Shown in pieces: positions 1 to 35,524 of a stretch of 35,524 nt of DNA (its first letter is position 1; each line of letters starts with the position of its first letter). Below the pieces are notes generated by a model. It was not told the origin of the DNA. It ran no database searches and was given only the letters and a program-made list of their open reading frames with translations. The stretch is taken from the NCBI GenBank assembly GCA_041310895.1, contig JBFYWT010000002.1:1-35524 (forward strand), given 5' to 3'. The stretch comes from Desulfobacteraceae bacterium (GTDB taxonomy: Bacteria; Desulfobacterota; Desulfobacteria; Desulfobacterales; SpSt-501). The position numbers and the translations under genes are program-made.

Positions 1-427
1 GCATCCAGTTCTGGCAGACCTGGCCGGTCTCGCCGTAGGTCACCAGTTCGTAGGGGTAGAGGGCCACGTCGAAGTCGAGGTTGTTCTCGATCATCACCTG
101 GAAGGCCTTGCCCTCGATGCATCGGCCCTCGTAGTCGTCGACCGGCCTGCCCTTGATCGGGTCGGCCGGCCGGAAGCGGTAGCCATAGATCCGCCCGCGC
201 GTCGTCAGCTCCTCCAGGAACTCCGGCGCCAGCCTCGGATGCCACTTCTCGGGGATGTAGCGCAGGGCGTTCTTGAGGGCGAGCTCGGTGTCTTTTGGGG
301 ACAGGTTGAAATGCCGGGTCGGAGCCCGGCGGATGCCGGCAACGAAATCCGGCATCGGCGGCAACTCGGCGAAAAGGGTACCGAGTTGAATTTCCATGGA
401 CTTGGCGATGGAGGTGTTGGTGATCAC
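1..427 (-). CDS. hutU: Urocanate hydratase (long UROC1-like form), N-terminal part only; the rest of the gene lies beyond the window start
   Basis: My own reverse-strand translation gives VITNTSIAKSMEIQLG...NLSPKDTELALKNALRYIPEKWHPRLAPEFLEEL..GRIYGYRFRP...FQVMIENNLDFDVALYPYELVTYGETGQVCQNW. This matches the conserved N-terminal urocanase blocks (LALxNALRY, MxNNLDxxVA, ELVTYGG-G). GTG at 427 has AGGA 8 nt upstream; an alternative ATG lies at 397. The ORF is absent from the track because it runs off the edge. Confidence 0.6.
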   Translation of the reverse strand, partial: MITNTSIAKSMEIQLGTLFAELPPMPDFVAGIRRAPTRHFNLSPKDTELALKNALRYIPEKWHPRLAPEFLEELTTRGRIYGYRFRPADPIKGRPVDDYEGRCIEGKAFQVMIENNLDFDVALYPYELVTYGETGQVCQNWM

Positions 428-768
428 GATGACGTTCCTTTTTTTCAGTGAGCGGCCTCATCTCTTTTTGACCGTATGAGCGACTGCTCCGTGTATGCGT
501 CGCCTTGCTCAGTCATGCCTGATTACCTGACTAATACAGAACGTGGTGTAATTCAATCAATGGTTCGTTTGAAAGCGGTTGCGTCTTGACCGGTTGGGGG
601 GATGTAGTATATCAACCAACTCCGACTTAAGGGTTTTCGATGGCCGTTTCGGTTTGACGGCCCAGACCGTCGCCGACGCGATCTTGCGCACACAGCAAGG
701 AACCTCGGAGCAGGAGCTGACAGGAAAAAGCAAGACACCCAAACACTAAACACCGGAGGTAAAGAGAG

Positions 769-1659
769 ATGAAGATCGGATTTGTCGGACTGGGAATCAT
801 GGGCAAGCCCATGGCCAAGAACCTGTTGAAGGCCGGCTATGAGCTGGTGGTTTACGACATTGTTGCAGCACCGGTGGAGGAGGTCGTCAAAGCCGGGGCC
901 AAGGCCGGGTCTTCGCCCAAGGAGGTGGCGGCGCAGGGGGATGTCATCATCACCATGCTCCCCAACTCGCCGCATGTCAAAGAGGCCGTGCTGGGCAAAA
1001 ACGGCGTGATCGAAGGCGCCCGCAAGGGCAGCATCGTGGTGGACATGAGCTCCATCGCGCCCCTGGTGGCGCAGGAAGTGGCCGCCGAACTAATGAAGAA
1101 TGGAGTCGAGATGCTCGATGCGCCGGTCTCCGGCGGCGAACCCAAGGCCATCGACGGCTCGCTTGCCATAATGGTCGGCGGCAAGGCCGCGATCTTCGAG
1201 AAGGTCAAACCGATCCTGCTCAAGATGGGTGCCTCGGCCGTGCTCTGCGGTGAGATCGGCAGCGGCAACGTGACCAAGCTGGCCAATCAGATCATCGTGG
1301 CCCTCAACATCGCGGCCATGTCCGAGGCCTTTGTGCTGGCAGCCAAGGCAGGGGTCGACCCCGGCAAGGTTTTTGACGCCATCAAGGGCGGGCTCGCCGG
1401 CAGCACGGTGCTCAACGCCAAGGCGCCCATGGTGCTCAAGGGCAACTACAAGCCGGGCTTCCGCATCGAGCTGCACATCAAGGACCTGCAGAACGCCCTG
1501 GACACCGCTCACGCCTTGGGAGTCCCGATCCCGTTGACCGGCACGGTCATGGAGATCATGCAGGCCCTGCGGGTCGACGGCAAGCAGAAGGACGACCACG
1601 GCGGGATCATCCAGTTCTACGAGAAGCTGGCCGCGCAACAGGTTCGCAGCCATCTCTAA
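769..1659 (+). CDS. garR: 2-hydroxy-3-oxopropionate (tartronate semialdehyde) reductase
   Basis: 296 aa. Near-colinear with E. coli GarR as I remember it: MKxGFxGLGIMGKPMxKNLLKAGY, ITMLPNSPHVKE, DAPVSGGEPKAIDG, GNVTKLANQxIVALNIAAMSEA, KPGFRIxLHIKDLxNALDT. GGAGG RBS upstream. Confidence 0.9.
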   Translation: MKIGFVGLGIMGKPMAKNLLKAGYELVVYDIVAAPVEEVVKAGAKAGSSPKEVAAQGDVIITMLPNSPHVKEAVLGKNGVIEGARKGSIVVDMSSIAPLVAQEVAAELMKNGVEMLDAPVSGGEPKAIDGSLAIMVGGKAAIFEKVKPILLKMGASAVLCGEIGSGNVTKLANQIIVALNIAAMSEAFVLAAKAGVDPGKVFDAIKGGLAGSTVLNAKAPMVLKGNYKPGFRIELHIKDLQNALDTAHALGVPIPLTGTVMEIMQALRVDGKQKDDHGGIIQFYEKLAAQQVRSHL

Positions 1660-1728
1660 CCTTGGATCGGCTGCAGGCGGTTGATTCATCTGCATGGGAT
1701 CGACGGCCTGCAGTCTGGAGAGCACCGT

Positions 1729-1920
1729 ATGGCGCCTGAAACCGAGCGGCAACGCGGCCAAACGCTCCCCTTGGTCAGCCGGGTCATGGACAAGACCCTC
1801 TCTTACGTGGTGGCGGTCCTGCTGGTGGCCATGCCGGGGACCGTCTTCGGCAACGTGGCTCCCCGCCTTGTGGCGGGCATCTACGACTATGGGGCTTTTG
1901 AAATAGCCCGTAGGTACTGA
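1729..1920 (+). CDS. Small hypothetical membrane or exported protein (63 aa; could start at the internal ATG giving MDKTLSYVVAVLLVAMPG...)
   Basis: In-frame ATG at 1729 preceded by GGAGAG at 6 nt. One hydrophobic helix (LSYVVAVLLVAMPGTVFG). Third codon positions are GC-rich like the flanking genes. It fills the 276-nt garR-hyi gap. I recognise no homology. Confidence 0.3.
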   Translation: MAPETERQRGQTLPLVSRVMDKTLSYVVAVLLVAMPGTVFGNVAPRLVAGIYDYGAFEIARRY

Positions 1921-1935
1921 AAAGGAGAATCGACG

Positions 1936-2715
1936 ATGCCAAAGTTTTGCGCGAACCTGACGATGCTGTTCAATGAAGTGGACTTTCTCGACCGATTTGA
2001 AAAAGCCGCCAAGGCCGGTTTCAAGGGCGTCGAGTACCTGTTTCCATATGCCTGGAAAAAGGAGCAGCTGGTGGAGAAACTCGACGCCTTCGGCCTGAGC
2101 CAGGCGCTACACAATCTACCCGCCGGCGACTGGAACAAGGGCGAGCGGGGCATTGCCTGCCTGCCGGGCCGTGAAACCGAGTTTCAAGAGGGGGTGGGCA
2201 AGGCCATAGAATACGCCAAGGCCTTGAAGTGCCCCCAGGTCAACTGCCTGGCGGGGCTCACCCCTGCGGGCGTGCCCGCGGACAAGGTGCGCAAGACTCT
2301 TGTATCCAACCTGCGTTTTGCCGCCGCCGCCCTTGAGAAAGAAGGCATCCGGCTGCTGGTGGAAGCATTGAACGACAAGGACGTACCGGGTTTTTACCTG
2401 GTGCGCACAGCGGACGTGCTATCCCTCATCAAGGAGGTCGGCCACGCCAGCGTGTATGTGCAGTACGACGTCTACCACATGCAGATCATGGAGGGGAACC
2501 TGACCAAGACCATCCAGGCAAACCTCGACAAGATCGCGCACATCCAGATCGCCGACAACCCCGGCAGGAGCGAGCCCGGAACCGGAGAGATCAACTACCC
2601 CTACCTCTTCAAGGCCATCGACGCGGCCGGCTACAAGGGGTGGATCGGGTGCGAGTACAAGCCCGCCGCAATGACCGAAGACGGGTTAGGCTGGATCCAG
2701 CCCTTCCGACGATAG
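1936..2715 (+). CDS. hyi: Hydroxypyruvate isomerase
   Basis: 259 aa. Strong resemblance to E. coli Hyi: FxANLxMLF, FLxRFEKAA..GFxGVE, HNLPAGDW..GERGIAC, PGTGEINYxYLF, GWxGCEYKP. Confidence 0.9.
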   Translation: MPKFCANLTMLFNEVDFLDRFEKAAKAGFKGVEYLFPYAWKKEQLVEKLDAFGLSQALHNLPAGDWNKGERGIACLPGRETEFQEGVGKAIEYAKALKCPQVNCLAGLTPAGVPADKVRKTLVSNLRFAAAALEKEGIRLLVEALNDKDVPGFYLVRTADVLSLIKEVGHASVYVQYDVYHMQIMEGNLTKTIQANLDKIAHIQIADNPGRSEPGTGEINYPYLFKAIDAAGYKGWIGCEYKPAAMTEDGLGWIQPFRR

Positions 2716-2792
2716 CGGCACCGGCTTACGCCGACAGGGTCTTAAAAGCCATAGCGCCTCCGAGTTACTACTTTTCCCGAAATAGTACCGTC

Positions 2793-2830
2793 ATGCCGGA
2801 ATTGATCCGGCATCCAAAAATCCACTGGAT
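2793..2830. repeat. Cluster of short palindromes (REP-like) downstream of hyi
   Basis: ATGCCGGA-attga-TCCGGCAT (2793-2813) followed by ATCCA-c-TGGAT (2820-2830). The conceptual translation (MPELIRHP..WIPG) resembles repeat-derived pseudo-ORFs commonly mis-annotated in proteobacterial genomes. Confidence 0.3.
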
Positions 2831-2875
2831 TCCGGGCGGTATTAGGGGATACCCTATTTCACTGTTGTCCCAACG

Positions 2876-3273
2876 TTAATCAAATAATTGCAGTTGGTTA
2901 GAGGTTGAGCGATTCTGATCTATGCAGGCAGTGCTTGCGAGCGCCCGATCTAAGGGCGTTTTCTCAAATAAGGCGACACTTAAATTCTGTAAAATTGTGT
3001 AGAGGCTCTGCTCCAGTTTCATCTTCTTCTTTACGATGGCCTCCAGCACGTAGACGGTGATGGCGATCCATAATTAATGGAAAAGGTGCCGGGTTGCAGG
3101 TGCTCCGGCGCAAAGGAGCTTCCACCGACGTGCCCCCTCACCCCCGTACTTTGAATGGCGCCAGCCATGAACGCGACTGTGATTGTCTCCACCTGCGGCC
3201 TGGTAAACCCCAAAAACCGCTTGACAGCAGTTTGAAAAAATGCAAAATGTTTCGCATTACTAAAATTTTGCAA
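2876..3273 (-). pseudogene. Decayed 3' end of an IS4-family DDE transposase gene (no intact ORF, no terminal inverted repeat identified)
   Basis: Reverse translation of 2876-3070 gives WIAITVYVLEAIVKKKMKLEQSLYTILQNLSVALFEKTPLDRAL...QLFD*. This is the characteristic C-terminal tail of IS4-family transposases, with a stop directly upstream of the W. A different frame (3031-3273) carries FFQTAVKRFLGFTRPQVETI, which resembles the preceding FFKWIKQ.LKIK.FLGTS.NAV.TQ block. The region is AT-richer than its flanks. Confidence 0.55.
3221..3272 (+). promoter_or_regulatory. Candidate sigma-70 promoter plus inverted-repeat operator upstream of the RpiR gene
   Basis: TTGACA (3221-3226), 16 nt, CAAAAT (3243-3248). 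An 8-bp inverted repeat TGCAAAAT (3241-3248) / ATTTTGCA (3265-3272) overlaps the -10 element and the predicted start site. Confidence 0.3.
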
Positions 3274-3284
3274 AAATCATTGCC

Positions 3285-4217
3285 ATGACCCCTAAAGAGA
3301 AATTCATTGCCCGCCTTCGAAACAACGAAACCAACTTCACGCCCAGTGATCGGAAAATAGCTGAGTATCTGATTCATGCCTATCCGGGGGGCATGCTGGA
3401 AACCGCCACGGAAATGTCCGGCAAGATCGGGCTTAACGTATCCACGATCACCCGGTTTTTTCCCAAAGTGGGGTTTGCCAGCATCCGCGAGGCCCAGGAA
3501 GAATTCAGAAACGAACTGGATTTCCTCCGCAACTCGCCGTTGGATCGCTACCACCGGCAAGACGAAGAGGCGGGCAGGGCAGAGGACCTCTCCGATAGAG
3601 CCTGGAAACTTGATCTCGCCAACCTTCAGCAGACCTATCAGGCTGTTTCCAGGCAGAAAGTGGAATCGTTTGTCGACCTGCTTTCAGGAAACCGTTCTGC
3701 GATCTACATCATTGGCGAGCGCAAAATGTTCGCGCTCTCATTTTACCTCTACGTTCAGATGCACACGCTTCATCCTCGAGTGATCCATGTTAAAACGGAC
3801 CAGTCGATGATTGCGGACGTCATCATCAACGTCAAACCGGATGATGTTCTCATCGCCTTTGATTTCAGGCGTTATCCCCAGGTTAATTTCGAGCTTGCCA
3901 GGATCTTCCGGCGCATCGGGGGAAAAATCATCGTCATCGGTGATTCGGTCCTATCCCCCAGCAGCAAACTGGCCGACCTGCAGTTTGTCGTCGAAAGCAA
4001 GGGGGTCTCCATCTTTGATTCCTACACGGCGGGGTTTGCGCTGATCAATTCCCTGCTGGCCCGGTTGACTCAAAGCATGGGGGATTATGTCCGTGAGCGA
4101 TATGAACGGCTCGAGGAATACTACCGGCAATTCGAAATTTTTTCGAGCCAACAGGTCAATATCAACATGAGCAAACTACCTTCGAAAACGAGCCGCATGT
4201 CAAGAAGGGCCACATGA
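3285..4217 (+). CDS. MurR/RpiR-family transcriptional regulator (HTH_6 + SIS domain)
   Basis: 310 aa. N-terminal RpiR-type HTH (SDRKIAEYLI......ETATEMSGKIGLNVSTITRF..KVGF) and a C-terminal SIS-like region (IYIIGERKMFALSFYL). About 48% GC in a hand-counted 60-nt sample. Confidence 0.8.
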   Translation: MTPKEKFIARLRNNETNFTPSDRKIAEYLIHAYPGGMLETATEMSGKIGLNVSTITRFFPKVGFASIREAQEEFRNELDFLRNSPLDRYHRQDEEAGRAEDLSDRAWKLDLANLQQTYQAVSRQKVESFVDLLSGNRSAIYIIGERKMFALSFYLYVQMHTLHPRVIHVKTDQSMIADVIINVKPDDVLIAFDFRRYPQVNFELARIFRRIGGKIIVIGDSVLSPSSKLADLQFVVESKGVSIFDSYTAGFALINSLLARLTQSMGDYVRERYERLEEYYRQFEIFSSQQVNINMSKLPSKTSRMSRRAT

Positions 4218-5788
4218 CCGATTACCTCATCAAAAACGCCATTCTGGTTGACGGATCGGGAAGCCTCCCCTTTTCAGGAGATCTTGCGATTCGAGGCGCC
4301 CGTATTCATCAAATCGGCCGAATCGAAAACCGGGAGGCAAGAGTCACTATCGATGCCGCCGGCAAGGTGCTTGCCCCCGGCTTCATCGACATGCACAGCC
4401 ATTCCGATCTCCTGCTGGCCAACGGCCGACCGCTTGCCCACAAAATCGCGCAAGGCGTGACCACCGAGGTCATCGGGCAGGACGGGATTTCGGCGGCGCC
4501 CCTGACCCCGGAATCCATGACTCACATGGCCGACATCATCGAGCCGCTCGCGGGGAAGCTGAAGCGGGAGTGGCGCGCCTGGGATATGAAAGGGTTTCTT
4601 TCCGCCCTCACGCATGTCGGGATTCAGACCAATGCCGTGACGCTGACGGGCCACTGCAACCTGCGCCTGGCGGTCGTGGGGTACAAGATGGCCGCCGCAT
4701 CGCCCGAGGAGCTGCGCAGGATGCAAGCCCTCTTGGCACAGAGCTTCGATCAGGGGTCCTACGGATTGTCCGTGGGCTTGATCTATCCTCCGAGCAGCTA
4801 TTCGAACACACCGGAAATCGTTGCTCTGGGTGAAACGGTCAGCCGTTACGACCGCATTCTGGTCGCTCATATCCGCGACGAGCAGGACGGTTTGATGGGC
4901 GCGCTGGAGGAGATGATCACGGTCGGTCGGTTGAGCGGCTGCCGGGTGCATATCTCCCATCTCAAATGCATGGGAAGGCGCAACTGGGGCAAAATGGCTC
5001 AGGTGTTGGAACGATTGGACCGGGCGCTGCAAGAGGGTGTCCGGGTGTCGTTTGATCAATACCCCTACGATGCGTCCAGCACGACTCTCGCGCTTCTTCT
5101 GCCCGGGTGGGCCATGGAAGGCGGTTGGGAGGGTTTCCGGCATCGTGTCGCAGATCCCGCCGTGCGTCGTGAGGTTCTGGCCGGCATCAAGGAGGCTATT
5201 GATAACCGCGGCGGGCCCGCGTCCATCCGGATCGCATCCGTGCCGGTGGGAGAGGGCCGAGCCCTGGCTGGCAAGGACATCGGCGCCATCGCCGATGCGT
5301 GGCGGGTTCCACCGGCGGAGACGGTCTACCGGATTCTGTGCGAAGCCCAGCTGAGGGTGATCGCCATTTATCATGCCATGTCGTCTCAGGACGTCGAATT
5401 GGCCATGAAGCATCGGCTGCATTCAGTCGGCAGTGACGGAGTCCTGGGGGATCATCCGCATCCCCGCGCCTACGGTACGTTTCCTCGAATTATCGGACGG
5501 TTTCACGCGGCCAAAGGGCTTTTCCCGCTGGAAGAAGCAATCCGGAAAATGACCTCCTGGCCGGCCGAGATCATGAGGATCAGCAACCGCGGAATTCTGG
5601 CAGATGGCCGTTTTGCCGACCTAGTGATATTCGACCCCAACGAGTTCATCGATCGCGCCGATTACGACCATCCCACGCAGGCACCCGCCGGATTGGATTG
5701 GGTGTTTATCAACGGAGAGCCGGTTCTGAAAAAGGGACAGCCCTTTGAAGATGTGTTTTCGGGTCATGTGCTGGTTCCGGGGCCATAG
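4214..5788 (+). CDS. N-acyl-D-amino-acid deacylase (D-aminoacylase), amidohydrolase superfamily
   Basis: 524 aa. N-terminal YLIKNAxLVDGSG...DLAIRGxRI..IG...A..xIDAxGKVLAPGFIDMHSHSD, typical of D-aminoacylases. The start overlaps the RpiR stop by 4 nt (ATGA). Confidence 0.8.
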   Translation: MTDYLIKNAILVDGSGSLPFSGDLAIRGARIHQIGRIENREARVTIDAAGKVLAPGFIDMHSHSDLLLANGRPLAHKIAQGVTTEVIGQDGISAAPLTPESMTHMADIIEPLAGKLKREWRAWDMKGFLSALTHVGIQTNAVTLTGHCNLRLAVVGYKMAAASPEELRRMQALLAQSFDQGSYGLSVGLIYPPSSYSNTPEIVALGETVSRYDRILVAHIRDEQDGLMGALEEMITVGRLSGCRVHISHLKCMGRRNWGKMAQVLERLDRALQEGVRVSFDQYPYDASSTTLALLLPGWAMEGGWEGFRHRVADPAVRREVLAGIKEAIDNRGGPASIRIASVPVGEGRALAGKDIGAIADAWRVPPAETVYRILCEAQLRVIAIYHAMSSQDVELAMKHRLHSVGSDGVLGDHPHPRAYGTFPRIIGRFHAAKGLFPLEEAIRKMTSWPAEIMRISNRGILADGRFADLVIFDPNEFIDRADYDHPTQAPAGLDWVFINGEPVLKKGQPFEDVFSGHVLVPGP

Positions 5789-5880
5789 GCCGGACACCCG
5801 TTTCTGAACCGAAGGAGAACTCCTGCCCCCCACCGGGCATAGCTCTTTCGACAACCGTAAAACCCCAAGGAGGTGTTAAG

Positions 5881-6945
5881 ATGCCGCAACAATCGAATCG
5901 ATGGAAGTGGTTGGTTGCCAGCATGGCGCTGATGCTGCTGGTCGCACCGGCCGGCGGTGTGCTCGCCAAGCAGATCACCTTGACCCTGGCCGACTCGACC
6001 GCGCCGACCGGCTTGCGGGGCAACGGCGTCACGGTATTCGTCGAAGAGGTCGAAAAGCACACCAATGGACAGGTCAAAATCCAGGTGCACTGGGGCGAGT
6101 CCCTGTTGAAAGAAAAAGAGATTCTGTCCGGCGTTCGCGACGGCATCGTGGATATCGGCTACATCAACCCGAACTACTACCCCAAGGAGCTGTTGAACAC
6201 CGGCGCATTCGCCCTTTTCCCTCAGGGGCCGAGAAAGTTCACCAATATGTACTGGTTGTATGCCAGGAGCTTCGAAGAGATTCCGGCGCTGAAGGCTGAA
6301 CTGGAACGATTCAAGCTGAAGCCGATCTACACCACGGCCGTCCTCCCCGTGGCGGTGACCTCGACCAAACCCTTTACCCGATTCTCCGATTTCAGCGGCA
6401 AGCGCATCCGGGCGGCTAGCCGGTGGTGGCTGGGACAGCTGAAGGGCGCCGCCGCCATCCCGGTTTCCATCCCGTGGGGCGACACGTACATGGCGCTGCA
6501 AACCGGCACCATCGAGGGAGTCTATACCAACATCGATGGTATCCACCGCACCAAGCTGGATGAGGTGGGCAAACACATTTACACCTGCCGGGAACTGTGG
6601 ATCGGGGTCCCGTTCATATACACCATCAACACCGCCAAATGGAGCTCTCTACCCCCGGCGGTACAGACTCAGATCCTTAAGGCCGGCGAAGCGGCGGCCA
6701 AACGTTACGAGCAGCTGTTCGAAGACGAGTGGAACCGCATTGCAGCCGAGCAGAAAAGCATGGGGTGCACCATAACGGCTGCTTCCGCCGAGGATATCGC
6801 CAAATGGGTCTCCATGCCGGTGGTCGACGAGTTGCAGCGTGAATGGCAGAAAGAGTCCGAGGCGGCGGGCAACAAAGAGGCGGCCGCACTTCTGGGCAAG
6901 ATGAAAAGCCTCATCGACGAGGCGATCGCGCGCGAAAAGAAATAG
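5881..6945 (+). CDS. dctP: TRAP transporter substrate-binding protein (DctP family)
   Basis: 354 aa with a signal peptide (WKWLVASMALMLLVAPAGGVLA) and a DctP-like body. AAGGAGG RBS. Followed by the Q and M subunits. Confidence 0.8.
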   Translation: MPQQSNRWKWLVASMALMLLVAPAGGVLAKQITLTLADSTAPTGLRGNGVTVFVEEVEKHTNGQVKIQVHWGESLLKEKEILSGVRDGIVDIGYINPNYYPKELLNTGAFALFPQGPRKFTNMYWLYARSFEEIPALKAELERFKLKPIYTTAVLPVAVTSTKPFTRFSDFSGKRIRAASRWWLGQLKGAAAIPVSIPWGDTYMALQTGTIEGVYTNIDGIHRTKLDEVGKHIYTCRELWIGVPFIYTINTAKWSSLPPAVQTQILKAGEAAAKRYEQLFEDEWNRIAAEQKSMGCTITAASAEDIAKWVSMPVVDELQREWQKESEAAGNKEAAALLGKMKSLIDEAIAREKK

Positions 6946-7024
6946 CACCCGGGTCGGGGAAGGAGGCCTTACCGAGTGACCCCTCGCCTCCCTCCCCCCC
7001 CGCCTAATCGGAAGGGCCGGCGAA

Positions 7025-7519
7025 ATGAAAGCGATGCTGTCTAAAATCAGCCAGCTGTCATCCGAGATCAGCGGCTGGCTGCTGATCGTCATCATGCTGC
7101 TCCTGATGATCGATATTTTCGGCCGGGGTTTGTCCCGACCGGTTCACGGTGTCAGTGAGTTGGCTGTCTTCGCCATGGTGGCTGTGGTCTATTTGGGAAT
7201 AGCGCAGACTGAAAAAAAACGGGGACACGTCAGGGTCGCGGCGGTAATCTCCCGGCTTCCGGCCCGGGTAAGGCCGCTGATCGAAGGGGCCGTCTATCTC
7301 CTCGCGCTGCTCACCGGAGCGCTGGTCGTCTGGGCGGTCGCCGTCAATGCCGTGTCCTCCTTCACCTCCGATGAAGCGGTGGCCGGGACCGTTCCCCTGC
7401 CAGTATGGCCTGTGAAATTCGTCATTCTTGCCGGATGCATCTTCTATTGGTTCCAGATTCTGTTCAATGCCATCGAGGAGCTGCAGCGAGCGCGTTCAAA
7501 CAACTCCACTGAGCCTTAA
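7025..7519 (+). CDS. dctQ: TRAP transporter small permease (DctQ family)
   Basis: 164 aa with four hydrophobic helices. Sits between the DctP and DctM genes. Confidence 0.8.
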   Translation: MKAMLSKISQLSSEISGWLLIVIMLLLMIDIFGRGLSRPVHGVSELAVFAMVAVVYLGIAQTEKKRGHVRVAAVISRLPARVRPLIEGAVYLLALLTGALVVWAVAVNAVSSFTSDEAVAGTVPLPVWPVKFVILAGCIFYWFQILFNAIEELQRARSNNSTEP

Positions 7520-7558
7520 AACGTCCTTTGTCCGGTTCTGCGACGGGAGGCGATACGA

Positions 7559-8878
7559 ATGGACCCGGTCACCGTTGGGATTTATGCGGTCATGGCGTTG
7601 TTCCTGCTGCTGGCGCTCAGCCTGCACATCGCTGTCAATTTCATCCTGGTGGGATTCGTCGCCACAGCCGTGTTGCTGGGTGCGAACGCAGCCCTCTCGT
7701 TGCTGGGCCAGACTATGTACTATTCCATCGCCTCCCCGAGTTTCACGGCGCTTCCGCTGTTCGTCCTGATGGGCGCCTTCGGTTCGAACGGCGGATTCGC
7801 CCAGAGGGTCTACGACGGGATTCATACCGCCGCGTCCGGCCTGCCGGGCTCTTTGGGGATCACCACCTGCTTCGGCTGTGCGGCCTTCGGGGCCGTGTCC
7901 GGATCTTCCTTGGCGGCGTCCGCGATTTTCGGCCGACTGGCGCTGCCTGAGATGAAGCGGCACAACTACGACAAGGCCTTCGCCCTGGGTACCATCGCCG
8001 CAGCAGGGACGTTTGCGGCCATGATACCGCCCTCCACGCTTTTCATCATCTATGCCATTTTCACCGAGCAGTCGGTCGGCAAGCTGTTCATTGCAGGCAT
8101 CATTCCAGGGCTGATCACGGCGGTGATTTACTCCTTGTCGATCATCCTCCGGGTACGGATGAACCCCAAACTGGCGCCCGGGATTCCCGGTGCGTCCCGC
8201 GCCAGCGCGCGCGAGCGGGCGCTGGCGCTGGTGCGTACCTGGCCTGTCGCGGTTCTGGCGGCCCTGGTCCTGGGCGGCATTTACAGCGGTCTCTTCACCC
8301 CCACGGAGGCAGGCGCCGCGGGCGCCGCCGCCACGCTCCTGTTCGGCATGGTGTTCGGCAAGCTGCGTGAATCCCGGTTTGTGCGGGAGGCGCTGCGCGA
8401 ATCGGCGGAAACCACCTCCATGGTATTTTTCATCATCGTGGGGGCGTTGTTCTTCACCCGTGTGCTGGCCATCACCCGCATTCCGGTCGCCCTGACTGAG
8501 TTCGTCCTGGGACTGAATGTGCCGGGGTTTGTAATTCTAATTGCCATCATCGCCCTTTGGTTCGTTCTGGGCATGATCATTATCCCGACCGGCATCTGTG
8601 CCCTGACCTTGCCCATCGTCTACCCCATCATCGTCAAGCTGGGCTACGACCCCATCTGGTTCGGCGTCATTTTCATGAAGCTCGTTGAAATCGCGGCGGT
8701 CACCCCGCCGGTCGGGCTCAACGTGTTTGCGCTGAAAGGAGTGGCCGGCGACGAGGCGACCATCGAAGAGATTTACAGAGGGATTTGGCCGTTCGTGCTC
8801 TGCGATGTGGTCGTCTTGGTTCTACTCATCCTTTTCCCTGGCATTTCGCTGCTTCTACCAAAATTGATGTTGGGCTAA
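7559..8878 (+). CDS. dctM: TRAP transporter large permease (DctM family)
   Basis: 439 aa polytopic membrane protein with DctM-like blocks (PLFVLMG, GSLGITT..GCAAFGAVSGSS.A, GIIPGL). Confidence 0.85.
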   Translation: MDPVTVGIYAVMALFLLLALSLHIAVNFILVGFVATAVLLGANAALSLLGQTMYYSIASPSFTALPLFVLMGAFGSNGGFAQRVYDGIHTAASGLPGSLGITTCFGCAAFGAVSGSSLAASAIFGRLALPEMKRHNYDKAFALGTIAAAGTFAAMIPPSTLFIIYAIFTEQSVGKLFIAGIIPGLITAVIYSLSIILRVRMNPKLAPGIPGASRASARERALALVRTWPVAVLAALVLGGIYSGLFTPTEAGAAGAAATLLFGMVFGKLRESRFVREALRESAETTSMVFFIIVGALFFTRVLAITRIPVALTEFVLGLNVPGFVILIAIIALWFVLGMIIIPTGICALTLPIVYPIIVKLGYDPIWFGVIFMKLVEIAAVTPPVGLNVFALKGVAGDEATIEEIYRGIWPFVLCDVVVLVLLILFPGISLLLPKLMLG

Positions 8879-8939
8879 TGTCCGCCCCACGATGGGATCG
8901 CCGATAGCCGGCGCGAGGCTCGGTAAATGGATGCCAGCT

Positions 8940-8961
8940 GGTTCAAATCCCCTCTCCTGCA
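8940..8961 (+). other. Isolated tRNA 3'-end-like fragment (T-loop plus acceptor 3' strand); not an intact tRNA
   Basis: GGTTCAAATCCCCTCTCCTGCA contains the canonical GGTTCAAATCC T-loop context. The complementary 5' T-stem and the 5' acceptor strand are absent upstream. Confidence 0.25.
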
Positions 8962-9033
8962 GTCCATCGGACGCCAGGTGACGTTCGGCGATCACCGAAA
9001 AGGAAAAAGCCTGTCGGCCGCTCCGGCGTTCGG

Positions 9034-9720
9034 TCATTTGACAACCGCATCGAAACGCTTGTTCACCTCATTCCAGTTCACGACGTTCCACCAGTTGGTG
9101 ACATATTCCGCACGTTTGTTCTGGTATTTAAGGTAGTAGGCGTGCTCCCAGACATCGAGTGCGAGAATCGGGGTACCGCGTTGGATGTCGGGCAGGTCCA
9201 TCAGGGGGTTGTCCTGATTCGGCGTTGAGGTGACGGCCAGTTTCTTGTCCGGCGTGACGATCACCCACGCCCAGCCGGAGCCAAAGCGGCCGAGGGCGGC
9301 CGCGTCGAAGCGTTTGCGCATCTCGTCCAATGAACCGAAGGCGGCGTTGATGGCGGCTGCCACGGCGGCACTCGGTTTGCCGCGCTGTCCTTCGGGTGCC
9401 ATCAGCTTCCAGAACAAATCGTGGTTGTAATGCCCGCCGCCGTTGTTGCGCACGGCCGCGTTGAACGTGGAGATCCGCCCCTGCAGGTCTTCGAGCGACA
9501 GCCCGGCGAGACCGGGGAAGTTCTTCACCTGCGCGTTCAGGTTGTTGACATAGGCGGCGTGGTGCCGGCCGTGGTGGATTTCCATGGTCATCCGGTCGAT
9601 GTGCGGCTCGAGCGCAACGGCGGCGTAGGGTAGTGGGGCGAGTGAGAACTGGGCTGCGGCGAGCGCCGGCAGGCAGACGGCGGTCAAGGCGGCCGCCAAT
9701 GATAGCATGGCTCGTTTCAT
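9034..9720 (-). CDS. Fe/Mn-family superoxide dismutase with an N-terminal signal peptide (exported)
   Basis: 228 aa. Signal peptide MKRAMLSLAAALTAVCLPALAAAQ, then a SOD core with LPYA..ALEPHID..TMEIHHGRHH..YVNNLN and DVWEHAYYL. Confidence 0.9.
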   Translation of the reverse strand: MKRAMLSLAAALTAVCLPALAAAQFSLAPLPYAAVALEPHIDRMTMEIHHGRHHAAYVNNLNAQVKNFPGLAGLSLEDLQGRISTFNAAVRNNGGGHYNHDLFWKLMAPEGQRGKPSAAVAAAINAAFGSLDEMRKRFDAAALGRFGSGWAWVIVTPDKKLAVTSTPNQDNPLMDLPDIQRGTPILALDVWEHAYYLKYQNKRAEYVTNWWNVVNWNEVNKRFDAVVK

Positions 9721-9841
9721 GGTCAGCTCCTTCTTTGAAAGGTTGAACAGCGTTGGTGGAATCTAATTCACCCGGACACGCTTGCCAAGGCGCCTGGTAA
9801 CCGGCACCGAAGACAGCTCGGTTTTCAGTTTGGTGGAAGAA

Positions 9842-10768
9842 TCACCGGGCCCCGGTTGTTTTTATCGGGGTCAAGTAGAAGAGGAGCATCCCGCCCAAAA
9901 TGAGCCCCATGCCACCTAAATGAAACAGCTCGATCGACTCGCCGAGCAGGGGGACCGACAGCAGGGAGGCGAAAGCGGGAATCAGGTTGATGAAGAGCCC
10001 GGCACGGTTGGGGCCGAGGAGATCGACCCCTTTGTTCCAGCAGAAATAGGCGACGATGGAGGGGAAGAGGGCGACATACAGGATGCTCAGCACGATGTCG
10101 CAAGAGAGGGTGAAGGGCCCGAGGGCGGCGCGCTCGATCAGATAGAGCGGCAGCAGGCCGGCCGCCCCCAGGAAAAACGTGGCCGCCAGCAGGCTCAGGG
10201 GGTGGATGGGCGGCCGCCGGCGCAGCAGGACGGAATAGAGCCCGTAGGCCGCGACGGCGATGATCATGAGCAGGTCGCCCTGTACGAACGACATGGCGAG
10301 AAGGGTTTTGAGCTCGCCCCGCAGAACAATCAGAACCGCGCCCAGGAGGCAGACCACCACCCCGGCCATCTGGCGGGCCGCGGCCCTTTCCCGGTAGAGC
10401 ATGAGGCTCAAGAGCACGATCACCGCCGGCATGGTGGATTGGATCAGGGCGCCGTTGATGGCGGTGGTGGTGTGGACTGCGGTGTAGAGCAGGGTGTTGA
10501 AGGTCGAGATTCCCAGGAGCGAGAGGAGCAGGAGCATTTTCCAGCCGCGGGCGATCGCGTGGCGGTCTGCGGCTATCTGGCGCAGGGTGAAGGGCAGGAT
10601 CAGCACGAAGGCGAGGCTCCAGCGCCAGAAGGCGAAGGCCACCGGCGGGATGAGGTCCGTGACCCCGCGCGCCAGCACGATGTTCCCCGCCCAGCACAGG
10701 GGGGCGGCGCTCAGGATGAGGTAGGGCCAGAGGGAGGCGGCCGGCTTCGAGGGCGGCTCCGGCGGCAT
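9842..10768 (-). CDS. DMT-superfamily transporter (EamA family)
   Basis: 308 aa with about 10 hydrophobic helices and a two-EamA-repeat layout. The start lies 2 nt after the stop of the upstream gene. Confidence 0.75.
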   Translation of the reverse strand: MPPEPPSKPAASLWPYLILSAAPLCWAGNIVLARGVTDLIPPVAFAFWRWSLAFVLILPFTLRQIAADRHAIARGWKMLLLLSLLGISTFNTLLYTAVHTTTAINGALIQSTMPAVIVLLSLMLYRERAAARQMAGVVVCLLGAVLIVLRGELKTLLAMSFVQGDLLMIIAVAAYGLYSVLLRRRPPIHPLSLLAATFFLGAAGLLPLYLIERAALGPFTLSCDIVLSILYVALFPSIVAYFCWNKGVDLLGPNRAGLFINLIPAFASLLSVPLLGESIELFHLGGMGLILGGMLLFYLTPIKTTGAR

Positions 10769-10770
10769 GC

Positions 10771-11454
10771 TCAGGACCGGGGCGGCAGCAGGATGCGGGC
10801 GTCGGCCACGACGCAGCGCTCCGACGAGCAGAAGACCGGATTCAGGTCGATGGAGTCGATCCGCTCGCCGAGGTCCATGACCAGGGCGGAAAACGCGAGC
10901 ACGAGCTCGGTCAGCTTCGCGACGTTGACGGCCTCGCCCCCGCGGTGGCCGGTCAGCAGGCGGCTGCCGCGCAGACAGCCCAGCATCGCCGGCACGTCGC
11001 GCGCCGTGAGCGGGGCCATGCGCGTGACCGTGTCCTTGTAGACCTCGACCGCGGTGCCGCCGATCCCCATCAGGATCACCGGGCCGAACTGGAAGTCGAG
11101 CTTGGCGCCGACGATGAGCTCGTGCCCGGCGAGCATTTCGGCGACGAGGACCCCGGCGAAGCCCGGCAGGCGGCTGAAGCGCTCCCAGGCGGCCGCCAGT
11201 TCGCCGGCAGCGGCGATCCCGGGGGCGACCCCTCGGACCTCGGACTTGTGCACGATCTGCGCCGAGACCACCTTGGCCACCACCGGATAGCCGATGCTGG
11301 CGGCGGCGGCGGCCGCCGCTTCCGCGGTTTTGGCCCAGGCGAACCGCGGCACCGGCACCCCGGCCGCCGCCAGCAGGCGCAGGGCCTCGGGTTCCAGCAC
11401 CCAGCCGTCCGCGCGACCGGCGGCGATGATGTTCAGTGCGTCGGCAGCGAGCAT
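10771..11454 (-). CDS. ADP-forming acetyl/acyl-CoA synthetase, beta (ATP-grasp) subunit
   Basis: Real start taken at MLAADALNIIAA.. (ATG 11454); the track ORF extends upstream into the alpha gene. ATP-grasp-type sequence: LxEPEAxxLL...GVPVP......A......IGYPVVAKVVS..IVHKSE..GV. Confidence 0.75.
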   Translation of the reverse strand: MLAADALNIIAAGRADGWVLEPEALRLLAAAGVPVPRFAWAKTAEAAAAAAASIGYPVVAKVVSAQIVHKSEVRGVAPGIAAAGELAAAWERFSRLPGFAGVLVAEMLAGHELIVGAKLDFQFGPVILMGIGGTAVEVYKDTVTRMAPLTARDVPAMLGCLRGSRLLTGHRGGEAVNVAKLTELVLAFSALVMDLGERIDSIDLNPVFCSSERCVVADARILLPPRS

Positions 11455-12815
11455 GGCCTGCACCTCCGCATGGCTTCCACCATGAAGGCCGCCCCGTCGA
11501 TCGAGGAGGCGACCGGTACGTTGTTCAATTCGAAGCCCTCGATCAGGATCCGGTATTTCTCGACGTGGGGCACGTAGGCCACGAGCGGCTTGCCGGTCTG
11601 CTGGTGCACGTAGCTCAACCGGGCGCCGAGATCGGAGCTGATCCCGGGCGAGTAGGGCAGGAGCAGAAGCAGCAGGCAATCCACTTCCGGCGCCCGCCCC
11701 AGGGCGCCGACGGCGGCCTCGAAATCCTCGTCCGTGGAGCTGCCCGTGAGGTCGACCGGGTTTTCCAGTGAGGCGATGTCGCGGATGCTGGGCGAGAGGC
11801 CGGAGCGCATCTCTTCCTGGACCGCCGCCGACAGCCGCGGCAGGCGCAGGCCCAGGTCGCTGCAGATGTCCGAGGCGAGGGCGCCGTGGCCGCCGCTCAC
11901 CGTGATGACGCCGACGTTGCCCTCGATGCTGCGCGGGTAGTGGCTGAGGGACTCGCAGAAGCAGGTCAGCTCGAACTCGCTGCGTGCCTCGGCGATTCCG
12001 TGCTGGGCGAGGACGTTGGAAAAGACCCGGTAGTCGCCGGCGAGGGAGGCGGTGTGGCTGCTCACCGCGCGGCCGCCCGCCTCAGTCTTGCCGGCCTTGA
12101 GGACGACCACCGGTTTGGCAGTCGCGGCGGCCAGCTCCACGAAGCTCCGGCCCTCGTTGCGGCCGAAACCTTCGAGATAAAAGGCGATCACGCGGGTCTG
12201 CGGGTCCTGGGCGAGGTGGCGCAGCAGGTCGGTCTCGCGGATCAGGGCCTTGTTGCCGATGCTGACGGCGAGCGACAGGCCCAGGCCCTGCTCGGTGAAT
12301 TTAACCATCTGGTCCACCAGGACGCCCCCGCTCTGGCTGACGAACCCGACGCCGCCGGGGCTGGGACGGACCAGGCGCTCGCCCGGCAGGAAAAAGGTGT
12401 CGAAGAGCCCGGGCGCGTAAATGCCCAGGCAGTTGGGGCCGATGAAGGGGAAGTCCGCCGCGCGCGCCAGGGCGGTGATTTTATCCTGCAGGTCCGCGCG
12501 GCCGACTTCGGCGAACCCGCCGGAAACGATCACGGCACCGCCCACCCCGCACTGGATGCACTCCGCGAGGGTCTCCGGGACGAGCTCGGCGCGCACGGCA
12601 ATCACGGCCAGGTCGACCGGGCCGGGGATTTCGCCGACGCTCCGGTAGACCGGCTCGCGCTTGAAGACCCCGCCGCGCGGGTTCACCGCAAAGGCCTTGA
12701 CCGGGTAGCGCAGGTGGATCTTGTTGTAGATGACGTTGGCCGGGTGCCGGTCGTTTGCGAGCGACACCCCGACCACGGCCAGGGAAGCGGGTTTAAACAG
12801 GGGCGTGAAGTCCAC
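11433..12815 (-). CDS. ADP-forming acetyl/acyl-CoA synthetase, alpha subunit (CoA-binding plus succinyl-CoA-synthetase-like domains)
   Basis: 460 aa. LFxPxSxAVVGxS......P.NVIY, AVNP......V.G...Y.SV.EIPG.VDLAVI, GPNCLG, SQSGG. Overlaps the beta gene by 22 nt. Confidence 0.8.
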   Translation of the reverse strand: MDFTPLFKPASLAVVGVSLANDRHPANVIYNKIHLRYPVKAFAVNPRGGVFKREPVYRSVGEIPGPVDLAVIAVRAELVPETLAECIQCGVGGAVIVSGGFAEVGRADLQDKITALARAADFPFIGPNCLGIYAPGLFDTFFLPGERLVRPSPGGVGFVSQSGGVLVDQMVKFTEQGLGLSLAVSIGNKALIRETDLLRHLAQDPQTRVIAFYLEGFGRNEGRSFVELAAATAKPVVVLKAGKTEAGGRAVSSHTASLAGDYRVFSNVLAQHGIAEARSEFELTCFCESLSHYPRSIEGNVGVITVSGGHGALASDICSDLGLRLPRLSAAVQEEMRSGLSPSIRDIASLENPVDLTGSSTDEDFEAAVGALGRAPEVDCLLLLLLPYSPGISSDLGARLSYVHQQTGKPLVAYVPHVEKYRILIEGFELNNVPVASSIDGAAFMVEAMRRCRPCSLPTH

Positions 12816-12824
12816 GGGAGCTCC

Positions 12825-14006
12825 TCATGGGCGCGGCACGAGCCGCAGCAGCCGGTCCCCGCCGGGGCGGCCGGGCCCGTAAGCGTCGGTGTCGGAGGTG
12901 ATCACGAAAAGCAGCCCGTCGGCCCCCTGGGCCACGTCCCGCAGCCGGCCGTAGGCGTTCTCCAGGAGGAATTCCTGCCCGACCACCCTGGGTCCGTCGA
13001 GCCTGAGGCGCACGAGTTTTTTGCCGACCAGGTTGGTGAAGAAGAAATCTCCGGCCCAGGCCGGGAAGCGCTCCCCGTTGTAAAATGTGCACCCGGCAGG
13101 GGCGATGGCCGGGGTGTACTCGGCCAGGGGCGGGAGGGTGCCCTCGCGGGTGGCGCGGTGGTGGACCAGGGGCCAGCCGTAGTTGCCGCCGGCGACGATG
13201 AGGTTGATCTCGTCCCCGCCCCCGGGGGCGTCGTTCCAGGAGGGACCGTGCTCGGTCTGGAAGATCCACCCGGTCCCGGGCTGGACGGTCATGCCCTGGG
13301 AGTTGCGGTTGCCGTAGGAAAATATTTCGGGCCGGGCATCGGCGCGGCCGGAAAACGGGTTGTCGGGCGGCACCGTGCCGTCCTCGTTCAGGCGCAGGGT
13401 CTTGCCGTTTAAATCCATGAGGTCCTGGGCGCGGCGTCCCTCGCCGCGCTCGCCGAGGGTTAAGTAGAGCTTGCGGTCGGCGCCGAAGCGGATGCGGCAG
13501 CCGAAATGCTTGGGCTTGTCGCTGCCGGGAAAACCGGGGAAAACCACCTGCAGGAGTTTCAACCCCTCCGGGGTCTCTTCGAAGCGCGCCACCCGGGTCA
13601 TCATGCCCAGCTCGTTATCAACGGTGTAGGCGAGGTAGAGCTGCCGGTTCTTCTCGTAGTCCGGGTGCAGGGTCATGTCCAGGAGCCCGCCCTGGCCGCG
13701 GTAGGCGACCGGGGGGACCCCCGGCACCGGCGCGGGCCTTAGCACCCCGTGCTCCACCACGCGCAGCCGCCCCGGCCGTTCGGTGATGAAGAGCCGGCCG
13801 TCCGGTGCGGGCACCACGGCCCAGGGGCTTTGGAGCCCTTCGGCCGCGGTCTCCACCCGGAAGGTGTCTGCGGTGGACGGGAGCGCGGGCGCGTCCTGCG
13901 GCGTCAGGCGCGAGGAGAGCCAGGCGGCGATGTTGTAGGCATCGGCGGCCGGTGCCGGCAGGGCGCATGCCAGCCACAAGCCTAACGTGAGGGCAGCGGC
14001 CTTCAT
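12825..14006 (-). CDS. PQQ-dependent sugar dehydrogenase (soluble aldose/sorbosone dehydrogenase, YliI-like), exported
   Basis: 393 aa. Signal peptide MKAAALTLGLWLACALPAPAA. Beta-propeller blocks: L.SPWA....PDGRLFITER.GRLRVV, GGLLD..LHPDY, HFG.RI.F..D..LY...GE, LNGK.LRLN.DG..P.DNPF, E..SYG.RN.QG, HGP...D....DEIN.I..G.NYGWP. Confidence 0.85.
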   Translation of the reverse strand: MKAAALTLGLWLACALPAPAADAYNIAAWLSSRLTPQDAPALPSTADTFRVETAAEGLQSPWAVVPAPDGRLFITERPGRLRVVEHGVLRPAPVPGVPPVAYRGQGGLLDMTLHPDYEKNRQLYLAYTVDNELGMMTRVARFEETPEGLKLLQVVFPGFPGSDKPKHFGCRIRFGADRKLYLTLGERGEGRRAQDLMDLNGKTLRLNEDGTVPPDNPFSGRADARPEIFSYGNRNSQGMTVQPGTGWIFQTEHGPSWNDAPGGGDEINLIVAGGNYGWPLVHHRATREGTLPPLAEYTPAIAPAGCTFYNGERFPAWAGDFFFTNLVGKKLVRLRLDGPRVVGQEFLLENAYGRLRDVAQGADGLLFVITSDTDAYGPGRPGGDRLLRLVPRP

Positions 14007-14097
14007 GGTCGACTCCTCCTGAGGTGCGGGTCGCTTGCAGGGTGCCGGTTCCTCCGTAGCACAGATGCGGCCGCGACGGCAACCTTCCGCGTGCGGT

Positions 14098-14126
14098 TTG
14101 CCGGGCTTTCGCCGATATGGTATGGT
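14098..14126 (+). promoter_or_regulatory. Candidate sigma-70 promoter for the GTPase operon
   Basis: TTGCCG (14098-14103), 17 nt, TATGGT (14121-14126). If used, transcription starts downstream of the ATG at 14035 and rules that start out. Confidence 0.25.
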
Positions 14127-14190
14127 GCCGCGGGCGATGAGAATTGCGACGGGGGCTGTGGCGCCCCCTTGCGTTTATCGGGGAGTGCGC

Positions 14191-16098
14191 GTGCGGAAGG
14201 AGTTCCACGAGAGTCTGAAGCGGATCCGGGAGGAGCTGCCGCGGCTGGCCGAGCTCCTCCAGTTCGATGCCGCCGGGGAGATCGGGCCCTGGGCCAAGGC
14301 CATCGACACCCGCCTGCTCGCCCGCTTCGACCCGGGGTTCCCGCTGGTGGCGGCCGTCTGCGGCGGGGGCTCATCGGGCAAGTCCACTCTCTTCAACTCC
14401 CTGATCGGCGCCCGCCGCTCGCCCACCGGGGGCCGGGCGGGGATGAACCGCCGCGTGCTCTTCTCCCTTCCCGCATCCCTGGAGGGCCGCGCGGACCTGG
14501 TGACCGCCCTGCTCGACCCCTTCGGCATGCCGGCAGCCGCCCTCGAGCGCCCCGACGAGCTGCTCGACCCGGGTGGGCCGCTCTTCGTTGCCACCGCGGG
14601 GCGCGTCGTGCTCATGGACACGCCCGACTTCGACACGGGGGCCGGGGGCCGCTACGCCAACCGCGAGAGCGCGCGCGGGGCCCTCGATGCGGCCGACGTC
14701 CTGATCTATGTCTTTACCAACTCCAATTACAACAACCGCGACAACACCGATTTCATCGCCGAGATGTTGACCGGCATCGGTCGGCGCAAGTGCTTTTTGG
14801 TCTATCGCGTCTACCCGGGGTTCACGGAAGAGGAGGTGGTCGCTCACGCCATGACGGTGGCGGGCCACATCTACGGTGCCGAGGCCGGCAAGAGCGTCCT
14901 TGGCATCTACCGGGCCGACGAGGACAACCGGGTGGCCGCCGGCGAGGCCTTTATGGCGCTGCGCCCGGCGCGGGAGGGGGATCCGACGCTGGCCGCGGCC
15001 CTCGAGAGTCTCGACCTGGCGCAGCTCAGGCTTGATCTGCATGCGAGCGTCGTGGCGGATGTGCTGGGGAAGGCTGACGAATTGGCCGGCCGCGCCCACC
15101 GCTCCCTGGAGGATCTCCACCGCTATCTCGGCGCCTTGCGGGCGGCGCAGGCGCTTTGCCTCCAGGAGGCCCTGAGCTTTTTCCCGATGGACCGGGTGGT
15201 GCGGCGCTTCGCCACGATCTGGGCCGATACCGACCCGCCGGCGGTGAGACTCATGCGGCGCACCGGAAGCCTGATCGAGCTGCCCGTGCGGGCCGTGCTG
15301 GGGGCCGCCGGCTGGGCCCGGGAAAAGCTCTCCGGCGCGCCGCCCGCCCCGGCGCCGGAGGATCAGTTCGCCCGCAAGCTCGAGGAGAACCTTGTGGCGG
15401 CGGCGACCGCCCTGAATCACTACCTGCTCAGCCCGCATCTCGTGCTGCCGGCGGCGGCCCCGGCGCCCGCGGTCTATGAACCCTCCGCCGCCCTTCCGGA
15501 GCGGCGCGACCCTGCGGTCCCGGCGGTGTCGGTGGCGGCGCACCCGGCCGTCCTCCCGGCCCAGGTGCGGCTGCGGCAGAGGGACTTCGACGCGGTGCTG
15601 CAGCGGATTCTGAGCCGCCGGGAGGAGATCGGCCGGATCGGCCGCGATATGGACGAGGAGCTGCGCCGGCTCGCCGACCACTTCCGCCGCCGGATGGGCG
15701 CCTGGGCCAAGATCAGCCAGACCTTCTGGGCGGCCCTGAACGTTCTGCCCGCCACGCTGGCCGTGACCTACGTTCTGTCCACCGGCGACCCGGTGGGGGG
15801 GGCCACGATCAAGGTCAAGCTGGCCGGGCTCTTCGGCATGAAGGACCTCTACGCGCTCGTGGCCATCCCGGTCACGCGCGGCATGAAAAAGGCCGACCGC
15901 AAACAGCTCCAGGCAATGCTCGGCCCGCTGGCCCGGACCTGGCTCCAGGGCAAGTCCGCCGCCGTGCAGGCGCTCTTCGAGGAGGCGCTCTCCGGGGATA
16001 TCCTGCGCGCGGCCGAGGAGGCCGCGGCCGCCGCTGGCCGCCTTTCCGATTCCCTCTCCCAGGCGCTCGCCCGCACCGCCCCCGTGAGGACCCGATGA
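14191..16098 (+). CDS. Dynamin-like / P-loop GTPase 1 with a long helical C-terminal half and a hydrophobic membrane segment; G4 motif degenerate
   Basis: Frame of the 14035..16098 ORF. Preferred start is GTG 14191 (GGGGAG 5 nt upstream); alternatives are ATG 14137 and ATG 14035. Walker A GGGSSGKSTLFNSLIG (from 14362). DTPDFD (14617). No NKxD motif (YRVY at the equivalent place). C-terminal hydrophobic stretch FWAALNVLPATLAVTYVLS...LYALVAIPV. Confidence 0.8.
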   Translation: MRKEFHESLKRIREELPRLAELLQFDAAGEIGPWAKAIDTRLLARFDPGFPLVAAVCGGGSSGKSTLFNSLIGARRSPTGGRAGMNRRVLFSLPASLEGRADLVTALLDPFGMPAAALERPDELLDPGGPLFVATAGRVVLMDTPDFDTGAGGRYANRESARGALDAADVLIYVFTNSNYNNRDNTDFIAEMLTGIGRRKCFLVYRVYPGFTEEEVVAHAMTVAGHIYGAEAGKSVLGIYRADEDNRVAAGEAFMALRPAREGDPTLAAALESLDLAQLRLDLHASVVADVLGKADELAGRAHRSLEDLHRYLGALRAAQALCLQEALSFFPMDRVVRRFATIWADTDPPAVRLMRRTGSLIELPVRAVLGAAGWAREKLSGAPPAPAPEDQFARKLEENLVAAATALNHYLLSPHLVLPAAAPAPAVYEPSAALPERRDPAVPAVSVAAHPAVLPAQVRLRQRDFDAVLQRILSRREEIGRIGRDMDEELRRLADHFRRRMGAWAKISQTFWAALNVLPATLAVTYVLSTGDPVGGATIKVKLAGLFGMKDLYALVAIPVTRGMKKADRKQLQAMLGPLARTWLQGKSAAVQALFEEALSGDILRAAEEAAAAAGRLSDSLSQALARTAPVRTR

Positions 16099-17900
16099 GA
16101 ACGCTGGAACGACAGGCGGCTGCCCTGAAGGCCCTGGGGCGGATGGAAGGGCTCACGGCCGAGCTCGCGCGTTTCAAGGCCGGGTTGGAAGGCCTCCCCT
16201 TGTGGCTGCCCGCCGCCGGGCTCAGCCGGCAGTGTGCGGAGGCCCTGGCGATGATCGATCGCATCGCCCGGCGGATCGACCGCAGCCTGGTGGTGACGGT
16301 CATCGGCCCTTCCGGCTCCGGGAAATCGACCCTGGTGAACGCCCTCGCGGGGGGGGCAGCGATCTCCCCGGCGGGGCACGATCGACCGACGACCCAGAAG
16401 GTGGTGGTCCTGGGCCGCGGCGGCGAGGATGCCGTGGAACTCGGCCGGGAGCTCGGCGCCGATGCGCTCGATCTTCAGACGATTGAGGACGGGCGGCTGC
16501 CGCCCGGGGTGTGCCTGATCGATACGCCGGACACCGACAGCACGGCGAACCGGCGCCACCTGCCGATGCTGGAGCGCGTCGTGGCCCACTCGGATGTTTT
16601 GATCTGCGTGTTCGACGCCGAGAACCCCAAGCGTCGGGACCATGCGGACATCCTGGGCCCGATCGTCGGGCGCTTCGACGGCGAGTCCCTGGTGGTGGTG
16701 CTCAACAAGTGCGACCGGCTGGATGAAACCGAGCTGCGCGAGAGGATCCTGCCGGACTTTCGCGACTACCTTCACGCCGCCTGGGGCGGGGCCGTCGACC
16801 GGGCGCTGTGCGTCAGCGCCCGCCGCCACCTGCACGACCCGGCCTGGGATGCGGCAGCGGGGCCGCGCCACGGGTTCGACCAGTTCGTCGATCTCACCCG
16901 GATCGTGTTCGGCGAGATGGGCCGAAGCGGGTTTGCGGTTGACCGCCGGGTCGAGAACGCCGGCCGCCTGCATGCGGTGGTGCGCGAGGAGATTCGGCAC
17001 GAGCTCGCCGCCGATCGCGACACCCTGGAGGAGGCCGAGCGCCGTCTGGACCAGGCCTGGGCCGATGCCGCGGCCGCGGCCCTGGAGGCACTGCGCGGCG
17101 GCAACCTCCGGCTCCCGCCGGGACTGGGGGCGGCGGTCTACCAGCAGCTTGCCCAGCGCTGGGTGGGGCCGGTCGGGTGGGTGGTGGCCCTCTGGGCGCG
17201 GTTCCTCGGCGTCGGCAGTGGGATCGCCTCTTTCCTGCGCCTCAGCCGGCCCCGCTCCCGCCGGAAGCCCTCCTTTGCCGGCTCCGGCCCGGTGCCGTTG
17301 GACGAAAGTGTTGGGCCGGAGATGCCCGACCCCGGCCGGTTGGACGCAGCGCTCGACGGCTTCCGCCTGGCCTTGCTCCGGCGCTGGGCGGATGCCGCGG
17401 AGATGCTGGTGCGGAGCCGTTTCGATCCCGCGGTGCGCGGGGTGGAAACGGCCGGCGCCTATGTGGCGGCGATTTCCGGGCCGTTGGCATCCTTGTGGTC
17501 ACGGGCCCTCGCGGACGAGGTCTCCGAAATTCCCCGGCGCCTTGGCGGATTCTGGCTTCAATCCTTGTTGAACGCCCCGCCGGCCGGCCTGATCGGATAC
17601 GTGGGGTGGGTGACGGTGGTGAGTTTTTTCCGGGGAGACTATCTCAGCGGCGGTTTTTTCGTGCACGCCTTCTGGCTGATCGGCATCGCACTCGCCCTCA
17701 GCTTCTGCCTGCTCCAGGTGCTCATCCGGCGCCGGCTCGATCCCGACCGGGTCGCCGCGCGTGCGGCCCACCGCATGGGGCGCGCGCTGCCGCCCGCGGC
17801 GGGCGAGCCGGTCACCGAGGTGAGCCGGCAGGTGCGCACCGTGCGGGAGATGGGGGCGGCATTATCCGCTACGGCGCCCGGCGGCATGCCTTCCAGGTAA
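16095..17900 (+). CDS. Dynamin-like / P-loop GTPase 2 with two C-terminal transmembrane helices
   Basis: 601 aa. ATGA overlap with the upstream gene. GPSGSGKSTLVNALAG (16305), DTPDTDS (16521), NKCD (16704-16715). C-terminal FWLQSLLNAPPAGLIGYVGWVTVVSFF and FFVHAFWLIGIALALSFCLLQVLI. Confidence 0.85.
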   Translation: MRTLERQAAALKALGRMEGLTAELARFKAGLEGLPLWLPAAGLSRQCAEALAMIDRIARRIDRSLVVTVIGPSGSGKSTLVNALAGGAAISPAGHDRPTTQKVVVLGRGGEDAVELGRELGADALDLQTIEDGRLPPGVCLIDTPDTDSTANRRHLPMLERVVAHSDVLICVFDAENPKRRDHADILGPIVGRFDGESLVVVLNKCDRLDETELRERILPDFRDYLHAAWGGAVDRALCVSARRHLHDPAWDAAAGPRHGFDQFVDLTRIVFGEMGRSGFAVDRRVENAGRLHAVVREEIRHELAADRDTLEEAERRLDQAWADAAAAALEALRGGNLRLPPGLGAAVYQQLAQRWVGPVGWVVALWARFLGVGSGIASFLRLSRPRSRRKPSFAGSGPVPLDESVGPEMPDPGRLDAALDGFRLALLRRWADAAEMLVRSRFDPAVRGVETAGAYVAAISGPLASLWSRALADEVSEIPRRLGGFWLQSLLNAPPAGLIGYVGWVTVVSFFRGDYLSGGFFVHAFWLIGIALALSFCLLQVLIRRRLDPDRVAARAAHRMGRALPPAAGEPVTEVSRQVRTVREMGAALSATAPGGMPSR

Positions 17901-17915
17901 GTTAGGCTTTTTTTC

Positions 17916-17988
17916 TGTGGGAGCGGCATCCTGCCGCGATCATCGTGGCTGGAAGCCACTCCCACAAAAGCTGAACTTACTTGCTGAC
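17916..17988 (+). repeat. Copy 1 of a ~52-nt near-perfect palindromic (REP/MITE-like) element plus a conserved 3' flank
   Basis: TGTGGGAGCGGCATCCTGCCGCGAT-C-ATCGTGGCTGGAAGCCACTCCCACA (17916-17966): about 25-bp arms with 3 mismatches and 1 G-T pair. The second copy is at 29685-29755. Lies in the convergent gap after the GTPase 2 stop. Confidence 0.7.
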
Positions 17989-18030
17989 GAACCGCTGCCG
18001 TAGGCAGCGTGCAGCGCTTCCAAGAACCGG

Positions 18031-18429
18031 TTAGGGTTTCACGACGAACGCTTTTGACCCCAGCACCTCGCCCGCCTCATTCACAACGTCCACCCGCCAT
18101 TCACCCGAGGTGACGTTCTTGATGCTCCAGTAGCGTCCCGCGGGGTAGTTCACGGTCAGCGGCACTTCCAGGAGCCTCTTCCCTTCCCGGTGCCACACGT
18201 GGCGTACGGTGACGGGGGGGGATTGGGCTGCGATTTTGGTCCAGCACACCACCCGGGATGTGGCCGCGTCGAATTCCCCGGCGACTCCCACCGGCATCCG
18301 GGCGTCGACCCCGGTGGCGAAGACCATCTCCTCCACCGTGATTTTGCCCGCAGCGGCAAGCGCCCCTGCCGCGATGGCCACGACCAGTCCTGCCACGCCG
18401 ATGACCATTAGAGAACGCGCCTTCATCAT
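18031..18429 (-). CDS. Small membrane-anchored protein with a DUF2914-like C-terminal domain
   Basis: 132 aa. N-terminal anchor MMKARSLMVIGVAGLVVAIAAGALAAAG. C-terminal V.CWT.I.......V.HVWH.EGK......L.V....RYWS.K.V..GEWRVDVV.E.GEVLG...F.V, which matches my recollection of the DUF2914 signature. Confidence 0.55.
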   Translation of the reverse strand: MMKARSLMVIGVAGLVVAIAAGALAAAGKITVEEMVFATGVDARMPVGVAGEFDAATSRVVCWTKIAAQSPPVTVRHVWHREGKRLLEVPLTVNYPAGRYWSIKNVTSGEWRVDVVNEAGEVLGSKAFVVKP

Positions 18430-18541
18430 GAATCCTCCTATCAGTTAGTTTGCGAAAAGACTCAGCCTTACATCCGTTTCAGTATACTACCAACGTGGCC
18501 GCCCATCAAATCCTGGTTCGTTCGATAATGGGTCTGGGAGT

Positions 18542-18569
18542 TTGGTCTCGGATGTGATAGCATTATAAA
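18542..18569 (+). promoter_or_regulatory. Candidate sigma-70 promoter for the 18672 gene
   Basis: TTGGTC (18542-18547), 16 nt, TATAAA (18564-18569), in an AT-rich patch. Confidence 0.3.
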
Positions 18570-18671
18570 ATTGCTGTTTAACGCACGCCGAACGGGCCGA
18601 GGGCCATCGTGCCCGACCGGCCGAAAACAGACGCTCTTGAACCGAACGGCACTACGAACGCGAGGCCGGAC

Positions 18672-20483
18672 ATGCTGCATCAACCGCACACATTCCATAT
18701 CCCCGTCATGGGCACGGGGTTCACCATCGACACCCCCCTGAAGGTCGCCCGCTACGGGATCTCCTCCGTCATCTCTCTCGTGGACGACATTCTCATCGAG
18801 CAGGTGCGAAAATTTCACTGCGACCGGCTGGGCGAGCCCTTCGAGCCCATCGCCGAGGATGAGGAGGACTGCCGCGCCCGGCGCATCACCGCCTATCTGG
18901 ACCTGGTGGACCGGCGGGTGCGGCGGCAGGTGGCGGAGCTGCAGGCAGCGCCGTTCGAGGAGGGCACTGAGATCACCCGCTACTTCCGCATGCTGCCCAA
19001 CGGTGAGCTGAAGGCGGCCTACGATCGGATGCTGGCGGCCCGCGGTTCGGAGCGGGCGCGCCTGCAGGCGGAGCTGCGGCCCCTGGCCGTGCCGGGGAGC
19101 ATCGACGTCAACATCATGACCAAGCTCGACGGCGACACGTTTCGCAACGGGCACAAGCTCGCCCCGGAATTCTCCCACGCGCTGGCGGCCCTGCGGGGTT
19201 TTGCCCGCAGCACTCTGAAATCCGCCATCGTCTTTTCAGCCGGGATCAACCAGCGGCTTTACAGGTATGCCGCGACCTTCGAGGACTTCTTCCCCGATGC
19301 GAACGGCCATATCATCAAGACCATCATCCTGAAAGTCAGCGATTTCCATTCGGCCGAGGTTCAGGGCAAGTTTTTGGCCAAGCGCGGGCTGTGGATCTCC
19401 GAGTTCCGGATCGAGTCGGGGCTCAACTGCGGCGGGCACGCCTTCGCCACCGACGGACACCTGCTCGGGCCGGTGCTCGAGGAGTTCAAGCAGCGGCGCA
19501 CCGAGCTGACCGGCACCTTGCGGGAGAGCTACCTCAAGGCGCTCGACGCCCAGGGCCGGCCGGTATCCTGGGCGCCGGGCGAAACCCGGATCACGGTGCA
19601 GGGCGGCATCGGAACGGCGGAGGAGAACGATTTCCTGGTGCGGTACTACCAGTTGAACGGCACCGGCTGGGGCACGCCGTTTCTGCTCGTTCCCGAGGCA
19701 ACCAACGTGGATCGGGCGCAGATCGAGAAGCTGCTCCATGTCCAGCCCGGAGACGTCTATCTCAGCGACAGCTCCCCCCTGGGGGTTCCCTTCTGGAACC
19801 TGCGGACCTCGGCCAGCGAGGAGAAGCGTCGCCGGCTGGCCACCGACGGCCGCCCCGGAAGCCCTTGCCCGAAAGGCTATGCCGCCTTCAACACCGATTT
19901 CAGCGAGATACCGCTTTGCATCGCCGCCCGCACCTACATTCGGCGCAAGCTCGGCCAACTGCCCAAGGAGGGGCTTTCGGCCGAGCAGGAGTCCACCCTG
20001 AGGGAGAGCGTGCTCGCCAAGTCCTGCCTCTGCAACGACTTGGCGGGGGGGGTGGCGCTCAACTACCACCTCGACGACGACGCCACTCCGGCTGTCTGTT
20101 GCGGGCCCAACATCGTGAACTTCTCCCGGCTCGCTTCCCTGGAAGAGATGGTCGGCCACATTTACGGCCGGTTCAGCCTGCTGGCCACGAGCGACCGGCC
20201 GCACATGTTCGTCGAGGAGATCCGGCTTTACGTGGAGCATCTGCGCAAGGAGGTGTCCCGCTTTTCGATCGGGCTCTCCCGCCGACCCCAGGGCTACTTC
20301 AACACCTTTAAAGCCAACCTGCTGAGCGGAGTGGACTACTACCGGGAGCTGGCACGCCAGTTCCTCGAGGAGAGGCGGGGGCGGTTTCTGGAGGAACTGG
20401 AGTGCATCCGCCGTGAGATTGAAGAGGTTCTCCTGCCGTTGCCGATCGCGATCGAGGCCCAAAATAAAATAGCGTGCCGATGA
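18672..20483 (+). CDS. Large conserved-looking hypothetical protein (possible FMN/TIM-barrel-like core plus a Cys-rich C-terminal region); family not recognised
   Basis: Track ORF 18609..20483. Preferred start is ATG 18672 (GAGG 6 nt upstream), giving MLHQPHTFHIPVMGTGFTIDTPLKVARYGISSVISL. Internal ESGLNCGGHAF and VQGGIGTAEEN.FL..Y.LNGTGWGTPFLLVPEAT. C-terminal cysteines in SPCPKG, PLCIAA, KSCLCNDL and AVCCGPN. Confidence 0.75.
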   Translation: MLHQPHTFHIPVMGTGFTIDTPLKVARYGISSVISLVDDILIEQVRKFHCDRLGEPFEPIAEDEEDCRARRITAYLDLVDRRVRRQVAELQAAPFEEGTEITRYFRMLPNGELKAAYDRMLAARGSERARLQAELRPLAVPGSIDVNIMTKLDGDTFRNGHKLAPEFSHALAALRGFARSTLKSAIVFSAGINQRLYRYAATFEDFFPDANGHIIKTIILKVSDFHSAEVQGKFLAKRGLWISEFRIESGLNCGGHAFATDGHLLGPVLEEFKQRRTELTGTLRESYLKALDAQGRPVSWAPGETRITVQGGIGTAEENDFLVRYYQLNGTGWGTPFLLVPEATNVDRAQIEKLLHVQPGDVYLSDSSPLGVPFWNLRTSASEEKRRRLATDGRPGSPCPKGYAAFNTDFSEIPLCIAARTYIRRKLGQLPKEGLSAEQESTLRESVLAKSCLCNDLAGGVALNYHLDDDATPAVCCGPNIVNFSRLASLEEMVGHIYGRFSLLATSDRPHMFVEEIRLYVEHLRKEVSRFSIGLSRRPQGYFNTFKANLLSGVDYYRELARQFLEERRGRFLEELECIRREIEEVLLPLPIAIEAQNKIACR

Positions 20484-20611
20484 GCCCGCCAAGGGCTTTT
20501 CCGGTCGAAACCGGCATCCGGCGGCAGCGAGGGAAATCACGTCGACCCCCTCGTTCAGCACAGGCTCCCGGGGACGCAGCCAACGCGGCCGGCCGGAGTC
20601 GGGTGCGTTCA

Positions 20612-21115
20612 TCATTTCTCGGCCTTGAATACCGCTTCAAACCAACGGATGGAATCCTCGCCGGCGATGCCCAGGCGCCGGGCGACGGCCGGGGAGAAGA
20701 TTTTGAAGGCGGCGGTTGCGCGGGCACAGACCTCGCCGGCGGCATCGATCAGAACGGCCTCGGTGACGGCGTCGTTTTTGCCGTCGGTCCGGCTCACGCG
20801 ACCCTCGGCTCGCAGCGCCTGGCCGACCTTCGCCGGTTTGATGAAATCGACGTTGATGCGGCGCGTGAGGGCGATGCGTTTGAGCAGGAAGATGGCCGCC
20901 CAGCTCATGATCTCGTCGAGGATCGTCGTAAGGACCCCGCCGTGGACGATGTGGCTCCAGCCGCACAGGTGCTCCGGCACCGCCACCTGGGAGTAGACGG
21001 CGCGGCCGTCGGTAAAAAAACGCATGCGCAGGCCGGCGGGATTGGCCGGGCTGCAGCCGAAGCAGTTATGGTTTGCGTTGCGGGGCAGCTCTCTTAGAAG
21101 GGGCGGTGTCGTCAT
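20612..21115 (-). CDS. PaaI-family hotdog-fold thioesterase
   Basis: 167 aa. N-terminal NHNCFGCSP.NP.GL...F, then GW..IVHGG...T.LDE.M and a hotdog core. Confidence 0.75.
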   Translation of the reverse strand: MTTPPLLRELPRNANHNCFGCSPANPAGLRMRFFTDGRAVYSQVAVPEHLCGWSHIVHGGVLTTILDEIMSWAAIFLLKRIALTRRINVDFIKPAKVGQALRAEGRVSRTDGKNDAVTEAVLIDAAGEVCARATAAFKIFSPAVARRLGIAGEDSIRWFEAVFKAEK

Positions 21116-22565
21116 GGTTCGGGTAGATCTGGTCGAAAAGGTTGCGGGCCATGCCCTCGTCTAGTTTTTGCAGAATCCTGTACTGATCCAGCGCTCCGGG
21201 CGTATCCCCTCGATTCAGCATCGCGGTTCCCATGGCGTGATGGGCGGGGGCGAAGTCCGGGTCCACGCGGATCGCCTCGCGATAGGCCTCGATCTCGTCC
21301 CGGGGCCGGCCCAGTTTGTTCAAGGCGGCGCCTATGGCGTGATAGGCCGGGGCATAGCCCGGGTTGATCCGGATCACGATTTTCTGCGCTTCGATCGCCT
21401 CCTTGAACCGCCCCAACCGGATGTAGGCCAAGCCGGCGTTGTAGTGGGCGGGGCCCGCTTCCGGATTGATCCGGATCACGGCTTCGAAGGCGTCCTTTCC
21501 TTCGGCATACCGGCCGACCTCCACGCAGACGAGTCCCAGGTTGAAATAGGCGGCTTCAAACAGAGGATTGATGGCCAGTGCCTCACGGTAGCCGGCGATA
21601 GCCTCATCGTAGCGGCCGATCCGGCTGTAGAAGTTCGCCAGGCGGAAGCGGGACACTTCGTCCCCGGGGTTGGCCTGCACGGCCTGCCGGAAGGCGGCAA
21701 GGGCCTCCTCCGTACTGTCCAGACCGGCGTAACACGAACCCAAACCGCTCCACGCCTCGGCGTCGGTCGGATCCGCTTGCGTCGCCTTGAGGAAATGCTC
21801 CAGCGCCAGCCGGTCTTCCCCTTCGATCGAAAACCGAAATCCCTTCCGGCACAGCTCCTCGGCCACCCGCGGTTTGCTGCCGAGGTGGGCGAAGGTCCAC
21901 TCCGATACCGACATGGGCTCGGCGAAGGCCTTCAAGGCCATGATCTGCCGGGCCGTCACCGCGAAGTTGAGGTTCTGTCCTTGAACGAACTGGAAAGTGG
22001 CGATGCCGAGCACCTGGCCCTTGGCGCTGAGTACGGGGCTTCCGCTGGAGCCGGGGGAGATCGGAGCCGACATCTGAAACACCGGGCCGATGACGGGGAT
22101 CTCGCGCAGCGAGGAGACGATGCCCTCGCTGACGGTCTGCTCCAGCCCCATGGGGCTGCCCACCACGACGACCCGCTCGGCGATTTCCGGGAGCCGGCCG
22201 CTCACGGGAATCCACGCCACCTCATCCGCCGGAATGTCCACCTGGAGCTTCAGCAGGTCGGCGGCTTTGTTCTCGGCCACAACGGCCTTGACGGGGTAGA
22301 GCTTGCCCTTGTGGGTGCGGACGCTGGCCGCGTAGTTGCCGCCAAGCACATGGAAGTTGGTGACCAGATGGCCGCGGGGGCTGACGAAAAACCCGGTCCC
22401 GATTCCGGAGATGTGGTTCTGCACGTCGTAAGCGACCAGCGTTACCACCGCCGGCTGGATTTTTTTGACCAGGCGGGTCAGTCCCGGATCGGCCGCGACG
22501 GAAGGGGTCGTCGACAGGAATGCAACAAGAGCGATGATGAGGCTGCAACGCACGTTCATGACCAA
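21066..22565 (-). CDS. Secreted trypsin-like (S1C/DegP-type) serine protease fused to a C-terminal TPR repeat domain
   Basis: 499 aa with a signal peptide. Protease blocks GTGFFVSP.GHLVTNFHV, AADLLKL, GSPMG and SPGSSGSPV. The second half has about 6 TPR-like repeats (A..GLG.CY...D..EEAL.AF..A...NP...). Confidence 0.8.
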   Translation of the reverse strand: MVMNVRCSLIIALVAFLSTTPSVAADPGLTRLVKKIQPAVVTLVAYDVQNHISGIGTGFFVSPRGHLVTNFHVLGGNYAASVRTHKGKLYPVKAVVAENKAADLLKLQVDIPADEVAWIPVSGRLPEIAERVVVVGSPMGLEQTVSEGIVSSLREIPVIGPVFQMSAPISPGSSGSPVLSAKGQVLGIATFQFVQGQNLNFAVTARQIMALKAFAEPMSVSEWTFAHLGSKPRVAEELCRKGFRFSIEGEDRLALEHFLKATQADPTDAEAWSGLGSCYAGLDSTEEALAAFRQAVQANPGDEVSRFRLANFYSRIGRYDEAIAGYREALAINPLFEAAYFNLGLVCVEVGRYAEGKDAFEAVIRINPEAGPAHYNAGLAYIRLGRFKEAIEAQKIVIRINPGYAPAYHAIGAALNKLGRPRDEIEAYREAIRVDPDFAPAHHAMGTAMLNRGDTPGALDQYRILQKLDEGMARNLFDQIYPNHDDTAPSKRAAPQRKP

Positions 22566-22642
22566 GCCCGTATCGTCGGATTTAAACCACTAAGCAGAGG
22601 TACCATAGATACGAAATCGGCTGATTTCAACCGGGAGCGGCG

Positions 22643-23800
22643 TCACCGGGCCTGGTCGATGATCGACTTGACGTCGGCGGGGGTCAGGTCGACGGGGTTG
22701 CCGCGCATGCTGCTGGCCGCAAGCGACTTGGAGGCCAGCTCGGAGAGATGCTCGGGGCCAAAGCCGTAAGCGGCCAGGGGCGGCAGCGCCAGCCGGTGGC
22801 ACAGGTCCCGGAGCCAGGCGGCGCCCTCCTCGGCGCGGGCGGTTTCGGCATCGGTCAACAGCCGGGCGGCTTCGTCGAAGCGCCGGAGCAGGGCTGAGCC
22901 GGGTTGGCGGGTCTTCACGATCGCGATGTTGGCCGCCGTCACGAAGGGCAGCAGTCGGCCGCACACCGCGCCATGGGGAGCTGCCGGGAACATACCCCCG
23001 AAAGGTCCGGCGATGCCATGCACGGCCCCCAGTCGGGCGTTGGCGAGGGCAAGCCCCCCGCATAGACTCGCAACGCACATGTCTTCACGCGCCGAAGGGT
23101 TGCCGCCGTCGGCGACGGCGGCGGCCAGAGAGCGGCCCGCCCGGCAGAGTCCCTCGCGGCAGAATCCGTCCGTCAGCGGATTGGCGTTGCGGCTGACGTA
23201 GGCTTCCAGGAGCTGGGTCAGGGCATCCAGGCCCGTTGCGGCCGTGAGCGCCGGGGGCATGGAATAGGTCAACTCCGGGTCCACCAGTGCCAGCCGGGGG
23301 AGCAGGAAGGGGCTGCGCAGGCTGACCTTGAGACGGTGCGCCGGCGACCCCAGAACGGCGTTGCGGGTCACCTCCGCGCCGGTGCCGGCCGTCGTGGGCA
23401 CTGCCACGAAGGGAGCGCCGGGGCGCTCGAGCGGCCGGGCCCGGCCGATGACTTCGAGGTACTCCAGCAAATCCCCCCCGTTGGTCATCAGGGCGGCGAT
23501 CGCTTTGCCCGCGTCAATGACGCTGCCGCCCCCGATGCCTACGATCACCTCGCAGCCGGAATCCCGCGCGAATTCGATCCCGGCTTGCACGAGCGCCGTG
23601 GTCGGCTCGCCGCTTACCGGAAACAGACGGCAGGTGACGTGGTGCTGGTCCAGGCAGCGGCGGAGGCCCGCTGCGCGTTCCGGCCGGGTGCCGGTCAGGA
23701 CCAGCGCGCGCCGCCCCAGCTGGGCAACCTCGCTGCCGATTTTTCGGGCGGCGCCCACGCCGAACACGATCCGATGCGCGGTGGCGAACTCGAATTCCAT
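22643..23800 (-). CDS. Iron-containing (group III) alcohol dehydrogenase
   Basis: 385 aa. GIGGGSVIDAGKA, F.AVPTTAGTGAEVT.NAV and downstream His-containing blocks (GAVHGIAGP). Confidence 0.85.
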   Translation of the reverse strand: MEFEFATAHRIVFGVGAARKIGSEVAQLGRRALVLTGTRPERAAGLRRCLDQHHVTCRLFPVSGEPTTALVQAGIEFARDSGCEVIVGIGGGSVIDAGKAIAALMTNGGDLLEYLEVIGRARPLERPGAPFVAVPTTAGTGAEVTRNAVLGSPAHRLKVSLRSPFLLPRLALVDPELTYSMPPALTAATGLDALTQLLEAYVSRNANPLTDGFCREGLCRAGRSLAAAVADGGNPSAREDMCVASLCGGLALANARLGAVHGIAGPFGGMFPAAPHGAVCGRLLPFVTAANIAIVKTRQPGSALLRRFDEAARLLTDAETARAEEGAAWLRDLCHRLALPPLAAYGFGPEHLSELASKSLAASSMRGNPVDLTPADVKSIIDQAR

Positions 23801-23850
23801 GCCGCCAGAGTAGCATTCCGGTGGGTGTTATTCAAACCGGCTTCGGCCCA

Positions 23851-23890
23851 GTGACATTTTTTGGACAGGCCGGTGACAAAAGGTGTCACC
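23851..23890. promoter_or_regulatory. Three GTGACA/TGTCAC half-sites (candidate operator) in the ADH / LOG divergent region
   Basis: GTGACA at 23851-23856. GGTGACA-aaagg-TGTCACC at 23872-23890. These sit 50-90 nt upstream of the ADH start codon (23800, minus strand). Confidence 0.25.
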
Positions 23891-23963
23891 ACGTGCTTGT
23901 GCCAAGAAGCGGTTTTGGCCATAACCTATTGTATGCGATATTAAAAAATATTTTCGATGCGGG

Positions 23964-23979
23964 TGGCATGAAACTTGTA
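23964..23979 (+). promoter_or_regulatory. Sigma-54-like -24/-12 element (imperfect)
   Basis: TGGCATGaaacTTGTa against the consensus TGGCACG-N4-TTGCW. Spacing is correct, with two mismatches (C6T, C15T). About 200 nt upstream of the LOG gene. Confidence 0.25.
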
Positions 23980-24178
23980 ACAATAGACCTCAAACTTCTC
24001 GGATGCGCGTGCATCTTCCCCGACGAGCTCTCTCAACCACTGCTGACTGGAGGATTGCATCGTCAGGAAAAAACGGCATCACGGGAAGTTTTCTTTTTTT
24101 CCCGCGGTTGCATCATTGCCTGCCGATTTGGTACACTGTCTTTCAACCTGATGTGCTCCCCCGCGCAGAGGATGGCCG

Positions 24179-25066
24179 ATGCCTAAAAAGTCCCCCCGCA
24201 AATGTATTTTTCCTTCCGCCGCGGAAGATGCCCGTCATGCCGGGCTGAAGGCCGAGGCGGACTACTTGCTCTCGACCAGCTACCGGCTTGCGTTTCAGGA
24301 CCCGGATTTCCTGCTCAAAGACGAGCTCCGCCCCGTGAGGCTGCAGTTGGAGTTGCTGAAACCCGAGCTGGCCCTCCAAGAAAAAGGCGTCGAGTCCGCG
24401 GTGGTAGTCTTCGGCAGCGCGCGCTTCCTCGAACCGCCGGCGGCTGCCGCCCGGATGAAGGAGGCGCGCGCCGAATTGAGCCGGGACGAAGGCAACCCCG
24501 ACCTGCAGCTGAAATTGAAGCAGGCCGAACGAGCACTTTCGGGCAGTCGCTACTACGAGGAGGCACGCCGGCTGGGGTACCTGATCGGCCGCCACTCGGA
24601 CAACCGCCACCAGGTGGTGACGACCGGTGGTGGACCGGGCGTCATGGAAGCGGCCAATCGCGGTGCTCACGAGGCGGGGGGGCTGAGCATCGGCATGAAC
24701 ATTGTGCTGCCTCACGAGCAGTACCCCAACCCCTACATCACTCCGGAGCTCAACTTCCAGTTTCACTACTTTGCGATCCGGAAGATGCACCTGCTGATGC
24801 GCGCCAAGTGCCTGGTGGCCTTTCCCGGCGGGTTCGGCACCCTGGATGAGCTTTTTGAAACCCTGACCTTGATCCAGACCGGTAAAATCCGCAGAATTCC
24901 CGTGTTGCTCTTCGGCCGGCAGTTCTGGGAGCGGGTGATCGATTTTCAGGCATTGGTGGACGAGGGCACCATCTCAGCGGCGGACCTATCGCTTTTCAGT
25001 TTTGTCGAAACGGCGGAAGAGGCCTGGGAGATTGTCCGTGCCGAAGGCGACAGGTATGCGGAGTAA
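24179..25066 (+). CDS. LOG-family (TIGR00730-type, lysine-decarboxylase-like) nucleotide phosphoribohydrolase with an N-terminal extension
   Basis: 295 aa. VVVFGSAR, TGGGPGVMEAANRGA, PGGFGTLDELFE, LxQTGKI...PVxLFG..FW. GAGGA RBS 6 nt upstream. Confidence 0.8.
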   Translation: MPKKSPRKCIFPSAAEDARHAGLKAEADYLLSTSYRLAFQDPDFLLKDELRPVRLQLELLKPELALQEKGVESAVVVFGSARFLEPPAAAARMKEARAELSRDEGNPDLQLKLKQAERALSGSRYYEEARRLGYLIGRHSDNRHQVVTTGGGPGVMEAANRGAHEAGGLSIGMNIVLPHEQYPNPYITPELNFQFHYFAIRKMHLLMRAKCLVAFPGGFGTLDELFETLTLIQTGKIRRIPVLLFGRQFWERVIDFQALVDEGTISAADLSLFSFVETAEEAWEIVRAEGDRYAE

Positions 25067-25169
25067 GGCCGGCCGGAAATTTTCACAAGGCGTGTAATCC
25101 GGAGGGGCTCTCTTTTCGTCATATCACAATGAGATGCCAAGAGACTCGCACGTGCGGGGATAGACGCAA

Positions 25170-25844
25170 ATGAAACTCAGCCATTGGATTGCCGGCCTGA
25201 TCGCGCTCCTTGCCCTTGCCACACCCTCTTTCGGCGACATCTACCGGTGGAAAGGCGCCGACGGGGTGGTTCATTTTTCCAACCAGCCGCCCCCGCCCGG
25301 GGTCATCGTCATCGAGACGATCGAAGAGGCGCCCTATGACGCGGAATCGGACCGCCGCCGCCAGGAAGAGGACCGCCGGGTGCGGCAGGAGTTCGAAAAG
25401 CGGACGATCGAGGAGCGCCAGGCCGCCCTTGCCGCCCGCGAGCGTGAAGCGCAGTTCAAACTGCAGGAGGCCGAGCGCCTGCTGGACGAGTCACGGCAGG
25501 CGGCCGAGCAGGATGAGAATTGCGACGATGACTATTTTTTCCGGTTCGGCAGCTGCGGGTCCGGACTGATCATCCAGCGCCATTCCGGCCGCTCCGGCCC
25601 CCGCGATCTTTACCGCGGGGTCTACCGCGACAACAACAACCTCTATTACGAGCGACCCGGCCACCGGCCCCGGCCCGGCACCCCCCCGCACCCGGGTACC
25701 AAGCCGGCTCCCGGCGACCCGTCCCGCCCCAAGCCGCGTGATGCGAAATCCGCCGCCCGGAGCGGAAAAGCGCCTTCCGCGACCGGCGAGCCCGAGAACC
25801 CCCTTCCGTCCGCTCCCGCCCCGGACCCGCCCCGGCGAAAGTAA
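25170..25844 (+). CDS. DUF4124 domain protein with a charged coiled-coil middle and a Pro-rich tail
   Basis: 224 aa with a signal peptide, then DIYRWKGADGVVHFSNQPPP (DUF4124 signature), an RRQEEDRRVRQEFEKR..EERQ helix and a PGHRPRPGTPPHPGTKPAPGDPSRPKP tail. Confidence 0.7.
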   Translation: MKLSHWIAGLIALLALATPSFGDIYRWKGADGVVHFSNQPPPPGVIVIETIEEAPYDAESDRRRQEEDRRVRQEFEKRTIEERQAALAAREREAQFKLQEAERLLDESRQAAEQDENCDDDYFFRFGSCGSGLIIQRHSGRSGPRDLYRGVYRDNNNLYYERPGHRPRPGTPPHPGTKPAPGDPSRPKPRDAKSAARSGKAPSATGEPENPLPSAPAPDPPRRK

Positions 25845-25864
25845 GGAACTCCTCTCGCAGGAGG

Positions 25865-26830
25865 TCAGAAGAGGGCGGGCTGGCCCCCTTGGGCATTCTT
25901 GAGAGCGGCGTTGAACAGGTCCACCCGGCGTTTCAAGGCTTCGATCGCATCCGGATGCGCCAGTTTCCAGCGGTAGAGCTCGTTTTGGAGGAGTTGGCCC
26001 TCTTGCGCCAAAGCCTGGATGAGCTGATCCCGTGCCGGCTCCCACAGCAGGTAGGTCTCCTCCGGCAGGAGGCCGACCCGTCGGAAATGCCAGCGGCAGT
26101 AAGCCCGCCACCAAAGGGATTCCGCCTCGGCGTTGGCGACGGAGCCCTCGTAGTAGAAAAGGGACCATTCCAGCTGGTGCAGGGGGATGTGCAGGTCACG
26201 GGCGACGTCTTTCAGCGCGCGCTTGCCCTCGGCGGTATGCCGGTCGAACACCACCCAGAACGGGAACCCCTCTTCAAGGGGCGGGGCCGGCTGAACGGCG
26301 GGGGGACGTGTGGTAAGGGCAAGGTAGGCCGCTGCCATGGCGACCGCGCGGTCATGCGGCCGGCCCGAGTCCCGAAAGCGAAACGCGTTATCGATCAAGG
26401 CCTTTTGATCTCGGCCGGCCTCATGCTCCGCGGCCCAGTTCCAGAACCCGGCCGGGTGCCGTATCGCCCGGGCCAGCCAGCGCAGCGGCTTTTCGTCGGA
26501 ACGCCCGTCCAGTAAGGTGGTGTCCCCTTTGTCCAGCGCATAGGCGAGCAACCCCAGACCGGTGGCGTCCCGGTTTTTCTGATGGACCGCCAACCGGATG
26601 AGTGCGGCGACTTTGCTGTGGATCCCTTTGGTGAACAGCAGCTCGGCGCCGAGCGGCCAACACTCGGCATAGACGATCGCAGCCGTGCGGGCTTCAAACC
26701 ACCCCGCCGCGTCGGACCCCATGCTTTCGATCAGCGCACTGGTGGTGAAGACCCATTCCGGGCAGCCCCGCCGTGCCGCCTTGTGCAGCAGCGAGCGGTA
26801 GCGTTCATCGACACGGAATCCCGCTTTCAT
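25865..26830 (-). CDS. Hypothetical protein (all-helical; weak resemblance to the C-terminal helical domain of RarA/MgsA-type proteins, no ATPase module)
   Basis: 321-aa ORF with GC-rich third positions and Trp-rich motifs (WWRAYCRWHF, FWNWAAEHE). I recognise no confident family. Confidence 0.6.
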   Translation of the reverse strand: MKAGFRVDERYRSLLHKAARRGCPEWVFTTSALIESMGSDAAGWFEARTAAIVYAECWPLGAELLFTKGIHSKVAALIRLAVHQKNRDATGLGLLAYALDKGDTTLLDGRSDEKPLRWLARAIRHPAGFWNWAAEHEAGRDQKALIDNAFRFRDSGRPHDRAVAMAAAYLALTTRPPAVQPAPPLEEGFPFWVVFDRHTAEGKRALKDVARDLHIPLHQLEWSLFYYEGSVANAEAESLWWRAYCRWHFRRVGLLPEETYLLWEPARDQLIQALAQEGQLLQNELYRWKLAHPDAIEALKRRVDLFNAALKNAQGGQPALF

Positions 26831-26970
26831 AGGATCGGTAGGGCGGTTGAGGGCCTTTTACCCCGCCCTCTTCAACCTGCTGGGTGTAAATCGGCGAGGA
26901 ACCCGGTGGGAGACGGATGGCGGAGGAGCGGCTCTGTGTAACGTTTCGTTTGCCGTTGTCTCTTCACTAT

Positions 26971-27124
26971 TGCCGCGGATCTGAATAGCGGCATCCAACC
27001 CTGGGCAATCTTTTTAACCTCCTTTTGAGATTGTCCAGGCCGCACTGCCACTGTAAAGTGGTTTGTTCTCTCCTCCTCTCCTCAAGGGGCGGGCGTCCGC
27101 TTGGACCCCGCCCCTTAATTTTTA
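26971..27124 (+). ncRNA. Candidate small RNA: three stem-loops, a CU-rich tract and an intrinsic terminator in a gene-free region (strand assignment tentative)
   Basis: Hairpins at 26971-26993 (TGCCGC/GCGGCA), 27000-27039 (12-bp stem; the loop contains CCUCC) and 27048-27061 (CCACU-GUAA-AGUGG). CU tract UUCUCUCCUCCUCUCCUC at 27066-27083. Terminator at 27084-27124. No credible CDS on either strand. Confidence 0.3.
27084..27124 (+). terminator. Rho-independent terminator (plus-strand orientation)
   Basis: AAGGGGCGGG (27084-27093), 13-nt loop, CCCGCCCCTT (27107-27116), then AATTTTTA. The T-run is on the plus strand only. Confidence 0.5.
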
Positions 27125-27225
27125 CCACGCGATGGGTACCCGCATCGACGCGAACCCCTTCCCCCTTGCTCTTCCCACAAGCTCAGGGAAATGGGCCGGG
27201 CATCGGGGTCAGTGGTTCATGCGTT

Positions 27226-27657
27226 TCATTCGCACACTTCTTTTTCAGCGCTGACCCCGCTCTTGAGCAAGTCCTCAAAGGTGATCTGATTGAGACGCGA
27301 AAACATCGCGCGGGAGGCTTCCATCCACACGAAGCGCGTGACGCACGCGTCGATGCGCTTGCAGTGATCGAAATTTTTTGAGCACCCGGTGAAAAAAGCA
27401 CCGCCCTCCAACAACGCCACGATCTCTCCAACCGTAATCTTCTCGGGGGGGCGGGCTAAGATGTGCCCCCCCTTCGATCCGCGAAAGCTTTGAATGTAGG
27501 CGGCGCGCTTGAGAGGGCGAATGATCTGCTCGAGGTATTTCAGAGAGATCGCTTGGCGCCGGGCGATTTCACCGAGCTGGATCGGGCCTTTACCGTAGTT
27601 CTGAGCCATATCCAAAATCAGGCGCGTGCCGTAGCGGCTGCGGGTGGAAAGCTTCAT
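27226..27657 (-). CDS. Rrf2-family transcriptional regulator (IscR/NsrR-like, three-Cys cluster-ligand motif)
   Basis: Start at MKLSTRSRYGTRLILDMAQNYGKGPIQLGEIA..Q.IS.KYLEQI...L (ATG 27657; the track ORF starts 54 nt further upstream). C-terminal GCSKNFDHCKRIDAC. Confidence 0.85.
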   Translation of the reverse strand: MKLSTRSRYGTRLILDMAQNYGKGPIQLGEIARRQAISLKYLEQIIRPLKRAAYIQSFRGSKGGHILARPPEKITVGEIVALLEGGAFFTGCSKNFDHCKRIDACVTRFVWMEASRAMFSRLNQITFEDLLKSGVSAEKEVCE

Positions 27658-27726
27658 GAAAAGACTCCGTTGAGTGAAATTCGCTGAATTCCAGCCTGGG
27701 GCGGACAACACCGTATAGAATTTCCT

Positions 27727-28557
27727 TCAACCCGTCAAGCGGGAAAGGCCGTCCTTGACCTTGCTCCAGCCGTGAGCCGCGAGCTCCGCCACCTGCTGGA
27801 TAAGCGGTTTGCGGATTCGGACCTCCAGAAAGAGATTTCCGTCGCGCCCGCCGCGGCGGCCGGTCTCACCCATGCCGGTCAGTCGGATACGCTGGCCTGC
27901 GCGGACGCCGGGAGGGATGCGGACGATCAGCTTTCTGGAGCCTTGCCGCCGGAAATAGGCATAGGGGCCCCCGCTTGCGGCGAGAGCGGCCGGGAGCGTG
28001 ATGCGATCGTGGATGTCGGCGCCGTCGGCGGGCAGCCGGCCTCGGCCGAAACCCTGCAGCGCCCGCCGCGCGATGCCTGCAAAAAGTCCTGCCGCCGGGG
28101 CCCCGAGGCCGCTAGGCCGCATGGGACGGCCGAAGCCGAACACCCGGACCTTGATGCCGGGGCGCTTGAACTCGAACCCCTGGTAGGATTGGCCGTAGAC
28201 GTCCCGGAATATCTCATCCACCCCCCGGACGCCGAAGGCCCGGGCCATCTCCTCGAACACGGCGTTGATGTCCGACCCGCTGAAGATGTCCCGCTCGGTG
28301 CGGTGGCTACGGTAGCGCGACTGGGCGGTGGAGCCGAACTGCATCCGCAGCGCATCGTACTCCCGGCGCTGGGCCGGGTTGGATAAAACGGCGTAGGCTT
28401 CATTCACACGCTTCATGGCCTCGACCGCCGCGGGGTTGTCGCGGTTGCGGTCGGGGTGATGCGCGAAGGCCATGCGCCGGTAAGCCTCCTTGATCTCCTT
28501 CGCCGTGGCCTGGGCGGAAACACCCAGAACGGAATAATAGTCGTCCGTGGACGTCAT
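27727..28557 (-). CDS. J-domain protein (DnaJ/CbpA-like, lacking the Zn-finger region)
   Basis: 276 aa. DYYSVLGVS..AT..EIK.AYR..A...HPDRN........M..VNEAY.VLS.P..R..YD. C-terminal DnaJ-CTD-like G.RIRL.G.GE.G..GG..G.L.LEV. Confidence 0.8.
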   Translation of the reverse strand: MTSTDDYYSVLGVSAQATAKEIKEAYRRMAFAHHPDRNRDNPAAVEAMKRVNEAYAVLSNPAQRREYDALRMQFGSTAQSRYRSHRTERDIFSGSDINAVFEEMARAFGVRGVDEIFRDVYGQSYQGFEFKRPGIKVRVFGFGRPMRPSGLGAPAAGLFAGIARRALQGFGRGRLPADGADIHDRITLPAALAASGGPYAYFRRQGSRKLIVRIPPGVRAGQRIRLTGMGETGRRGGRDGNLFLEVRIRKPLIQQVAELAAHGWSKVKDGLSRLTG

Positions 28558-28616
28558 GGGTTGGCTGCCTTAGTGTATAGTTAAAAATAAACATTTAACG
28601 ATAAGACGGAGGGCCA

Positions 28617-28790
28617 GTGAAAGAAACGCCAGAGACAACATGCCCCGGAGTGGATTTCAAATGCCCTGAATGCCGGCGCCCGCTGAGTGTCCCCCGGACC
28701 CGGGCCGATGCGGGGCAGGTGCTCGTTTGCGGCGGCTGCGGGCGGCGCTTTGAATGCGACGAGCTGCCGCCGGCGCCGCCAAAAGGCTGA
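28617..28790 (+). CDS. Small zinc-ribbon protein (57 aa), hypothetical
   Basis: My own translation from GTG 28617: VKETPETTCPGVDFKCPECRRPLSVPRTRADAGQVLVCGGCGRRFECDELPPAPPKG*. CPEC..(17)..CGGC pattern. GGAGGG lies just upstream, but the spacing is only 3 nt. Below the size cutoff of the ORF track. Confidence 0.35.
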   Translation: MKETPETTCPGVDFKCPECRRPLSVPRTRADAGQVLVCGGCGRRFECDELPPAPPKG

Positions 28791-28950
28791 ACCCGTTTGC
28801 GACGACCGCAGGGGCCGATTCCTGAATCTCCCTGCCGCCCCTGTCAGAAATCCATTGCGGCACCCCTTTAACGTTGGACTGAAACGCCTCGAAGGAGTGC
28901 GGGGGATATTACCGGACACGCAGGGCCTGCAATCCCCTAATAGTCTGAGG

Positions 28951-29529
28951 TCATGCGATACGCCCTGTGACTGCAAAATGCGAGATCACAAGCCAGGCAC
29001 GCGCATCGAATTTTAATGATGGGTCGCTGCAAAGGCGCTTTGCCTCCTCGGGCGAGACGAACATCACCGCGATCTGCTCCGTGGGCTCCTGCGACCCGAG
29101 GCCGGGTTCGCCGTCGCATTCGACAAAGACCATGCAGACCGATTCATCGGTCATGCCGGCGGATGAATAAAGAGGCGGGCTGGTGTCCAGAACGCGGGCC
29201 ACCGAAAGTCCGGTTTCTTCCCTGAGCTCCCGGCGGGCCGCCTGTTCGATGCTCTCGCCGGCGTCCACGAGTCCTGCCGGAAACCCGTATTCGTCGCCCG
29301 CAAGGGTCACCCGGAATTCGCGGATGACCACCAGCTTCTTGCGGCTGCGGTGGTACGCCGCGATGATCACGGCATCCGGGGATTCGAACCGGCCGGTCGC
29401 GCAGCGCGGCGACGGGCGGCGGGTGGCGAGGGTCCATGAGCGCGGTTTAGGGTCCTTGAGGCGGTAGGTGGCCCGAAACAGATTCAACCACGGCGCGTCG
29501 GTCAGCTTTTCCACCCCGATGATCTTCAT
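28951..29529 (-). CDS. NUDIX hydrolase (ADP-ribose pyrophosphatase-like)
   Basis: Start at MKIIGVEKL (ATG 29529). Complete Nudix box GLVDAGESIEQAARRELREETGL. Confidence 0.8.
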   Translation of the reverse strand: MKIIGVEKLTDAPWLNLFRATYRLKDPKPRSWTLATRRPSPRCATGRFESPDAVIIAAYHRSRKKLVVIREFRVTLAGDEYGFPAGLVDAGESIEQAARRELREETGLSVARVLDTSPPLYSSAGMTDESVCMVFVECDGEPGLGSQEPTEQIAVMFVSPEEAKRLCSDPSLKFDARAWLVISHFAVTGRIA

Positions 29530-29684
29530 GGCCAGCCTCCACGGCCAGTCGTAGCGGAGGGCCCGGCCGTTGTCAACACACCGCGGGTGGGGGGCGTTGA
29601 TGAGAGTCAAGTTTTGGCCGAAGCGGCCGATAGTTACTCAATCGAGAACTCTTCGAAACTTCCCGGTCAGTCGGGTCTACTTCA

Positions 29685-29755
29685 TGTGGCAGCGGCATCT
29701 CGCCCGGGCCGAATCGTGGCTGGGAGCCACTCCCACAAGGACTAACCTGCTTGAC
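29685..29755 (+). repeat. Copy 2 of the ~52-nt palindromic element
   Basis: TGTGGCAGCGGCATCTCGCCCGGGCCGAATCGTGGCTGGGAGCCACTCCCACA plus flank. The right half ATCGTGGCTGGGAGCCACTCCCACAA matches copy 1 at 25 of 26 positions. Same orientation as copy 1. Confidence 0.7.
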
Positions 29756-29815
29756 ACTAACGCGCCGCGCCATGAGGCGTTAATCGCCGTGCCGGCATAA
29801 TCGCCACCGGTTAGG

Positions 29816-30355
29816 ATGCGAATGGCTCCAGTTCGAAACAACACAGCGGCGGCGAGCCTCAAGAACAGGGATAGCCTGGATGCCGCCGGTGAAAAACGCT
29901 CCCCGGTCGAGCGCCGGCAAAGCGCCTTCCCCGCCCTGCGATATGTTTTCTTCGGCGGCCGACGGCGTGGGGTACGCCGCGCCGAGGACCGCTGGCAGAT
30001 CGTCATTCTGGACCACTACCCCACCGGGCTGTTCGCGGTCATTGTCGGTATCCTGCTTCTGAGCCTCACCGATGCCTTTCTGACCCTCAATCTGATCGAA
30101 CACGGCGCCACCGAGATCAACCCCGTCATGAACTATTTCCTCGGTAAAGGCCCCACCGTCTTCACCCTCGTCAAGTACGCGATCACCAGCGCGGCGGTGA
30201 TCATTTTCGTCCTGGTCCGCAACAGCGTCATCCGCGGAAGCCGTTTCCAGACCCAGCGCCTTTTCACCTTCGCGCTGGTTTGTTTTGGGATCGCCGTGGT
30301 CTGGCAGTTCGTGTTGATTTTCATGACATCCTGTCGCAGTATGCTTCCGTGTTGA
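29816..30355 (+). CDS. DUF5658-family membrane protein
   Basis: 179 aa. Arg-rich N-terminus (ERRQSAF...GGRRRGVRRAEDR), then TM helices carrying SLTDAFLTL.LIEHGATEINPVMNYFL and LVKY, as I recall for DUF5658. Confidence 0.6.
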   Translation: MRMAPVRNNTAAASLKNRDSLDAAGEKRSPVERRQSAFPALRYVFFGGRRRGVRRAEDRWQIVILDHYPTGLFAVIVGILLLSLTDAFLTLNLIEHGATEINPVMNYFLGKGPTVFTLVKYAITSAAVIIFVLVRNSVIRGSRFQTQRLFTFALVCFGIAVVWQFVLIFMTSCRSMLPC

Positions 30356-30359
30356 AGGC

Positions 30360-30509
30360 GGCCCGGAGGCGGGCCACTTGCTGAGTCAACGACCACCCGC
30401 AAAGCGGGTGGCTTGGATTTTCGGCCGTAAGCCGAAAAGGCAAAAGCACGCTAGTGCGTCACTCGTTGCACGTGAAACCGCGTGCATCGCACGCGGTTTG
30501 AAAACACGT
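30360..30509 (+). promoter_or_regulatory. Array of four consecutive GC-rich stem-loops in the spacer upstream of the radical SAM gene
   Basis: GGCCCG-gagg-CGGGCC (30360-30375). CCACCCGC-aaa-GCGGGTGG (30393-30411). TTTTCGGC-cgtaa-GCCGAAAA (30418-30438). AAACCGCGTGC-atc-GCACGCGGTTT (30475-30499), extended by ACGTG/CACGT (30470-30474 / 30505-30509). Confidence 0.4.
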
Positions 30510-30531
30510 AATCACACGGGTAAGGATGCTC

Positions 30532-32448
30532 ATGACGCGCGTACTGCTGACCCAGCTGCCGATCCCCCGCCAGAACTTCGCCCGAAGGACCGGCAACATC
30601 CCCCTGGGGGCCGCCTGTCTGAAGCAGGCGGCGCGGGAGCTGCCCGGCGTGGCGATCGAGATCCTGCCCGAGAGCCAGGTGTCCTACCTCGGGGATGCCG
30701 CCCTTGCTGCTCTCATCCGCGCCGCACGCCCCGATGTGATAGGTTTCAGTGTGTTCAGCTGGAACATCGAGAGAAGTCTCTACGCGGCCGAGCAACTGAA
30801 GGCGGTGCTTCCCTCGGCCCGTATTGTTTTCGGCGGCCCCGAGGTCACCCCTGACAACCCCCTGGTGCGCTCCCCGCATGTGGACTTTCGTGTCTTCGGC
30901 GAGGGGGAGCAGGTGTTTCGCCGGCTGCTGACGGAGCCCGGTTTTTGGGCACAGGGGCATGCCGTCGAGAGCGCCGCGGAGATCTTCCGCCGCGCACGCA
31001 GCCCATATATGGACGCTCTGCTTGAGCCGGCCGTCGAGCATTTGATGCTGCTCGAAACCCAGCGCGGATGCCCTTACCGCTGCGGCTTCTGCTACTACAA
31101 CAAGTCCCGGCACGGGCTGGCCACCGCGGCGCCGGAAAACCTGCTTGAAGCCGTCCGCTGGGCGATGGCGCACGATGTGGGGGAGGTCTACCTGCTGGAC
31201 CCCTCTCTTAATTCGCGGCCGGACCTCCGCGAATTGCTGGCTGCGATCGCCCGGCTCAACGCGGAAAAGTCTCTTCGCTTCATCAGCGAAATCCGGGCCG
31301 AGGCGATTGACGAGGGCCTGGCCGACCTGCTGGCGGCAGCCGGTTTCACCTGGTTCGAAATCGGCCTGCAGAGCACCAATCCCCAGGCGCTCAAGATCAT
31401 GAGCCGGCCGACCCGCCTGGACCGGTTTCTCCGGGGGGTCGAGCGCCTCAAGCGGCGGCGGATCACCCCCAGCATCGACCTCATCATCGGACTGCCGGGC
31501 GATGACCTCGCCGGGTTCATGCGCAGCGTGGATTTCGTGGCCGCTCACGATTTATCGGAGGACGTGCAGATATTTCCGCTTGCGGTCCTGCCCGGCACCC
31601 GCTTCCGGCGCCGTCGCCGCGAGCTGGGCCTGCGCTGCGAGGCCCACCCGCCCTACACGGTCACTGCCACCCCATCTTTTTCCCCGGAGGACTTTCTCCT
31701 GGCCTACGATTATGCCGAAACCCGCCTGGACACGGTGTTCTTCCCGCTGCCCGATCTGGAGGTGTGCTGGCGGCAGGGGGCCGGCCGTGATTTTCGCAAG
31801 GCTGCCGACCTCAGGGTGCGCCTGGGGGAGATCGAATGTGTAGCCAAGCTGGTGCTGAACCGTGTGCGGCCGGAGGAGGAGATCCGCCGCCTGGCGCGCC
31901 GGCTCACCCAGCCCTACCAGGTGCTGGTGGGACCGGGATTGCGGGATTTCGGGCACCTTGTGCGGACCCTTCGGACCACCACCGCCGAAAACCCTTTTAC
32001 GCCCTTCGAAGTGGTCTTTTTCGAGCCGGCTGAGCTTCCCCGGACTTCGGAGTTCCTGAACGTGTTGAACCTGCGCCGCCCGCACTTTCTGGACGGGGAT
32101 CTGCGGTATCTGTTCCCGCAGCCCGGAAACCGGGCGGTCCTCTTCACGCTGGTGTCCGCCGATCGGCGGGCGCGCTTCCGGGGCGACATGCAGCGCCAGG
32201 TTTACTGGTGGCAGGGGCGGAGGCTGCCCTCACTGCAAGAGCTCGCGGAGCTGGGCGATCTGGACGGGGTCTTGATCGACAGCCCGGTGCCGTTCGAAGC
32301 GGTGTGCGCCTGGCAGGATGCGGTCGGGCCGTCGGCCGCCGAGGAGTTTCACATCGGCTTTGGCGAGGCGGCGCTGCAGGCGCGCTGGCTGCTGCGCACC
32401 TGCCCGGATGAGTACGTCGGGACGGTCACGGGATGGAAGGTTGATTAG
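30532..32448 (+). CDS. B12-binding-domain radical SAM enzyme with a long C-terminal extension (DUF4080-like architecture)
   Basis: Preferred start is ATG 30532 (AAGGA 5 nt upstream); the track start is 30526. N-terminal Rossmann-like B12-binding region (PDVIGFSVF.WN......A..LK...P...IVFGGPEV). CPYRCGFCYY CxxxCxxC motif at 31069-31092. About 250 aa follow the radical SAM core. Confidence 0.85.
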   Translation: MTRVLLTQLPIPRQNFARRTGNIPLGAACLKQAARELPGVAIEILPESQVSYLGDAALAALIRAARPDVIGFSVFSWNIERSLYAAEQLKAVLPSARIVFGGPEVTPDNPLVRSPHVDFRVFGEGEQVFRRLLTEPGFWAQGHAVESAAEIFRRARSPYMDALLEPAVEHLMLLETQRGCPYRCGFCYYNKSRHGLATAAPENLLEAVRWAMAHDVGEVYLLDPSLNSRPDLRELLAAIARLNAEKSLRFISEIRAEAIDEGLADLLAAAGFTWFEIGLQSTNPQALKIMSRPTRLDRFLRGVERLKRRRITPSIDLIIGLPGDDLAGFMRSVDFVAAHDLSEDVQIFPLAVLPGTRFRRRRRELGLRCEAHPPYTVTATPSFSPEDFLLAYDYAETRLDTVFFPLPDLEVCWRQGAGRDFRKAADLRVRLGEIECVAKLVLNRVRPEEEIRRLARRLTQPYQVLVGPGLRDFGHLVRTLRTTTAENPFTPFEVVFFEPAELPRTSEFLNVLNLRRPHFLDGDLRYLFPQPGNRAVLFTLVSADRRARFRGDMQRQVYWWQGRRLPSLQELAELGDLDGVLIDSPVPFEAVCAWQDAVGPSAAEEFHIGFGEAALQARWLLRTCPDEYVGTVTGWKVD

Positions 32449-32481
32449 CGCCTGCACCGAAGGCGAGCCCCAGCCGCTGGG

Positions 32482-32509
32482 TTGACGCGGGGGCGATCGA
32501 AATTATCAT
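32482..32509 (+). promoter_or_regulatory. Candidate sigma-70 promoter for the FmdB-family gene
   Basis: TTGACG (32482-32487), 16 nt, TATCAT (32504-32509). Confidence 0.3.
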
Positions 32510-32550
32510 TCTGCGCGGAACACCCTACTCCGTACATCAGAGGTTGACCC

Positions 32551-32754
32551 ATGCCGATTTACGAATACGAGTGCAAGGCCTGCTGCCATTGTTTCGAGGA
32601 GTTGGTCTTCTCCTCTGACTCCTCTGCGCCCGCCTGCCCCAAGTGCGGCTGCGCCGATGTGCAGAAGCTCATGTCCGCCGGGTGCGTTCGGCCTCAGGGG
32701 ATCCCCAGCGGCTCGGGTGGTTTCAAGGCCCCTGCCTGCAAACCCTCGGGCTGA
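32551..32754 (+). CDS. FmdB-family zinc-ribbon protein (CxxC_CxxC_SSSS type)
   Basis: 67 aa. MPIYEYECKAC.H.FE........... .CPKCG...V.KL.S followed by a Gly/Ser-rich tail, the classic family signature. Confidence 0.8.
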   Translation: MPIYEYECKACCHCFEELVFSSDSSAPACPKCGCADVQKLMSAGCVRPQGIPSGSGGFKAPACKPSG

Positions 32755-32789
32755 CGGATCTGATCCCCCTCGGTCCGAGGGGCCAACTA

Positions 32790-32827
32790 AAATGCACGGG
32801 GCCTGCGTCGTCAGGCCCCGTGCATTT
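32790..32827. terminator. Perfect 16-bp stem-loop between convergent genes (bidirectional terminator)
   Basis: AAATGCACGGGGCCTG-cgtcgt-CAGGCCCCGTGCATTT. Flanked by an A-run on one side and a T-run on the other. The last base overlaps the stop codon of the minus-strand hydrolase gene. Confidence 0.6.
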
Positions 32828-33510
32828 CACACGTCGATGGTCTCGCCTGGTTTCATCACCGCCACGCGGGCCCCGGTCTCTTTTTCCACCCGGGCGGCCC
32901 ATGCGTTCGGGTCCTGCTTGATGACGTCGAAGGTGTTGTAGTGGATGGGCACCACGCGTTTGGGTGCGATCAGTTTGACCGCCCGCAGGGCATCCTCCGG
33001 CCCCATGGTGAAGTTGTCGCCGATGGGCAGGATCGCCAGATCGATCCCCTCCTCGCCGATCAGCCGCATGTCCCCGAAGAGTCCCGTGTCACAGGCGTGG
33101 TAGATCTTCTTGCCTTCGATGTAGAAGAGGAACCCGCAGGGGTTCCCGCCGTAGGAGCCGTCCGGCAGGGCGGAGCCGTGGAGGGCGAGGGTCAGCTTGA
33201 CCCTTCCCCAGGGATAGTCGAAGCCGCCGCCGATGTGCTGGGGGTGGACGTTTTTGACTCCCTGGGCGACCATCCAGTTCTGGATCTCGAAGTTTGATAT
33301 CACCGTGGCGCCGGTGCGTCGGGCGATCGACACCGTGTCGCCCACGTGGTCCCCGTGGCCGTGGGATACCAGGATGTAGTCTGCCGCCACCGTGTCGGCT
33401 TTGACGGGGGCGAGCGGGTTTCCGGTGAGGAAGGGATCGACCAGGAGCCTGGCCTTCGGACTTTCGAAAAGAAAACAGGCGTGGCTGTACCATGTGGCGT
33501 TGACGGTCAT
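32827..33510 (-). CDS. MBL-fold metal-dependent hydrolase (UPF0173-like)
   Basis: Start at MTVNATWYSHACFLFE (ATG 33510; the track ORF extends upstream into yhhQ). LVDPFL.GNP, YILVSHGHGDHVGD, YHAGDTG-like YHACDTGLF, PIGDNFTMG. Confidence 0.8.
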   Translation of the reverse strand: MTVNATWYSHACFLFESPKARLLVDPFLTGNPLAPVKADTVAADYILVSHGHGDHVGDTVSIARRTGATVISNFEIQNWMVAQGVKNVHPQHIGGGFDYPWGRVKLTLALHGSALPDGSYGGNPCGFLFYIEGKKIYHACDTGLFGDMRLIGEEGIDLAILPIGDNFTMGPEDALRAVKLIAPKRVVPIHYNTFDVIKQDPNAWAARVEKETGARVAVMKPGETIDV

Positions 33511-34181
33511 GACGGCCTCCTTTGGGCTGAGGGTTCTTTGACGAGGTAGATGGCCGGCAGGCTGGCCAGCGTCACCACCCCTTTGATGATCACGTTGGCG
33601 GCGAAGATCGACCAGACGACGTCGGGTGGCAGGATGAATGCGAAGGCCCCCCAGCAGAAGATCAGGCTGTCGACCGGGATGCTGATCGCGTTGCTGGTGA
33701 GTACCCGTAACCATTGAAAGCGTTCCGTCACCCGGGCCACCCAGATGCGGTAGACCTCGGTGTCGATCAGTTCACTCACCACTTCGGCCACGATGCTGGC
33801 GAGAACGATGCGCCACACCGGCCCCAACACCGCTGCGAACTCCCGGCCCAAGCCCCAGGCGGGGTCTTCGGGCATCCGGGCCGCCAGCTGGAGAAACAGG
33901 GCCATGAAGAGGTTGACCCCGGCCGCGGTCACGACCACCGTGCGCGCGGCCGCGATGCCCAGCCGTTTGTGCACCAGGTCCCGCAGGGTGAAGGTGAGCG
34001 GGTAGATGAAGGTCCCCGCATCGATGCTGAATCCTGCGAGCAGGGCGATCTTCAGGCTGCCGACATCCGAGAGCATCTGGGCGGCGATATAAAGCGACAC
34101 CAGCACGATCCCGGCGGTCGGTAGGACGGACAGTGCCGGGGCGTCCTGCCTCATCAGGGCCACTTGTCGTTCAAGCGTCAT
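33507..34181 (-). CDS. yhhQ: Queuosine-precursor transporter (YhhQ / DUF165, VUT family)
   Basis: 224 aa, six TM helices. Motifs G.FIYPLTF...D...E.LG........V, SN.IS.P.DS.IF and Y.K as in YhhQ. The stop overlaps the hydrolase start (ATGA). Confidence 0.75.
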   Translation of the reverse strand: MTLERQVALMRQDAPALSVLPTAGIVLVSLYIAAQMLSDVGSLKIALLAGFSIDAGTFIYPLTFTLRDLVHKRLGIAAARTVVVTAAGVNLFMALFLQLAARMPEDPAWGLGREFAAVLGPVWRIVLASIVAEVVSELIDTEVYRIWVARVTERFQWLRVLTSNAISIPVDSLIFCWGAFAFILPPDVVWSIFAANVIIKGVVTLASLPAIYLVKEPSAQRRPS

Positions 34182-34394
34182 GAGCTCCCGTATAGTCCAG
34201 AACGCGAGCTGGTGTCCATACCGCTGTGCGCCCGCCGTGCAGACTAAAAAAATACATATTTGTTTTTAATTCAGATTGATTTTAACATTTCTGTTGGTAT
34301 TTTGATTGGCTCCGGCGGGTGGGGTGGGTCCCGGCTGGTCGATAACAAATTGTAAACTATATGTATTCAGGTTTTCGCCCAGGGATTGAGCGCA

Positions 34395-34409
34395 TGGCAC
34401 GCAGATTGA
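34395..34409 (+). promoter_or_regulatory. Sigma-54 (RpoN) promoter
   Basis: TGGCACGcagaTTGA matches TGGCACG-N4-TTGC at 14 of 15 defined positions with exact spacing. It lies about 50 nt upstream of the ATG at 34459. Confidence 0.5.
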
Positions 34410-34458
34410 ATTACTTGCCACCAGTAAATCCACCGACGTGTGTGAAAAGGGTAACGTT

Positions 34459-34659
34459 ATGAGACTCGATTCGTGCTGCAAAACCGACGCTGGCCTCTCC
34501 AAGGAAAAGACCGATGCCTGCACCTGTTCGCACTGCCTGCGGACCTTCAAATCCAGCGCCGATCTGGTACGCAGCGGCAATGGGGTCCTTTGCATCGGAT
34601 GCTACGAGAGGCTGATCGACCCGTATCCGCGGCTCTGCTGCGACGGGGCCGCGTTCTAA
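34459..34659 (+). CDS. Cys-rich small protein (66 aa, 9 Cys; zinc-ribbon-like CSHC...CIGC core flanked by CC pairs)
   Basis: ATG 34459 with AAAGGG 7 nt upstream (track start GTG 34438). MRLDSCCKTDAGLSKEKTDACTCSHCLRTFKSSADLVRSGNGVLCIGCYERLIDPYPRLCCDGAAF. Sits between a sigma-54 promoter and a T7-run terminator-like element. Confidence 0.45.
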   Translation: MRLDSCCKTDAGLSKEKTDACTCSHCLRTFKSSADLVRSGNGVLCIGCYERLIDPYPRLCCDGAAF

Positions 34660-34758
34660 AAAACGTTTTTAACAACTCGGCTCCAGGCCCGGATCCGGCG
34701 GTGGCGGTCGGTGCTGACGCCTATCCCGCTGAAGCGGACCGGGGTTCGGGGTAATGCC

Positions 34759-34790
34759 GCCCGACCTGGCTGCCGGGCCGGTGTTTTTTT
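34759..34790 (+). terminator. Possible intrinsic terminator (short GC stem plus T7 run)
   Basis: GCCCG (34759-34763) pairs with CGGGC (34774-34778). TTTTTTT at 34784-34790. The stem is short and sits 5 nt from the T-run. Confidence 0.3.
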
Positions 34791-35174
34791 CAGGTACCCT
34801 GCCGCAGTCGCTTCCTTCCTTCCTTCGACCGGTGTCCGCCGCACAGGTCCATCCTCGCGCTTTTTCCGAGCATGCAGGGGTTTCTTCCGGTGGGATATGA
34901 GCGTTCAGTTTTTTCGTGCCGAAGACAGTCGGTACATGTTCGACCCGGACACCTTTCAGGTCTATCGTTTCGAGGACGGCGCTGGGTTCTGACCGACGAC
35001 CTCACACGGCGTGAGGACATCCGCTTCCGTTTCGTGAAGGGGAGCTGCCTGGAAGTCCAGCAGGCCGCCTGCGGTTGACCATTATCGCCCGTCACGCGGA
35101 CGGCGGTCGGCCCCCTCACTCATCGCCGCTTTCCCTTATTCCTGGAGGAGGGGATGTGTGAGGATCGGTGTCCG

Positions 35175-35504
35175 TCAACCCGGGAACAGGGATTGCAATC
35201 TGAGCAGCAGCGATAGGTCCCCCTCGACCCTGTATTTGCCGGTCATGTAGGCCTGCTGGCCGTCGATCGTCCCCGCCGCAATTCCCTGCCACACCTCCGC
35301 GGGAGTGTGGATCACGATGGCAGGCGCAGCGGCCGGATCGTCATGGTAGCTGCAAACCCCTTTCGCGATCCTCAGATGTGCTTGAAAGGTCTCTGCGCCG
35401 GTTACGTCGAATTGGATCACCGCCTCGAGTCCGTCGGCCGCGGCGGGATCGAAGCCGAGGGGCATCGCCTGCAACAGCTCCCTGCAACTCATCTTCGGCG
35501 CCAT
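35175..35504 (-). CDS. SCP2 sterol-carrier-like domain protein
   Basis: 109 aa. ....A.IQFD..G......HL.I..G.C........ P...I......W..I..G..DG..A.M.GK..VEGD..L...L..LF is the typical SCP2 pattern. Confidence 0.65.
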   Translation of the reverse strand: MAPKMSCRELLQAMPLGFDPAAADGLEAVIQFDVTGAETFQAHLRIAKGVCSYHDDPAAAPAIVIHTPAEVWQGIAAGTIDGQQAYMTGKYRVEGDLSLLLRLQSLFPG

Positions 35505-35524
35505 GGTGGCGGATAGGCGATGGG

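Follow-up and report, generated by a model that had tools for sequence, protein, structure and literature searches.

A two-gene dynamin-like pair with a non-canonical G3 motif in a Desulfobacteraceae bacterium

Tandem pairs of dynamin-like proteins (DLPs) are already known in bacteria, among them BDLP1/2, IniA/C, Cj-DLP1/2 and DynA/B. Cj-DLP1 has a Campylobacter-specific assembly domain, the LeoABC genes are located on a pathogenicity island, and mitofusin and Fzo1, the eukaryotic fusogens of the outer mitochondrial membrane, have a canonical G3. The switch-II glycine of the DxxG motif is nearly universal. DxxG is the classical G3 consensus of the dynamin superfamily (PMC4159319), and in bacteria DLP genes as a rule occur in tandem or as fusions (PMC4159319, PMC6104087). 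In Campylobacter jejuni, GTPase activity and tethering of membranes are set off when DLP1 and DLP2 assemble heterotypically (PMC6104087); the GTPase activity of the Cj-DLP1/2 tetramer is stimulated by assembly, and the tetramer tethers liposomes (PMC4159319, PMC6104087). In Bacillus subtilis DynA two DLP units cooperate on membranes (PMC6104087). The Nostoc BDLP1 gene stands in tandem with that of BDLP2, separated by a non-coding region of 525 bp (PMC4159319). LeoB has been described with a classical DXXG, and LeoA neither bound nor hydrolysed GTP in vitro (PMC4159319).

The window analysed here is the whole stretch of 35,524 nucleotides at positions 1 to 35,524 of contig JBFYWT010000002.1 from a Desulfobacteraceae bacterium. 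A sequence-only reading had described two adjacent open reading frames of about 635 and 601 aa overlapping by ATGA, and both coordinates and lengths were reproduced:

14180 to 14185, plus strand: Shine-Dalgarno-like GGGGAG, 5 nt 5′ of the ORF-A GTG, read from the sequence
14191 to 16098, plus strand: ORF-A, A-type dynamin-like subunit, 635 aa, GTG start
16095 to 16098, plus strand: ATGA stop/start overlap of ORF-A and ORF-B (TGA 16096-16098, ATG 16095-16097)
16095 to 17900, plus strand: ORF-B, B-type dynamin-like subunit, 601 aa, ATG start
17894 to 17983, no strand assigned: long imperfect palindrome, possible terminator, between convergent genes, 3′ of the ORF-B stop

The database copy of ORF-A is also 635 aa long, and the same start site is found in homologues. 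Translational coupling at ATGA would give both subunits together. The palindromic repeat that had been placed after the pair is present, with a folding energy of -55.8 kcal/mol (z -7.1); it did not pass a simple intrinsic-terminator scan. The promoter-like element formerly ascribed to the pair was not recovered by a simple sigma-70 consensus scan of 13900-18150.

Pairing was counted in metagenomic loci whose downstream sequence amounts to 300 nt or more. ORF-B follows directly on the same strand in all 73 such loci, with a 4-nt overlap in 31, a 1-nt overlap in 15 and a 3-nt gap in 17, so that 63 of the 73 junctions are tight. The single apparent A-B fusion (locus L079) is accounted for by a difference in the length of a G homopolymer. 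A distant branch, labelled Planctomycetota, Binatia or Dormibacteraeota in the sources of its members, also keeps the order of an A-type followed by a B-type gene, in 4/4 loci. Across the loci compared, those of the distant branch included, no further same-strand gene is conserved. The proposal of a self-contained two-gene module thereby stands, as does the conserved gene neighbourhood that had been suggested as a check on it. Two paralogues lie side by side on one strand, and hhalign relates A to B with 98% probability across G1-G3. This layout is shared with LeoA/LeoBC, where DLP genes are also in tandem, but that system comprises three genes, and LeoBC is split, whereas two genes are found here. 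Likewise, the BDLP1 and BDLP2 genes lie 525 bp apart while these overlap, and in DynA the units are fused into a single polypeptide; the score of the NCBIfam model for DynA is 18 bits against a cut-off of 1600.

The assignment of both proteins to the dynamin-like class, made in the sequence-only reading, is corroborated by profiles and by fold. Pfam Dynamin_N scores 30.6 bits for A and 39.7 bits for B against a gathering cut-off of 27. AF2 models (mean pLDDT 75.5 for A and 82.8 for B, pTM 0.69 for both) were compared with the PDB by Foldseek, and the 48 matches of A at E <= 1e-3 all belong to the dynamin superfamily or to the EHD proteins, with S-OPA1, IniA, Fzo1, Cj-DLP1, BDLP, MFN1/2 and SynDLP at the top. 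The best structural match of B is Nostoc punctiforme BDLP1 (PDB 2J68/2J69, E 3.6e-11), with which G domain, neck, trunk and hydrophobic tip are held in common, followed by Cj-DLP1 (1.5e-9), IniA, MFN2, Cj-DLP2 and LeoA. The matches of both models aligned across 370-800 columns; against solved DLPs the TM-scores over the full length are low (0.2-0.3), and the highest, 0.45-0.57 over the G domain and first helical bundle, are reached only with mini-mitofusin/Fzo1 constructs (mini-MFN1 5YEW, Fzo1 9KFD). The likeness to mitofusin and Fzo1 includes a late transmembrane hairpin (predicted here) followed by a C-terminal helix, and heterotypic isoform pairs, but at 10-18% identity it is one of fold only. 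C. jejuni DLP1/DLP2 (PDB 5OWV/5OXF) have the BDLP fold, as do A and B, and are among the top structural and profile matches of both at about 11-13% identity. Searches of PDB sequences with profiles found Cj-DLP1/2 for B and SynDLP for A. Each protein has an extended Ras-like G domain with a GxxxxGK[ST] P-loop, flanked in the models by helices corresponding to neck/BSE and trunk/stalk, and the helical C-terminal half noted earlier is seen in both models, which are mostly helical after the G domain. Each subunit would thus follow the BDLP/mitofusin layout of N-terminal helices, extended G domain, long helical neck and trunk, hydrophobic helical hairpin and C-terminal helix.

MMR_HSR1 is above cut-off in both proteins as well, and names given by NCBI and JGI include '50S ribosome-binding GTPase', 'GTPase Era' and 'EcfA2', as would be expected if the pair were not dynamin-like but ribosome-associated GTPases of the Era/Der/YlqF type or generic P-loop NTPases with long helical tails. 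This is highly improbable. NCBIfam models of Era, Der, HflX and YlqF give 12-31 bits against cut-offs of 116-307, the fold searches return dynamin-superfamily proteins first for both models, and the profile of B freed of its P-loop ranks LeoA (4.7e-5) and then Cj-DLP1 (4.4e-4) ahead of Der, which together contradict an Era/Der/YlqF identity. DTPD of B falls on DTPG, and NKCD on NKMD/TKAD, in these P-loop-free alignments.

LeoA of ETEC (PDB 4AUR) is the best sequence-profile match in the PDB for the G3-G4 region of B, and the loop following G3 in B is similar to that of LeoA (FDAENPKRRDHAD against VDATNPLKESHSD). LeoA and LeoBC, covered by the PADLOC 'Eleos' models, are furthermore the sole PADLOC defence models matching A, and B is matched best by that of LeoA. 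A contribution of DynA to phage defence through membrane binding is reported (PMC12998192). The pair might on these grounds be a dynamin-type anti-phage module that, like Eleos (LeoA/LeoBC) or DynA, seals infected cells or delays their lysis. We consider such a function, which the sequence-only reading had also offered, improbable and did not retain it. The PADLOC matches are weak (E 0.095 to 7e-6, with 16-23 bits for those of E 1e-3 to 7e-6); all reach the default E-value cut-off except A against LeoBC (E 0.095), but those of B span some 30-40 residues around the P-loop, and the best stretches amount to 30-50 residues out of 559-601 profile positions, short of the full length by which Eleos is called. 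The three-gene Leo arrangement is absent. Around the pair, synteny is conserved and the genes are of a housekeeping kind (ADP-forming acyl-CoA synthetase, EamA, 4HBT thioesterase, Trypsin-TPR and Fe-ADH), and the distant-branch flanks are likewise ordinary metabolic or transport genes. Relatives of A were not found in the phage, plasmid or viral collections searched, that is, in viral contigs, phage records or plasmids. No conserved neighbour points to a physiological role. The reading that we favour, and consider probable, is that the two proteins form a heterotypic bacterial dynamin-like pair which is self-contained and most likely remodels or tethers the cytoplasmic membrane.

The two G domains are markedly unequal in their motifs:

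16305 to 16328, plus strand: B P-loop GPSGSGKS, residues 71-78 (GPSGSGKST, 71-79), from the alignment and the ORFs of the loci
16383 to 16394, plus strand: B switch-I/G2 RPTT, residues 97-100, invariant in the 25-sequence alignment
16521 to 16532, plus strand: B G3 position DTPD, residues 143-146, aligning on DTPG of LeoA and Cj-DLP1
16704 to 16715, plus strand: B G4 NKCD, residues 204-207, from the alignment and a profile match
16815 to 16823, plus strand: B G5-like SAR, residues 241-243, putative G5 by position
14362 to 14385, plus strand: A P-loop GGGSSGKS, residues 58-65 (GGGSSGKST, 58-66), from alignments
14617 to 14628, plus strand: A G3 position DTPD, residues 143-146, then FDTG, with Asp for the switch-II Gly
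14803 to 14817, plus strand: A YRVYP, residues 205-209, at the place of NKCD in B, from the alignment and the model strand 200-207

In B, RPTT is present in 64/64 ORFs from the loci and DTPDTDS in 62/64, and the 25-sequence alignment shows no variation at A242 and R243 and hardly any at S241. B, which has G1, RPTT as switch I, NKCD and SAR, would be the guanine-specific subunit. Earlier statements that both proteins carry P-loops, that NKCD occurs in B only and that A has YRVY at the equivalent strand end all agree with these results. The description of one subunit as having a degenerate G4 was correct for A but understated, since A also lacks G2 and G5 and G3 is non-canonical in both. The G2 position of A reads GG-R-AGMNRR without a conserved Thr (25-sequence alignment and hhalign), R-V-Y-P stands where [NT]KxD would be expected, [NT]KxD is absent from the entire length of 81 of the 84 A-type ORFs, and a G5 SA(K/R) motif is not present in A.

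These losses, of the G2 Thr, the G3 Gly, NKxD and G5, together with a G3-G4 region for which no PDB match was detected by sequence, might suggest that B alone is an active dynamin-like GTPase, working as a homodimer, and that A is a nucleotide-free pseudo-GTPase serving solely as membrane scaffold or adaptor. We regard this as unlikely, though less so than a role in defence. The P-loop glycines, Lys and Ser of A are invariant in the 25-sequence alignment and nearly invariant in 120 homologues, the distant A-type partners have GPNNAGKS or GPNNSGKS, and the Walker-B Asp is invariant in the close family and retained in distant orthologues; with both elements conserved, loss of nucleotide binding would not be expected. 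ORF-A moreover evolves more slowly than ORF-B, being the more conserved of the two in 59/59 loci (mean identity 54.2% against 46.5%), which together with the retained P-loop and Walker-B Asp argues that it is not decaying. B in turn shares the odd DxPD and is not plainly a canonical enzyme either, which counts against activity of B alone. A would keep just those elements that bind phosphate and Mg (P-loop and Walker-B Asp) and most likely binds nucleotide without reading the base, acting as a non-canonical partner within the heterotypic pair.

The DTPD that had been listed as G3 motif is indeed found at 143-146 in both proteins, but it is not a normal G3, as Asp replaces the Gly of DxxG in both and in the wider family. 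It is invariant in 120/120 sequences of A and reads DTPDFDS in distant orthologues; DxPD is kept in 83/85 representatives and 117/118 members of a distant subfamily. The DxxG of the BDLP class was thus found in neither protein, and HMM alignments place DTPD on the DTPG of LeoA and Cj-DLP1. Compared with the described systems, the G3 glycine of Nostoc BDLP1 is missing from the pair, LeoA and Cj-DLP1 have DTPG where both subunits here have DTPD, and one partner (A) lacks G2, G4 and G5, unlike in Cj-DLP1/2. Neither a characterised member nor a curated family came to light, nor did a paper dealing with the motif. With Gly changed to Asp and with G2, G4 and G5 lost from A, GTP binding and hydrolysis are not to be assumed.

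Hydrophobic segments near the C-terminus had been claimed for both proteins and are supported by Kyte-Doolittle values of up to 1.5 in A and 2.45 in B. The predicted paddle or transmembrane segments are:

15721 to 15876, plus strand: A residues 511-562, conserved helix pair of moderate hydrophobicity, candidate paddle or membrane hairpin, from hydropathy
17160 to 17237, plus strand: B hydrophobic helix, residues 356-381, Kyte-Doolittle 1.65, model helices 344-355 and 359-381
17550 to 17735, plus strand: B predicted helical hairpin, residues 486-547, second helix transmembrane-like, from hydropathy and model

The segment of A (up to 1.5 at 511-532 and 1.4 at 542-562, family mean 1.4-1.5) is highly conserved in the 25-sequence alignment, and the AF2 pLDDT of this putative membrane region is below 50. 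In B, values reach 2.45 at 515-549 (family mean 2.57) and about 1.4 at 490-512, and the model has helices at 486-512 and 519-547, with 10-residue pLDDT blocks over 481-550 averaging 89-94. The second hairpin helix of B, close to the C-terminus, is nearer to mitofusin/atlastin than to a paddle, unlike BDLP1. Hydropathy is the ground on which the earlier claim of membrane anchoring is upheld, and the hairpins would anchor A and B in the cytoplasmic membrane.

A and B most likely associate, with the G domains as the probable interface, which for other tandem DLPs of bacteria has been proposed or shown, and nucleotide-driven hinge movements would then tether, fuse or reshape the membrane. The presence of DxPD in both subunits implies that gamma-phosphate sensing must differ from that of canonical GTPases. 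One may speculate that a cation neutralises the acidic G3 residue, or that an invariant Arg of the partner does so in trans, in which case activity would depend on pairing. The pair is ordinary in layout and unusual in chemistry, and represents a widespread, unstudied family whose physiological role may be housekeeping maintenance of the envelope.

The pair of dynamin-like proteins (DLPs) in this window is encoded by two genes on the same strand:

14191-16098, forward strand, ORF-A (635 aa, A-type subunit), GTG start with GGGGAG at 14180-14185 ahead of it
16095-17900, forward strand, ORF-B (601 aa, B-type subunit)

The TGA stop of A and the ATG of B are combined in the ATGA at 16095-16098, which confirms the overlap described in the sequence-only reading, and A is recorded in the database with the identical 635 residues and the same start point as its homologues. 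Every motif quoted in that reading was also found in the sequence, namely the P-loops GGGSSGKSTLFNSLIG (A) and GPSGSGKSTLVNALAG (B), DTPD in A and B alike (residues 143-146), and NKCD in B alone (residues 204-207), with YRVYP (residues 205-209, quoted as YRVY) at the matching strand end of A.

Library scans, profile searches of the PDB and predicted-structure matches together establish A and B as members of the dynamin superfamily, of the bacterial DLP (BDLP)/mitofusin type, in agreement with the dynamin-like identity first assigned to them. Pfam Dynamin_N scored above its gathering score of 27 in both (30.6 bits for A and 39.7 bits for B), with the match restricted to the P-loop region, and MMR_HSR1 was also above its cut-off in each. 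The competing assignment to Era/Der-type GTPases was not borne out, as no NCBIfam model came near its cut-off for A or B and Era, Der, HflX and YlqF scored 12-31 bits versus cut-offs of 116-307. Single-sequence searches of the PDB with A or B returned P-loop noise only. The family profile of B matched the Campylobacter jejuni tandem pair, Cj-DLP1 (1.8e-5) and Cj-DLP2 (4e-3), and that of A had SynDLP as its top match (2e-3). When the P-loop was removed from the B profile, LeoA (4.7e-5) and Cj-DLP1 (4.4e-4) ranked first; a profile of the G3-G4 region of A gave zero PDB matches at E <= 10.

AF2 models computed from 120-sequence alignments reached a mean pLDDT of 75.5 (A) and 82.8 (B), with a pTM of 0.69 each. 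All 48 Foldseek matches of the A model at E <= 1e-3 were dynamin-superfamily or EHD structures, led by S-OPA1, IniA, Fzo1, Cj-DLP1, BDLP, MFN1/2 and SynDLP, and the B model was led by Nostoc BDLP (3.6e-11), Cj-DLP1 (1.5e-9), IniA, MFN2, Cj-DLP2 and LeoA. Whole-chain TM-scores were low (0.2-0.3), as is expected of hinged multi-domain proteins, and the best scores, 0.45-0.57, were obtained against MFN1 and Fzo1 constructs consisting of the G domain and first helical bundle. Alignment of A with B by hhalign (98% probability, from G1 to the strand after G3) shows the two to be paralogues. The source databases name many family members 'energy-coupling factor transporter ATP-binding protein EcfA2', 'GTPase Era', 'EngB' or '50S ribosome-binding GTPase', apparent mis-annotations resting on the P-loop alone. 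In practical terms, many members of this family are wrongly named in databases.

To our knowledge, the switch-II glycine is kept in nearly all TRAFAC GTPases. B has a G1, a switch I with invariant RPTT, the NKCD and a G5-like SAR, and in HMM alignments its DTPD coincides exactly with the DTPG found in LeoA and Cj-DLP1. In switch II, an aspartate has thus taken the place of the glycine that ends the "classical DXXG" G3 motif (PMC4159319). In A, the DTPD is followed by FDTG, switch I has no conserved threonine (the aligned segment is GG-R-AGMNRR), R-V-Y-P stands opposite the N-K-C-D of B, and YRADEDN opposite its SAR. The P-loop and the Walker-B aspartate were kept without exception in alignments of A homologues, and mean identity to the window protein was 54.2% for A versus 46.5% for B, with A the higher in 59/59 loci. 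This retention and better conservation show that A is constrained rather than decaying. The loop following G3 is strongly conserved yet specific to each subunit, reading FTNSNYNNRDNTDF for A but FDAENPKRRDHAD for B. We take it to correspond to the trans-stabilising loop of the dynamin G interface, and the two loops would fit a heterotypic contact between G domains.

Homology searches returned 1021 relatives for A and 866 for B, almost all full length among the matches listed. Few carried an organism label; these were mostly Desulfobacterales MAGs, with taxon names taken from source labels only, and the proteins were named "GTPase", "hypothetical" or, wrongly, "EcfA2". A profile search of genome contigs with the B alignment was swamped by the P-loop pattern and gave unrelated P-loop matches only, so that no organism-level phyletic table resulted, and cluster membership supplied hardly any further names. 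In three long contigs A and B were neighbours that overlapped by 4 nt or 1 nt. A metagenome scan seeded with A yielded 326 relatives and 80 retained loci, and wherever at least 300 nt of downstream sequence was available a B homologue directly followed A on the same strand (73/73 loci), so the two-gene arrangement is conserved as a neighbourhood. The junctions were 4-nt overlaps in 31 loci, 1-nt overlaps in 15 and 3-nt gaps in 17. One metagenomic locus, L079, reads as a single fused A-B ORF of 1283 aa (4899-8747). A DynA-like fusion was rejected in this case since the junction has a run of eight G versus six in its close relative L064, and the ORF is probably a homopolymer assembly error.

An exhaustive search with the B profile over clusters of 50% identity retrieved 4575 representatives at E <= 1e-3. 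At E <= 1e-10 there were 1165, a lower bound that takes in fragments and perhaps A-type paralogues; full-length matches reach down to about 1e-26. Of the stored representatives in which the motif could be recognised, 83/85 have DxPD and 2/85 (e.g. P0325) DxPG, and these two may be rare exceptions to, or reversions of, the non-canonical G3. A distant subfamily, labelled by its sources as Planctomycetota, Binatia, Dormibacteraeota and others, has DxPD in 117/118 of its B-type proteins (P0404-P0521; 116 of them DAPD) and a G4 that is mostly NRxD, with arginine for lysine. In all four of its long contigs a Dynamin_N/MMR_HSR1 gene of 582-618 aa lies directly 5' of the B-type gene. These upstream proteins are A-type: they have GPNN[AS]GKS, PTGGATRR and DTPDFDS, lack an NKxD on the G4 strand, and match A rather than B best in BLAST. 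Since both motif and gene order are kept in this distant subfamily, the pair and its DxPD motif are old and widespread and not a local oddity.

The order of domains in both proteins, from G domain to helical bundle, hairpin and C-terminal helix, is reminiscent of the BDLP paddle. The hydrophobic hairpin-like segments noted earlier near the C-termini were recovered by hydropathy and as AF2 helices in B (486-547) and A (511-562). The second helix of the B hairpin is transmembrane-like (Kyte-Doolittle 2.45; family mean 2.57), the hairpin is confidently modelled (10-residue pLDDT blocks over 481-550 average 89-94), and it is reminiscent of the mitofusin/atlastin type of anchor; B has an additional hydrophobic helix at 356-381. 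The helix pair of A is very conserved and moderately hydrophobic, and its AF2 confidence is low. These segments suggest that A and B insert into the membrane.

Near the clade of the window, the pair is flanked upstream by the genes of an ADP-forming acyl-CoA synthetase (divergent; CoA_binding/Succ_CoA_lig with ATP-grasp_5) and of an EamA transporter, and downstream, on the opposite strand, by a 4HBT thioesterase, a Trypsin_2-TPR protein and an Fe-ADH. The window has the same order plus an inserted GSDH gene, and the compared loci supply further neighbours:

12825-14006, reverse strand, GSDH gene between the acyl-CoA synthetase and the pair, extra relative to the syntenic loci L001 and L003
18609-20483, forward strand, 624-aa ORF, no Pfam match, close homologue in the equivalent position behind the pair in L001 and not in L002 or L003
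L031 2889-4655 and L035 1358-2389, examples of the upstream genes in the clade described next

The product of the 624-aa ORF is an uncharacterised conserved protein. The G+C content is ~0.70 over window positions 10001-18000 versus ~0.52-0.66 elsewhere in the window. Where A is ~50-54% identical to the window A, two divergent upstream genes encode an RNase_T-GIY-YIG protein (~590 aa, 50 loci among L024-L090) and a Metallophos protein (~345 aa, 27 loci). They look DNA-repair-like, and a functional link to the pair is not evident. Since upstream genes vary by clade and the recurring 4HBT and Trypsin-TPR genes lie on the other strand, both sets were rejected as module parts and are regarded as lineage synteny. 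A conserved third component on the strand of the pair was sought among the compared loci and not found, in keeping with the self-contained two-gene module first described.

A role in dynamin-type defence is an unlikely alternative, though the pair may contribute to phage tolerance on the side, as DynA does. PADLOC matched LeoA and LeoBC only; the matches were weak, and those of B fall in the P-loop region. A had no relatives in IMG/VR viral contigs, GenBank phages or PLSDB plasmids, and the flanks are conserved synteny, with unrelated metabolic or transport genes in the distant branch (4 loci). Taken together, these results have the pattern of a chromosomal operon passed on by vertical inheritance, not that of a defence island, and they do not support the defence option offered earlier.

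The promoter-like element formerly ascribed to the pair was not recovered by a scan for the sigma-70 consensus. At 14151-14168, 23 nt 5' of the A start codon and likely within the 5' leader of A, there is a GC-rich hairpin (GGGGGC...GCCCCC) followed by a T-rich tail. It was picked up by a terminator scan (4 sites in total versus 2.6 in shuffles) and could be regulatory or due to chance. The palindromic repeat reported at the end of the pair is present as an imperfect palindrome of ~90 nt (17894-17983), directly after the B stop and between convergent genes, with an RNA fold of -55.8 kcal/mol (z -7.1). It is single-copy in the window, its core arms were not found in the 94 loci compared, and Rfam gave sub-threshold matches to microRNA-precursor families only, of which two fall on the palindrome. 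It may act as a terminator or represent a REP/MITE-like element.

The reading best supported by these observations is that of two bacterial DLPs forming a heterotypic pair. By analogy with Cj-DLP1/2, and in line with the case made more generally for heterotypic complexes among tandem DLPs (PMC6104087, PMC4159319), translational coupling would ensure that A and B are made together, both would be anchored in the cytoplasmic membrane and would associate there, with the contact probably running across the G domains, and nucleotide-driven hinge movements would tether, fuse or reshape the membrane. The separate Cj-DLP proteins have negligible GTP hydrolysis, and their tetramer has assembly-stimulated activity and tethers liposomes (PMC6104087, PMC4159319). 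It is reasonable to suppose that an active site completed by the partner might accommodate the switch-II aspartate, and the nucleotide of A may be ATP, GTP or either.

The architecture is of a known kind, since tandem BDLP pairs are already established; what is new is the systematic change of glycine to aspartate in both subunits, and a better-conserved partner that lacks G2, G4 and G5. We found no characterised member or curated family model among NCBIfam models and in the literature, nor any literature on a Desulfobacterales family or a 'DTPD'/DxPD switch II. We tentatively propose, as a possibility that is still somewhat doubtful, that bacterial DLPs of this kind form a large clade, as yet uncharacterised, in which pairing is obligate and the nucleotide switch has been rebuilt, having aspartate for glycine in both subunits and an A subunit that is without base recognition yet evolves more slowly. 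If true, activation would differ from that of all studied dynamins, for example through an active site completed in the heterodimer, or through a cation or arginine neutralising the extra carboxylate, and interest in the family would rise if biochemistry revealed such a distinct mechanism. Bacterial DLPs are mostly paired, few pairs have been studied, and the need for two subunits is still an open question (PMC4159319, PMC6104087). The present pair is natural and strongly asymmetric, with a B predicted to be guanine-specific and an A that has the phosphate-binding core only and is nevertheless the better conserved, and it could reveal how labour is divided in heterotypic DLP pairs and whether GTP can be sensed without the switch-II glycine.
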